Below, one piece after another: positions 1-46,113 of a stretch of 46,113 bases of DNA. The DNA lies in the IMG/VR virus record IMGVR_UViG_3300017903_000263, positions 1 through 46,113 of that record. One strand, 5' to 3'. This DNA is from a virus (Duplodnaviria; Caudoviricetes). Both the position numbers and the translations under genes were made by a program. Numbering within the stretch: position 1 is the stretch's first letter; each line of letters starts with the position of its first letter. The notes beneath the pieces were generated by a model. It saw only the letters and a program-made list of their open reading frames with translations, did not search any database and had not been told where the DNA came from.

Positions 1-524
1 ATTTGTGTAGGTAGTGGGACTTTTTCTGTTATCTGTACACATGTGTTGTCAATCAGTTCATAACCAACAACCTTCTTTCTAAAACCTTCCACAAAAGATC
101 CAACAGGTTCCTGTGCCTGCTGTACCTTAGTAGGACATTCCACCTTAGCAGTAGGAACAGGTGCTTCTGTCTTAGGTGGTTTGACTTCTGGTGTTTCTGG
201 TGGGTCTGGTGTCTTAGTCTTTGGAACAGGGGCAGGTTCCGTAAGAATCATCTGTTCAGGTTCAAACTGAATAGGATTAAAACTAGGGACCCCAGAATCA
301 CAATACGTAACCAATCCTCTTTCGTCATCAGATTTGATCTGATTATTCTTTGGATTATTTGTTTCATGTGCCTCAACACATCCAGGGATGTCAACGATAG
401 GGACACCAATATTTACTGTTACTGGAGGAGCAACTGGTATGGGAGGTGAAGAGTAGTTACGAGGATCCACGATAGTGATGTCAGGTATGTCAACACCACT
501 AACACTAATTTCTTTAATTTCCAT
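1..524 (-). CDS. Pro-rich hypothetical protein, runs off the left edge of the window
   Basis: Manual translation from ATG at 524: MEIKEISVSGVDIPDITIVDPRNYSSPPIPVAPPVTVNIGVPIVDIPGCVEAH...; open to position 1; ATG overlaps the upstream TAA (TAATG). Confidence 0.75.
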   Translation of the reverse strand, partial: MEIKEISVSGVDIPDITIVDPRNYSSPPIPVAPPVTVNIGVPIVDIPGCVEAHETNNPKNNQIKSDDERGLVTYCDSGVPSFNPIQFEPEQMILTEPAPVPKTKTPDPPETPEVKPPKTEAPVPTAKVECPTKVQQAQEPVGSFVEGFRKKVVGYELIDNTCVQITEKVPLPTQ

Positions 525-637
525 TAGTCCTCAAACATCTTAAAGATACCACTCCAAATCGAATGAAAGAAGACATATAAAAAGAAAGTATCTCTTGCTT
601 CTTTCTTAATCTGTTTCTTATACGCAGACTGAGCCAT
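524..637 (-). CDS. Small hypothetical protein (37 aa)
   Basis: Manual translation MAQSAYKKQIKKEARDTFFLYVFFHSIWSGIFKMFED*; coupled to the next gene by TAATG; TTAAATA at 660-666 upstream. Confidence 0.65.
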   Translation of the reverse strand: MAQSAYKKQIKKEARDTFFLYVFFHSIWSGIFKMFED

Positions 638-686
638 AACATTTAATAACGATTTATCTTATTTAACGAAACTCACCAAACTTTAA

Positions 687-977
687 TTAAAAGCTTGGAA
701 TAGCAGGACCAGTCACGTTACCAACAGCAGGAGCACCGCCACCTACGCTAGGAGGGGCAGGAATAGCACCACCAGTTACCTCAGGTAGTTCTGGCATAGC
801 AGCGTCCAACATGCCTGGGAGGGCACCAGAGACGGCACTCACGGCAGCTTCAGTAACCTTGGTGATAGCACCCTCCACAAGGGCATCTTTTTGTGTATAC
901 AAGTAAGCACCACCCCCGATCAGACCCAAGGAGGTCAGACCAGAGAGCAGTGCAATAACGTTAATTAATTTTTGCAT
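687..977 (-). CDS. Hypothetical membrane-anchored protein
   Basis: N-terminal hydrophobic helix (LINVIALLSGLTSLGLIGGGAYLY) and Pro/Gly/Ala-rich C-terminus. Confidence 0.75.
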   Translation of the reverse strand: MQKLINVIALLSGLTSLGLIGGGAYLYTQKDALVEGAITKVTEAAVSAVSGALPGMLDAAMPELPEVTGGAIPAPPSVGGGAPAVGNVTGPAIPSF

Positions 978-1257
978 TTTCTTCCTCTTTTTTGCCGATG
1001 GATGGTGCTTTCTTAGGAGCAGAGCCGCCAGACTTTGCTGGAGAAAGTCCGAACGCAGCTAGCGATCCAGAAAACACAGATGCGATAAATGTCGGATCGA
1101 AATCTAAAATCTTTTGTCCGTTAGGAAGTCTAACGTAGGAGAATGTGAGGAGAGAAGCAGACCATATAAGTACAACAACTTTCACCAGATTACCAAGGAC
1201 TTCACTTTTATCTTCATCATGGTCTTTCTCTTCTACTGCAGGTTTTGTATCTGCCAT
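961..1257 (-). CDS. Hypothetical two-TM membrane protein
   Basis: Two hydrophobic segments (LVKVVVLIWSASLLTFSYV; FIASVFSGSLAAFGL) with charged termini; late promoter upstream. Confidence 0.75.
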   Translation of the reverse strand: MADTKPAVEEKDHDEDKSEVLGNLVKVVVLIWSASLLTFSYVRLPNGQKILDFDPTFIASVFSGSLAAFGLSPAKSGGSAPKKAPSIGKKEEENAKIN

Positions 1258-1278
1258 GTTGTAGAGAGTAAGGCAGAA

Positions 1279-1611
1279 TTATTTATTAAAGAGACCGATG
1301 AAATATTCTGCATCCACAACAACTAGTGGTTTCTTCCTATTTTTCTTCATGACTACGATAGGTTCATAGTCACCAGCATTTTCACACGCCTGTTCATATG
1401 CATCCCAGACGTTCAACCTTTCTACGTTCTTACATTCAATTGAGTGGGGAAACTTCTGTCTTGCTGCCCGTGCCATGATGAGATCTTCACCACCAGCACC
1501 CATAGACCGAGACTCAATGTCCTCTGGATGGACATCGAGCATCTCGATCAACATTTGACGAACCCACTTTTGTAAGTTTCTGCCCTTCGCTTTTGCACTC
1601 TGTGTCTTCAT
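1279..1611 (-). CDS. Putative PD-(D/E)XK endonuclease (Hjc-like)
   Basis: KAKGR...GAGGEDLI...SIECKN pattern typical of archaeal-type Holliday junction resolvase-like nucleases. Confidence 0.65.
   Translation of the reverse strand: MKTQSAKAKGRNLQKWVRQMLIEMLDVHPEDIESRSMGAGGEDLIMARAARQKFPHSIECKNVERLNVWDAYEQACENAGDYEPIVVMKKNRKKPLVVVDAEYFIGLFNK
1280..1286 (-). promoter_or_regulatory. T4-like late promoter ATAAATA
   Basis: Overlaps the stop codon of the 1279-1611 gene, 23 nt upstream of the ATG at 1257. Confidence 0.6.
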
Positions 1612-1790
1612 TAGTCCATGTAAATTTGTCCTCTTTCCCTAATCCCACGGGTCTGGTATTTCCATTTTATTGCTTGGAGAATAAAAGCTTCTGCCAGACT
1701 GCTCGGACCCAACCTCAGTATCTGCCAGTGACTGTCTGGCAGGTCTGGGTCCTGAAGTGCTCTCTTTTTCCAGTCTGGTAGTTCTGTCAT
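1611..1790 (-). CDS. Small hypothetical protein (59 aa), not in the ORF track
   Basis: MTELPDWKKRALQDPDLPDSHWQILRLGPSSLAEAFILQAIKWKYQTRGIRERGQIYMD*; ATGA overlap with the nrdB stop and TAATG overlap with the next gene. Confidence 0.7.
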   Translation of the reverse strand: MTELPDWKKRALQDPDLPDSHWQILRLGPSSLAEAFILQAIKWKYQTRGIRERGQIYMD

Positions 1791-2971
1791 AGTTCAAAAG
1801 TTGCGAAAGTATCTTCTTCAACATCCTGTGTTATCCCTCCAATTACATAAGATTCTACTTCTGTCTCCTGTGGAGCAACTTGTAGACCCTTGGAGGACAA
1901 CCAGTGCTCGGTCCATGGAAGAGGGTTGTTGTTAAGAGGAACATCAAAGATTGGTTTGAGACCAATTGATTTCATTCTGCGGTTAGCAGTCCACTCAACA
2001 TACTTTTGTAGTAGTTTGGCGTTAAGACCAATCATAGAACCATCTTTAAACAGATAGTCTGCCCAGATAGTCTCTTCTTCTACACACTTTCTGAACATAT
2101 CATAGACGTTTTGCTCCTCTTCCTTAGCAATCTCTACGATGTCAGGATCATCACCACTACGCCACTTGTTAAGAATGTTCTGGGTGATGGTCATGTGCTG
2201 AGATTCATCTCTCGCGATGAGAGAAATGATCTTGGCGTTGCCTTCCATCAGTTTGTTCTCACCGAAGGCGAACGAACAAGCAAACGATACATAGAAACGA
2301 ATGCCTTCCAAGATGTATACGTTGGCAACTGCACGATACAACTTGCGCTTGATTTCTTTGAGTTCCCAGAGGGCAGACTCACAATCTTCAATTGCATGTT
2401 CCCATTGTTTTCCAGCACCCCACTCTTGTGCTGCTTGTAGGAACTCATCGTATGCCTTAGTGACACTGGTTGCTCTCTCAAGAATCTTATCATCGGTGAT
2501 GATTTCATCAAACACCTCAGAAGGATCTGGATATACATTCTTAATGATGTATGTGTAAGAGCGACTATGGACCATCTCCATAGTCTGCCAAATATTCATT
2601 GCACCCTCAAGCTCGGGTAAGCTGCAATAAGGCATGAAAGCCATGCCAGGACCACGACCTTGTACGGAGTCAAGCATGATCTGGTACTTAAGGTTCGACG
2701 TGAAGATGTGCTTCTGTTCTGGACGGAGTTGTTGATAATCGGCACGATCTTTTTGTAGTGAAACTTCTTCAGGTCTCCAGAAGTAACCCAGCTGTTGCTG
2801 AGTCAGTTTATCGAAGACAGGGTATTTAAAATTGTCATATCTTTGGACTCCAAGTGGAGCACCAAAGAACATATGTTGCTTAGTAGTATCCACTTGGTTC
2901 TTATTGAAGACTGTCATGCCTTCAATCTTTTTCTTATCTTCTCCACCGACTCTAAATTGCACAGCTGTCAC
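1787..2971 (-). CDS. nrdB: Ribonucleotide reductase class Ia beta subunit
   Basis: FWRPEEV, LDSVQGR, EMVHSRSY (radical Tyr), LEGIRFYVSF, RDESQH and APQETE motifs; exact start uncertain. Confidence 0.97.
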   Translation of the reverse strand: MTAVQFRVGGEDKKKIEGMTVFNKNQVDTTKQHMFFGAPLGVQRYDNFKYPVFDKLTQQQLGYFWRPEEVSLQKDRADYQQLRPEQKHIFTSNLKYQIMLDSVQGRGPGMAFMPYCSLPELEGAMNIWQTMEMVHSRSYTYIIKNVYPDPSEVFDEIITDDKILERATSVTKAYDEFLQAAQEWGAGKQWEHAIEDCESALWELKEIKRKLYRAVANVYILEGIRFYVSFACSFAFGENKLMEGNAKIISLIARDESQHMTITQNILNKWRSGDDPDIVEIAKEEEQNVYDMFRKCVEEETIWADYLFKDGSMIGLNAKLLQKYVEWTANRRMKSIGLKPIFDVPLNNNPLPWTEHWLSSKGLQVAPQETEVESYVIGGITQDVEEDTFATFEL

Positions 2972-5264
2972 ACGCTTCCTCCTCTTGGTTTAAAATTTCT
3001 TGTAGAAGATCCTCTACAGACTTCTCGTCTTCAACTTTGTCTTCGACTTCATCAGTTTTACTATCGTAGGTGTTTTGATAGTAAGAAGTCTTCCAACCAT
3101 ACTTATATGTAGTTAGAAAATCACCTGCCATGACCGATACTGGGATCTTATTTTCAGGATAATTTTCTGGATTGTAACTCCAGTTACCAGAAATTGCTTG
3201 GTCAAAGAATTTCTGCATAACAGCAACTACGTGAATGTAACCTTCGTTACTCTTCATGTCCCACAGGAGGGTGTAATTATTCTTTAGTGTGTTGTATTGC
3301 GGAACAATCTGCTTAATAGGTCCCTTCTTCGATTTTTTAATGGACAAGTAGTCTCTAGGTGGTTCGATTCCGTTGGTTTCGTTTGACACAACGGAACTGC
3401 TCTCCGAAGGCATCTGTGCGGACAATGTGCTGTGTCGCAATCCGTGTTCTGCGATAGAAGAGCGTAGACTATCCCAATCACAATTCAGTCCTCCTGCGAT
3501 TTGATCGACTTCAGACTTGTAAGTGTCGATTGGGAGGATACCATCTGCATACTTGGTGCGATCGTAGTATCCACACTTTCCTTTTTCTTTTGCCAACTGG
3601 TTACTGGCTCTGAGTAGATTGTACTGGAAGGACTCAGTAAGGTCATGGACGATTTTCCATGCTGCTGGGTCATCGTATTTAACTCCTTGCTTTGCTAGGT
3701 AGTGAGCAAGACCAATGTAACCAACTCCAAGACTACGGCGGTTCTTTGTGCTGAGTTCTGCTGCTTTGACTGGATAGTTCTGATAGTCAATCAGTTCTTC
3801 TAGACCACGAACAGCAAGATCACACAATTCTTCCATGTCATCCAGTGTCTTTAGTTTTCCTACGTTGACAGCAGACAAGATACACAGAGCAATCTCACCA
3901 AACTCATCATCAATGTGCTCGATTGGATTGGTGGGAAGTGTAATCTCTTGACAGAGGTTGGACATACTCACCTTGTCCTTGAAGGACGAGTGTGAATTGC
4001 AATGGTCGATGTTCATGATATATAGACGACCAGTCTCAGCACGTTCTTTTAAGAGTGCAAAAGTAAGTTCTTGAGCACCAATAGATCGCTTCGGAATTGA
4101 TCCATCAGATTCATACTCGCGATAGAGATCATCGAACTCAGGAGTACCAAAAGCATTATACAGACCAGGAACGTCGTGTGGACTGAAGAGTGTGATGTCT
4201 TCGTTTTTAATGAATCGTTCATAGAACAACTTGGAGGTTTGAATGGAGTAATCTAGTTTGCGAACACGATTGTCTTCGGTTCCTTTGTTGTTCTTCAGGA
4301 CAATGATGTCTTCGATTTCTTGGTGCCAGATTGGGAAGTGGACAGTTGCTGATCCACCACGGATGCCATTTTGAGTGCAGCATCTGACAGTGCTCTCAAA
4401 CTTTTTGAGGAATGGAATAACACCTGTGTGCGCGACTTCTCCACCTCGGATTTTACTGTTGACGCCACGGATTCTGCCTGCGTTGATGCCGATTCCCGCA
4501 CGTTGTGCAACGTATTTGCCAATTGCCATATCACTGCTAAAGATAGAATCGAGGGTGTCATTGCTATCAATAAGAACACAGCTAGCAAATTGTCGAAGTG
4601 GAGTTCGCACTCCTGCCATGATAGGTGTGGGAATGTTGATTTTGTGTTTGCTGATTGCGTTGTAGTATCGTCGGACATAATCGAGTCTAGTTGCTAGTGG
4701 ATAATCTGAGAACAGAGTCATAGCAATGAACAGGTACATGTACTGAGGTGTCTCGTACACTTCCCCGTTACTACGATCTTGGACAAGATACTTATCAACT
4801 ACTTGACGGAGACCTGCATAAGAAAACAGGTAGTCTCTGTCATGATCGATCCACGTATTGATCTTTGCCCAGTCCTCGTCACTATACTTATCTAGCAGTT
4901 CTTCATCGTAAACCTTGTTAACTGTCGCATTATATAATGCTACATCATATGGTGTCGGCATACCATCTTGCCATACAGACTTGTTGAAGACCTGCTTGCG
5001 TAGACCAAACAGGAGCAAACGAGCAGCAACATACTGATAGTTTGGATTGTCTAGACTGATCAAATCACTGGCAGAACGAATCAAGATCTCTTGGATGTTC
5101 TCTGTGGTGATACCATCATGGAACTGAATATTGGAATGCATCTCCACCTGACTCGCAGAGACACCTGAGAGACCCTCTGTTGCCTCCTCAACCATCTTGT
5201 GAATCTTTTCAAGGTTGAGGGGTTCGATAGACCCGTCGCGCTTCTCTACGTTGATTGTGCTCAT
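2952..5264 (-). CDS. nrdA: Ribonucleotide reductase class Ia alpha subunit
   Basis: N-terminal ATP cone (VEKRDG), PTPIMAG, SCVL, SNLCQEI, C-terminal CDSC; start taken at MSTINV (ATGA overlap with primase). Confidence 0.97.
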   Translation of the reverse strand: MSTINVEKRDGSIEPLNLEKIHKMVEEATEGLSGVSASQVEMHSNIQFHDGITTENIQEILIRSASDLISLDNPNYQYVAARLLLFGLRKQVFNKSVWQDGMPTPYDVALYNATVNKVYDEELLDKYSDEDWAKINTWIDHDRDYLFSYAGLRQVVDKYLVQDRSNGEVYETPQYMYLFIAMTLFSDYPLATRLDYVRRYYNAISKHKINIPTPIMAGVRTPLRQFASCVLIDSNDTLDSIFSSDMAIGKYVAQRAGIGINAGRIRGVNSKIRGGEVAHTGVIPFLKKFESTVRCCTQNGIRGGSATVHFPIWHQEIEDIIVLKNNKGTEDNRVRKLDYSIQTSKLFYERFIKNEDITLFSPHDVPGLYNAFGTPEFDDLYREYESDGSIPKRSIGAQELTFALLKERAETGRLYIMNIDHCNSHSSFKDKVSMSNLCQEITLPTNPIEHIDDEFGEIALCILSAVNVGKLKTLDDMEELCDLAVRGLEELIDYQNYPVKAAELSTKNRRSLGVGYIGLAHYLAKQGVKYDDPAAWKIVHDLTESFQYNLLRASNQLAKEKGKCGYYDRTKYADGILPIDTYKSEVDQIAGGLNCDWDSLRSSIAEHGLRHSTLSAQMPSESSSVVSNETNGIEPPRDYLSIKKSKKGPIKQIVPQYNTLKNNYTLLWDMKSNEGYIHVVAVMQKFFDQAISGNWSYNPENYPENKIPVSVMAGDFLTTYKYGWKTSYYQNTYDSKTDEVEDKVEDEKSVEDLLQEILNQEEEACDSCAI

Positions 5265-6250
5265 ACCTTTTTCCATTCGTTCAGTTTAAGTTGTGCTTCT
5301 AGTCCTGAGTAAGTATTAGATTCTACCAGAGATTGAACGTCATGTCCAGCAAGTGCCATATCGTTCAGATCTTTTTGTTGAATATGCTTGGGAAAGATGA
5401 CTACCTTATTTCCCCCATCGATCGTTGCCTTAATTTTAGCAACAATCTCTCTGCTTCGTGGTTCGTTGTCGTAGGTGTATACAAACTGATAATCCATAGA
5501 GCGGAGGTCAACATCGCTACCACACATAGCAATAGCGTTGGCAATGAAATGACTGTCAAAGGGTCCTTCGGTGACATATACGGGTTGCGAGGGGTCAATA
5601 CGATCTAAACCATACACCTTAGGTTTATCATCGTCAAGCATAATTGTGATGTATCGTATCTTTGCCTTTGGGGCAAGAGATCTCCCTTGGTAACCAAACA
5701 TGTTACCATCTTTATCCTTTAGTGGGATTATAATTCGAGGACTATCTTGTCTCAGATTGTCAAACGTCTTCTTCTGATTGTTAGTCCACGCCTTGAATTT
5801 GGGGCAATAGTAAAAACTATCTAAGTCTTCAATTTTTCTATTCTCTAGATATTGTCTCGCTGGGTGAGAACTATTTAGTGCAGAAATAGGTTGCAACCCT
5901 GTGTCTTTTGATGCTTTAAACACAGGTTTTTTGAAGTTGAACTTTGGTTCTGGAGTCTGAGAATTTTTCCCAGTCAAACCCTCTCGATATCGTTCCATGA
6001 CATACTGATCATGGAGATACGATGCCTGATCTTTCAGAAAGTTTGTAAAAGTTCTGCCTACTCCGCAGTTGTGGCACTTGTAAACAAAGTCGTTCTTAAC
6101 TTTGAATAGATACCCACGAGCTTTGTTCTTGTGTTTTCTAGAGTCGCCACAATAAGGGCAACGAAAATTGTACGTTCTATCATTCTTCTTAGTAAACTTG
6201 TCCAGTTGCGGAGATACTAGACTGATATACTTTGTGTCAAGATAACTCAC
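5261..6250 (-). CDS. gp61: DNA primase (T4 gp61)
   Basis: Zn finger CPYCGD...CHNC; TOPRIM motifs EGPFD and YDNEPR. Confidence 0.95.
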   Translation of the reverse strand: MSYLDTKYISLVSPQLDKFTKKNDRTYNFRCPYCGDSRKHKNKARGYLFKVKNDFVYKCHNCGVGRTFTNFLKDQASYLHDQYVMERYREGLTGKNSQTPEPKFNFKKPVFKASKDTGLQPISALNSSHPARQYLENRKIEDLDSFYYCPKFKAWTNNQKKTFDNLRQDSPRIIIPLKDKDGNMFGYQGRSLAPKAKIRYITIMLDDDKPKVYGLDRIDPSQPVYVTEGPFDSHFIANAIAMCGSDVDLRSMDYQFVYTYDNEPRSREIVAKIKATIDGGNKVVIFPKHIQQKDLNDMALAGHDVQSLVESNTYSGLEAQLKLNEWKKV

Positions 6251-6671
6251 GGACGGACGTACTCACTCCACCCATGATAGCACCATTCGTAGTGGGGGTC
6301 AACACCTTTATCATAGGTGGGACCACTTGTAATACTGCCACAAGGGTAGCGAGGACTGCTCCTGCACCGATAACAAAGCGGGCATTCGTATCAACTTTTT
6401 TCTGAATCGTAGTAATTCTGCCATGGATAGTTTCAGTATCTTTATCATGACGTTCTTTGATCTCCTCAAGCATTTTGAGGATTAGATCGTCAGTTTTTTC
6501 ACTTTCATCTAGTCTGTTTTCATGGCGCTCCAAAATAATAGCAATCCTATTGCTATTTTCCGAGATAGTCCCGACTGCTTTCTCAAGTTTGTCAAGCATC
6601 TCTTTGGAGAGATCTTCATAAATGTTCAGTTTGCTTTCGAGAACTGCTAATTTACCAAGACCGAATGCCAT
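6237..6671 (-). CDS. Hypothetical coiled-coil protein with C-terminal TM helix
   Basis: Heptad-rich body followed by FVIGAGAVLATLVAVLQVV. Confidence 0.75.
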   Translation of the reverse strand: MAFGLGKLAVLESKLNIYEDLSKEMLDKLEKAVGTISENSNRIAIILERHENRLDESEKTDDLILKMLEEIKERHDKDTETIHGRITTIQKKVDTNARFVIGAGAVLATLVAVLQVVPPMIKVLTPTTNGAIMGGVSTSVRELS

Positions 6672-6673
6672 GA

Positions 6674-7384
6674 TCAGACATTCCTTACTGCAAAATCAAG
6701 AGCAGACTGATAGGTAGTTGCATCTTTGTTCAGCATGTAGCGGAACTGCTGTTGCTTGGGTTCATCCAGTTGTGCATAGCAAGCAGCAATACGCTTGGCG
6801 GAGAAGTTGTCTAGGTTCTGGGAAGTTCCATCAGAAAAATCAATCTTAGCAAAGGAGGATTCGCCATTAGGATTGAGTTCCTGGGTTGCAACTTGGAGTG
6901 CAACTTCTAGTGCGTCGGTATTTTCTTGAATCATGTTAGTAGTCACTTCAGTTTCTTCTTTCTTAAGTCTCTTAGTTTGATCAGATGCTTTCTTTTTGAA
7001 GTCAGACAGACGTGCCTTCATCAAGGTGTCCATCTCCTTCGTTTTGTTCTGCATCTTTTTCTTAGCGTCTTCACGCTTTTTCTGCAGATCTTTCTGGCGA
7101 TTGAGTTTCTTACCCTGTTGGATCTGCTTCTGCGCTCTCTCAGTTTCTGAGGGCACAGCTTCAGAAATAGTTTGTGTTTCTAGTTCTTCCTTCATTTTTC
7201 TTTTGTTGATACGAGAGAGCATACTTTTCGCACCTTTAGTGCGACCATCTACCTTGTCTTGGTTGTTCTTTTTGTATTTACGAGCACCCTTAGTATTGAC
7301 AAAAACAAATGCAGGTGGCATGGCGAGACCAGCACCATTGCCAAGCATCATTTCATTTAGATTAGATTCAGTTGCTTTAGACAT
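6674..7384 (-). CDS. Hypothetical, probably virion/core-associated protein
   Basis: Start taken at MSKATES; Lys-rich helical segments separated by LNE/ISE/IQE motifs. Confidence 0.7.
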   Translation of the reverse strand: MSKATESNLNEMMLGNGAGLAMPPAFVFVNTKGARKYKKNNQDKVDGRTKGAKSMLSRINKRKMKEELETQTISEAVPSETERAQKQIQQGKKLNRQKDLQKKREDAKKKMQNKTKEMDTLMKARLSDFKKKASDQTKRLKKEETEVTTNMIQENTDALEVALQVATQELNPNGESSFAKIDFSDGTSQNLDNFSAKRIAACYAQLDEPKQQQFRYMLNKDATTYQSALDFAVRNV

Positions 7385-7713
7385 TCTTGATCTACTTTGT
7401 CGGTTAAACTTTCGGGTAGTCGATTTAAGAAAAGCATGAACGCTTTTAGGTAATTCCAATGCGTCGCCTCTATCTTATAAAAGAGTAGAGGCGTCGCAGC
7501 ATCATCAAATACATTATACATTACAATGATATGATTTAAAATAAGGTGAGTTTTGAGTTCACCAGTAGTCTCATATCGCTTGAATAAACGTTTAATATAT
7601 CTGATTCTATTTAGATCCTCTTCAAAGTCACTATACGTAACTGACTGAGGATTATTATAATTTTGAATAGCAAAGAACATCCAGTTTTCTGGAGTCAATT
7701 CATTAATGAGCAT
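7357..7713 (-). CDS. Conserved T4-like phage hypothetical protein
   Basis: FAIQNYNNP...FEEDLNRIRYIKRL...LILNHIIVMYNVF, recalled as a family widespread in T4-like marine phages. Confidence 0.8.
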   Translation of the reverse strand: MLINELTPENWMFFAIQNYNNPQSVTYSDFEEDLNRIRYIKRLFKRYETTGELKTHLILNHIIVMYNVFDDAATPLLFYKIEATHWNYLKAFMLFLNRLPESLTDKVDQECLKQLNLI

Positions 7714-7716
7714 CTA

Positions 7717-8292
7717 TCACGCAGTAGTTACAACAGCAGTATCAGAAATTACTTCTGCAGCACCAGTAGTGGTGGTGAGTTTGACTCTGTAGGATCCAGC
7801 GTCTTCCTCAGCATAGGCAGCAACATCATAGGTGGGTTGATTAGCACCGATGTTTGTCCAGCGTCTGCCAGACTTCTTCTGCCACTGATACTGAAGTGGG
7901 GAAGCATCGCCAGGAGGTGTAGCGATAGCGGCAACAGAAAGGGAGAGAACAGCACCAACAGCAACTGCTTGAGAAGCAGGTGGTGTATTAATGGTGATGA
8001 CAACAGAAACGTCTGCTGCTGCAGCATCGTCTGCCTGGGTCTCATTAGCGTTAGTATCGCCACCAGCAATGAAAACTAGTTGCTCTGCCTTATGGCGAGT
8101 GTTACCAGCACCATCAGTATAGGTGAAGTAGGACCACCAACCAGGAGCATTCAGACCGCGTGCTTTGTTCTCCGCGAGTGCTGCTTCAGTTTCATCAATA
8201 AAGAGGATTTGTTTTGCTTGGGACGATGCAGACACTCCACGACCAGCTTTGGTCTTGTTAGCATTGCTGTCCGTTCTTCCGTATAAGGACAT
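7717..8292 (-). CDS. Putative virion structural protein with C-terminal Ig-like domain
   Basis: C-terminal ITINTPPASQAV...LSVAA...YQWQK...DAGSYRV Ig pattern; perfect late promoter upstream. Confidence 0.75.
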   Translation of the reverse strand: MSLYGRTDSNANKTKAGRGVSASSQAKQILFIDETEAALAENKARGLNAPGWWSYFTYTDGAGNTRHKAEQLVFIAGGDTNANETQADDAAAADVSVVITINTPPASQAVAVGAVLSLSVAAIATPPGDASPLQYQWQKKSGRRWTNIGANQPTYDVAAYAEEDAGSYRVKLTTTTGAAEVISDTAVVTTA

Positions 8293-8324
8293 TGGATCTC
8301 CAGTAGACTGATTTATTCTAAGAT

Positions 8325-8332
8325 TATTTATA
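8325..8332 (-). promoter_or_regulatory. T4-like late promoter TATAAATA
   Basis: Exact T4 late consensus immediately after a terminator and upstream of the ATG at 8292. Confidence 0.8.
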
Positions 8333-8354
8333 AAAAAAGGGGACCGAAGTCCCC
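8332..8354 (-). terminator. Rho-independent terminator
   Basis: GGGGAC-TTCG-GTCCCC followed by T7. Confidence 0.9.
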
Positions 8355-8359
8355 GTTCT

Positions 8360-8584
8360 TCATTCAGCAGCTGCTTCGGCAGGTGCTTCGTCTCTTGCTA
8401 GAATCGCCTTCTCAACTACAGCAAGCAGTTGGTCATCGATATCAGTCTTGGTAAGTTTGACTGCTTTACGCAGGATGTGCATACAGATTTCAATCAGTTT
8501 CTCACCCAGTTCCTCATCGTCGGGGATCTTAGCAATAGCGGCATCGACAATTTTCGATGCTAGTGGAAGTAGAAAAGCGAGCAT
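8360..8584 (-). CDS. Small helical hypothetical protein
   Basis: Start MLAFLLPLASKI downstream of late promoter ATAAATA (8608-8614); KLTKTDIDDQL motif. Confidence 0.75.
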   Translation of the reverse strand: MLAFLLPLASKIVDAAIAKIPDDEELGEKLIEICMHILRKAVKLTKTDIDDQLLAVVEKAILARDEAPAEAAAE

Positions 8585-8606
8585 GATCTTATGGCAAGGT
8601 GCAAGC

Positions 8607-8837
8607 TTATTTATTCTTATTCTTGTGCTTCCACGCAGTAGCGTATGCGATGGACTTCTCATCTTTAGTGAGTTTGCCATCTTTAGCGTATGATCTCTTA
8701 ATATGTTTGATCATACGCTCATACTTTTTTCCCTTCGGTGCCTCTTCTTTGATCTTTTTCTTGCCAGGTTTTGCTGGTTTCTGATCAGGTTCGCCGTCAT
8801 CTAGTTCAGGCATCACCTCAACCACTGGCTTCTTCAC
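8607..8837 (-). CDS. Basic hypothetical protein, possible internal head protein
   Basis: Acidic leader, IKEE, then a basic module APKGKKYERMIKHIK...AYATAWK. Confidence 0.7.
   Translation of the reverse strand: MKKPVVEVMPELDDGEPDQKPAKPGKKKIKEEAPKGKKYERMIKHIKRSYAKDGKLTKDEKSIAYATAWKHKNKNK
8608..8614 (-). promoter_or_regulatory. T4-like late promoter ATAAATA
   Basis: Overlaps the stop of the 8607-8837 gene. Confidence 0.55.
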
Positions 8838-9766
8838 TTTTTTTCAGTTTCCTCCTTCATCTTCTTCTTGGAGTTGATGATCTTGGAGACCTTCTTGCGA
8901 CGTGCTAGGAGATACTTGTCAGACTTATCGTGATCACCATCATTGTCGATGTCCTTGTCTTCCTTACCAACGGGATCGAGTTTCTTCTCAGAAATCTCTT
9001 GACCTTCTGGTTCAAATCCTGCCTTGACACAATTAGGAACAGACTTGCCACCCTTCATCTTGGTGCCCTTTGCCTTGTAACCCTTCCAGCAGGTGCTAGC
9101 GCCGACATTCTTACGTGCCTGCTTCATGCTGCCTTCTTCCAGAGTCTCCTCTGCTTCAAAGACATACTCAACACCATCGAGTTCAAACGATACCGCTTCT
9201 TTCTTAGCAGTCTTAGCAGACTTCTTAAATGCATCCTTAGCAGGATAGTCTTCGCTGCCTGGTTTTGCAGGTGCTTCACCACGCTTTCTCTTAGCATGGA
9301 TGTTTGCATAGAGACCCTTCTTCTCGCTGATGGTCTCTTCTTTCTTCATAGTATTCTTATCTTCCTTCTGACACTTGGAGCACCCCTTCCCTCCACAGTG
9401 AGAACAGCACTCTTCCTTGGCAACCACCTTCGTGGTGTCTTTAATCTCTGCTCCATGAGACTGTTTGACACCTGCACCGACACGTAGATCGGTAGCAGGA
9501 TCAGGAGCACCCGCATTTGCTTTGATATCCTTGGAACCTTCATCACTCTTCTCCTCCTTACCAGAAAGATCGGGGATGGATGTAGATGCGTCAGCACCAC
9601 CTTCGCGTGTAGGAGTTGCTAGTTCCTTCTTAGGAGGAGCAACAACTTCCTGAATCTGTGAACCCTGGAATCCTTCTCCGCCCATCCAACGGGTGTAGGA
9701 ATCCATTAGTGCTTCCGAAAAAGCATCATTATGTTTTACGTTAGTCGTTGGTTTCTGACGTTCCAT
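8834..9766 (-). CDS. Modular Lys-rich protein, possible prohead core/internal polyprotein
   Basis: Alternating acidic linkers ending ISE/LEE and short basic modules; perfect late promoter at 9794-9801. Confidence 0.75.
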   Translation of the reverse strand: MERQKPTTNVKHNDAFSEALMDSYTRWMGGEGFQGSQIQEVVAPPKKELATPTREGGADASTSIPDLSGKEEKSDEGSKDIKANAGAPDPATDLRVGAGVKQSHGAEIKDTTKVVAKEECCSHCGGKGCSKCQKEDKNTMKKEETISEKKGLYANIHAKRKRGEAPAKPGSEDYPAKDAFKKSAKTAKKEAVSFELDGVEYVFEAEETLEEGSMKQARKNVGASTCWKGYKAKGTKMKGGKSVPNCVKAGFEPEGQEISEKKLDPVGKEDKDIDNDGDHDKSDKYLLARRKKVSKIINSKKKMKEETEKK

Positions 9767-10016
9767 TAGTGAAAATACTTCTTTTCCTCTCTTTATTTAT
9801 AGAATCTGTGACATTGACGTGACGGATATCTTTAATCCAAGAGCGAAACATCTCTCCCGACTCCGCGATGACGATAGCATAGTTACCACCAACACGTTTA
9901 ATCGTACCTTTCTCACCAGTCAACGCGGACATAACAAAGTCTCCCTCCTGGAAAAAATCATCATGTCTCTGCTGCTGCCGCAGTGCTTGCTCTCTAAGTT
10001 TTTTAAAGTCTCTCAT
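9741..10016 (-). CDS. Hypothetical protein, KOW/SH3-like beta domain
   Basis: FQEGDFV...TGEKGTIKRVG pattern; ATGA overlap with the upstream transferase. Confidence 0.7.
   Translation of the reverse strand: MRDFKKLREQALRQQQRHDDFFQEGDFVMSALTGEKGTIKRVGGNYAIVIAESGEMFRSWIKDIRHVNVTDSINKERKRSIFTNGTSETND
9794..9801 (-). promoter_or_regulatory. T4-like late promoter TATAAATA
   Basis: Exact consensus 28 nt upstream of the ATG at 9766, inside the 3' end of the upstream gene. Confidence 0.75.
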
Positions 10017-10582
10017 TTAAAATTAGCAGGCAGGTTTTTTCTAATCTCATCCATCATCATCTTGCAGTCCTTATCATTCATAGATCTAGGAATACCCTGG
10101 CGGAATAGTTTGAAATCGTTGGCATGTGCTGCACGTCTCATCTTTGTGCCAGAGATGGCAAAGGTATCTCCGTCAGCATCTCTGCTTCCTGAAGATTGAA
10201 TCTCGATACTCCTGAACGAGAAGTCTTTGCCATTGTATTTGTGTAGAAACTGCATAGCACTTACTCTATCAGATCCTACTAGGAACACAACCTCATTATA
10301 TCCTGCCATCATCAGGTCTTGCATGATAGAGACAGGATCTTTGGGTCCTGAGTATATTTTACCACGATGTTCTGGAAACATCAAGTTCATGTAATGTAGT
10401 TTACGATCAGGTTTGAGTGGGTTCTTGCCCTTCAGATCGAACGACTGAGAGATATAGATTCTATAGTCATGCCCATGCTGACTCGCGATGCGTTTCACCC
10501 CATCGAAGTTTTCTTTATGACCTGTAGTAGGTGGTTGGAACCTACCAAAGGTGAAATAACATTTGATGCAGTTTAACGCCAT
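10013..10582 (-). CDS. Cytidyltransferase-like (HIGH-class) nucleotidyltransferase
   Basis: TFGRFQPPTTGH (T/HxGH), VGSDR and ISGTKMR (SxTxxR-like) motifs. Confidence 0.88.
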   Translation of the reverse strand: MALNCIKCYFTFGRFQPPTTGHKENFDGVKRIASQHGHDYRIYISQSFDLKGKNPLKPDRKLHYMNLMFPEHRGKIYSGPKDPVSIMQDLMMAGYNEVVFLVGSDRVSAMQFLHKYNGKDFSFRSIEIQSSGSRDADGDTFAISGTKMRRAAHANDFKLFRQGIPRSMNDKDCKMMMDEIRKNLPANFK

Positions 10583-11772
10583 TGTTTCTGGAGAGTGAAG
10601 TTGTTGTAGGCAAACTCTAGTCTGTTGACCAGTTTAATCATGCTGCCGTCCTGGTGAAGAACGTATCCTTCAGGCGTAGTCACCTTGTATCCGTTCTCAG
10701 TCTGGACAAATGTTCTGAATTGTTCAAGGTGGTCCAGTTTATCTATGATCTTTTGCTTGATCATCTGGAATTCTTTATACAAAGCAAGCATTGCCTTGAA
10801 CTTATACACGTTGTCCAGCAGATAATTCTCACTCTTGTAGACCAGATTACACTTCTTCACTCTGTTGGCAGGCGTCTTGATCTTCGCCAACTCCTTCTGC
10901 ATCTTGGCATCATAGAAGTTTACCAGGGCATTAATAGTCTCATCGATGTTACCAACATTTCGTCTATCTCTAATCTCTGCATTGAAGAACTGCTTAAGAT
11001 AAGTAGAAATATGAAATTTAGCATCACCAGTAGTGCCAAAGTTGGATACCAAGTCATCTAGAAAGTCCCCACAGATCTTACACATCCTTTCTATCTTAGC
11101 GATGTGTCTGTCAAAGTCAGCTATTTCTGTAGGAGTTAGTGTAACTTTGTTGATTGGTGTGTCGTTTTGAATACACGCCACCTCTTTGCTTGAGGGAACC
11201 TTGGCACCAGCTCTTGCTTGCATCGATGCTAGTTCATCACCAGTGTAGTGGGTGTGAAACACGACACCAATCTTTGCTGATCTGATTTGCTTGCCCAAAG
11301 GACTATCTACAGGTGCAGCATAGGTGATTGTATTAGGTCGGAACATATAATACTGGGTTCCGTCTACTGTTTTAGTATCCAGAGTGTCATCAGTGAACAG
11401 AAGATCGCCCTGGATGACACCATCGAAGTCTAGTTCCTGGAAATATTTGAGAGAATACTTGAGTTTGGTTGCTAGATCACCATCATACCAAATGTCAATC
11501 TGCTCATCGCTGTAGCATGTCTTGGGTTCAGTCTTATTAAAGACCGACTTGGTTCCAACAAAGAACATACCTGTTGTAGGAGACTTACCACAGATAACTG
11601 ATGGTGCTCCATCCCATTTTGTCTGCAAAAATCCACTTGCATCTGCTTTTTTGCCCAGCATCTTCATCAATTCCTTCAAGAAATTGACTGACGCCACACA
11701 TCCCTCAACTCCATAGTTGAGCATCTCATCCTCTAGGTGTTCTAAGTGCTTGAGTTGCGTTACGTTTGCCAT
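10573..11772 (-). CDS. Conserved phage protein with ligase-type nucleotidyltransferase motifs (DUF6267-like)
   Basis: HLEHLED N-terminus, TKWDGAP (KxDG), QGDLLF, PEGYVL, KLVNR. Confidence 0.7.
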   Translation of the reverse strand: MANVTQLKHLEHLEDEMLNYGVEGCVASVNFLKELMKMLGKKADASGFLQTKWDGAPSVICGKSPTTGMFFVGTKSVFNKTEPKTCYSDEQIDIWYDGDLATKLKYSLKYFQELDFDGVIQGDLLFTDDTLDTKTVDGTQYYMFRPNTITYAAPVDSPLGKQIRSAKIGVVFHTHYTGDELASMQARAGAKVPSSKEVACIQNDTPINKVTLTPTEIADFDRHIAKIERMCKICGDFLDDLVSNFGTTGDAKFHISTYLKQFFNAEIRDRRNVGNIDETINALVNFYDAKMQKELAKIKTPANRVKKCNLVYKSENYLLDNVYKFKAMLALYKEFQMIKQKIIDKLDHLEQFRTFVQTENGYKVTTPEGYVLHQDGSMIKLVNRLEFAYNNFTLQKQWR

Positions 11773-13007
11773 TACTTTTTGTAGTAGTCTCCGTTGGTAT
11801 GCGTGGGGTAGACACCACCACTCTTGTTTCTGATGTTGAACTTGAACTCGTAAGACTTGGTTTCAAATACAATATCAATACGCTTACCAGTGCCAGAGAC
11901 ACCACCATAGTTCACTTCTACCTTATTACTTAGGAGAGTAGAAGCATCTTCCATATACTTTCTATCGATTTCATAGAAGTGCAAGTGAGATCCAGTGTAG
12001 TGACACATCCAATATCCATATCCTACACCACTGGCGATCAGATCCTCAAGTGCTCTCTTACCTTTAGAACTCAAAGTAGTCTCTGCAATGTGACCAGGAA
12101 CTGTAGGACCACCAGTTTTGCCATAGTTCTCAAAGACATCTAGGAACTTCTGTTCATTGATACCAAACATTTCTAGATAAGTCTTACCATCTACAGGGAT
12201 CTCTCCTGCTCTTAGTTTTGCTTCAGGGAATAATGCTAGTTTGTCTCCACCGCTGGAACGAACACCGCAGTTAAAGAATGATAGTGTGCTACCAAACTTC
12301 ACCGAAAGATACACGGGTTTGCCAGCAACTTCTAGTGTAATGTCTGTGAGTGTGGAACCAATATCAAGGGTGCTAGCACCGCCTGCAGAGATAATAATAT
12401 TGCTTCCTTTCTTCTTGAGAGGTCTTGCTTGGTTCTTACCACCCTCTCCAATTGCTTTGGTTGGTGCCTCACCATATGCTGCTGTGAGAGCACCTACGAT
12501 TTGTTCTACGTGGTCTTGATATTTTTTGACTGGTTGTCCAGAGCAATAATCAATCAACGCCTGGGTGAGGTCATCCTCATACTGATTACCCATGTTGACT
12601 TTCTTACCACCCCTGACTTGACCACCAAACTCCCCAGTCTTCTCAAAGTCTGGCAGTTCTAGTTCAAAGTCCCTATTGCTAATTGCTCTAGGTGTTTCTT
12701 TACTAGCGGGGAAATTGCAAGTAAACTCGATATTATTCTGTCCACGGAAACCTGCTAAGCAGATTGTCTGGAACAACATCTTCGCTTCTGCTTCATCACT
12801 CTTGGACATAGTAACAAAGTCCATAAAATTAGACTTTGTATACTTCTTGCCTTGCTTCATTGTCACCTGAAAACCTGAAACCTCTACGACACCAACATCA
12901 GTGAGGAATCTATTCTCTTTACCATTCCTACCTAGTGCCTTGTCGAAGAAGGTATCGATTCGGTCTAGGTATTTGCCACCATTCCTGGCAAAGTCTCCTG
13001 CTTTCAT
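11772..13007 (-). CDS. Hypothetical protein, possible PD-(D/E)XK nuclease
   Basis: GNQYE...TDITL...YLSVK arrangement; KTGEFGG motif; late promoter at 13034-13040. Confidence 0.6.
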   Translation of the reverse strand: MKAGDFARNGGKYLDRIDTFFDKALGRNGKENRFLTDVGVVEVSGFQVTMKQGKKYTKSNFMDFVTMSKSDEAEAKMLFQTICLAGFRGQNNIEFTCNFPASKETPRAISNRDFELELPDFEKTGEFGGQVRGGKKVNMGNQYEDDLTQALIDYCSGQPVKKYQDHVEQIVGALTAAYGEAPTKAIGEGGKNQARPLKKKGSNIIISAGGASTLDIGSTLTDITLEVAGKPVYLSVKFGSTLSFFNCGVRSSGGDKLALFPEAKLRAGEIPVDGKTYLEMFGINEQKFLDVFENYGKTGGPTVPGHIAETTLSSKGKRALEDLIASGVGYGYWMCHYTGSHLHFYEIDRKYMEDASTLLSNKVEVNYGGVSGTGKRIDIVFETKSYEFKFNIRNKSGGVYPTHTNGDYYKK

Positions 13008-13145
13008 TTAATAAGAAGCATCTTCTCCTTTGTTATTTATTTCACACTCTTCGTATTCATGTTTGGTGGCATCATAGAGGAGGTCAAAGTCCTCCTCTGT
13101 CAAAGAATGAGTGACGACTCCATTGTCGTCATAGATGTGATACAT
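13008..13145 (-). CDS. Small acidic hypothetical protein (45 aa)
   Basis: MYHIYDDNGVVTHSLTEEDF...ASY; fills the gap between mazG and the next gene. Confidence 0.6.
   Translation of the reverse strand: MYHIYDDNGVVTHSLTEEDFDLLYDATKHEYEECEINNKGEDASY
13034..13040 (-). promoter_or_regulatory. T4-like late promoter ATAAATA
   Basis: 27 nt upstream of the ATG at 13007 and followed by an AAGGAG SD-like sequence. Confidence 0.65.
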
Positions 13146-13146
13146 C

Positions 13147-13554
13147 TTATCGGTCGTCTGCTGCGCGGTTTTCGCTTTTGAAGACATCGAACTCTCCTCC
13201 TGGATAACGCTTCTTAAGTTTGTTGACATTCGTCTCTACAACATCGTCGAATGACACTTCTAGTGCCATACATGCTTGAGCAACATACCACATGATGTCA
13301 CCCAGTTCAATGATCAGGTGCTCTCGGTTGTCTTCGTTCCAAGGTTTTCCTTGGAATACCATCTTCTTAATGATCTCAAGAAACTCACCACCCTCAGCAT
13401 TAATTCCAACACCAGCAGTAAGGAGTCTCTCAATATTGGCACCTTGTCGATCAAGGTCACCGATACGATCAGCAAAGTCAACGAAATTTGTACTAGCTTC
13501 ACTAGTAACTGCTGAAACAAATTCTTGATAACGTTCAAAATTGACTTTAGACAT
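13147..13554 (-). CDS. mazG: MazG-like nucleoside triphosphate pyrophosphohydrolase
   Basis: AEGGEFLEIIKK...ELGDIMWY...NKLKKRYP; start at MSKVNF. Confidence 0.92.
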   Translation of the reverse strand: MSKVNFERYQEFVSAVTSEASTNFVDFADRIGDLDRQGANIERLLTAGVGINAEGGEFLEIIKKMVFQGKPWNEDNREHLIIELGDIMWYVAQACMALEVSFDDVVETNVNKLKKRYPGGEFDVFKSENRAADDR

Positions 13555-13555
13555 G

Positions 13556-14947
13556 TTAGATAATAAAGGAACTGAATTTATCGATGCGTTTTTGACGATC
13601 TGAGATGTCGTCAAACTGCTCGGTGGGATCTTCCTGATCCGTGACGGAAGCAAGAGGCACTTCGTCCTCAACATTATACAACTTCATCTTCGCTCTGTCA
13701 ATACCCACAGTGAACTTGCGCTGCCACGCCAAGTCATTGTATCGGTTCTTCAACTGCTTGACCATGATGCGACCAGACTGCTCCAGTTCCTCCGTAGAGA
13801 TTAGAGCAAACATAAAGTCAGCAGTAGCAGGCAAACCAAAAGATTCAGAAGTGTCAGTGAGTTCGATGTCACTATTGCCAAACCCTGAGCGAGTTGTTTG
13901 TGTTGCAGAAACAATAGGAACATCATGTTCCACAGCAAGTCCACGTAGTTCTTCAGCAATCGCTTTCACATAAGTGTAAGAGTTCACAATGTGACCCTTG
14001 TATCGCGAACTTGCACAAATATTTAGATAGTCGATGAAGATTATGTCAGGTTTGAAAGACTTTTTCAATGTAAGTTCGTTGAGGAGCGCCTTGAAATGCC
14101 CAGCATGTGCGCTTGCTGTAGGGTACTCCTTAATGATGAGACTGCCTTGTGTTTTTCTACCAATCTCATGTACTCGGGAAGTGAATATCTGCTCTGGTAG
14201 TGTAGCGATGTCCCGTATGTTGACATTGAGGAGATTAGCATCAATTCTTTCTGCAATCTTCTCCTCAGACATCTCACAGGTGACATAAAGAACGTTCTTG
14301 CCTTGGGTAAGAGCAGCAGCGGCGCAATGACACATAAATAAAGACTTCCCGACACCAGTGCCAGCGAGAGCAATATTAAGCGTCTTATTGGGTAAACCTC
14401 CTTTCGTGATCTGATTGAACTTCTCAAGGTCGAAAGGAATCTTCTCTTCATCTTTGTGGTAAAATTCATAGCGTTCGGTTACATTTTGAATGTAGTCGTG
14501 TCCGATGTATTCGTCGAACGATACTGCCAAGGCTTCTTGGAGAATGGAGGGTATCGCATCTCTCGAAATCTCTTTATCGCCTCCATCTGCGATCTTGATA
14601 GAGCGTAGGAGGGCGTTGTAGATTGCTCGTTCTTGACACCACTTTTCTGTTCGGTCTCGCAACCAGTCTGTGTCTGTTTCTTCGTCGGAGTATTCCTTAA
14701 TCTGTTTAACAGACGCTTGATAAGTATCTTCGGTGAGGTCATTTCTCTGCTGCAATTGTAAGATGACAACTTCGGCAGTAGGAACTTTGTCGTACTTGGT
14801 AGAAAAATCATTGATTTCTTCAAAGACCACACGTTCAGTGAGGTCTTCAAAATACTCTGCTTTGAGAAACGGAACTACCTTGCGATAGTAAGACTCGTTA
14901 CCAATAAGGTTACGCAAGATAGTTGTTTCCAGTTTCTCACTCATCAT
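13556..14947 (-). CDS. gp41: Replicative helicase (T4 gp41)
   Basis: Walker [42 protein letters not shown]. Confidence 0.96.
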
Positions 14948-15959
14948 CTACTCCGTACAAGAATTCTTTTTGTGCCTGTTTATCTAGTTCATCGAGGACT
15001 TCGGGGGTGAAGTAGGTCTCTGGGTCTTTGAGGATTTGCTTTGCGTACAATTTCTTTCCATCAATCTCATAACGTCCAGCAGAATTTTTCCACAACCCTG
15101 CTCGTTCGCCCATCTCAAGTAGTCCATAGTGTCTTTCTAATCCTCTAGAGTCAAAGTAGAGTCTAGTCTCTACCTTCGATCCTTCTCGTGTCAAACGAGA
15201 CTTCTTAGCCTCGCATTTGATAATGTTTCCAATGAGTTCTGTTCCATCTTTCTCTTTTTTCTTTCCGAGATAAATGATTGTAGAAGCGGAATATTTGAGA
15301 CCACTCCCTCCTCCCATTTCTTTTGTAGGAACGTAAGCGCCGACGACATCATAGGTGTGATTGGTAACCAACATAGGTATGTTAGCCTTGCCAAGTTTGA
15401 GTGTCAAGATGCGAAACACAGATTTAATCAATTGTGCTTTCGTCATGTCACGGACGTTCTTGTCGTTCGTGGCATCCTCTACCTCTTTCTTGCTAGCGAG
15501 CATACCAAGAGAGTCTAGCACAAACATCAGGGGTTTGCGTTCTCCCTCCTTCTGTTCCATGAACTTGTCAACAATTCGTATTGATTGAGTTCGGAACTCT
15601 TCAATGGTATCCACTGGGAAAATGATCATGCGACTAGAGTCAATCCCACGACTCTCGATCATCTGCTTACTAATAGCAGACTCAGTTTCAAAATAGATGA
15701 CGCCAGCATCAGGATCAGAATCGAGGAAATGCTTAACGACAGAAAGACAAAAGAAAGTCTTTCCAGTGCCGCTCTCTCCTGCCACAGCCGTGATCTTATT
15801 GGAGGGAAAACCTCCATAAATGCTGCCACTAACCAGGGCGTTGATGATATAACTCCCAGTATCAACAAAAGATTCAACGTCGCCAGCAGCAACGCCATCA
15901 CTAACGAATGAAGCAAATTCATTCTTGCTGTCCTTAATGACTGTATCTAGAAATCCCAT
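14937..15959 (-). CDS. uvsX: RecA-like recombinase
   Basis: [28 protein letters not shown]. Confidence 0.95.
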
Positions 15960-15962
15960 AAT

Positions 15963-18452
15963 TTAGAAAAATGATAGTAGTGAAACTTTCTTCTCGTAAT
16001 CCCAACCGATGCATCCTAGCACGTTCTTGAGAGGTTCTAAGAATGACTTCTCAAATTGTAGTTGATAGTCAATGTACTTGTCAAGGTTTAGTTCCTTGGG
16101 GATGTCACTGAAGAAACTGATGCAGTTCTGCATCATTGGGTTGGGTGTCTTCAGATAGATGAATTTAATTTTCTCGCCTTCCTGAATGATGGGATACTTA
16201 TTAGTTAGCTTGTTCTTTTGAACATAGTAGTTGTAAAGTAAGGATCCTCTCACATGGATTGGTGTTCCCTTGCGGAAGATATCATGGGAACATTTGTACT
16301 TGTCTAGACCATTGACACCGCGTGGGAATGCGATGTTCACATAGTCTTGCTTGCGTGTATCCTGCTTGACAAACTCAATGAAGTCAATCAGGTCCTGGTT
16401 CTCCTGCGTCAAGATAATCTTGAATGCTTGGAACAACTTGTCGCGATAGTATTGTGGTGTGGATGAGCGAGCAGTCTCAAGTCCCATGATTTTCATCTTG
16501 GGTTCCTTGTACTGGACCCCTTCGCTGTTCCACACGTTGAGGATATAACGCTTCTTAGCAGTCCAGATGCCACGATTAGCGATGTTCTCTCGCTTCATGA
16601 CCATCTTCTGATCGTATGCGTTCATGTAAAGGGCGAGCTCTTGGTAAGAACTTTCAATATACTTTTCAAGTTCCATCTTACACACCTTATCAAGGAACGC
16701 GACAACTCCTTCATCAGTCTTCTCTCGGTTGGCGTATATAGTTTCAACCAGAGGACCCAGGTTAAGGTAGATAGAATCAGTATCGCTAGCAATAACATAG
16801 TCAACATTATCAGTCTTCAGAATCTTATTCAGTTTCTCATTCATCTTGTTCTCAATCCAGCGGATTGAGAGTTGTCCTGACAACGTGATTGCCTCAGCGA
16901 TCTCAAGACGAAAATATCGAAAGTGCTCATTCCCAATAGCACCATAAGCAGAGTTAAGAGAGATCTTCTTTGCCATCTGGATATTGTTACAGCGGGCAAT
17001 CTCTTTCTTAAGTTCAATAGTAGGAGTCTCCTCGTATTGTTGCTTTGCCTTGAGCATTTTCTTCTTGAAGATGACACGCTCATCGTACATCTTCTGCATC
17101 ATCATGGGCAGAAATCCCTGCTCATCGTTCTTGTAAAGAGTCCCGTTGGCAGCAAGACAATTAGACAAATCAGATGTGTCTACCTTCTTCTCAAGCAACT
17201 TATCAACTGTTGCTGTAGGGTGTCGGTTTGGGAGCAGGGTCTCTGGTGAGAGGTTATACTGCATGATAAGATGAGGGTATAGACTATTAAGGTCAAAAGA
17301 TACAACCCAGTCATAAAATCCTGGATTAGGTTCCTTAACATATGCCCCAGCATACTTAGCGTCTTTTCGTGCTTCTTTCTTAGGAGGGATAGCAATTTTA
17401 CGCTTAAGTAGTTCGACATATATGTAGTTGTCCCACATACGTACCTGTGAGAACACATCCTCAAAGTTGACCTTAGCATCGTATGCCATGGTGAATGCCA
17501 GTTCCAAGAGTTTCATCTTGTCATCCAACTGGTCAACCAGGCGAACGTCAATGATGTTGTACTCTACGAACTTCTGCCAGTCATTCTGATAGAACTCTTT
17601 GAAGGTGTCATACTCGCTATGATCCACCTTGTTAGTTCCCAGTTCAACGTGGGCAATATGATCTAGTTTATAGGATGCTTGGTTGGTGTAAGTGAACTTA
17701 CGATACAACTCAAGATAGTCTAGTGTAGCGATACCAGAAATGTCATAAGCAATCTGCTTGCGACCTTTGATATAAATCTCACGACATAGTGTTGACTTCC
17801 AAGGAGACAGCAACTTTGCCTCACGCTCACCAATAACACGTTCAATACGCTTACTGATGTATGTCATATCGAACAACTGGACATTCCATCCAGTGATCAC
17901 ATCAGGATAGTTACTCATCCAATAGTGGATGAATGCCTGCAACATGCCAACTTCAGTGCTGAAGTGCATGTAGTCTACATCCTTGTGGGTGTTGTTGAAC
18001 TCATAGCGTCCGAACACCTGGATGCGTCCTGTGTGAGAGTCCTTGAGAGAGATCAGAAGAATCTCCTGGTCAGCAGTCTCGATGTCAGGAAACCCGTTCT
18101 CTGCTGCTGTCTCGATGTCAAGTGTGAACACACGGATCTGACTAGAGTCAAACTCAATCTGATCTGCAGGATATTCTTCTGCAATGTATTGATTCAGATA
18201 ACGAGTTTGACCACAAATCTCGAAGTCAGGGATGTCTTTATGCTCATCCACAAACTTTCTTGCATCACGAATCGTACCCTGCTTTACAGGGCGGACGTTC
18301 TTACCATCCAGAGTCTTCCAGCGAGAAGGTTGTTGTGTGGGGAGGTACAGCGTAGGGTTGAAAGGAACCTTATCGCTAAATGCTACTCCGTTTTGATATC
18401 CACGGACGTGGATGTTATTACCTGCCTGCTGAACGCTGGTGTAAAACTTCAT
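15963..18452 (-). CDS. gp43: Family B DNA polymerase (T4 gp43)
   Basis: Exo I DIET, SFDLNSLYPH, KISLNSAYG, ASDTDS, KKRY; uninterrupted. Confidence 0.98.
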   Translation of the reverse strand: MKFYTSVQQAGNNIHVRGYQNGVAFSDKVPFNPTLYLPTQQPSRWKTLDGKNVRPVKQGTIRDARKFVDEHKDIPDFEICGQTRYLNQYIAEEYPADQIEFDSSQIRVFTLDIETAAENGFPDIETADQEILLISLKDSHTGRIQVFGRYEFNNTHKDVDYMHFSTEVGMLQAFIHYWMSNYPDVITGWNVQLFDMTYISKRIERVIGEREAKLLSPWKSTLCREIYIKGRKQIAYDISGIATLDYLELYRKFTYTNQASYKLDHIAHVELGTNKVDHSEYDTFKEFYQNDWQKFVEYNIIDVRLVDQLDDKMKLLELAFTMAYDAKVNFEDVFSQVRMWDNYIYVELLKRKIAIPPKKEARKDAKYAGAYVKEPNPGFYDWVVSFDLNSLYPHLIMQYNLSPETLLPNRHPTATVDKLLEKKVDTSDLSNCLAANGTLYKNDEQGFLPMMMQKMYDERVIFKKKMLKAKQQYEETPTIELKKEIARCNNIQMAKKISLNSAYGAIGNEHFRYFRLEIAEAITLSGQLSIRWIENKMNEKLNKILKTDNVDYVIASDTDSIYLNLGPLVETIYANREKTDEGVVAFLDKVCKMELEKYIESSYQELALYMNAYDQKMVMKRENIANRGIWTAKKRYILNVWNSEGVQYKEPKMKIMGLETARSSTPQYYRDKLFQAFKIILTQENQDLIDFIEFVKQDTRKQDYVNIAFPRGVNGLDKYKCSHDIFRKGTPIHVRGSLLYNYYVQKNKLTNKYPIIQEGEKIKFIYLKTPNPMMQNCISFFSDIPKELNLDKYIDYQLQFEKSFLEPLKNVLGCIGWDYEKKVSLLSFF

Positions 18453-18703
18453 TTCAGTCGTGTGTCTTTCAAGTCATAGTATTGTGCCGAGAACATTGGA
18501 GATGGTTCAGCAATAACAGTGATGTTTTCTGAACGCACTACCAACTCGGTGTCGTCGCTGTAGAGAGGAAAGGGCAGTGCCCCGTCCTCGCTAACTTCAC
18601 AAGCGTATTTTAGCACACAATCGGGGTCACCCAACTCTGTATCAGGAATCTCCTCAACCTCTGCTACGAGCCAATGCCCGTCAAACTTCAGCAGTTTCAG
18701 CAT
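18449..18703 (-). CDS. Small beta-rich hypothetical protein
   Basis: Start MLKLLKFDGHW; ATGA overlap with gp43. Confidence 0.7.
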   Translation of the reverse strand: MLKLLKFDGHWLVAEVEEIPDTELGDPDCVLKYACEVSEDGALPFPLYSDDTELVVRSENITVIAEPSPMFSAQYYDLKDTRLK

Positions 18704-19193
18704 CTTCTTGAGCAAGTGGTTCAGCGATAGGATGCTTTGCAGTCTCTCCTGCTACTCCAGCAGTAGGAGCGTCAGTTCCAGTTACCTCAGCAATCTCTGC
18801 TAGTTGTGCTTCTATGTTTGGGTTGGTCTGACCCTCTTCCCACTTAGGCACTGCTTCAGTATTCGCTTTCTCTTGCGCTTCCTGCTGTGCTACCAAGACT
18901 CCAATCTTATTGCGATATGCTTCGTTAAGACCTTGATCTGGTTCACCGATCGCTAGGATGCAATCATAAGGCACACGGAACTGATAGTCCACAGAGTATG
19001 GGCACCACTTACTAAACTTAACTTGAAGATCCAATTCAGAATTAGGATCATCAGAACTTACCAGTTCAAGGATGTAAGGGTTCTTCATTACAAGACAAAC
19101 GCCACGCTTGTCTTCTCCAGTTCCTTCAAATACTTCTTGTAGTTCACAGATGACACGCTCGCCATTCTTAAACACAACAATTTGATCAGCCAT
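18681..19193 (-). CDS. Hypothetical protein (Sm-like N-terminal domain, acidic tail)
   Basis: IVVFKNGERVICEL...LVMKNPYIL...KWCPYS pattern; sigma70-like promoter upstream. Confidence 0.75.
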   Translation of the reverse strand: MADQIVVFKNGERVICELQEVFEGTGEDKRGVCLVMKNPYILELVSSDDPNSELDLQVKFSKWCPYSVDYQFRVPYDCILAIGEPDQGLNEAYRNKIGVLVAQQEAQEKANTEAVPKWEEGQTNPNIEAQLAEIAEVTGTDAPTAGVAGETAKHPIAEPLAQEDAETAEV

Positions 19194-19213
19194 AGTTCTC
19201 CAATGTTTCTAGT

Positions 19214-19242
19214 AGTATAACACAAAATGCAAAAGGGGGCAA
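19214..19242 (-). promoter_or_regulatory. Sigma70-like promoter for the 19193-gp43 transcript
   Basis: TTGCCC-N17-TATACT with extended -10 TGn. Confidence 0.6.
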
Positions 19243-19249
19243 CGCCCCC
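19231..19249 (-). terminator. Terminator after hsp20
   Basis: GGGGGC-GTT-GCCCCC-TTTT. Confidence 0.7.
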
Positions 19250-19262
19250 CTGTGCCAGATAT

Positions 19263-19670
19263 TTATTTGACTTCGTATGTGGTTCGTTTCATATGGTCTG
19301 GAATAATTTTCTCTAAACTAATGATCAACAGACCGTCATTAAATGCTACGTCCACAACTCGAACATCGTCAGCGAGTTGCCAAGATTCTGTAAATGATCT
19401 TCGGGACAATCCTTTGTGCAAGTATTCAACTTTAGGATCTGTTCCTGCAGTCTTGGTGGCAACTCGGAGAAGGTTTGATTCAGTAGATACTTCAATCTCC
19501 TCTCTTTTAAATCCTGCGAGAGCGATTTGAATTTCGTAATTACTGGAGTCATGTTTGATTAGGTTATACGGAGGATAGTTCTTGTTGTGACTTGTCATTG
19601 AGTCAAGTCTGTGGAACATATCACTCAGACCTACAGCGTGGGGCAAATAGATATCCCAAGTATTTGTCAT
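19263..19670 (-). CDS. hsp20: Small heat shock protein
   Basis: NYPPYNL, IALAGF, YLHKGLSRRSF, DGLLII alpha-crystallin motifs. Confidence 0.95.
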   Translation of the reverse strand: MTNTWDIYLPHAVGLSDMFHRLDSMTSHNKNYPPYNLIKHDSSNYEIQIALAGFKREEIEVSTESNLLRVATKTAGTDPKVEYLHKGLSRRSFTESWQLADDVRVVDVAFNDGLLIISLEKIIPDHMKRTTYEVK

Positions 19671-19737
19671 TGCGGTTCTCCTTTATTTAAGCGAGAGTTT
19701 AATTGATCGGACCCCGAAGGCATCCAATATTATTTAA
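19671..19737 (-). promoter_or_regulatory. hsp20 late promoter and structured 5' UTR
   Basis: TTAAATA (19731-19737), hairpin GGATGCC-TTCG-GGGTCC, then CTCGCTT able to pair with the AAGGAG SD. Confidence 0.6.
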
Positions 19738-19746
19738 CCAAGACAC

Positions 19747-19780
19747 AAAAAAAGTGATGTGGTATAAACCGCATCACTTT
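19747..19780 (-). terminator. Rho-independent terminator downstream of regA
   Basis: AAAGTGATGCGG-TTTATA-CCACATCACTTT followed by further Ts. Confidence 0.85.
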
Positions 19781-19822
19781 GTAGGGTGTTCCGACTTTCG
19801 TAGAGACCGCACGAAAGGTCTC
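19747..19822 (-). ncRNA. Candidate small late ncRNA with H-type pseudoknot
   Basis: Late promoter ATAAATA (19828-19834), then GAGACC-TTTCGT-GC-GGTCTC-T-ACGAAA, then a terminator; no ORF inside. Confidence 0.55.
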
Positions 19823-19827
19823 GCTAT

Positions 19828-19834
19828 TATTTAT
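19828..19834 (-). promoter_or_regulatory. T4-like late promoter ATAAATA
   Basis: Overlaps the regA stop codon; only the pseudoknot and terminator lie downstream. Confidence 0.6.
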
Positions 19835-20250
19835 GCCTCAGGTTTCTTTCTACCAATGTTGTATTTTGATTCCAATGTCCATTCTCCCTTATCCTTATAG
19901 GAGAGAACTTTAATTTGGTTGAGGGGTGCAACGTCTTCGATCTGAGACTTATCAACAATAGAAATAAGACCCCAATCAGAAAGAAGTTGAGCGATTCTGT
20001 TACGGCGTTGGACATCATTTAATGACAGGTTAGTGTTTTTTCCATCCAGAGCAAACAACTCTTTGAAGTGAACGATGTAATATTTGCCTTGTTTATGGAG
20101 AATATGACATGACTGATATAGCTTTCTATCACGTCTAGATGCAACACCGATACGAGTGAGAGTTTCACGTACCTTCAGAAAGTCGTCGGGTTCATTCAGA
20201 ACCACTTCAACCATATCTGCTGGTTGCCATTGAATTTCAGTTTCAGTCAT
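19831..20250 (-). CDS. regA: Translational repressor RegA
   Basis: DDFLKVRETLTRIGVAS, LYQSCHILHKQGKYYIVHFKELFALDG. Confidence 0.96.
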   Translation of the reverse strand: MTETEIQWQPADMVEVVLNEPDDFLKVRETLTRIGVASRRDRKLYQSCHILHKQGKYYIVHFKELFALDGKNTNLSLNDVQRRNRIAQLLSDWGLISIVDKSQIEDVAPLNQIKVLSYKDKGEWTLESKYNIGRKKPEA

Positions 20251-20633
20251 CTCGTTCCGCCTGTATCTAATAATTTTTTGATCTGTTCAAGGTCAGAATT
20301 AGTAAGAATTCTAAGGGCGGCAACTGCTTTACTATGGTTGTATCCATAATATTGCTTCACCAATTCAAGGTTCTCTAATTCATCTTTTCGCAACCAGGGA
20401 GAGAAACGTTTCCTTGGCTTCAAACTATTTATGTAAAAATCATATTGCATCTTCTTGTCCAAATGATTATGGACATTCATCTCGTTAGCATACAGGATGC
20501 TATCGGTAAAAGATGACAGGCATTTGTTGATAATAAAAGGGGGATAACCTTTAACTGCATCTACATCTGCATCCATCAGATTCTTCTTGGATTGATTGAT
20601 GCTGTACAGGTAATCTCTCAGTTCATACTTCAT
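20247..20633 (-). CDS. gp62: Clamp loader small subunit (T4 gp62)
   Basis: YPPFIINKCLS, QYDFYINS, KRFSPW, YYGYN; position between gp44 and regA. Confidence 0.9.
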   Translation of the reverse strand: MKYELRDYLYSINQSKKNLMDADVDAVKGYPPFIINKCLSSFTDSILYANEMNVHNHLDKKMQYDFYINSLKPRKRFSPWLRKDELENLELVKQYYGYNHSKAVAALRILTNSDLEQIKKLLDTGGTR

Positions 20634-20634
20634 A

Positions 20635-20775
20635 TTAAAATTTTGCAGTCACACCGATAACTTTAGCATTAGGGTTACGTGCCAGGGCAACCTCTCTTGC
20701 CTCCTGGTAGTCGCGAGCATAAACCTCCTCAGCGAAGACCTTGCCAGCAACATAGAGTTTCACTTCACACTTCAT
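20635..20775 (-). CDS. Small hypothetical protein (46 aa), not in the ORF track
   Basis: MKCEVKLYVAGKVFAEEVYARDYQEAREVALARNPNAKVIGVTAKF*; fills the dam-gp62 gap. Confidence 0.7.
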   Translation of the reverse strand: MKCEVKLYVAGKVFAEEVYARDYQEAREVALARNPNAKVIGVTAKF

Positions 20776-21616
20776 AGTTGGTTAGGACGAGTTCCTTGCG
20801 AGACGCTTGATCTGTATTATAACTCCCCACGCTCCTCATGGTGTAAGTGTGTGCAAATTCTGCAGCTGTCCACCCCTCAAAGCGATCTCGGATCAGTTGC
20901 GACGAATTGTAACTAATAAGTTGAGGACTGATAAAACGATCACACTTGATAGCAAAATGATCGTGGTTAAATCCTTTGTGCATGTCACCTCTACGACCAT
21001 ATAGGTTGGATCCAATTTCGTAGGGGGGATCAAGGTAGATGAAGGTCTGCTTGTGATCGCTAAGGAGTTGTTCATAAGACATATTAGTAATTTTCCAGTT
21101 ACCAATCAATGCTTGGTAATCAGTCAGTTTCTCAATACCATTCAGCGAGAAGTTGCTGTCACTTGCTTGCTTGGAGAAAGATGATGACTCAGTGAGACCT
21201 GAAAAACTGCACTTATTGACAACGTAAAAAGACACAGCACGCCAAATGTCCTCATTGTATGGAGGAAACTTGGTGCTAGTCTGAGATCCAGCGAGGTAAT
21301 CCTTCGCATCCAGAAATAGACTCTTGGCACTGGTTGGATCTGGATGTCGCTGCTTGAGTTGAAGGAGGATGTTCTTAAGATCATGTCCGTTATCCTGTAG
21401 AACTCGCCAGAAATTATATAGAGGTTCATACAGATCGTTGACCCAGATATTGAGACGTGGGTAACGCTTAGTAACTTCCAATGCTACAGAACCACCGCCC
21501 AGAAAGGGTTCGTGGTAGTCAGTATATCCTGACAAATCAGGAATGTATTGGAAGAGTTTACTCAGGGCACGACTCTTCCCCCCTGGATAGCGAAGGGGAG
21601 TCTTCAGGGATTTCAT
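20765..21616 (-). CDS. dam: DNA adenine methyltransferase (D12 class, Dam-like)
   Basis: PLRYPGGKS, EPFLGGGS, NDL and DPPY catalytic motif; start at MKSLKT. Confidence 0.92.
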   Translation of the reverse strand: MKSLKTPLRYPGGKSRALSKLFQYIPDLSGYTDYHEPFLGGGSVALEVTKRYPRLNIWVNDLYEPLYNFWRVLQDNGHDLKNILLQLKQRHPDPTSAKSLFLDAKDYLAGSQTSTKFPPYNEDIWRAVSFYVVNKCSFSGLTESSSFSKQASDSNFSLNGIEKLTDYQALIGNWKITNMSYEQLLSDHKQTFIYLDPPYEIGSNLYGRRGDMHKGFNHDHFAIKCDRFISPQLISYNSSQLIRDRFEGWTAAEFAHTYTMRSVGSYNTDQASRKELVLTNYEV

Positions 21617-21770
21617 AGTCTGGGGCATTGTACTTCAAGTATTCACGAAAGATGTGCTTCATTTCACGCTCGGTCATTCCACAATGAGCGGCGGCAGCAG
21701 GAAGGTTCATTGTAGCACGAAACAAACCATCATTTGCTTCCGCCACATTTTCAGGCGTCGTCTTCTTCAA
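21558..21770 (-). CDS. Small hypothetical protein, HTH-like
   Basis: TTPENVAEAN...MNLPAAAAHCGMTEREMK; TTG start inferred; 3' end overlaps dam. Confidence 0.6.
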   Translation of the reverse strand: MKKTTPENVAEANDGLFRATMNLPAAAAHCGMTEREMKHIFREYLKYNAPDYEIPEDSPSLSRGEESCPE

Positions 21771-21948
21771 CTTGGTCGAACTCTTCGATTTGACTTGTAA
21801 CAACAATGTGTTGTCCGTTAATCTGGTACTCATGCTCTCCTTTCTCTTCATTGAATCCTAGGTACTTCAGGTCATCATCCATAAACAGGTTCTCTCGGAG
21901 TGCTGCTTGTATTTTATGATGAATAAGATCGGTTTTGCTTACTTGCAT
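21751..21948 (-). CDS. Small hypothetical protein
   Basis: ORF track; fits operon spacing after gp44. Confidence 0.65.
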   Translation of the reverse strand: MQVSKTDLIHHKIQAALRENLFMDDDLKYLGFNEEKGEHEYQINGQHIVVTSQIEEFDQVEEDDA

Positions 21949-21968
21949 TGTATTTCTTAAGAATCTCT

Positions 21969-22910
21969 TTATTTGAATTCACATCCCATCATCACCTCTG
22001 TTAGACAGGCAAGAAGATTGACTTCTTGGTCAGCAACAAAAGCAATCTGGTATTGATACTTTGCAAGAATCAGAACTGCTTCTGGGATGTACTTAGGTTT
22101 GATTTGCTCATACAAAAGATTGTATATCTTTCTCATGACAATGTTAGGATCATTGTCGATGTTCTCTATAACCCACTTGCGTACAGTTGTGAACTCTTTG
22201 TTCTTAAGAGCTGATAGCAGTTGATCTAGATTGATGTCAGCAATATCAACCAGGATGTTTGTGTCAATCTTACCTGATGCTGAGTGACGCTGAGTCTCAT
22301 TGATCAAGCGACGCCAGTCAGGGAAGTAACGACCAATAAGTTTGACAAGGATCTTGTCCTCATACTCAATCCCATTTTCGTCAAGGATTTCTTTCAAGCG
22401 ACCAAAGAACTGCGCTTGAAGTTTCTGCTGCTGTGCCTTAGCGATACGAAAGTCAACGACTGTGCATCGTGAGTGCAGCGGTTCAATAATCTTGTTCTGG
22501 AAGTTACAAGTGAAGATGAATCGGCAGTTGCTGTGAAACTCCTCCACAAAGGCACGTAGCGAAAGTTGCACGTCATGGGTGGTGTTGTCTGCCTCATCGA
22601 TGATAACGACCTTGTGAGGTGCCCCACCGACCAGAGAGACTGTAGATGCGAACGTCTTGACGCGGTTGCGAACTGTGTCAATGAAACGTCCTTCATCAGA
22701 CCCGTTGATGACGATGTAAGAGGCACCGATCTCCTCACACAACGCTTTAGCAACAGTGGTCTTACCGACGCCTGCAGACCCCAGGAGAAGCAGGTTAGGA
22801 ATCTCTCCCTGCTCTACAAATCCTTGAAATGGTTTCTTGAGGTTGTCAGGCAGAATGCAGTCATCAATTTTTTTGGGACGATACTGCTCAACCCACAGAA
22901 ACTTCTTCAT
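21969..22910 (-). CDS. gp44: Clamp loader large subunit (T4 gp44)
   Basis: LWVEQYRP, GSAGVGKT, IIDEAD, LHSRC; start MKKFLW. Confidence 0.96.
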   Translation of the reverse strand: MKKFLWVEQYRPKKIDDCILPDNLKKPFQGFVEQGEIPNLLLLGSAGVGKTTVAKALCEEIGASYIVINGSDEGRFIDTVRNRVKTFASTVSLVGGAPHKVVIIDEADNTTHDVQLSLRAFVEEFHSNCRFIFTCNFQNKIIEPLHSRCTVVDFRIAKAQQQKLQAQFFGRLKEILDENGIEYEDKILVKLIGRYFPDWRRLINETQRHSASGKIDTNILVDIADINLDQLLSALKNKEFTTVRKWVIENIDNDPNIVMRKIYNLLYEQIKPKYIPEAVLILAKYQYQIAFVADQEVNLLACLTEVMMGCEFK

Positions 22911-23575
22911 CAAAACTCCAATGCAATATAATAAACAAGATCCAGACGAGTGTGACGCCACTCAGAAACTAGATGCTTAGACACCTTAACATGATAGTCG
23001 CCTGGTTGCAGACGAAGGTGTTCCACTTTGAGGACTAGTTCATAATCCCCAGTCGTGTCTCCTGCGATAGTCTGGCAATAGTCATTGCTAGTTTCGTTCT
23101 CGGAGTCACGAAGATACAGACTGATCTGATTGTCCTCAGACTTGAAGACCAGATCTGTCAGGTTGTAAACTGCTGCTGCTTTCTGCAGAGAAGTGATATC
23201 TTCCCAGGTGATGTTGAAATCAATATCAGCACCAGGGAAATTGATGTTCTTCTCAGGAGCAGACTTGAGAGTGATCTCAGGATCCGAGAAGAAGTATTTG
23301 GCAGAACGACCGCGACTACGGATAGTCACATAGTTCTCATTATCAAATTCCAGAACAGGATTCTGGAAGAGAGTCAGACCAGCAAGAAACTGGTTCAGAT
23401 CATAGATGCCAAACGTCTGAGGGAAACTCTCTTCACATGAATATTGTGCAAGAGCATTCTCTCCGACGCTGATTGTCTTCAGTTCGTTTCCTTCACGAAT
23501 AAGGATGGAACTATTAATTGTAGAATAGTTCTTAAGGACCTGAAGAGTTTGTTCAGAAAGAATAACTTTATTCAT
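22910..23575 (-). CDS. gp45: Sliding clamp (T4 gp45)
   Basis: LKNYSTINSSI, FGIYDLNQFL, YYIALE C-terminus. Confidence 0.94.
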   Translation of the reverse strand: MNKVILSEQTLQVLKNYSTINSSILIREGNELKTISVGENALAQYSCEESFPQTFGIYDLNQFLAGLTLFQNPVLEFDNENYVTIRSRGRSAKYFFSDPEITLKSAPEKNINFPGADIDFNITWEDITSLQKAAAVYNLTDLVFKSEDNQISLYLRDSENETSNDYCQTIAGDTTGDYELVLKVEHLRLQPGDYHVKVSKHLVSEWRHTRLDLVYYIALEF

Positions 23576-23859
23576 TGATTGTAAGTTTCGGTAACAGAGG
23601 ACTTGTCGCTGAAGTGGAGAAGCAGCAGTGCATAGTGAAGGATCTTAACGATGTCACGTCGTGCAGTGCCTTTCTTATCGTAGCGAGAAGCATATTTCAG
23701 GATGTTGCTGCGACAGAATGCTTCAGCATCTCCAACAGATTCAATTAGATCCAGTGTCTGAATCTTATCGTTGCCAGCAGAATAGTGTTGATTGTATGTG
23801 CTGGCAATGTAATCACGTAGCTCTTGGATGAGAGCATCTTCATTATATTTGAAAGTCAT
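23572..23859 (-). CDS. DUF3310-like hypothetical protein
   Basis: HYS...FCRSNILKYASRYDKKG...DIVKILHY pattern. Confidence 0.7.
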   Translation of the reverse strand: MTFKYNEDALIQELRDYIASTYNQHYSAGNDKIQTLDLIESVGDAEAFCRSNILKYASRYDKKGTARRDIVKILHYALLLLHFSDKSSVTETYNQ

Positions 23860-24026
23860 TTACCCCAGATGTACTCAATGTTGTCATGATAGCACTCAAA
23901 GATCGTGCCGTCAATTGCTTGCATGGTGAGTTTGATTCCCTCACCACTCATAATTTTACCAGACTTATAGTCGCAATTTTTTAGAATTGCGACTTGTCCA
24001 ACATAACCATGAAATTTATCACTCAT
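23856..24026 (-). CDS. Small hypothetical protein (56 aa)
   Basis: Start MSDKFHGY overlapping the end of cobS; ATGA overlap downstream. Confidence 0.6.
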   Translation of the reverse strand: MSDKFHGYVGQVAILKNCDYKSGKIMSGEGIKLTMQAIDGTIFECYHDNIEYIWGK

Positions 24027-25101
24027 TGTCTTCCTCCATCTCAACGTTTTCATCGAGTTTGGTGTACAGATCAAGGAACAGAGTCTTGGTCTCCTCATCG
24101 AAGCGGTTGACACAGATCTTGATCGCTTTCATGCGGTCACCCCAAATGGCATACGCACGAATGATGTGAGACAGGCGGCGAGTAGAAATAACTTCGTCAA
24201 CACCACCATCGGCAAACGTTTTGCGAATAACATCTGCCCAGTCTGCAAGTTTACCATAGAATTCTGTGTCAGTCAATCCAATGGCAGCACCAAGACGCTC
24301 AAGGATCTTGGTCTCAACCTTAGGAGTCGGATACTCTTGCTCGAAAGTCAAGGCAAAACGCTCAAGGAATGCTTCGTTAAGAACGTTGGTGCCGATGAAG
24401 CGACCATCATCAGAACCCTTGCCCTTGGTGTTGGCAGTAGCAATGATGTTGAAACCAGCAGCAGGTTTAATGTAGCGACCAGTCTTCTTCAAGAAGAGAC
24501 CCTTGCCTTCCAGAATAGATTGCAGACACATGATCTTGTTAGAGGCAAGATCAACCTCGTCTAGAAGCAGCACAGCTCCGCGTTGAAGAGCTTCGATGAA
24601 TGGACCATTATGCCAAACAGTTTCGCCATTAACAAGACGGAGCCCACCAATAAGATCATCTTCGTCAGTTTCAATGGTGATGTTCACGCGAATGATCTCT
24701 CTATTTAGAGCAGCACATGCTTGTTCAACACCAAAAGTTTTACCATTACCAGACATACCAGTGATGAACACAGGGTAGAACATCTTGGACTGGATGATCT
24801 TCTTCACATCAGTGAAGTTACCGAACGGGACAAAAGTGTCGTCTTTCTCAGGAATGAGATTCTGCTCCACAGCAGGAATTGCTGCAGGTGCCTCAAAAGT
24901 TTGCTCCAGTTTTTCTTGAACTGTAAGATTCCACTTACCGCGACCCACGTTGTAATCACGAATACGCTTGACAGCAGTAGGGTAAGTAACACCAAAATGG
25001 TCGCAAGCAGAACGAACGTGATCGGCATTGATGTCACTCCCGAAGTTCTCAGTCAGGTAAGAAGTAAGTTGTGTGGTGGTCAGGTCAGACTTGGCAGGCA
25101 T
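24019..25101 (-). CDS. cobS: MoxR/CbbQ-type AAA+ ATPase (cyanophage 'CobS')
   Basis: Walker A GMSGNGKT, Walker B LLLDEVD, ATANTKG, AFLERF, ISTRRL. Confidence 0.9.
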   Translation of the reverse strand: MPAKSDLTTTQLTSYLTENFGSDINADHVRSACDHFGVTYPTAVKRIRDYNVGRGKWNLTVQEKLEQTFEAPAAIPAVEQNLIPEKDDTFVPFGNFTDVKKIIQSKMFYPVFITGMSGNGKTFGVEQACAALNREIIRVNITIETDEDDLIGGLRLVNGETVWHNGPFIEALQRGAVLLLDEVDLASNKIMCLQSILEGKGLFLKKTGRYIKPAAGFNIIATANTKGKGSDDGRFIGTNVLNEAFLERFALTFEQEYPTPKVETKILERLGAAIGLTDTEFYGKLADWADVIRKTFADGGVDEVISTRRLSHIIRAYAIWGDRMKAIKICVNRFDEETKTLFLDLYTKLDENVEMEEDNE

Positions 25102-25122
25102 TGGTTGGTTGCGTATGAAGTA

Positions 25123-25165
25123 AGTATAGGGCAGAGTGGGGCAGAGTCAGGGGCAGAGTGGACAC
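25123..25165 (-). promoter_or_regulatory. Early/middle-type promoter of cobS
   Basis: GTGTCCAC-N29-TATACT. Confidence 0.6.
25129..25159. repeat. Three direct copies of GGGCAGAGT
   Basis: Copies start at 25129, 25139 and 25151. Confidence 0.85.
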
Positions 25166-27291
25166 TATGCGATCTGACTGATGAAGTTGTTCAGGATGAC
25201 TTTGTTGTTTTGTTTTGTCTTGAGCATCTTGCGGAATGCAGCACGAACAGCAGTCTTGGAAGAACCAGCATCCACGTCAAGTGTTGCTTCTTGGGTAGGA
25301 GTTTTTCCAGACATCACATACAGAGCATCATATGCAAGAGGGTTAGGAAGAATAACAGATTTAGTTTTCTTCCAATCCTTATACAATTTATCAAGTCCGT
25401 CTGCAGAATCGACACAATAGCGACGATAAAAACTAGAGAGACCTGATCCACCATCAAGGAGACGGATGCCCATGACATTGACACTGGGGTGAGTTTCTTT
25501 CAAGTTGTTGATGAACACGTTTGTCTGCTCAGTCCATCCATCCAGTCGGTTGTAGGTGCGACCGAGTTTTCTGTCACGCAGAACTACATCACCACCATCA
25601 ATGCGGCGACCAACAACATGGGGTTCTTCATCATGATACTGAACTTCACAACCATAGGTAGAACTACAAGATTCTCCGTCAGTCAGAATGCAAAGGTTGA
25701 TGTTGCTGACACCAGAAGTCTTTTTAAACTCAGGAATGATTGACTTCATCACAAGAATAGATTCGTTGAGAGGAGTGCCAGACAGACCCATACCAATGGT
25801 TTGCTGATAACCAACATAGTAACAAATAGTAGAAACTTCACGGAACATGTTGATACACTGACGTTCCCAGTTCTTAGAGTTAGAACGAGACGAAAGAATG
25901 TTCATCATGCGGAAGTAAGACTTACTGACATACACCTCATTCTTCTTCAGGTTGGCGCGATCATCATAGTAATCATCTTTGTTAGTCTCAACGCAGTTGT
26001 TGATTGCACGTTCTGCAGTTCTCCACTCATTGGTGAATGCATACACTTCAAAGGGGATCTGAACTTTCTTGCAGAACATACACAAGATCATCAGTTGCTT
26101 GAGAGTGGGCATCAAAGTGGTGCCCATAGAACCAGACCAGTCAAGAATAAACAACAGACCATGGTTCTTGCCCTCAGGAAGGATGGTCACTTTCTTAAAC
26201 AAATCATCGCTGTACTTGTAAGTATGAAGTACACCACAATCAAGCACACCAGTGCGAGAAGTCATTGAACGAGAGTATGCTTCTGCTGCTTTCTTGCACT
26301 CAAATTCCTTGACAAGATAGTTGACTTCTTTCTGCACAGACTTCTTGAAATCTTTGTACTGAGAGTCTACCCAATCATAGACAGACTTGTCTTCGGAAGA
26401 ACACTCATCGATCCAGTTGTGAATCGTATTCCAATCAACGACATACTCAGAAGGATTAATAGTAGGAATGTCCACATACTTAATGCGGTCAAATGATTTG
26501 CTGCTAAGAGTCTGAGAAGAGGAATCAAAGTTTGACTGAGTATCAGACTCAGCAATATCACTACCTCCGATACCAGGACCTTCTTCTAGCTCTTCTTCAA
26601 TCCACTCATCATAATTAGTTGTATCTTCACCAAGATCAGGACGACCTTCCTGTTGCTGCTCAGGTATTTCGCCATCGGTGCTTTGGGTTTCAGACGGAGA
26701 AGATCCACCATCGCTACCAGACTGAGGAACATTAGCGAGTTCCTCCATCTTTTTTTGTTCTGCTTTAGCGAACTCCCAGATTTTTTTTGCTGCTGCAACT
26801 GCTTCATCGAAGGTCTCTGCTGCTGCAGTCATGGTAACAAATTCTTGCTCCTCGTCGGAGAAAGGAATGATGATCGAAGCACCGATCTTGAAGTGCAGGT
26901 TGATTCGATCAATAAGTTTCAAGGCATCAAGGTTCTCACCTTCAACGCCAAAGAAGTCATCTTCATGCATCTCACGATACCCATTGAAGAATGCTTTGCG
27001 AAGACCAGGATAGCGACGCTTCATCAACTTCTCGATGCGAGCATCCTCAGTCACATTTACATAATCTTTCGGACAATCAAAGTCGCCCCATGAATCTGTG
27101 TAGAGAGCGTGTCCGACTTCATGACCAACCAGCAGATCATAGACTGTAGAGGATGCACGATCCCACTTAGGCAGAGTCAGAATACGATTGTTGACATCAA
27201 AGGAAGCAGTGGAGCAGCTGCGATGCTCTACCACAAGGTTCTCAGTGGCAAGCAGTTTGGCAAGGTTGCCTTTAATCTCTTGGGTCAGCAT
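25165..27291 (-). CDS. HEXXH metallopeptidase-like / vWA domain protein (CobT-like partner)
   Basis: GHEVGHAL...NVTEDARIE; acidic linker; MIDAS LDWSGSM, GTPLNE, LTDGES; start MLTQEIK. Confidence 0.85.
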   Translation of the reverse strand: MLTQEIKGNLAKLLATENLVVEHRSCSTASFDVNNRILTLPKWDRASSTVYDLLVGHEVGHALYTDSWGDFDCPKDYVNVTEDARIEKLMKRRYPGLRKAFFNGYREMHEDDFFGVEGENLDALKLIDRINLHFKIGASIIIPFSDEEQEFVTMTAAAETFDEAVAAAKKIWEFAKAEQKKMEELANVPQSGSDGGSSPSETQSTDGEIPEQQQEGRPDLGEDTTNYDEWIEEELEEGPGIGGSDIAESDTQSNFDSSSQTLSSKSFDRIKYVDIPTINPSEYVVDWNTIHNWIDECSSEDKSVYDWVDSQYKDFKKSVQKEVNYLVKEFECKKAAEAYSRSMTSRTGVLDCGVLHTYKYSDDLFKKVTILPEGKNHGLLFILDWSGSMGTTLMPTLKQLMILCMFCKKVQIPFEVYAFTNEWRTAERAINNCVETNKDDYYDDRANLKKNEVYVSKSYFRMMNILSSRSNSKNWERQCINMFREVSTICYYVGYQQTIGMGLSGTPLNESILVMKSIIPEFKKTSGVSNINLCILTDGESCSSTYGCEVQYHDEEPHVVGRRIDGGDVVLRDRKLGRTYNRLDGWTEQTNVFINNLKETHPSVNVMGIRLLDGGSGLSSFYRRYCVDSADGLDKLYKDWKKTKSVILPNPLAYDALYVMSGKTPTQEATLDVDAGSSKTAVRAAFRKMLKTKQNNKVILNNFISQIA

Positions 27292-27299
27292 GGCGTCTC

Positions 27300-27464
27300 T
27301 CAGTTGATACACATACTATAAGACCCCTGGCGGGGTTTGCCAGAGGTCAGTAGACGGTTCTTCAAATGTCTACGGCGTTGTTTACTTGCGCGGATTCGTC
27401 CTTTACAAGTACCCTTGCCGTGTTTGTCTTTATTAGAGTGGTGCTGCCAGTTTGGCGTAGTCAT
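27300..27464 (-). CDS. Small basic hypothetical protein (54 aa), not in the ORF track
   Basis: MTTPNWQHHSNKDKHGKGTCKGRIRASKQRRRHLKNRL...; the PNWQHHS N-terminus is recalled from cyanophage ORFs at this locus. Confidence 0.6.
   Translation of the reverse strand: MTTPNWQHHSNKDKHGKGTCKGRIRASKQRRRHLKNRLLTSGKPRQGSYSMCIN
27315..27373 (-). promoter_or_regulatory. Early/middle-type promoter with upstream palindrome
   Basis: GTAGAC-N12-GTCTAC, then N29, then TATAGT. Confidence 0.6.
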
Positions 27465-27496
27465 TGTTCCAAGGTAAGTGTATACAATATATACAC

Positions 27497-27520
27497 AAAA
27501 GGGAGACCCGAAGACCCCCC
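27497..27520 (-). terminator. Hairpin terminator after the oxygenase gene
   Basis: GGGGGGTC-TTCG-GGTCTCCC-TTTT. Confidence 0.7.
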
Positions 27521-27530
27521 TGTGACACTA

Positions 27531-28163
27531 CTAGTATTGGAACGTGCTGTCCTGCATACCCACATCACCTTTAGGCATAACGTTAAATGCTAAGGCGTTG
27601 CGAGTCCATTCAGACTTGTGCTTCAGAACCTTATGCCTCAGATCACTAGGGAACAAAAGGATCATGGCTTTCTCTGGTGTAAAGTTCCAACAATAAGAAT
27701 TAAAGAAATTAAATTCCATCGTCTGAACACATATGTTAGAAGGATTAGCATCAGCAAACTGAATTGCAGAACTTCCCTCATCATATTCACCATAGTAGAT
27801 GATACCACTCAACCAGGAATTGCTGTGCATGTGTTCTTCACAGAATCCACCTTCATATGTTCTAGTAAACCACGAGGTTGTAAACTGAACATCACAAAGA
27901 TATCCCATTGTCTTGATAGCATAATCAAGAACGATGTTATACAATTGTTCTTTTACTTTTTCATTCAGGTCAAGAACATTTTTTTGTGCTGTTACAGCAC
28001 CATTAGTTCCATCACTACCATCATCTTCCCTCCATTCACACTGAAGTGCCATTTCCTGAAGGTCTAAACACATTTCATCAGGAACGTGATGGAGGGAAAC
28101 TGCCTTCGCAAACAGAGGGAATATCTCCCATCCATCATTTGTTCTAAGACTTGGATATGTCAT
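27531..28163 (-). CDS. Putative 2OG-Fe(II) oxygenase (TIGR02466-like)
   Basis: HMHSNSWLSGIIY, LFPSDLRHKV, RNALAFN. Confidence 0.85.
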   Translation of the reverse strand: MTYPSLRTNDGWEIFPLFAKAVSLHHVPDEMCLDLQEMALQCEWREDDGSDGTNGAVTAQKNVLDLNEKVKEQLYNIVLDYAIKTMGYLCDVQFTTSWFTRTYEGGFCEEHMHSNSWLSGIIYYGEYDEGSSAIQFADANPSNICVQTMEFNFFNSYCWNFTPEKAMILLFPSDLRHKVLKHKSEWTRNALAFNVMPKGDVGMQDSTFQY

Positions 28164-29887
28164 TCGTCAGCAATTGTTTCACGTACTACAGAGAAGTTTT
28201 TCACCTTCTCAACATTAAGTGTTCTGTCGTACTTGTCAACCATCTGCTCTTTATGAGAGATAACAAATACATTTGTGTTGTCATCAAAGTTTCTAAGAAT
28301 CCAACCAAGGTCACTACCACCCTGCTGGTCAAGAGAACCATCAAAGATCTCATCTAGAATAAGGAGGTTAGTATCGACGCTATTCTTAAGTTTAGCAATG
28401 CTTCGCCAAGTAAGCAGAAGAGCAATATCAATACGAGCTTTCTCTCCTTCGCTGAAAGAAGCATAGGAAAACTGATCTCGGTATCTAGATTTAATAGTTT
28501 CCTCAAAATTTTCATCAAGACTAAAGTTAACGTAAAACTCCATACCCTGAAGATACTGATTAATCAGCTTGTTCATCGTGGGTAGATACTTCTTGATAAT
28601 TCTAGTCTTAATTCCATTATCTTTTAACAATTGAGAGGCAACACTTAACACATCTTTATCTCGCTTGGAGTCTGTCAACTGGAGGTTGAGTTCTTTTTTC
28701 TCCCCAACCATTTTCTCCAGTTTAGTGTATGCCTCTTTCTTATCCCCGCCACCAGACTCTAGGTCTTTGATCTCCTTCTCCACACCAAGGATAGACTTGC
28801 GAATCTGATTGATAGCAAAGTTTGCTTGGGAAATAGTATTGTTGCTAGTGGTGATTTCAGAAGATAGTTCGTTCCACTTAGTAAAACGTTTCTCTTCTTC
28901 ACCAATAGCAGCAAGAAGTTCATTGTACCCTAGAGTCATTTCATCTAGTTTGTTCTTACCAGATGCAATTTTGTCAAGTCTAAAATCTTCAGACAAGTCC
29001 TGTGTACACGTAGGACACACATGATTATCCTCAAAGAACTCATGTTCTTTTTGGCATGTTTGGATTTTAGAACTTACTTTAATAAGAAATGTGTTTAGTT
29101 TCTTAAGTTTGTCTGAAGATGTTGAATACTCAGCGATCTGTTCGTTGAGTTGTTCGATAACATCACTTGTTTCTTTAATAGAAGCATGATGTTTGTTTTC
29201 TTCTTCCAATAAACTAGCAATCTTCTCTTCTTTGTTGGAGATGTCTGCCTTATTTTTCTTATCAAGTTCTAACAAATAGTTCTTCTGGAGTTCGATCTTC
29301 TCTTTCAGGAGATCAATCTGATAATCAAACTCTTTGAGTTCTTCATTGTTTTCACGAATCTTGTCCTTAAGAAGGACATTCATCGTAGAGAAGATTTGAA
29401 TATCCAGAATGTCTTCGATGATCTCACGGCGTTGAGCAACAGGGAGTCTCATGAACGGAACGAACGTCGATGAACCGAGAACTACAATCTGAGTAAATGA
29501 TTTGTAATTCATCTTGAGTACGTTCTGCTCAAGATTCTTCTGCTGATCTACTGCCGTGCTTTCTTGATTCCAAAGTTGGTCATTGCAATAGATTTCAAAC
29601 TTGGCGGGTTTGATACCACGAACAACTTTATACTGGTTTCTACCAATGCTGAATTCGATCTCAGTATGACAATCCTTTTCATTGATGCTGTTGACCAGCA
29701 TCGGTTTGTTGATCTTACGAAAAGGTTTGCCAAACAAAGCAAAGGTGAGAGCATCCAAGATGGTACTCTTACCTGCGCCGTTCTCACCAACGATCAAATT
29801 GGTTTTGTTTTTACGAATATCAACTTCGGTGAAGACGTTCCCTGTAGACAAGAAATTCTTCCAACGAATTTTTTCAAATACAATCAT
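28160..29887 (-). CDS. gp46: Recombination endonuclease ATPase subunit (SbcC/Rad50-like, T4 gp46)
   Basis: GENGAGKS, zinc hook CPTC, FSEGEKARID, ILDEIFD. Confidence 0.96.
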   Translation of the reverse strand: MIVFEKIRWKNFLSTGNVFTEVDIRKNKTNLIVGENGAGKSTILDALTFALFGKPFRKINKPMLVNSINEKDCHTEIEFSIGRNQYKVVRGIKPAKFEIYCNDQLWNQESTAVDQQKNLEQNVLKMNYKSFTQIVVLGSSTFVPFMRLPVAQRREIIEDILDIQIFSTMNVLLKDKIRENNEELKEFDYQIDLLKEKIELQKNYLLELDKKNKADISNKEEKIASLLEEENKHHASIKETSDVIEQLNEQIAEYSTSSDKLKKLNTFLIKVSSKIQTCQKEHEFFEDNHVCPTCTQDLSEDFRLDKIASGKNKLDEMTLGYNELLAAIGEEEKRFTKWNELSSEITTSNNTISQANFAINQIRKSILGVEKEIKDLESGGGDKKEAYTKLEKMVGEKKELNLQLTDSKRDKDVLSVASQLLKDNGIKTRIIKKYLPTMNKLINQYLQGMEFYVNFSLDENFEETIKSRYRDQFSYASFSEGEKARIDIALLLTWRSIAKLKNSVDTNLLILDEIFDGSLDQQGGSDLGWILRNFDDNTNVFVISHKEQMVDKYDRTLNVEKVKNFSVVRETIADE

Positions 29888-30153
29888 GCAATGATATCTT
29901 CAGGGGGAATCAATAGATCATCTGGAGTAATTATAGCATACTTTTGGTCTCTGTCCTCACATGCTGTGACAATTACTTCCTCGTCAACTTCTGTTATGTC
30001 AAGCGGAATTTTCTTCTCAGTAAGATCATGCATCAGAATGTTATATCTTTCAGCATCATCATACTCCTGGAACAAAGGAATGACTTGTTCACCCACATCA
30101 TTTACCAGGGAAAACACGCCAGTCTCTTGTCCGTGGAGTGTGAGAATGTACAT
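29884..30153 (-). CDS. Hypothetical protein, DUF3110-like
   Basis: LFQEYDDAERY and IITPDDLLIPP motifs. Confidence 0.7.
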   Translation of the reverse strand: MYILTLHGQETGVFSLVNDVGEQVIPLFQEYDDAERYNILMHDLTEKKIPLDITEVDEEVIVTACEDRDQKYAIITPDDLLIPPEDIIA

Positions 30154-31196
30154 TAGGCGATTTCGCAGCTTTCAATATATAGAGATTTCATAAGTGACTT
30201 AAGGTCATTTTTGTTTACGGACATCTCCACTTCGTCGATATACTCGCTCAGAAGAGTCATCGTATCCTTTACCTCAACATCTGTATCTCCGTCGCTTAGA
30301 TCTTCTTCTAGGAGGGTCTCAGCGATCTTTACATCATGGACACCTACGTTGTAAAGACGATCAACCAATGTCTCGAACATATGGTAGTCAGTTTTGTTTT
30401 CAACGACAATCTTAATGTACTTGTCTTTATAATGCAGCACATCTTGTTTGTTGTAGTCCACACTGGTGTCATCATAGAAGATCTTCTCGAAGATATCATA
30501 CGGATTTGCGATAAACTTAAGTCGATCACTTTCAGTATCGTAGATATGGAAACCGCGAGTGTCTTTATAATCATTCCAGAACATCTGATAGGGGTTGCCA
30601 AGATATTGGACATTGCCTTTCTTGGATTTGTGATGGAAGTGTCCAGACCACACACGTTTGAAGCGATGGAATAGTTTGGGATCCATTCCATGATCCATCT
30701 TCATGCCAGGCGTAATTTCAAACCCATCCAGTTCAAGATGACCACAACAGATATCTGCTTCGCTGGTTTCTAGTCTACGGAAAATATCTTCCTGGTTCTC
30801 TTTGTTGATCCAAGGAAGCATCAAGAATACTTTCTTACCCATGAGAATTTCCTTGGGTTCAGAATAGATTCTGATATTCTTATACTGCTCCAGAAGAAGT
30901 TCTGGAGAGTTGATGCGATTGGTGTTCTTGTAATACGTGCAGTGGTTGCCCAGCAGCATGTGAACTTCATAGTCCTTTAGTCTCTCGAAATAATTTTCAC
31001 GAACGCGGTGAAAAGTATTAAAGTCCATAGACTTTCGATTATCAAATGTGTCGCCCAGATCAAAGATGACGTGGACACCTTCTTTTTCAAGCGTTGGAAA
31101 AAATACATCGTCGTAAAACTTTTGAAAGTATTCCCAGAACGCTAGAGAACCTTTGCGTCCGTCGAGATGTTGGTCTGTAATTAGAGCGATCTTCAT
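30153..31196 (-). CDS. gp47: Recombination endonuclease nuclease subunit (SbcD/Mre11-like, T4 gp47)
   Basis: ITDQH, LGDTFD, LGNH, GHLE, SGHFH. Confidence 0.96.
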   Translation of the reverse strand: MKIALITDQHLDGRKGSLAFWEYFQKFYDDVFFPTLEKEGVHVIFDLGDTFDNRKSMDFNTFHRVRENYFERLKDYEVHMLLGNHCTYYKNTNRINSPELLLEQYKNIRIYSEPKEILMGKKVFLMLPWINKENQEDIFRRLETSEADICCGHLELDGFEITPGMKMDHGMDPKLFHRFKRVWSGHFHHKSKKGNVQYLGNPYQMFWNDYKDTRGFHIYDTESDRLKFIANPYDIFEKIFYDDTSVDYNKQDVLHYKDKYIKIVVENKTDYHMFETLVDRLYNVGVHDVKIAETLLEEDLSDGDTDVEVKDTMTLLSEYIDEVEMSVNKNDLKSLMKSLYIESCEIA

Positions 31197-31420
31197 TGTG
31201 GTTTATGATCCTTCATGCCGTCATGGTTACCATCGCCTGGCAGTTTGCCATATGCCAAGTATTCCACTGCTTGAACAGATCCTTCTAGTCTAATCAGATC
31301 TCTTTCAATGCGTTCATATTCATAATGAGCATCCTGCAGTTCCTGTAGTCTATCAACTAGTTGTTCAGTTCGCTTGTCAAAACGCTCAAGCAATTGTTCG
31401 TAATTCTCAGTCGGTTTCAT
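31193..31420 (-). CDS. Small coiled-coil hypothetical protein
   Basis: ATGA overlaps at both ends. Confidence 0.7.
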   Translation of the reverse strand: MKPTENYEQLLERFDKRTEQLVDRLQELQDAHYEYERIERDLIRLEGSVQAVEYLAYGKLPGDGNHDGMKDHKPQ

Positions 31421-31911
31421 CGGTTCATACGGGTTTCAATGTTTTCTTTAATACTACCCATGTCAGAATAGGAAGCATTCATTCCTGCCATGTCTCCTTC
31501 ATAACGTTCGGTATACATGACTTCTTGGTATCCAGACTTCTCAAGAATCTTACCCTTGATTTCAAGTTGTTTCTTTTCTTTCTGGATGCGACGCAAGAAG
31601 GCATAGTAAATGATCTGCGTGAAATAAGCAAAAGGATTGGAACTCTTCTCGGGATCAAAGTTATCAATGTACTGCAAGCAATTTTCAATTCCGTCACAGA
31701 TCATGTCCTCACGGAACATGTAGTTGACAAAGTTAGGTTTGTAGGAGAGGTGTGTAGCAATCTTCAGAAAACACTCACCAAGGTAATTGGTGACACGAGG
31801 ACGTTCAGTCCCTGCTTCTGCTGCTGCTCGCACCTTCTTACGATACTCAACAATCGCTGCCAAGAATTCTTTGTTATTAACGTAATACTCTTTGTTCTTA
31901 GTCCTTGACAT
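31417..31911 (-). CDS. gp55: Late transcription sigma factor (T4 gp55)
   Basis: YVNNKEFL, NFVNYMFREDMICDGIENC, NPFAYFTQI; start at MSRTKN, downstream of the -10 box. Confidence 0.95.
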   Translation of the reverse strand: MSRTKNKEYYVNNKEFLAAIVEYRKKVRAAAEAGTERPRVTNYLGECFLKIATHLSYKPNFVNYMFREDMICDGIENCLQYIDNFDPEKSSNPFAYFTQIIYYAFLRRIQKEKKQLEIKGKILEKSGYQEVMYTERYEGDMAGMNASYSDMGSIKENIETRMNR

Positions 31912-31935
31912 GCTTTTGCTTTGTTTCCTGACACT

Positions 31936-31964
31936 AGTATAAGTGATCTCAGACAATCTGTCAA
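31936..31964 (-). promoter_or_regulatory. Sigma70 promoter of gp55
   Basis: TTGACA-N17-TATACT. Confidence 0.85.
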
Positions 31965-31970
31965 TAGGGC

Positions 31971-31999
31971 TTGACAGAACCTCAGAAACTCAGTACAAT
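31971..31999 (+). promoter_or_regulatory. Divergent (antisense) sigma70 promoter
   Basis: TTGACA-N17-TACAAT on the plus strand. Confidence 0.6.
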
Positions 32000-32034
32000 A
32001 ACTCTGTCAAGGGTTCAAAAGATAACTGTATCTA

Positions 32035-32424
32035 TTAGCTTCTTTTAAATAGTGATTCTAGATTCTTTCTCACTTCTTCTACTGAACCTACATAACCATT
32101 GTTCTTGAGTTTCTTTGTCTCTACATTAAACTCACCATCATCTTCTTCTAGATTACCTAGATAGAATCTTTTGATTCTTTCATCACACTCACTCATAGTA
32201 ACTATCTGTTCCATCTTCACTATGAACATATCTTCGTAAGATGATTTAATCCATTCCTTAAGAACAAATCCTTCTACACGTTTACCATTCTTTTTAGAGA
32301 CATGAGTTTCAACAACCATTGGTTTCTCTACTAGTAAAGAATCTTCTTCAGGTAAGTAACATACCTTTGCTACAAGTTCTTCACCAGTAGATAATTTTAT
32401 TGTTGAATAAAATTCTTCTTCCAT
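32035..32424 (-). CDS. Conserved hypothetical protein (Sm-like pattern)
   Basis: STIKLSTGEELVAKV...LLVEKPMVV...KEWI. Confidence 0.8.
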   Translation of the reverse strand: MEEEFYSTIKLSTGEELVAKVCYLPEEDSLLVEKPMVVETHVSKKNGKRVEGFVLKEWIKSSYEDMFIVKMEQIVTMSECDERIKRFYLGNLEEDDGEFNVETKKLKNNGYVGSVEEVRKNLESLFKRS

Positions 32425-33891
32425 TTATTTTCTAAGATCTACTTTTAGTTTTTCATATTTGAAATTCTCTTCTTGATAGATCTTCACTCTTTCGTATAGA
32501 TGTCTTAAAGTGTAATTAGATCTTTTATCGTTAGAGATATCATCAGCAATATCATAAAGTGTTGCTATATCTTTTCCTTCTCCCTTCCTCAAGACTCTAC
32601 CAATAGATTGTAGATTACGAACTCTAGACTTAGAAGGTGATGCGAAGATAATATTGTGTAAACGTTTGATGTTGATACCAGTAGAGAAAGTTCCGTATGA
32701 TGCGATAATGACAGCGTTGTCTTCCTTTTCAGCAATCTCTCGAACTTCTTCTCTGGAGTCTACATCAACTGAACCATGAACGAAAAATACTTTTCTTTCG
32801 TCCCCTACAACGTTATTTATCAACTCATATAATGGTTCACCATGCTTTTCCACATAGTTGAAAAGAACCAGGGTATTGCCTTTTAGATCTGCAACCAAAT
32901 TTTTGATCAGATTGTTTCTCTTTTGACAAGTGACAAGGTACTCCATCTCAGCATGGTAGTCCTCAAAGTATTGATACTCATGCTTGCACATAAGGATCTT
33001 GATACGGAAGTTAGAAAGGTATCCTTTCTTGATAAGATCATCCGTCTTAGTTACTTTCTCGCATGAACCAAAGAGTCCTTCCAACACCCACTTGTGTGTC
33101 TTACTGCCATCCAACGTACCAGTGAATCCGAATCGGTACTTGGCATTATGCAGTTTAGTCATGATACCAGTCAGACTCTTTGACTTAAATAGATGTGCTT
33201 CATCACCGATAACACACTCAATGTCATCGAAGTATCTCTTGGGAAATTTATAGATTGATTGCCAGGTAGAGATGACAACTGGTTTATCAGTATTCTTATC
33301 TTTGCCCGAATAAATGGTGTGACAATAGTCCTCGGCATTCCATCCATAGTCTTTGAAATCTTTAATCATCTGCTCTACCAAAGATGTGGTAGGGACTACC
33401 AGCAGAATCTTTTTCTTGGTAGCAACGTAATATCTTACGATGCTGTAAATCATAAGCGATTTACCAGATCCTGTCGGTGACAAGAATAACCCTCTATTGT
33501 TTTTGAGTGCCTGGTAAACTGTATTATATTGATAGTCTCTAGGTTGATATTTAGAGATCTTATCCATGAAGACTTTTACGCCACCCTTTGACACAAAGTC
33601 ATTGGACTCCTCCGCTTCGCCATACCATTCATTCTCTTCATACTCAATGCTGTAACGTTTTTCTTTTGCCCATACTTTTAGGTGGTTTAGCAACCCACCA
33701 TAAAGTTCGCCTGTACCTGGGGAGTACAGACGAATCATGCCATCCCAGTATTTGAATCTGGGTTGCCTCTTTAGAAATTTTGCTTCTGGTAATTCAAAAG
33801 AGAAGTAGTCAGATAGTTCATGGTGAATATGAGGTTCTGACTTGAGTGTCAGATAAACCTCATTCTTCTTCTTTACAACGATGTCGGACAT
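32425..33891 (-). CDS. uvsW: SF2 helicase UvsW
   Basis: PRDYQ, SPTGSGKS, GDEAH, TGT, QSIGRVLR. Confidence 0.95.
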   Translation of the reverse strand: MSDIVVKKKNEVYLTLKSEPHIHHELSDYFSFELPEAKFLKRQPRFKYWDGMIRLYSPGTGELYGGLLNHLKVWAKEKRYSIEYEENEWYGEAEESNDFVSKGGVKVFMDKISKYQPRDYQYNTVYQALKNNRGLFLSPTGSGKSLMIYSIVRYYVATKKKILLVVPTTSLVEQMIKDFKDYGWNAEDYCHTIYSGKDKNTDKPVVISTWQSIYKFPKRYFDDIECVIGDEAHLFKSKSLTGIMTKLHNAKYRFGFTGTLDGSKTHKWVLEGLFGSCEKVTKTDDLIKKGYLSNFRIKILMCKHEYQYFEDYHAEMEYLVTCQKRNNLIKNLVADLKGNTLVLFNYVEKHGEPLYELINNVVGDERKVFFVHGSVDVDSREEVREIAEKEDNAVIIASYGTFSTGINIKRLHNIIFASPSKSRVRNLQSIGRVLRKGEGKDIATLYDIADDISNDKRSNYTLRHLYERVKIYQEENFKYEKLKVDLRK

Positions 33892-34364
33892 TAGTTTCCA
33901 TTAATAAATCTTTCCCATTCAATCGCATTTTTCACATGGTAGTTGCGAGCAGAAACCTGCTTCAGTACATGATCAAGATAGTTGAGCATCATGTCGATGT
34001 ACTTTACTTTTGCTTCGATGTTGATAATGTCCTCATCAGCATCTAGATAGACCCTCATCTTTTCAGATGTCTTGATACTAGACCCAAAAGGTTTTTCGGC
34101 GTAGACTTTTGCTTCTGCCTCCCCGCCGTAATATTCTCGTTTTTCCTTGAGGGTTTTTCTCAGTTCAAATTCTAGACTGGTCTTTACCTGTGAAAGATCC
34201 GTGTAATGGTTTAAGTATTTATTATGCAAGAAAGGGATCTCCATTGAGATCTTTCCCAAGTCAGTTGTATACTGCTTGTTACGGAACTCGTGCTCTACGT
34301 GACTATCTTCTCTCCACTCTTTCTTGATGCGTTCAAACAGATGATGTAGTTTTTCAAAGTTCAT
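33891..34364 (-). CDS. uvsY: Recombination mediator UvsY
   Basis: IPFLHNKYL, EYYGG, RNYHVKNAIEW; synteny with uvsW. Confidence 0.88.
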   Translation of the reverse strand: MNFEKLHHLFERIKKEWREDSHVEHEFRNKQYTTDLGKISMEIPFLHNKYLNHYTDLSQVKTSLEFELRKTLKEKREYYGGEAEAKVYAEKPFGSSIKTSEKMRVYLDADEDIINIEAKVKYIDMMLNYLDHVLKQVSARNYHVKNAIEWERFINGN

Positions 34365-34867
34365 GCATTAGATGTGGTTCTGATTTTAAATTCAGTATAC
34401 TTGAACGTGACCTGTGCCGTAAAGTATTCTGTGTCAGTTTGTGTAGCGTCCATGGTCAACCCAGTAAGTGCCACTGGGAACAGACGCTCGAAACTAATAA
34501 TGTGATTCACATTGTAATGTGATGTGGTGATAAACAATTCTCCTTGAGAAAATTCAATCTCATCAGAAGAATGCTCTTCCGCGCCACCATTCTTTCTAAT
34601 CCAGTCGTATACGCTCTTGTAGTTTACAAGGTCTTCATCGACGATAAACTGCAGAGTGAGGTCTCCATAGGTAACGCCCCCTCCAGGGGTCACAGGGAAG
34701 GATCTGAAGCGTGTAGGAACCTCTGTGAAGGGCATCTGGATCTCTGGGATGCCTGCAGATTGGCAGAAAAAATCTACCCCCTCAAAGAGTTCCAGTTTGA
34801 GCTGGAACCCCAACGGAGATAGAAAGTTTCTATTAGTAGGTTGTTCTTTGTACCAACTAGCAGGCAT
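34361..34867 (-). CDS. gp3: Tail completion / sheath stabilizer (T4 gp3)
   Basis: NRNFLSPLGF, YGDLTLQFIVDEDLVNY, AQVTFKY. Confidence 0.88.
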   Translation of the reverse strand: MPASWYKEQPTNRNFLSPLGFQLKLELFEGVDFFCQSAGIPEIQMPFTEVPTRFRSFPVTPGGGVTYGDLTLQFIVDEDLVNYKSVYDWIRKNGGAEEHSSDEIEFSQGELFITTSHYNVNHIISFERLFPVALTGLTMDATQTDTEYFTAQVTFKYTEFKIRTTSNA

Positions 34868-34892
34868 AGTATGTCAGCTTCCCAAGCACTAC

Positions 34893-34899
34893 TATTTAG
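34893..34899 (-). promoter_or_regulatory. Late promoter CTAAATA
   Basis: 26 nt upstream of the gp3 ATG. Confidence 0.6.
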
Positions 34900-35027
34900 T
34901 CGTTGGGTTCGTAGAGTGGACAAGGTTCTTCCATCAACACTTCGTTCTTTGCTTTGTCGATACGTTCTTTAAGCAACTCTTTGTTGTCTTGATCAAAGAA
35001 ATCATCAATGAAATCTAAGTCTTTCAT
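34896..35027 (-). CDS. Small acidic hypothetical protein (43 aa), not in the ORF track
   Basis: MKDLDFIDDFFDQDNKELLKERIDKAKNEVLMEEPCPLYEPND*; ATGA overlap with the upstream ORF. Confidence 0.6.
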   Translation of the reverse strand: MKDLDFIDDFFDQDNKELLKERIDKAKNEVLMEEPCPLYEPND

Positions 35028-35194
35028 TCGCGGTACTCTTGAAGGATGTCTAGAACTCGGTTGAGAGCATCATGTGCCCCTGCTTTCTTCTCGTCGGAGA
35101 AGCAGTTGAACATGTCAGTGCTATCATATAGAGCAGTCTTGAGTTTGTAAACTCTGGTTTGAATCTCTTGTTTGTTCACATGTCCTCTCGGCAT
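35024..35194 (-). CDS. Small hypothetical protein (56 aa)
   Basis: Start MPRGHVNK downstream of the gp23 terminator. Confidence 0.65.
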   Translation of the reverse strand: MPRGHVNKQEIQTRVYKLKTALYDSTDMFNCFSDEKKAGAHDALNRVLDILQEYRE

Positions 35195-35223
35195 GGGTTT
35201 GCTTCCATCATACACGTATGTAT

Positions 35224-35252
35224 AAAAAAAGGGGACCCTGTTGGGGTCCCCT
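35224..35252 (-). terminator. gp23 terminator
   Basis: AGGGGACCC-CAACA-GGGTCCCCT followed by a T run. Confidence 0.9.
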
Positions 35253-35273
35253 GACATTCCGTAGAATCCAATA

Positions 35274-36680
35274 TCACATGAGGTTGGTGACTTGGACGCG
35301 ACGATAGTACATGTTCGCATTTGCGGTGAGGGTTTCGCCATCGGGGGTGCCGTCGTAAGCGCCGTTGGTGGTGACGAATGGGTTGCTGACCATGCCGTAA
35401 CGAGTCTTGAAACCAATTTTTGGTTGGAAGTTGTTAGGATCGATCGAGCGAACCATCTGGAGGGGAACATATGGGCAGTAGAATAGACCTGCGTCATATG
35501 GGGAGGTGCCCTTGTAACCTACGACATAGTAGTGCTTGTCGCTGAGGTTAGCAGCATAAGGATCAACATAGACCTTGATGCGTCCGTTGATGGTGCCAAC
35601 TGCGAGGTTGCCAGTGTCATCAACTGTACCGATTGCAGGACCGCCTGCACCAGTTAGACCGCTGCTGTAGTCGAGAACGCCTGCCATTGCGAGTGCGGAT
35701 GCAACGTCAGCAGAGCAGATCAGGAAGTTGCCCTTTCCTCTACGAGTCTCTTGTGCGATTGCGTTGCAGTCGCGCTCGATTTGGAAGAGAAGTCCCTTGA
35801 ATTTCTCAACAGACCAACGACCATTGCTGTCAACGTCGAGGTCGAAGATACCAGCGTTAGCAACGTTGTTTGCAGCACGAGGCTTAGCAACGCTGTATAC
35901 GCGACGGACGACTTCGCGGTTGATTTCTGCGAGAACTTCGCTAGACAGGATGTTAGCGAGTTCTTGCTCAGCATCAAGACCATGAATCGCCTTGAGGTCT
36001 TGTGCCAGTTCCAAGGTGTACTCAGCTTTGAGTGCTCTGGACTTAGCAGTCACAGAGGTCTTCTCGATGCTGAAGGACATCTCGCGGAACAGCTTACCAG
36101 CATCGCCAGCTTGCTCAAGATCTTCGCGAGAGAAACCACGGGGAACCTCGTAGGTGCCAGGGGAGGAATCGTTGAGGAGTGCAGGGTTGTTACCTTCTGC
36201 ATCGCCACCAACACCAGCGCCTGTTCTAGGAGTATATGCGCCTGTGGTTGCATCGAGACCTGCAGTGAATCCTGCATCGGGCTCGTTGAAGAGTGCCTCT
36301 TCTCCGCCCTGGTTCTCGTAGCGGGAACGCATTGCGAAAATCAGACCAGTAGGACCGCTCATGGGTTGAACGCCACAAACGTCATATGCCATCAGGTTAG
36401 GCATTGCGCGACGAACGAGGCTGATCAGAACGGGGTCGAAACCAGCGAGACCTGCGGTGTTGCTAGATCCGAGAGCGGATCCTGCAGGAGATACAGTACC
36501 AGCGCCGAGGCTGTTGACTGCAACTTCGTTAAGCATTCCACGCTCTTCGCGTAGGAAGCGTTCTTGGTTTTCCAGGAGAACAGAGGTCACTGCCTTCTTA
36601 TAGCGATCAGCAATAGGAGTAGCTGCTTCGTTATTCAGAACAGGGGACCACTTTTCCTGGAGAGATTCTGCGTTAAACAT
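35274..36680 (-). CDS. gp23: Major capsid protein (T4 gp23)
   Basis: EKWSPVL, LLENQE, GVQPMSGPTGLIFAMR, KSRALKAEYT, FYCPYVPL, GFKTRYG. Confidence 0.99.
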   Translation of the reverse strand: MFNAESLQEKWSPVLNNEAATPIADRYKKAVTSVLLENQERFLREERGMLNEVAVNSLGAGTVSPAGSALGSSNTAGLAGFDPVLISLVRRAMPNLMAYDVCGVQPMSGPTGLIFAMRSRYENQGGEEALFNEPDAGFTAGLDATTGAYTPRTGAGVGGDAEGNNPALLNDSSPGTYEVPRGFSREDLEQAGDAGKLFREMSFSIEKTSVTAKSRALKAEYTLELAQDLKAIHGLDAEQELANILSSEVLAEINREVVRRVYSVAKPRAANNVANAGIFDLDVDSNGRWSVEKFKGLLFQIERDCNAIAQETRRGKGNFLICSADVASALAMAGVLDYSSGLTGAGGPAIGTVDDTGNLAVGTINGRIKVYVDPYAANLSDKHYYVVGYKGTSPYDAGLFYCPYVPLQMVRSIDPNNFQPKIGFKTRYGMVSNPFVTTNGAYDGTPDGETLTANANMYYRRVQVTNLM

Positions 36681-36720
36681 TTTGTCTCCGAGTTTTTTTG
36701 TTAGGAAATGTGGATAGTAT

Positions 36721-36727
36721 TATTTAT
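36721..36727 (-). promoter_or_regulatory. Late promoter of gp23 (ATAAATA)
   Basis: Intergenic, upstream of the GGAG SD. Confidence 0.8.
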
Positions 36728-36731
36728 GAAA

Positions 36732-37916
36732 TCACTGATTCCAGCGGGACATAGCATTGATGTACGCTGCCATTGATGGAGATACATCTTCGGTGCTACC
36801 CTCTACTGGAGTTTCATCTGCAACTTCTGCTTTGGTTACCGACTCCTTAGTGAAGTAGGATTCCTTGATGGTGGTGAGTTTCTTCGAGAATTCTTCCTCA
36901 GTGGTGTACTCAACGCCCTCAGCAAGAGAAGCGAGTTTTTCTTTCTGAGTATCAGCAAGACCTTCGGAAACTAGGTTTACGATGACCTGCTTGGATGACT
37001 CATCCAGACGATTTTGAAGTTCAATATTAGCCTTAACCTGTTCGTTGAGGCGTTCCTCCATCTTACAAAGATCTTCGCTCAGTCCTTCGAGAACGTCAAC
37101 TTTCTCGTCGGGGACTGCAATATAATGCTCTTCAAAGAGATTCTTCAGACCTACAATGAAGTCCTCGGTAATCTCATTTCTGATACCGCGATCAACATTG
37201 ACTTGATTTTCTTCAAGCCACTTGTTGACTGCGTAGTTGAGGGTTCCGTTAACTTCTTCAGCGAGTTCCTTCTTGGAAGCTTCAACTGCTTCGTTAACTT
37301 GTGCTGCAAAACCTTCTTCTAGTTTCGCCCACTCTTCGTTAAGGCGAGAAGTTACAGCAGCCTCAAAAATTGTCTTTGCCTTAGCAGCAAAGTCTTCGGT
37401 GAGTTCGGTGCCCTCGGTTAGAGCAGCAACGTCTGCACTCATGTCTACCGACTCAAACTTAGGTTTGATGGGGTAGGTTACGCTACCACCTTCCTTGGTT
37501 CCGTAAGCAATCTCGCTACCAAACTTAGGAGCGGTGCCGTTAGGAAGGTCGGTGTTGCTTGCGCCACGGTTAGGTTCGCCAGAGATGCCACCACCAATAG
37601 GAGCAGCAGCCTTAGCACCAGGATTCTCGTCGCCATCCTCATCATGCTCATGAGGAGTTGTGGTTACGCTGTTGACTTCCTGTGGTGCTTTTTGTCCAAT
37701 TGCAACGCCAGGTTGAATTGGTGCAGCGTGTCCTGTTGCGCCTTCACCTGCTGCTGCTTTTGCATTAACAGCGGTGTTGGACTGACCTGAGGCAGCAGCA
37801 TCGCCAGGGAGCACAGCAGCAGTCACTGTAGGCATTGGATCTTGACCTGCCTCAGCGAGGACAGCCGCGTGCTCACTAGCAAACTCCTCAAATTTTTCGT
37901 TAAGCATATCTGACAT
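36732..37916 (-). CDS. gp22: Prohead core scaffold protein (T4 gp22)
   Basis: AKTIFEAAV, LKNLFEEHYI, KLASLAEGVE, IKESYF; position between gp21 and gp23. Confidence 0.92.
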   Translation of the reverse strand: MSDMLNEKFEEFASEHAAVLAEAGQDPMPTVTAAVLPGDAAASGQSNTAVNAKAAAGEGATGHAAPIQPGVAIGQKAPQEVNSVTTTPHEHDEDGDENPGAKAAAPIGGGISGEPNRGASNTDLPNGTAPKFGSEIAYGTKEGGSVTYPIKPKFESVDMSADVAALTEGTELTEDFAAKAKTIFEAAVTSRLNEEWAKLEEGFAAQVNEAVEASKKELAEEVNGTLNYAVNKWLEENQVNVDRGIRNEITEDFIVGLKNLFEEHYIAVPDEKVDVLEGLSEDLCKMEERLNEQVKANIELQNRLDESSKQVIVNLVSEGLADTQKEKLASLAEGVEYTTEEEFSKKLTTIKESYFTKESVTKAEVADETPVEGSTEDVSPSMAAYINAMSRWNQ

Positions 37917-37958
37917 TTGAGTTTCCCCGTGTGTTCGTTATTGATTTAATCTATAGTT

Positions 37959-37965
37959 TATTTAT
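37959..37965 (-). promoter_or_regulatory. Late promoter of gp22 (ATAAATA)
   Basis: Intergenic. Confidence 0.75.
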
Positions 37966-37977
37966 GAATTTAATTTA

Positions 37978-38622
37978 TTAGAGCGCGGAAAGGAATTTCT
38001 CAAATGCTCTAAGGGTCTTTTCTTCCAGCGCAATGCGAGAAGAGGTGTCGATCTCGGTCTTAATCTGAGCAATTTCTTGCTCTTTCAAAATGCCGTTATC
38101 CCAGACCCACTCTTTACCTTCCATGATGCCATTAACAAAAGCATCAGGTGCGGAAGGATCAGCAACGATGTCTGCTGCGGTAGCAAGCATGAAATCGTCC
38201 ATAACATAGGATGCACTTTCCTGTCGGTCGATGCTACCCATGCCTCTAGACGAGACACCTAGTTTGACTCCTTCATCCAGAAGGTTTCTTGCGATGTTGC
38301 CCATGGGAGTAGCAAGAATTTGTGCCTTGCCCATGAAGTTTGTTCCTTCTGCCTTCAGTGATGTGATGCGGTGAGACACACGATCAAGGTTGACAGTAGG
38401 ACCATCAGGGTGACCAAGTTCTCCTAGAGCACGACCAGTTTTGATGTACTCTTCGTTGTAACGACCGACTTCTTTTTCCAATACGGAGAAAGGATAGATA
38501 CGTCCGTTACGATTCTTGATCTCAGACTGCAGAAAGACACCTTCGATATACAGGTGCTTCTTGCCATCCTTTTCTTCGGTAAGAATCTGGATATCTTCGA
38601 TGTTTTCTGTGATTAGTCTCAT
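37978..38622 (-). CDS. gp21: Prohead protease (T4 gp21)
   Basis: MRLITE, NRNGRIY, GELGHP, GVSSRGMGS, DIVADPSAPDA. Confidence 0.97.
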   Translation of the reverse strand: MRLITENIEDIQILTEEKDGKKHLYIEGVFLQSEIKNRNGRIYPFSVLEKEVGRYNEEYIKTGRALGELGHPDGPTVNLDRVSHRITSLKAEGTNFMGKAQILATPMGNIARNLLDEGVKLGVSSRGMGSIDRQESASYVMDDFMLATAADIVADPSAPDAFVNGIMEGKEWVWDNGILKEQEIAQIKTEIDTSSRIALEEKTLRAFEKFLSAL

Positions 38623-38804
38623 TCTTCTTCTGGTGATGGTTCGTCAAAGAAAGTGTTAGCGACAACTTTTTTATAGTCGTCCATACTTTGTGACGCTTTC
38701 GCGTACAAAATGTCGGAGATTTTGTCAAGAGCATCCGCTCTCTTCTTATCCCCGATCAAATTAACAATGTCCAATACTTCAGACTCTAAAGGTTGATCAC
38801 TCAT
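38619..38804 (-). CDS. Small prohead core protein (gp67/68-like position)
   Basis: Acidic 61-aa ORF between gp20 and gp21 with its own late promoter. Confidence 0.6.
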   Translation of the reverse strand: MSDQPLESEVLDIVNLIGDKKRADALDKISDILYAKASQSMDDYKKVVANTFFDEPSPEEE

Positions 38805-38824
38805 GCTAATGTGTTGAAGTCTAA

Positions 38825-40504
38825 TTATTTATCAGTTTTAGATGCGGAAGGTTTAGGAGCAGCTGCCAATTTCTTCATTTCTCTTTCCGCAGCAGCATCT
38901 GCTTCCGCAGATTGAAGTTCAGGTTGGAATGCCTTGTTCTGTTGCTCCAAGTCAGTAAGCATATTTACTTGGACAGGATCAATTGCCATTCCGCTATCGA
39001 TGTCATTCTGCATTTGAGCATCGATTTCCTTATATTCATTCTCAGTTTGCATAAGAATCTTACGGCGGATGTATTCTGTGGAGAAATACTTACCAACGAA
39101 AGGATCCATCTGAGTAGCGAGAGTGATGCGCTGCATCATCATCTCTTGTTCTTTCAGTTCATTGAAGTGGTTGTCAAACAGGAAGTCATATTGGATATGC
39201 TCTTCCATGTCATCCCAATCTTCGGGAGTGATGATACCCTTAAGAATCAGTTGAGTCTTGAGAATGTCATGGAACAACTGACTGAAACGCTTGCGGAGAC
39301 GACCGATAAATTTTGTGAACTTTAGTTCATCACGTAAGATCTCAGTAGACTTACCAAGATTGAAAGCTTTGTTATCGTCAGTAAGACGAGAAGGAGGTAG
39401 ATTAAGCGAGTTGTAAAGTTTCTTTTTAAAATACTCCACATCCTTGAGTTCGCCAAGGTTTTGTCCTCCTGGGAGAGTAGTGATTTCTGTTCCGCGTCCA
39501 CCTTCACGACGTGGCAACCAGAAGTCTTCAAGCATAGACATATGCTTTTTGTCGTCACGGATCTCTCCAGTCTGACCATCGTAAACTAGTTTGTTACGAT
39601 AACGACTCATAACATCACGAAGATATTGTTCTGCCTTTACCTTAGGTAGATTACCAACATCAATGTAGAAGATGCGACGTTCTGGTGCGCGAGATAGTCT
39701 GTAGATAACAAGAGAGTCTTCAATCATACGGAGTTGATTGAGAGACTTGATTGCTTTGTGTAGGAAACTCAACGACATTTTTTTGTTGAGATCCATCAAA
39801 CCAGAAGTAGATTGTGCGATAGCATCCGCAGCAATCTTAACTCCTTCTTGGTTTGTCCAGTCCATTGCTCCAGTAACCATTGGAGTTTGACCTGCAAATC
39901 CTTTTGGGTTGTAGAGATAGAACTCGATGTAATCGCCGTAATCATATTGAAGTGCGGATCCTTTTTCCTGCTCGGTTTTGTTTGGATCTGTACCTTTAAG
40001 TTTCTGTCTAACTTTTCTGATCTTGAGGGAATCGATGTAACGAAGTTCTAAGATTCCTTTCTTTGGTTTGTCAAGATCAATTACTTTGTGGTAGTGACAT
40101 TTGCCATCAACATACCAGTTGCGAATAATTTCATGTGCATTCGTATTGAAGTCCATCATACGCAAAATATGATTGAACTCTTCGCGGATTTTTTTCTTAA
40201 CACCCGCCCCAACTTGTAGATTCTGTAGGTCAACCTCTACGGGTTTGTCGTCACCATCATTAACAACAAACTCATTCACAATTTCATCGATGGCAGTATC
40301 CACTTCAGGATGAAGGGACATGTCACGATATCTGCGAATGAGTTCGTACTCGTTTCTTGAATTTTGTCCACCAGACGTATCAACATATGTACCAAAATAT
40401 CCGCCAGCAACAGTACTGACGGATGCCTCATTGTTAGGAGGGACAGGGGACTGACCCTTCTGACCCTCCTTCTTATTAATAATAAAACCAAATAGTTGAC
40501 TCAT
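38825..40504 (-). CDS. gp20: Portal vertex protein (T4 gp20)
   Basis: IYRLSRAPERRIFYIDVGNLP, EDFWLPRREGGRGTEITTLPGG. Confidence 0.98.
   Translation of the reverse strand: MSQLFGFIINKKEGQKGQSPVPPNNEASVSTVAGGYFGTYVDTSGGQNSRNEYELIRRYRDMSLHPEVDTAIDEIVNEFVVNDGDDKPVEVDLQNLQVGAGVKKKIREEFNHILRMMDFNTNAHEIIRNWYVDGKCHYHKVIDLDKPKKGILELRYIDSLKIRKVRQKLKGTDPNKTEQEKGSALQYDYGDYIEFYLYNPKGFAGQTPMVTGAMDWTNQEGVKIAADAIAQSTSGLMDLNKKMSLSFLHKAIKSLNQLRMIEDSLVIYRLSRAPERRIFYIDVGNLPKVKAEQYLRDVMSRYRNKLVYDGQTGEIRDDKKHMSMLEDFWLPRREGGRGTEITTLPGGQNLGELKDVEYFKKKLYNSLNLPPSRLTDDNKAFNLGKSTEILRDELKFTKFIGRLRKRFSQLFHDILKTQLILKGIITPEDWDDMEEHIQYDFLFDNHFNELKEQEMMMQRITLATQMDPFVGKYFSTEYIRRKILMQTENEYKEIDAQMQNDIDSGMAIDPVQVNMLTDLEQQNKAFQPELQSAEADAAAEREMKKLAAAPKPSASKTDK
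38826..38832 (-). promoter_or_regulatory. Late promoter ATAAATA
   Basis: Overlaps the gp20 stop codon. Confidence 0.65.
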
Positions 40505-40532
40505 CAGTCGAAAACAGATCTATTCCTAGAAC

Positions 40533-40539
40533 TATTTAT
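40533..40539 (-). promoter_or_regulatory. Late promoter of gp20 (ATAAATA)
   Basis: Directly after the gp19 stop. Confidence 0.7.
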
Positions 40540-41147
40540 CAACCTTCAACTAGACGCTGATCGCCAACGCCAGACTTGACGCCACTGACGCCTGTCTGTG
40601 ATGTTCCAGCAACTGCCTTCCAGTATGTATACTGGAATTCAACTGTGAACTCTTCGATCTGATCATTGCTGTCATAAGCAAGATCGATCTGAGAAACATT
40701 GGTTGGGAATGCATAGTATAGTTCATACTGACGGAGAACTTCACCATCTGTAGAACCATTCTTCTCTAGTTGCTTGACCTTCATGGTTCTGGTGTAACCA
40801 TCAGTCTCACTTGGTGTGAACAGAGGAGCAGTGTTGCCCTCATGTGTGTTCATCGATGCCAACCACTGCTCGAAGTATCCACGGATCTTCATTTCCTTAT
40901 CGTTGAAGAAGGTTGCAGTCCATGTATCGAAGGTGCGATCACCAGCGATCTTAACTGTTCTTCCACGGAAAGGAACTTCAATTACACCCAGGTTGGATGC
41001 AGGAAGTGCTGCCGACTTGCATAGCAGGTTGACCATATCCTTCTCAGAATCTGCAGTCTGGTCAGGGAATGTGATATCAACCATAAACATATTAGGCTTG
41101 ACGCCTTGACCGATATCACCGATAAAGTTGCTTAACTTAGTTGCCAT
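40539..41147 (-). CDS. gp19: Tail tube protein (T4 gp19)
   Basis: LPASNLGVIEVPFRGR, AGDRTFDTW, IEEFTVEFQY. Confidence 0.96.
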   Translation of the reverse strand: MATKLSNFIGDIGQGVKPNMFMVDITFPDQTADSEKDMVNLLCKSAALPASNLGVIEVPFRGRTVKIAGDRTFDTWTATFFNDKEMKIRGYFEQWLASMNTHEGNTAPLFTPSETDGYTRTMKVKQLEKNGSTDGEVLRQYELYYAFPTNVSQIDLAYDSNDQIEEFTVEFQYTYWKAVAGTSQTGVSGVKSGVGDQRLVEG

Positions 41148-41192
41148 TGTTTTCTTTTAACCTCGTTTGATGTTTGTTATGGAACTTTAAAA

Positions 41193-43130
41193 TCAGCGAC
41201 CTACAACTTCACTGAAGGTAACTCCAGTCTTGGTTGCAGTGAATGTAACTGTGATATAGTTAATCGAGCGTGTTGGTTTTACATAAACCTCAGCAACGAA
41301 TTCGTTGCGATCAATAACGTCAGCAGTGTTGTTAGACTCGTCGCAAACTACGAGGTAATCGGTGACGCCTCTACGTGCTTGAACCTCAGCGAGGTAAGAG
41401 TTAAGAGCGGTAGCGAAACCAGATCTTGTGGTTGCATCGTTCTGCTCGAACAGGACGCCTTCAGCAAGTCTGCGTGCTCTCTTCTCAAGGTTGAGGAAGA
41501 GACGACGAACGTTGATACGATCGAATGCAGAAGGTGCTGCAAGTGCAGTCTTATCGCCAAACAAGGTGATACCTTGACCACGCAAAGCGGTGATTGGGTT
41601 GATGCGGTTCTGATACAACTCGTCTCTGTCTGCCTTGTTAGGATTGTAAGCAAGTTTGACAGCATTCAGAATGCCACCACGATTCAAACCAGCAGGGGAG
41701 TACCAGTCTTCTTGAACGTTAGAGGTTGCTACACAAAGACCAGCAACGTCTCCGTTGCAAGGAATGTAGCGATACTTATCGTTGAAGCGATCATAAACAT
41801 ACTTGTAACCACTATCAAATACAGCATAAGAAGTGGAAGTTAGACCACTGAAGAATGCTAGTGTATTCTCCTTTTGCTGTGTGCTTGTTAGAGCAGTATT
41901 TCCAGAGGTTGCAATCTGGTTGCCTTTGTGTGGAGAAACAAATGCGATTGCATCCTTTCTTCCAGCAGCAATTGTGATTGCCTTGGTTGCTTTTGCCTTG
42001 GTATCGGTCTCGCTCGCCATGGATCCACCCATGAGAACGAAATCGATCTCGGTCTCTTCGGTATCGAGAAAGAGATCCATTGCAGCACCAAACTGACCAG
42101 AGGTATAACCAGCACCATCAGCACCATGCTCTAGTGCATCGTTGAATCCACCAACTCTTGCCATGACTCCAGTTACAGCAGAGGTTAGTTGACCCCATGC
42201 TTCGCCACCCATATTTGCATCAACGGTAGGAGCATCACCTGTAAACAGGTATTCAGATTGATTATTGATTACAGACTTGTAGTAGATGTTAGCGTTCTCT
42301 TCGCTGGTTGCATCAGAAATTTTGGAGAGATAAGTGAACTTCTCTACAATTGTATTAGCAGTACCAGAGATTTCTCCAGTAGTATCGATAACTGCGAAGT
42401 GAACAGCATCTGCAGATGCACCATTGTCAAGTGCGTGCTGAGTGGAAGTAGGACGAGGAGCAATGTCGCTCAGTTTGATTCCTGTAGATCCAATCTCAGT
42501 ATTGAGATACCAGTCTTTTACTGTAGTTAGACCGACTGTAGCACCACCATCTGTTAGCGTTGCAGCAGAAGTTAGTGTTCCAGAAGCAGTAATTACTAGT
42601 GCATCCTCATCACCAGAAATAACTGTTCCAGTAACACCATTGCTGAAAGTGAGGGAATCTCCAGCATTGATTGTGATGTTAGCGGGAGTAGATGCAAGAT
42701 CGAGAATGTAATCAGGACCTTGGTCAACCAAAACTCCCAGAAGGGCATTACCCCATGCGCCAGATGTTCTTGCAGCGAAGACTTCCGAGTTTCCAGCACC
42801 TGCCATCCATGCGGCTTCTGTTGGAATTGCAGCTCCTGCGCTTCCTGTGGTAGCATTTAGAGCACCAGTGCTTTCTGCACGAACAACAGCAAGTCTGCCG
42901 CCGTAGTTTAGAAACTCATTTGCAACCAACCAATCTTCTGCATTAGCTTCGGTAGGTCCACCGAAAACAGAAATTAGTTCTTTTTGTGTATTGATATTAA
43001 CGATTTCACCGATTGGTCCCTTAGTAAACGAAGAGGCGTGAGCAGCACGAATCTGCAGCACACCTGTCACGACAGCATTGGTAAGGTCACGCTCTTTAAT
43101 TAAAACTCCAGGCGAGACTTGACTTGCCAT
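41193..43130 (-). CDS. gp18: Tail sheath protein (T4 gp18)
   Basis: SPGVLIKERD, WYSPAG, FDRINVRRLF, KPTRSINYI. Confidence 0.97.
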   Translation of the reverse strand: MASQVSPGVLIKERDLTNAVVTGVLQIRAAHASSFTKGPIGEIVNINTQKELISVFGGPTEANAEDWLVANEFLNYGGRLAVVRAESTGALNATTGSAGAAIPTEAAWMAGAGNSEVFAARTSGAWGNALLGVLVDQGPDYILDLASTPANITINAGDSLTFSNGVTGTVISGDEDALVITASGTLTSAATLTDGGATVGLTTVKDWYLNTEIGSTGIKLSDIAPRPTSTQHALDNGASADAVHFAVIDTTGEISGTANTIVEKFTYLSKISDATSEENANIYYKSVINNQSEYLFTGDAPTVDANMGGEAWGQLTSAVTGVMARVGGFNDALEHGADGAGYTSGQFGAAMDLFLDTEETEIDFVLMGGSMASETDTKAKATKAITIAAGRKDAIAFVSPHKGNQIATSGNTALTSTQQKENTLAFFSGLTSTSYAVFDSGYKYVYDRFNDKYRYIPCNGDVAGLCVATSNVQEDWYSPAGLNRGGILNAVKLAYNPNKADRDELYQNRINPITALRGQGITLFGDKTALAAPSAFDRINVRRLFLNLEKRARRLAEGVLFEQNDATTRSGFATALNSYLAEVQARRGVTDYLVVCDESNNTADVIDRNEFVAEVYVKPTRSINYITVTFTATKTGVTFSEVVGR

Positions 43131-43167
43131 GTTTTTCTCCTTGGTATGTCCAGTATTAATCTAAAAT

Positions 43168-43174
43168 TATTTAT
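43168..43174 (-). promoter_or_regulatory. Late promoter of gp18 (ATAAATA)
   Basis: Intergenic, upstream of the AAGGAG SD. Confidence 0.75.
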
Positions 43175-43215
43175 TATTTTGAACTCTTTAAGTGGGGAAA
43201 CAATGCATGAACACA

Positions 43216-43443
43216 CTACCAGTCTGGATAGTCATTTTTTGAAGGCGTGTCGTTTTTTCTTGAGTTCATGACACGCTTTATGGTGCAATCTTTGCACTCA
43301 TATGAATATGATGATGGCAAGTCACCCCTAGTTCTTCTTATCAAATAATAATCTTCTAAAAGATTTTTTGTAGTATGACACGTTCTACACTTCCTTTCCC
43401 TTAAAAATAAGTGTTCTAATTTGAACTGATCATCTAAATCCAT
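43216..43443 (-). CDS. Small Zn-finger hypothetical protein
   Basis: CRTC...YSYECKDC; start MDLDDQF coupled to the gp17 stop (TAATG). Confidence 0.75.
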   Translation of the reverse strand: MDLDDQFKLEHLFLRERKCRTCHTTKNLLEDYYLIRRTRGDLPSSYSYECKDCTIKRVMNSRKNDTPSKNDYPDW

Positions 43444-45092
43444 TAGCGATAGTCCCACATATATCCAACTTCTTCTTGGGTGTCTCCATACCAAACAGTA
43501 CCATCAGTGACAAACCCTTCGTCACCTTCTAGACCTGTAGTGATAAATCCAAATGGTGCCATGTCTTGTTCAATCTGGTTCTTCTGTTCATCATAGATAC
43601 GCTGACGAATATCATTGTCAGTCATCTCTTTGAAATAATCCTGCTGGACCAACCAGGCGAAGATAACCATACACATAACAAGGTCATCATGGAATCCCTC
43701 GTCTGCTTCAAATGATTGTTTCTTCTGGATGAATGTAGTCAACTCATTGATGATGTCATAGTCATTAAAGATAAGTTTGTCATCTTCCACAATAGTTTTG
43801 AGGTTGGCACATCCAACCTTCTTAACTGTCACACTCATCTTGACACCTAGTTGTGTCTTGTTACCTGAGAATCCTTGTCCAACAATCTGTCCCGCACGTC
43901 CACGCATGGCACACATAAGAACGTTAGGATACTCAAGGTCAAAGTTTAGAATCGATGCTACTTGATCTCCAATATCGTTGACTTCGCAGAGTACCCATGC
44001 ATTGTTAAATGCTCGGGCAACGTCATTGATAATGTTAGGAAACAGCATCGGTTTTACTTCGTTGTTTCGATACTTTGCTACTATGCGGTAGGGAACTGTA
44101 GTAATGTCAAAAACAATAAAAGCAGAATAGTCTCCGCCAACGCCCCTACTAACATCAACAGTAATAAGATATTCAGACTTGTCCTTTGGTTTTTCATAAA
44201 TGTCAAGTCCTTTGTTTTGGGAGATAGGATCTTCAAATACTAATGCCTTTAGTTTAGAGGCAGCAATCAAAGTGTCAACCGATCCTAAGAATTCACATTC
44301 AAATTCCTGTGTAAACTGACGTTCACTTGTGTTCTTGATAGTTTGTTCTTTCCAGTCAGCATCTCTACCTGGCACCTGTGACCAGTGAACTTCATGATAA
44401 GTGTATCCATTTCTGCCGTTGACTGCATCTGTCCACATCTTATAGAAGTGGTTCATACCCTGTGGGGTAGAGATGATGATTACTTTGGTGCTCTTACCAG
44501 AAGTAATAGTAGGATAAACAGATGCAAAGAACGAGTCAGCGATGTGATTTGGGACGAACGCGAACTCGTCGAGAAAGATGATGTTGAACGACATACCTCG
44601 GACAGCACTCGCAGACGTAGAAGCTGCCAATATCTTACTGCCATTTTCTAATTCGATGTTTCCTTTGTTCCATACTACCACACCTTGCTGGATCCATTTG
44701 GGCAAGTTTTCATATGCTGTTGCAAGTCTTGCCAAAAGGTCCCTAGCAGTTGATGCTTTGTTCGCCAGGATACCTACGTTAACATTGTCATTAAAAATGA
44801 GATAGTGTAGTAGGTATGAAACGACAGTAGTAGATTTGCCAGTCTGTCTAGGCAGCTTGGCAATGTTAAATCTATTGTGGTGGAACTTCTCAATTAACTC
44901 CTCTTGGAAGTCCCACATTTTGAATGGCACCAGACCTTCGTCAAGTGAAACGATCTTCACATAGTTCTTTGTGAAGTATACGGGATCTTCTTTACACTTG
45001 ATAAATTCTGCAACCTGTTCTTTTGTAAAGTCAATCTGAACGTTCGCTTTCTTTAGAAGCGGGTTGCCAAGATAAATCTGATCGGATGCCAT
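43443..45092 (-). CDS. gp17: Terminase large subunit (T4 gp17)
   Basis: YLGNPLLK, PRQTGKST, IFLDEFAF, DVSRG, HDDLVM. Confidence 0.98.
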   Translation of the reverse strand: MASDQIYLGNPLLKKANVQIDFTKEQVAEFIKCKEDPVYFTKNYVKIVSLDEGLVPFKMWDFQEELIEKFHHNRFNIAKLPRQTGKSTTVVSYLLHYLIFNDNVNVGILANKASTARDLLARLATAYENLPKWIQQGVVVWNKGNIELENGSKILAASTSASAVRGMSFNIIFLDEFAFVPNHIADSFFASVYPTITSGKSTKVIIISTPQGMNHFYKMWTDAVNGRNGYTYHEVHWSQVPGRDADWKEQTIKNTSERQFTQEFECEFLGSVDTLIAASKLKALVFEDPISQNKGLDIYEKPKDKSEYLITVDVSRGVGGDYSAFIVFDITTVPYRIVAKYRNNEVKPMLFPNIINDVARAFNNAWVLCEVNDIGDQVASILNFDLEYPNVLMCAMRGRAGQIVGQGFSGNKTQLGVKMSVTVKKVGCANLKTIVEDDKLIFNDYDIINELTTFIQKKQSFEADEGFHDDLVMCMVIFAWLVQQDYFKEMTDNDIRQRIYDEQKNQIEQDMAPFGFITTGLEGDEGFVTDGTVWYGDTQEEVGYMWDYR

Positions 45093-45113
45093 AAGAAACT
45101 AGTTCACCACTAG

Positions 45114-45120
45114 TATTTAT
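45114..45120 (-). promoter_or_regulatory. Late promoter of gp17 (ATAAATA)
   Basis: 22 nt upstream of the ATG. Confidence 0.7.
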
Positions 45121-45398
45121 TTGTCCCACCATTTGGTCTCACCGCCGCCATGATCGTCGGCAAACTTTTCTAGGTCTTCGAGACGCTTTTGCCAGTTGTC
45201 TCCTCCAACCTTTCCTCTGCTAGGATTGATACATTGATCGTCTCCTAGATTGTTGCAAACAAGACCTGCGAGATCTAGTTCGTTACCTTTTACTCCAGTC
45301 CCAGACCAGTAATGTTCGTTATTGATCCAGATAGCACCACATTTAGGGCATTCCTTCCTTGATAAACTAAGGTCGGACAGCTCTCTATCGTTGGTCAT
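45117..45398 (-). CDS. Hypothetical protein with CxxC
   Basis: ECPKCGAIW...HYWSGTG...LAGLVCN...CINP. Confidence 0.75.
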   Translation of the reverse strand: MTNDRELSDLSLSRKECPKCGAIWINNEHYWSGTGVKGNELDLAGLVCNNLGDDQCINPSRGKVGGDNWQKRLEDLEKFADDHGGGETKWWDK

Positions 45399-45606
45399 TG
45401 TTGAGTTCCTCTATGAGTTTGGCGATTTCTGCATGGTCTTCATCAAGTCGGCGCTTTAATTTCTTACGCATACGTTCCATACGGAACTCAACCCACGCCC
45501 ATCTTAGTTGTAGATCGACATAAGCAAAAAACCTCATCGTTGCCTCAACTCCCCCTACAGCGAAGAGGATGAGAACAAAGATGAGGATTAAGTAAGCACC
45601 ATACAT
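45385..45606 (-). CDS. Small membrane protein
   Basis: N-terminal TM helix and basic coiled tail. Confidence 0.7.
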   Translation of the reverse strand: MYGAYLILIFVLILFAVGGVEATMRFFAYVDLQLRWAWVEFRMERMRKKLKRRLDEDHAEIAKLIEELNNDQR

Positions 45607-45661
45607 GTGTTACATCCAGCTACACCTATTATAAGCTATGTAGGAGAAAATAGTGTAACAA

Positions 45662-45799
45662 TTAGCTACGATTTGTGTCCTTGTCTTGATTTTTAAACTT
45701 GCCCTCGTATACCTTAGTCCACGGAGCATAGAGAGGGAGAGGATAGTTCTTCTGTCCCTCTGCTAGTTTCTTATACCAATCAGCATCATATTTTGCCAT
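45662..45799 (-). CDS. Small hypothetical protein (45 aa), not in the ORF track
   Basis: MAKYDADWYKKLAEGQKNYPLPLYAPWTKVYEGKFKNQDKDTNRS*; starts right after the upstream stop. Confidence 0.5.
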   Translation of the reverse strand: MAKYDADWYKKLAEGQKNYPLPLYAPWTKVYEGKFKNQDKDTNRS

Positions 45800-45800
45800 G

Positions 45801-46082
45801 TCAACAATTCCATGCACGTAACGACTTGTTAATTCTTGAATCTGGATCGCGAGCAGTTTTCTTAGAAGTTAGCTTCGCTTTCATTCCTTTCATTCGAGCG
45901 CAGAAAGATTTCCTACGGGGATTTCCAACCTTCTTGCTTGGTGCCTTAAGGTCTGATCCTGGATTTTCTCTCTCGTAAGACTTGCGTCCTTTTTCGTTGA
46001 GTCCTCCAGATTTGGACTTTCCTTCTTTTCTGGTCCAGGCTGCTTCATTAAGTTCCTGTCTGAGTTCTCTAAACGACTTCAT
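45801..46082 (-). CDS. Basic hypothetical protein, possible internal head protein
   Basis: N-terminus MKSFRELRQELNE resembles the T4 capsid-targeting sequence; module AWTRKEGK...GGLNEKG...RRKSFCARM...WNC. Confidence 0.8.
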   Translation of the reverse strand: MKSFRELRQELNEAAWTRKEGKSKSGGLNEKGRKSYERENPGSDLKAPSKKVGNPRRKSFCARMKGMKAKLTSKKTARDPDSRINKSLRAWNC

Positions 46083-46113
46083 ATTTATTACCCCATTACT
46101 GCTACAGGACCGA

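Follow-up and report, generated by a model that had tools for sequence, protein, structure and literature searches.

According to our analysis, a conserved and uncatalogued cyanophage gene likely encodes a late RNA of 76 bases, the least variable bases of which are predicted to pair with the core of the host 23S rRNA. The gene lies between regA and hsp20 in the window, as we call the whole analyzed stretch of 46,113 nucleotides. The window is a fragment of a T4-like cyanomyovirus: its RegA is 100% identical to that of Synechococcus phage Sf-CH11, which is annotated as a translation repressor, and its regA-hsp20 spacer has 98.4% identity to the same phage. An earlier note on this DNA had described a stand-alone late RNA with an H-type pseudoknot, but overlooked the main feature: both conserved blocks of the element are complementary to helix 71 of the host 23S rRNA. 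It is highly probable that the element is a discrete RNA, and its pairing with 23S rRNA, as predicted from complementarity, appears almost as probable.

Anatomy of the Small-RNA Gene

All parts of the gene lie on the minus strand. As previously noted, a late promoter overlaps the regA stop: the T4-late motif TAAATA (19833-19828) takes its first three bases from the TAA stop codon of the translational repressor gene regA (19831..20250), the upstream neighbor of the element. Transcription by the late sigma factor would start at G19822, the predicted +1. The series GAGACC-TTTCGT-GC-GGTCTC-T-ACGAAAG, reported to begin 5 nt after the promoter, was confirmed on this strand. Within the predicted 76-nt small RNA (19747..19822; homologues measure 55-79 nt from promoter to U run), stem P1 (GAGACC/GGTCTC) and its loop occupy 19803..19822. 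The loop carries the seed TTCGTGC (19809..19815), the complement of 23S positions 1964-1970 and, together with its flanks (19818-19807), of 1962-1973. CTAC and an A-rich linker (19796..19804), containing the non-conserved ACGAAA, are looped out of the predicted hybrid, and the 3' block GTCGGAAC with the tail ACCC (19784..19795) complements 1954-1961 (block) and 1948-1951 (tail). An intrinsic-terminator-like hairpin with a U run (19780-19747) was recognized by folding; it is bulged and was missing from a simple terminator scan. The minus strand between regA and hsp20 holds no ORF of at least 50 aa, in agreement with the earlier description. The claim that hsp20 (19263..19670 on the minus strand, from the ORF list and annotation) has its own promoter past the terminator is also upheld, since a second TAAATA (19736-19731), likely the hsp20 promoter, is located 5 nt ahead of the G that starts the hsp20 leader.

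Folding of a 173-nt region gave a z-score of -3.38, and none of 200 shuffles was equally stable. The folding energies of the plus and minus strands (-29.7 and -26.2 kcal/mol) do not decide the strand; it was assigned because the promoter, the U run and the G-U pairs point to the minus strand. With its own promoter and terminator at the motif level, no ORF, and an exposed conserved seed complementary to a target encoded elsewhere, the element shares these sequence features with trans-encoded base-pairing sRNAs.

Conservation and Genomic Location

As a single-copy unit, the T4-late promoter motif, covarying hairpin and terminator recur in hundreds of cyanomyovirus records, and the location varies among several unrelated loci. 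A promoter-plus-loop pattern matched an estimated 1600 or so IMG/VR stretches, chance matches included. With the promoter left out of the pattern, 60 of 120 matches were true elements, as judged by eye from the hairpin and the 3' block; TAAATA preceded 59 of these and TATATA one, and none of the 60 chance matches had the promoter motif. With the loop left out, TTCGTGCG was present in 119 of 120 matches. A U run was found in 55 of 58 hairpin-plus-promoter matches, and two of the three exceptions end at contig edges. P1 can be formed by 187 of 193 unique promoter-to-tail sequences, in 23 variants (one a mis-call) with many double-sided changes. In 156 of these 187, TAAATA and the first G of P1 are separated by 5 nt; the gap is 4 nt in 25 and 3 nt in 6.

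Among cultured phages, 234 records, many of them near-identical isolates, contain the element, each in one place, and nine further records contain a divergent type. The earlier proposal of a discrete late phage sRNA is thus supported by the promoter in elements found without searching for it, the varied loci and the single copy per genome. At 122 loci (two of them outside the family), the upstream gene was regA in 77, psbA in 2, hsp20 in 2, another gene in 37 and a contig edge in 4; by eye, four of the 37 were gp32-like and about ten had porin-like C-termini. In P-HM2 the element sits after gp32. Downstream, hsp20 was found at 65 of the 122 loci and varied genes at the others. An element specific to regA was rejected, as it directly follows the stop in only 6 of 80 regA loci. 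At five loci (L032, L040, L045, L002 and L082), an additional structured insert of ~45 nt, with a purine-rich arm, a C run and TACGCC, lies between the promoter and the hsp20 leader; the four of these that were scanned (L032, L045, L002, L082) had no Rfam match.

These locations bear on a cis-acting alternative, in which the element rides the upstream mRNA as a 3'-UTR past the stop codon and captures 50S subunits released at termination or recycling. The upstream stop is the TAA of the promoter motif in 111 of 187 sequences and lies 3-24 nt earlier in 36, as would suit such an element. In addition, one RNA-library contig, identical to the window, spans regA into the element (19787-19969), so that read-through exists, unless the contig is DNA. 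Part of the region is present in eleven RNA-labelled runs from 5 studies, and among 6 runs examined, element-variant contigs were found in X1, X4, X5 and X9, as contigs alone, which carry no information on ends, strand or level. Depth peaks over the element in such contigs were rejected as evidence of expression, as they sum the copies of many phages. The upstream genes are unrelated, however, and loci whose stop codon lies apart from TAAATA retain the motif, with a constant spacing to the conserved first G. We therefore consider an exclusively cis-acting element improbable, but both modes, cis action and a free late RNA, can coexist.

The element is accessory rather than core. It was found in 4 of 15 hand-picked cyanophage genomes (S-SM2, Syn19, P-HM2 and S-B43), three of which had been picked from earlier matches, and was not found in S-PM2, Syn9, P-SSM2 and eight others. 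Neither the pattern nor the model detected it in five non-cyanophage T4-like genomes (T4, Melnitz, HTVC008M, Mosig and DLP6); the single pattern match in T4 resembles chance, the controls having given two. The strict model filters may miss weak homologues, so these absences mean "not found." A search of phages lacking the element for a substitute anti-23S RNA gave an 11-nt helix-69 motif only at the chance level and five promoter-plus-3'-block matches, none of them convincing.

Structure of the RNA and Comparison With Type III Antitoxins

Of the two stems that the earlier note proposed to examine for covariation in related phages, stem 1 (P1) shows it through its double-sided changes, and stem 2 is not conserved. 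The downstream partner of the loop, ACGAAA, is present in 24 of 187 homologues. In an alignment of 37 sequences (from 39 cluster representatives, after removal of a family-2 row and a chance row, with the window in place of L001), pairing in the stem 2 helix reaches 66.5%, and 6 sequences retain its C-G pair. As drawn, moreover, loop 1 has 0 nt and loop 3 has 1 nt, and loops of this length are insufficient in pseudoknot geometry to cross two 6-bp stems. The geometry is classical in an alternative cis helix, UUUCG/CGGAA, for which pairing in the same alignment is 96%.

The alternative helix is what speaks for a self-folded pseudoknot serving as a protein decoy, either a mimic of a type III antitoxin or a ligand of RegA, with an incidental match to rRNA. 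We regard this as very improbable. The helix shows no double-sided change and has a U-G pair in 36 of 37 sequences, both bases of which form Watson-Crick pairs with 23S rRNA; it may be an idle fold. The decoy would also leave unexplained the invariant UGC, the GU ahead of CGGAA, and the tails. Type III antitoxin RNAs (ToxI, AntiQ, abiF motif) resemble the element in being short structured RNAs in phages for which a pseudoknot can be drawn. In contrast to them, the element occurs as a single copy with no repeat array, both in the 234 records and in the window (one intergenic copy), has no toxin endoribonuclease gene directly downstream, where hsp20 is the commonest neighbor, lacks a conserved H-type pseudoknot, and has no Rfam match. 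Because stem 2 fails, the copy is single and about a third of copies do not adjoin regA, the earlier suggestions of a type III mimic, a RegA ligand and an H-type pseudoknot are all unsupported.

The Rfam check, antitoxin models included, gave no family at the gathering level in the window; the best sub-threshold match of the region was LhrC, with 27.1 bits where the cut-off is 110. Nor did any Rfam family, antitoxin, riboswitch and Yfr models included, match the phage copy, one host copy or family 2. A hammerhead-type core was sought by eye in the looped-out segment and rejected as absent.

Complementarity to 23S rRNA

A single uninterrupted stretch of host 23S rRNA (E. coli positions 1948-1973), comprising helix 71, which we take to be 1945-1961, and its 3' flank, is complementary to the loop seed UUCGUGC together with the downstream GUCGGAAC-ACCC. 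In the annotated E. coli rrlH, 1954-1961 is the partner of the 3' block and 1962-1970 that of the loop, the two sites being adjacent on the rRNA. The Rfam-confirmed 23S rRNAs of Synechococcus RCC307 and Prochlorococcus MIT 9302 contain the site, with C1963 and A1971 in RCC307 and Prochlorococcus. With this cyanobacterial site, the window copy reaches 24 Watson-Crick pairs between 1948 and 1973; A1952-A1953 form a bulge, and 11 nt of the small RNA loop out. The predicted binding energy after opening both partners is -19.4 kcal/mol.

Across a 2446-nt stretch of 23S rRNA, this region was the best duplex site for 108 of 122 unique elements and for none of 93 dinucleotide shuffles; several of the 14 misses are copies of the S-SM2 type, whose pairing is weaker (-25 to -29 kcal/mol). 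There were 45 different 3' tails, which the search patterns did not fix; they gave -10.0 kcal/mol against 1946-1958, compared with -7.4 for shuffled tails, and none of 200 shuffled controls was as good; the tails pair in several different registers, and their sequences are related. When the two blocks were joined with a gap of 0-4 nt, 108 of 151 host-family genomes were matched at 1-3 sites each (2 for the reversed control), with the same rRNA 17-mer in all but three of the rows listed. In 87 of the 151, a profile built from the elements also located the 23S site, with a weak match.

Pairing was also counted position by position in the 122 unique elements. On the loop side, 121-122 elements pair at 1963-1970, a range largely fixed by the pattern, 103 at 1962, 104 at 1971, where 18 are mismatched, 121 at 1972 and 112 at 1973. 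On the side of the 3' block, all 122 pair at the pattern-fixed 1955-1958, 119 at 1959, 109 at 1960, 82 at 1961 and 102 at 1954. Pairing is kept through G-U where C changes to U opposite G1954 (13 of 122 elements) and where A changes to G opposite U1956 (one host copy). Since the elements are related, these counts represent non-independent events, and, as the 23S target is nearly universal, little true trans-covariation is visible.

A match to rRNA could also stem from a functionless captured fragment of antisense rDNA, or the element could have a target other than 23S rRNA. On the one hand, rRNA is abundant and phages acquire host DNA, and the duplex-energy comparison covered 23S rRNA, not a whole host transcriptome. 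On the other hand, the match is split by an insert of 11-12 nt, P1 covaries, and neither the promoter spacing nor the terminator is lost between genera or loci; the matches of the joined pattern and of the profile to host genomes are almost all to 23S rRNA and true homologues. The probability of either origin is accordingly put very low.

The obligatory part of the seed could be narrowed. A search with A after the seed returned 121 rows, comprising 70 family-1 copies, 11 family-2 copies and 40 chance rows. In the 70 family-1 copies, the A closes P1 (U-A replacing C-G or U-G) but mismatches the cyanobacterial C1963, from which the obligatory seed is the 7-nt UUCGUGC (1964-1970). P1 is probably kept within the modeled hybrid. 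The unpaired junction shifts among variants over 1960-1963 and lies opposite A1960 in family 2. One IMG/VR viral contig (L603/L604) has two matches to the A-variant pattern ~2.3 kb apart, as against one copy per cultured genome. A short contig of a Synechococcus MAG (L520, G005:C1) carries the non-cyanobacterial 23S allele U1963/U1971 and is likely contamination.

A Second Family in an Uncultured T4-Like Clade

A second family, represented by 26 of 28 rows, has a different fold, consisting of a promoter, a GAUAC stem around a large loop, and a terminator, and lies shortly downstream of gp23 in the loci examined. It has A opposite both U1963 and U1971 of the E. coli type, although only the U1963 position was in the pattern. 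Its predicted pairing is stronger with E. coli 23S rRNA (-25 to -29 kcal/mol) than with that of Synechococcus (-16 to -20 kcal/mol), and for all 12 unique variants the best site in E. coli 23S rRNA is at the same place as for family 1. The family-2 capsid is closest to Melnitz, HTVC008M and Mosig, and it falls into one group with capsids of SAR11, OM43 and Stenotrophomonas phages, separate from those of cyanophages (95/97). Such a pattern would suggest tuning to the rRNA allele of the host, counted as one event. A wider search for the family gave mostly noise (3 of 120 rows real). A psbA gene was not found in five family-2 contigs, which has little weight as they are 25-52% complete.

The late-promoter RNAs of this family (L830, L833 and L825-L851), from an uncultured T4-like clade near the SAR11/OM43 phages, are antisense to 1955-1973 of E. 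coli-type 23S rRNA. In the L830 locus, a glutamine riboswitch lies after gp23, ~200 nt upstream of the family-2 RNA.

Copies in Host Genomes

A clear copy of the element was found in 19 of 401 host-family genomes, and one more by profile; the other 25 matching genomes resemble chance. The twenty carriers are genomes of Prochlorococcus type; one is Prochlorococcus MIT 1012 (G004), and the others are 1.4-1.9 Mb in size. The host copies are near-perfect. Their seed, 3' block, tail and terminator are retained and the late promoter is missing; pairing with 23S rRNA is predicted at -39 to -44 kcal/mol (14 copies). They lie among small ORFs near a Cyano-1 (Yfr2-family) RNA. All 13 host copies inspected have ATG-TGA just upstream, an arrangement that, together with the missing late promoter, favors the cis-acting 3'-UTR alternative. 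Prochlorococcus ncRNAs are reported to be concentrated in islands, with some of them responding to phage (PMC2518516); the main text of that paper does not contain the word rRNA.

Upstream of host copies (L876:1493-1600 on the minus strand, L874-L886 and L893), the conserved ATG-TGA is preceded by a hairpin whose loop resembles CTCACAC and which includes a Shine-Dalgarno-like stretch; the hairpin and the ATG-TGA could load a ribosome beside the anti-23S module. A 1.4-Mb host genome (G376; C15, C27) has three host-type pattern matches, two of which are a variant ~3.3 kb apart.

Predicted Mode of Action

We propose, at slightly less than even probability, that the late small RNA pairs with 23S rRNA at 1948-1973, opens helix 71, and blocks the maturation or joining of 50S subunits. 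The 7-nt loop would make first contact with 1964-1970 while P1 is kept, and the 3' block would then displace the 5' strand of helix 71 (1948-1961), which a hybrid of 20-24 bp must replace, leaving about 1960-1963 as a flexible junction. In the expected topology, the loop helix would stack on P1, and the linker (CUAC and the A-rich part) would run back along P1 to the 3' arm, with 1962-1963 at the junction. In the 70S ribosome, the helix 71 region is folded and faces the small subunit, so that only pre-50S particles or free 50S subunits would be accessible. The target would therefore be unassembled or free, and maturation or joining to 30S would be blocked late in infection. The phage could gain by halting the production of new ribosomes and passing idle rRNA to turnover, while translating ribosomes still make virions. 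A published account describes H71 as joining H68/69 to the peptidyl transferase center and helping to fold H90-93, which mature last (PMC11260487). A counterpoint to inhibition is that the phage needs ribosomes late, and the retention of near-perfect copies by hosts is not predicted for a purely toxic RNA.

The same pairing may instead be protective or constructive: the RNA could shield or splint the helix 70-71 region against host defense nucleases that cut rRNA, chaperone or store 50S subunits, or guide modification at 1962-1963, with P1 and CUAC as a protein platform. The two arms flank a junction adjoining C1962, which is m5C in E. coli, and conservation extends to the CU(A/U/G)C that follows P1, which does not pair with the target; host retention of a copy points the same way. 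Since RNase III requires longer helices, the short helices formed with P1 kept (7 and 8-12 bp) would also be a poor substrate for it. However, a guide implies a fixed target base, whereas the unpaired junction moves; no fixed partner gene adjoins the element, and the pairing itself must open helix 71, which is at odds with protection. We consider such a role unlikely, though with a real share of the probability.

Returning to inhibition, a broader and somewhat more tentative scenario would be that T4-like phages of cyanobacteria and other marine bacteria deploy anti-ribosome RNAs that invade helix 71, are tuned to the host allele, and cut the late supply of 50S subunits, and that some Prochlorococcus have domesticated such an RNA as a regulator of their own ribosomes.

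Relation to Known RNAs and Implications

We found no description in the open-access literature of this RNA, or of a viral RNA pairing with the functional core of bacterial rRNA. Large screens for structured viral RNAs exist, and their candidate lists could contain this motif without a function. In CopA/CopT and RNA I/RNA II, a hairpin-loop seed starts the pairing, which then extends; these RNAs are cis-encoded and target an mRNA or a primer RNA, whereas the element is trans-encoded, viral and matched to rRNA. Eukaryal and archaeal snoRNA guides and pre-rRNA chaperones (H/ACA, C/D) pair with rRNA near functional centers, and, like the element, place two arms around a few unpaired target bases. 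Unlike them, the element has no C/D or H/ACA boxes in its conserved columns (the best sub-threshold Rfam snoRNA match is 18.5 bits), a different topology, a bacterial host and no identified partner protein. The rancRNAs, small RNAs that act directly on ribosomes, are encoded by the cell and mostly processed fragments; the element is viral, and its association with ribosomes is a prediction.

The nearest precedent is sRNA2 of Pseudomonas phage PAK_P3, an abundant late intergenic RNA with an 11-nt match to host tRNA T-loops, by which it is proposed to influence translation (PMC4933390). Both are late intergenic small RNAs of lytic phages proposed to act on translation. The element differs in its target, 23S rRNA, paired over 20-24 bp in two arms, and in its hundreds of homologues, covarying stem and second family. 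S-CREM1 has an abiF RNA (PMC9964418), and the element was not found in the S-CREM1 genome.

If this reading is true, a viral grip on host ribosomal subunits by RNA would be a new way of controlling a host. Provided that the pairing is real, RNA is a means by which phages control ribosomes, nature has selected helix 71 as an antisense target, and what becomes of host ribosomes when ocean cyanobacteria are infected can be tested directly. The element occurs in cultured phages with cultured hosts, namely P-HM2 (on MED4), S-SM2, Syn19, S-B43, S-RIM2 and S-RIM8, and the relatives without it, S-PM2, Syn9 and P-SSM2, are natural controls. E. coli has both the 7-nt seed site and the site at 1954-1961 unchanged, which makes a test there simple.

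Other Features of the Window

The hsp20 leader (19725-19670, minus strand) contains a GGATGCC hairpin followed by a hairpin over the Shine-Dalgarno sequence, and is kept in most regA-hsp20 loci. Its weak match to ROSE_3 in Rfam (20.3 bits, cut-off 43) makes it a candidate RNA thermometer. Between the clamp-loader genes gp44 and gp62, an ORF at 20765-21628 on the minus strand encodes a Dam-like DNA adenine methylase with a DPPY motif, as named from its sequence.
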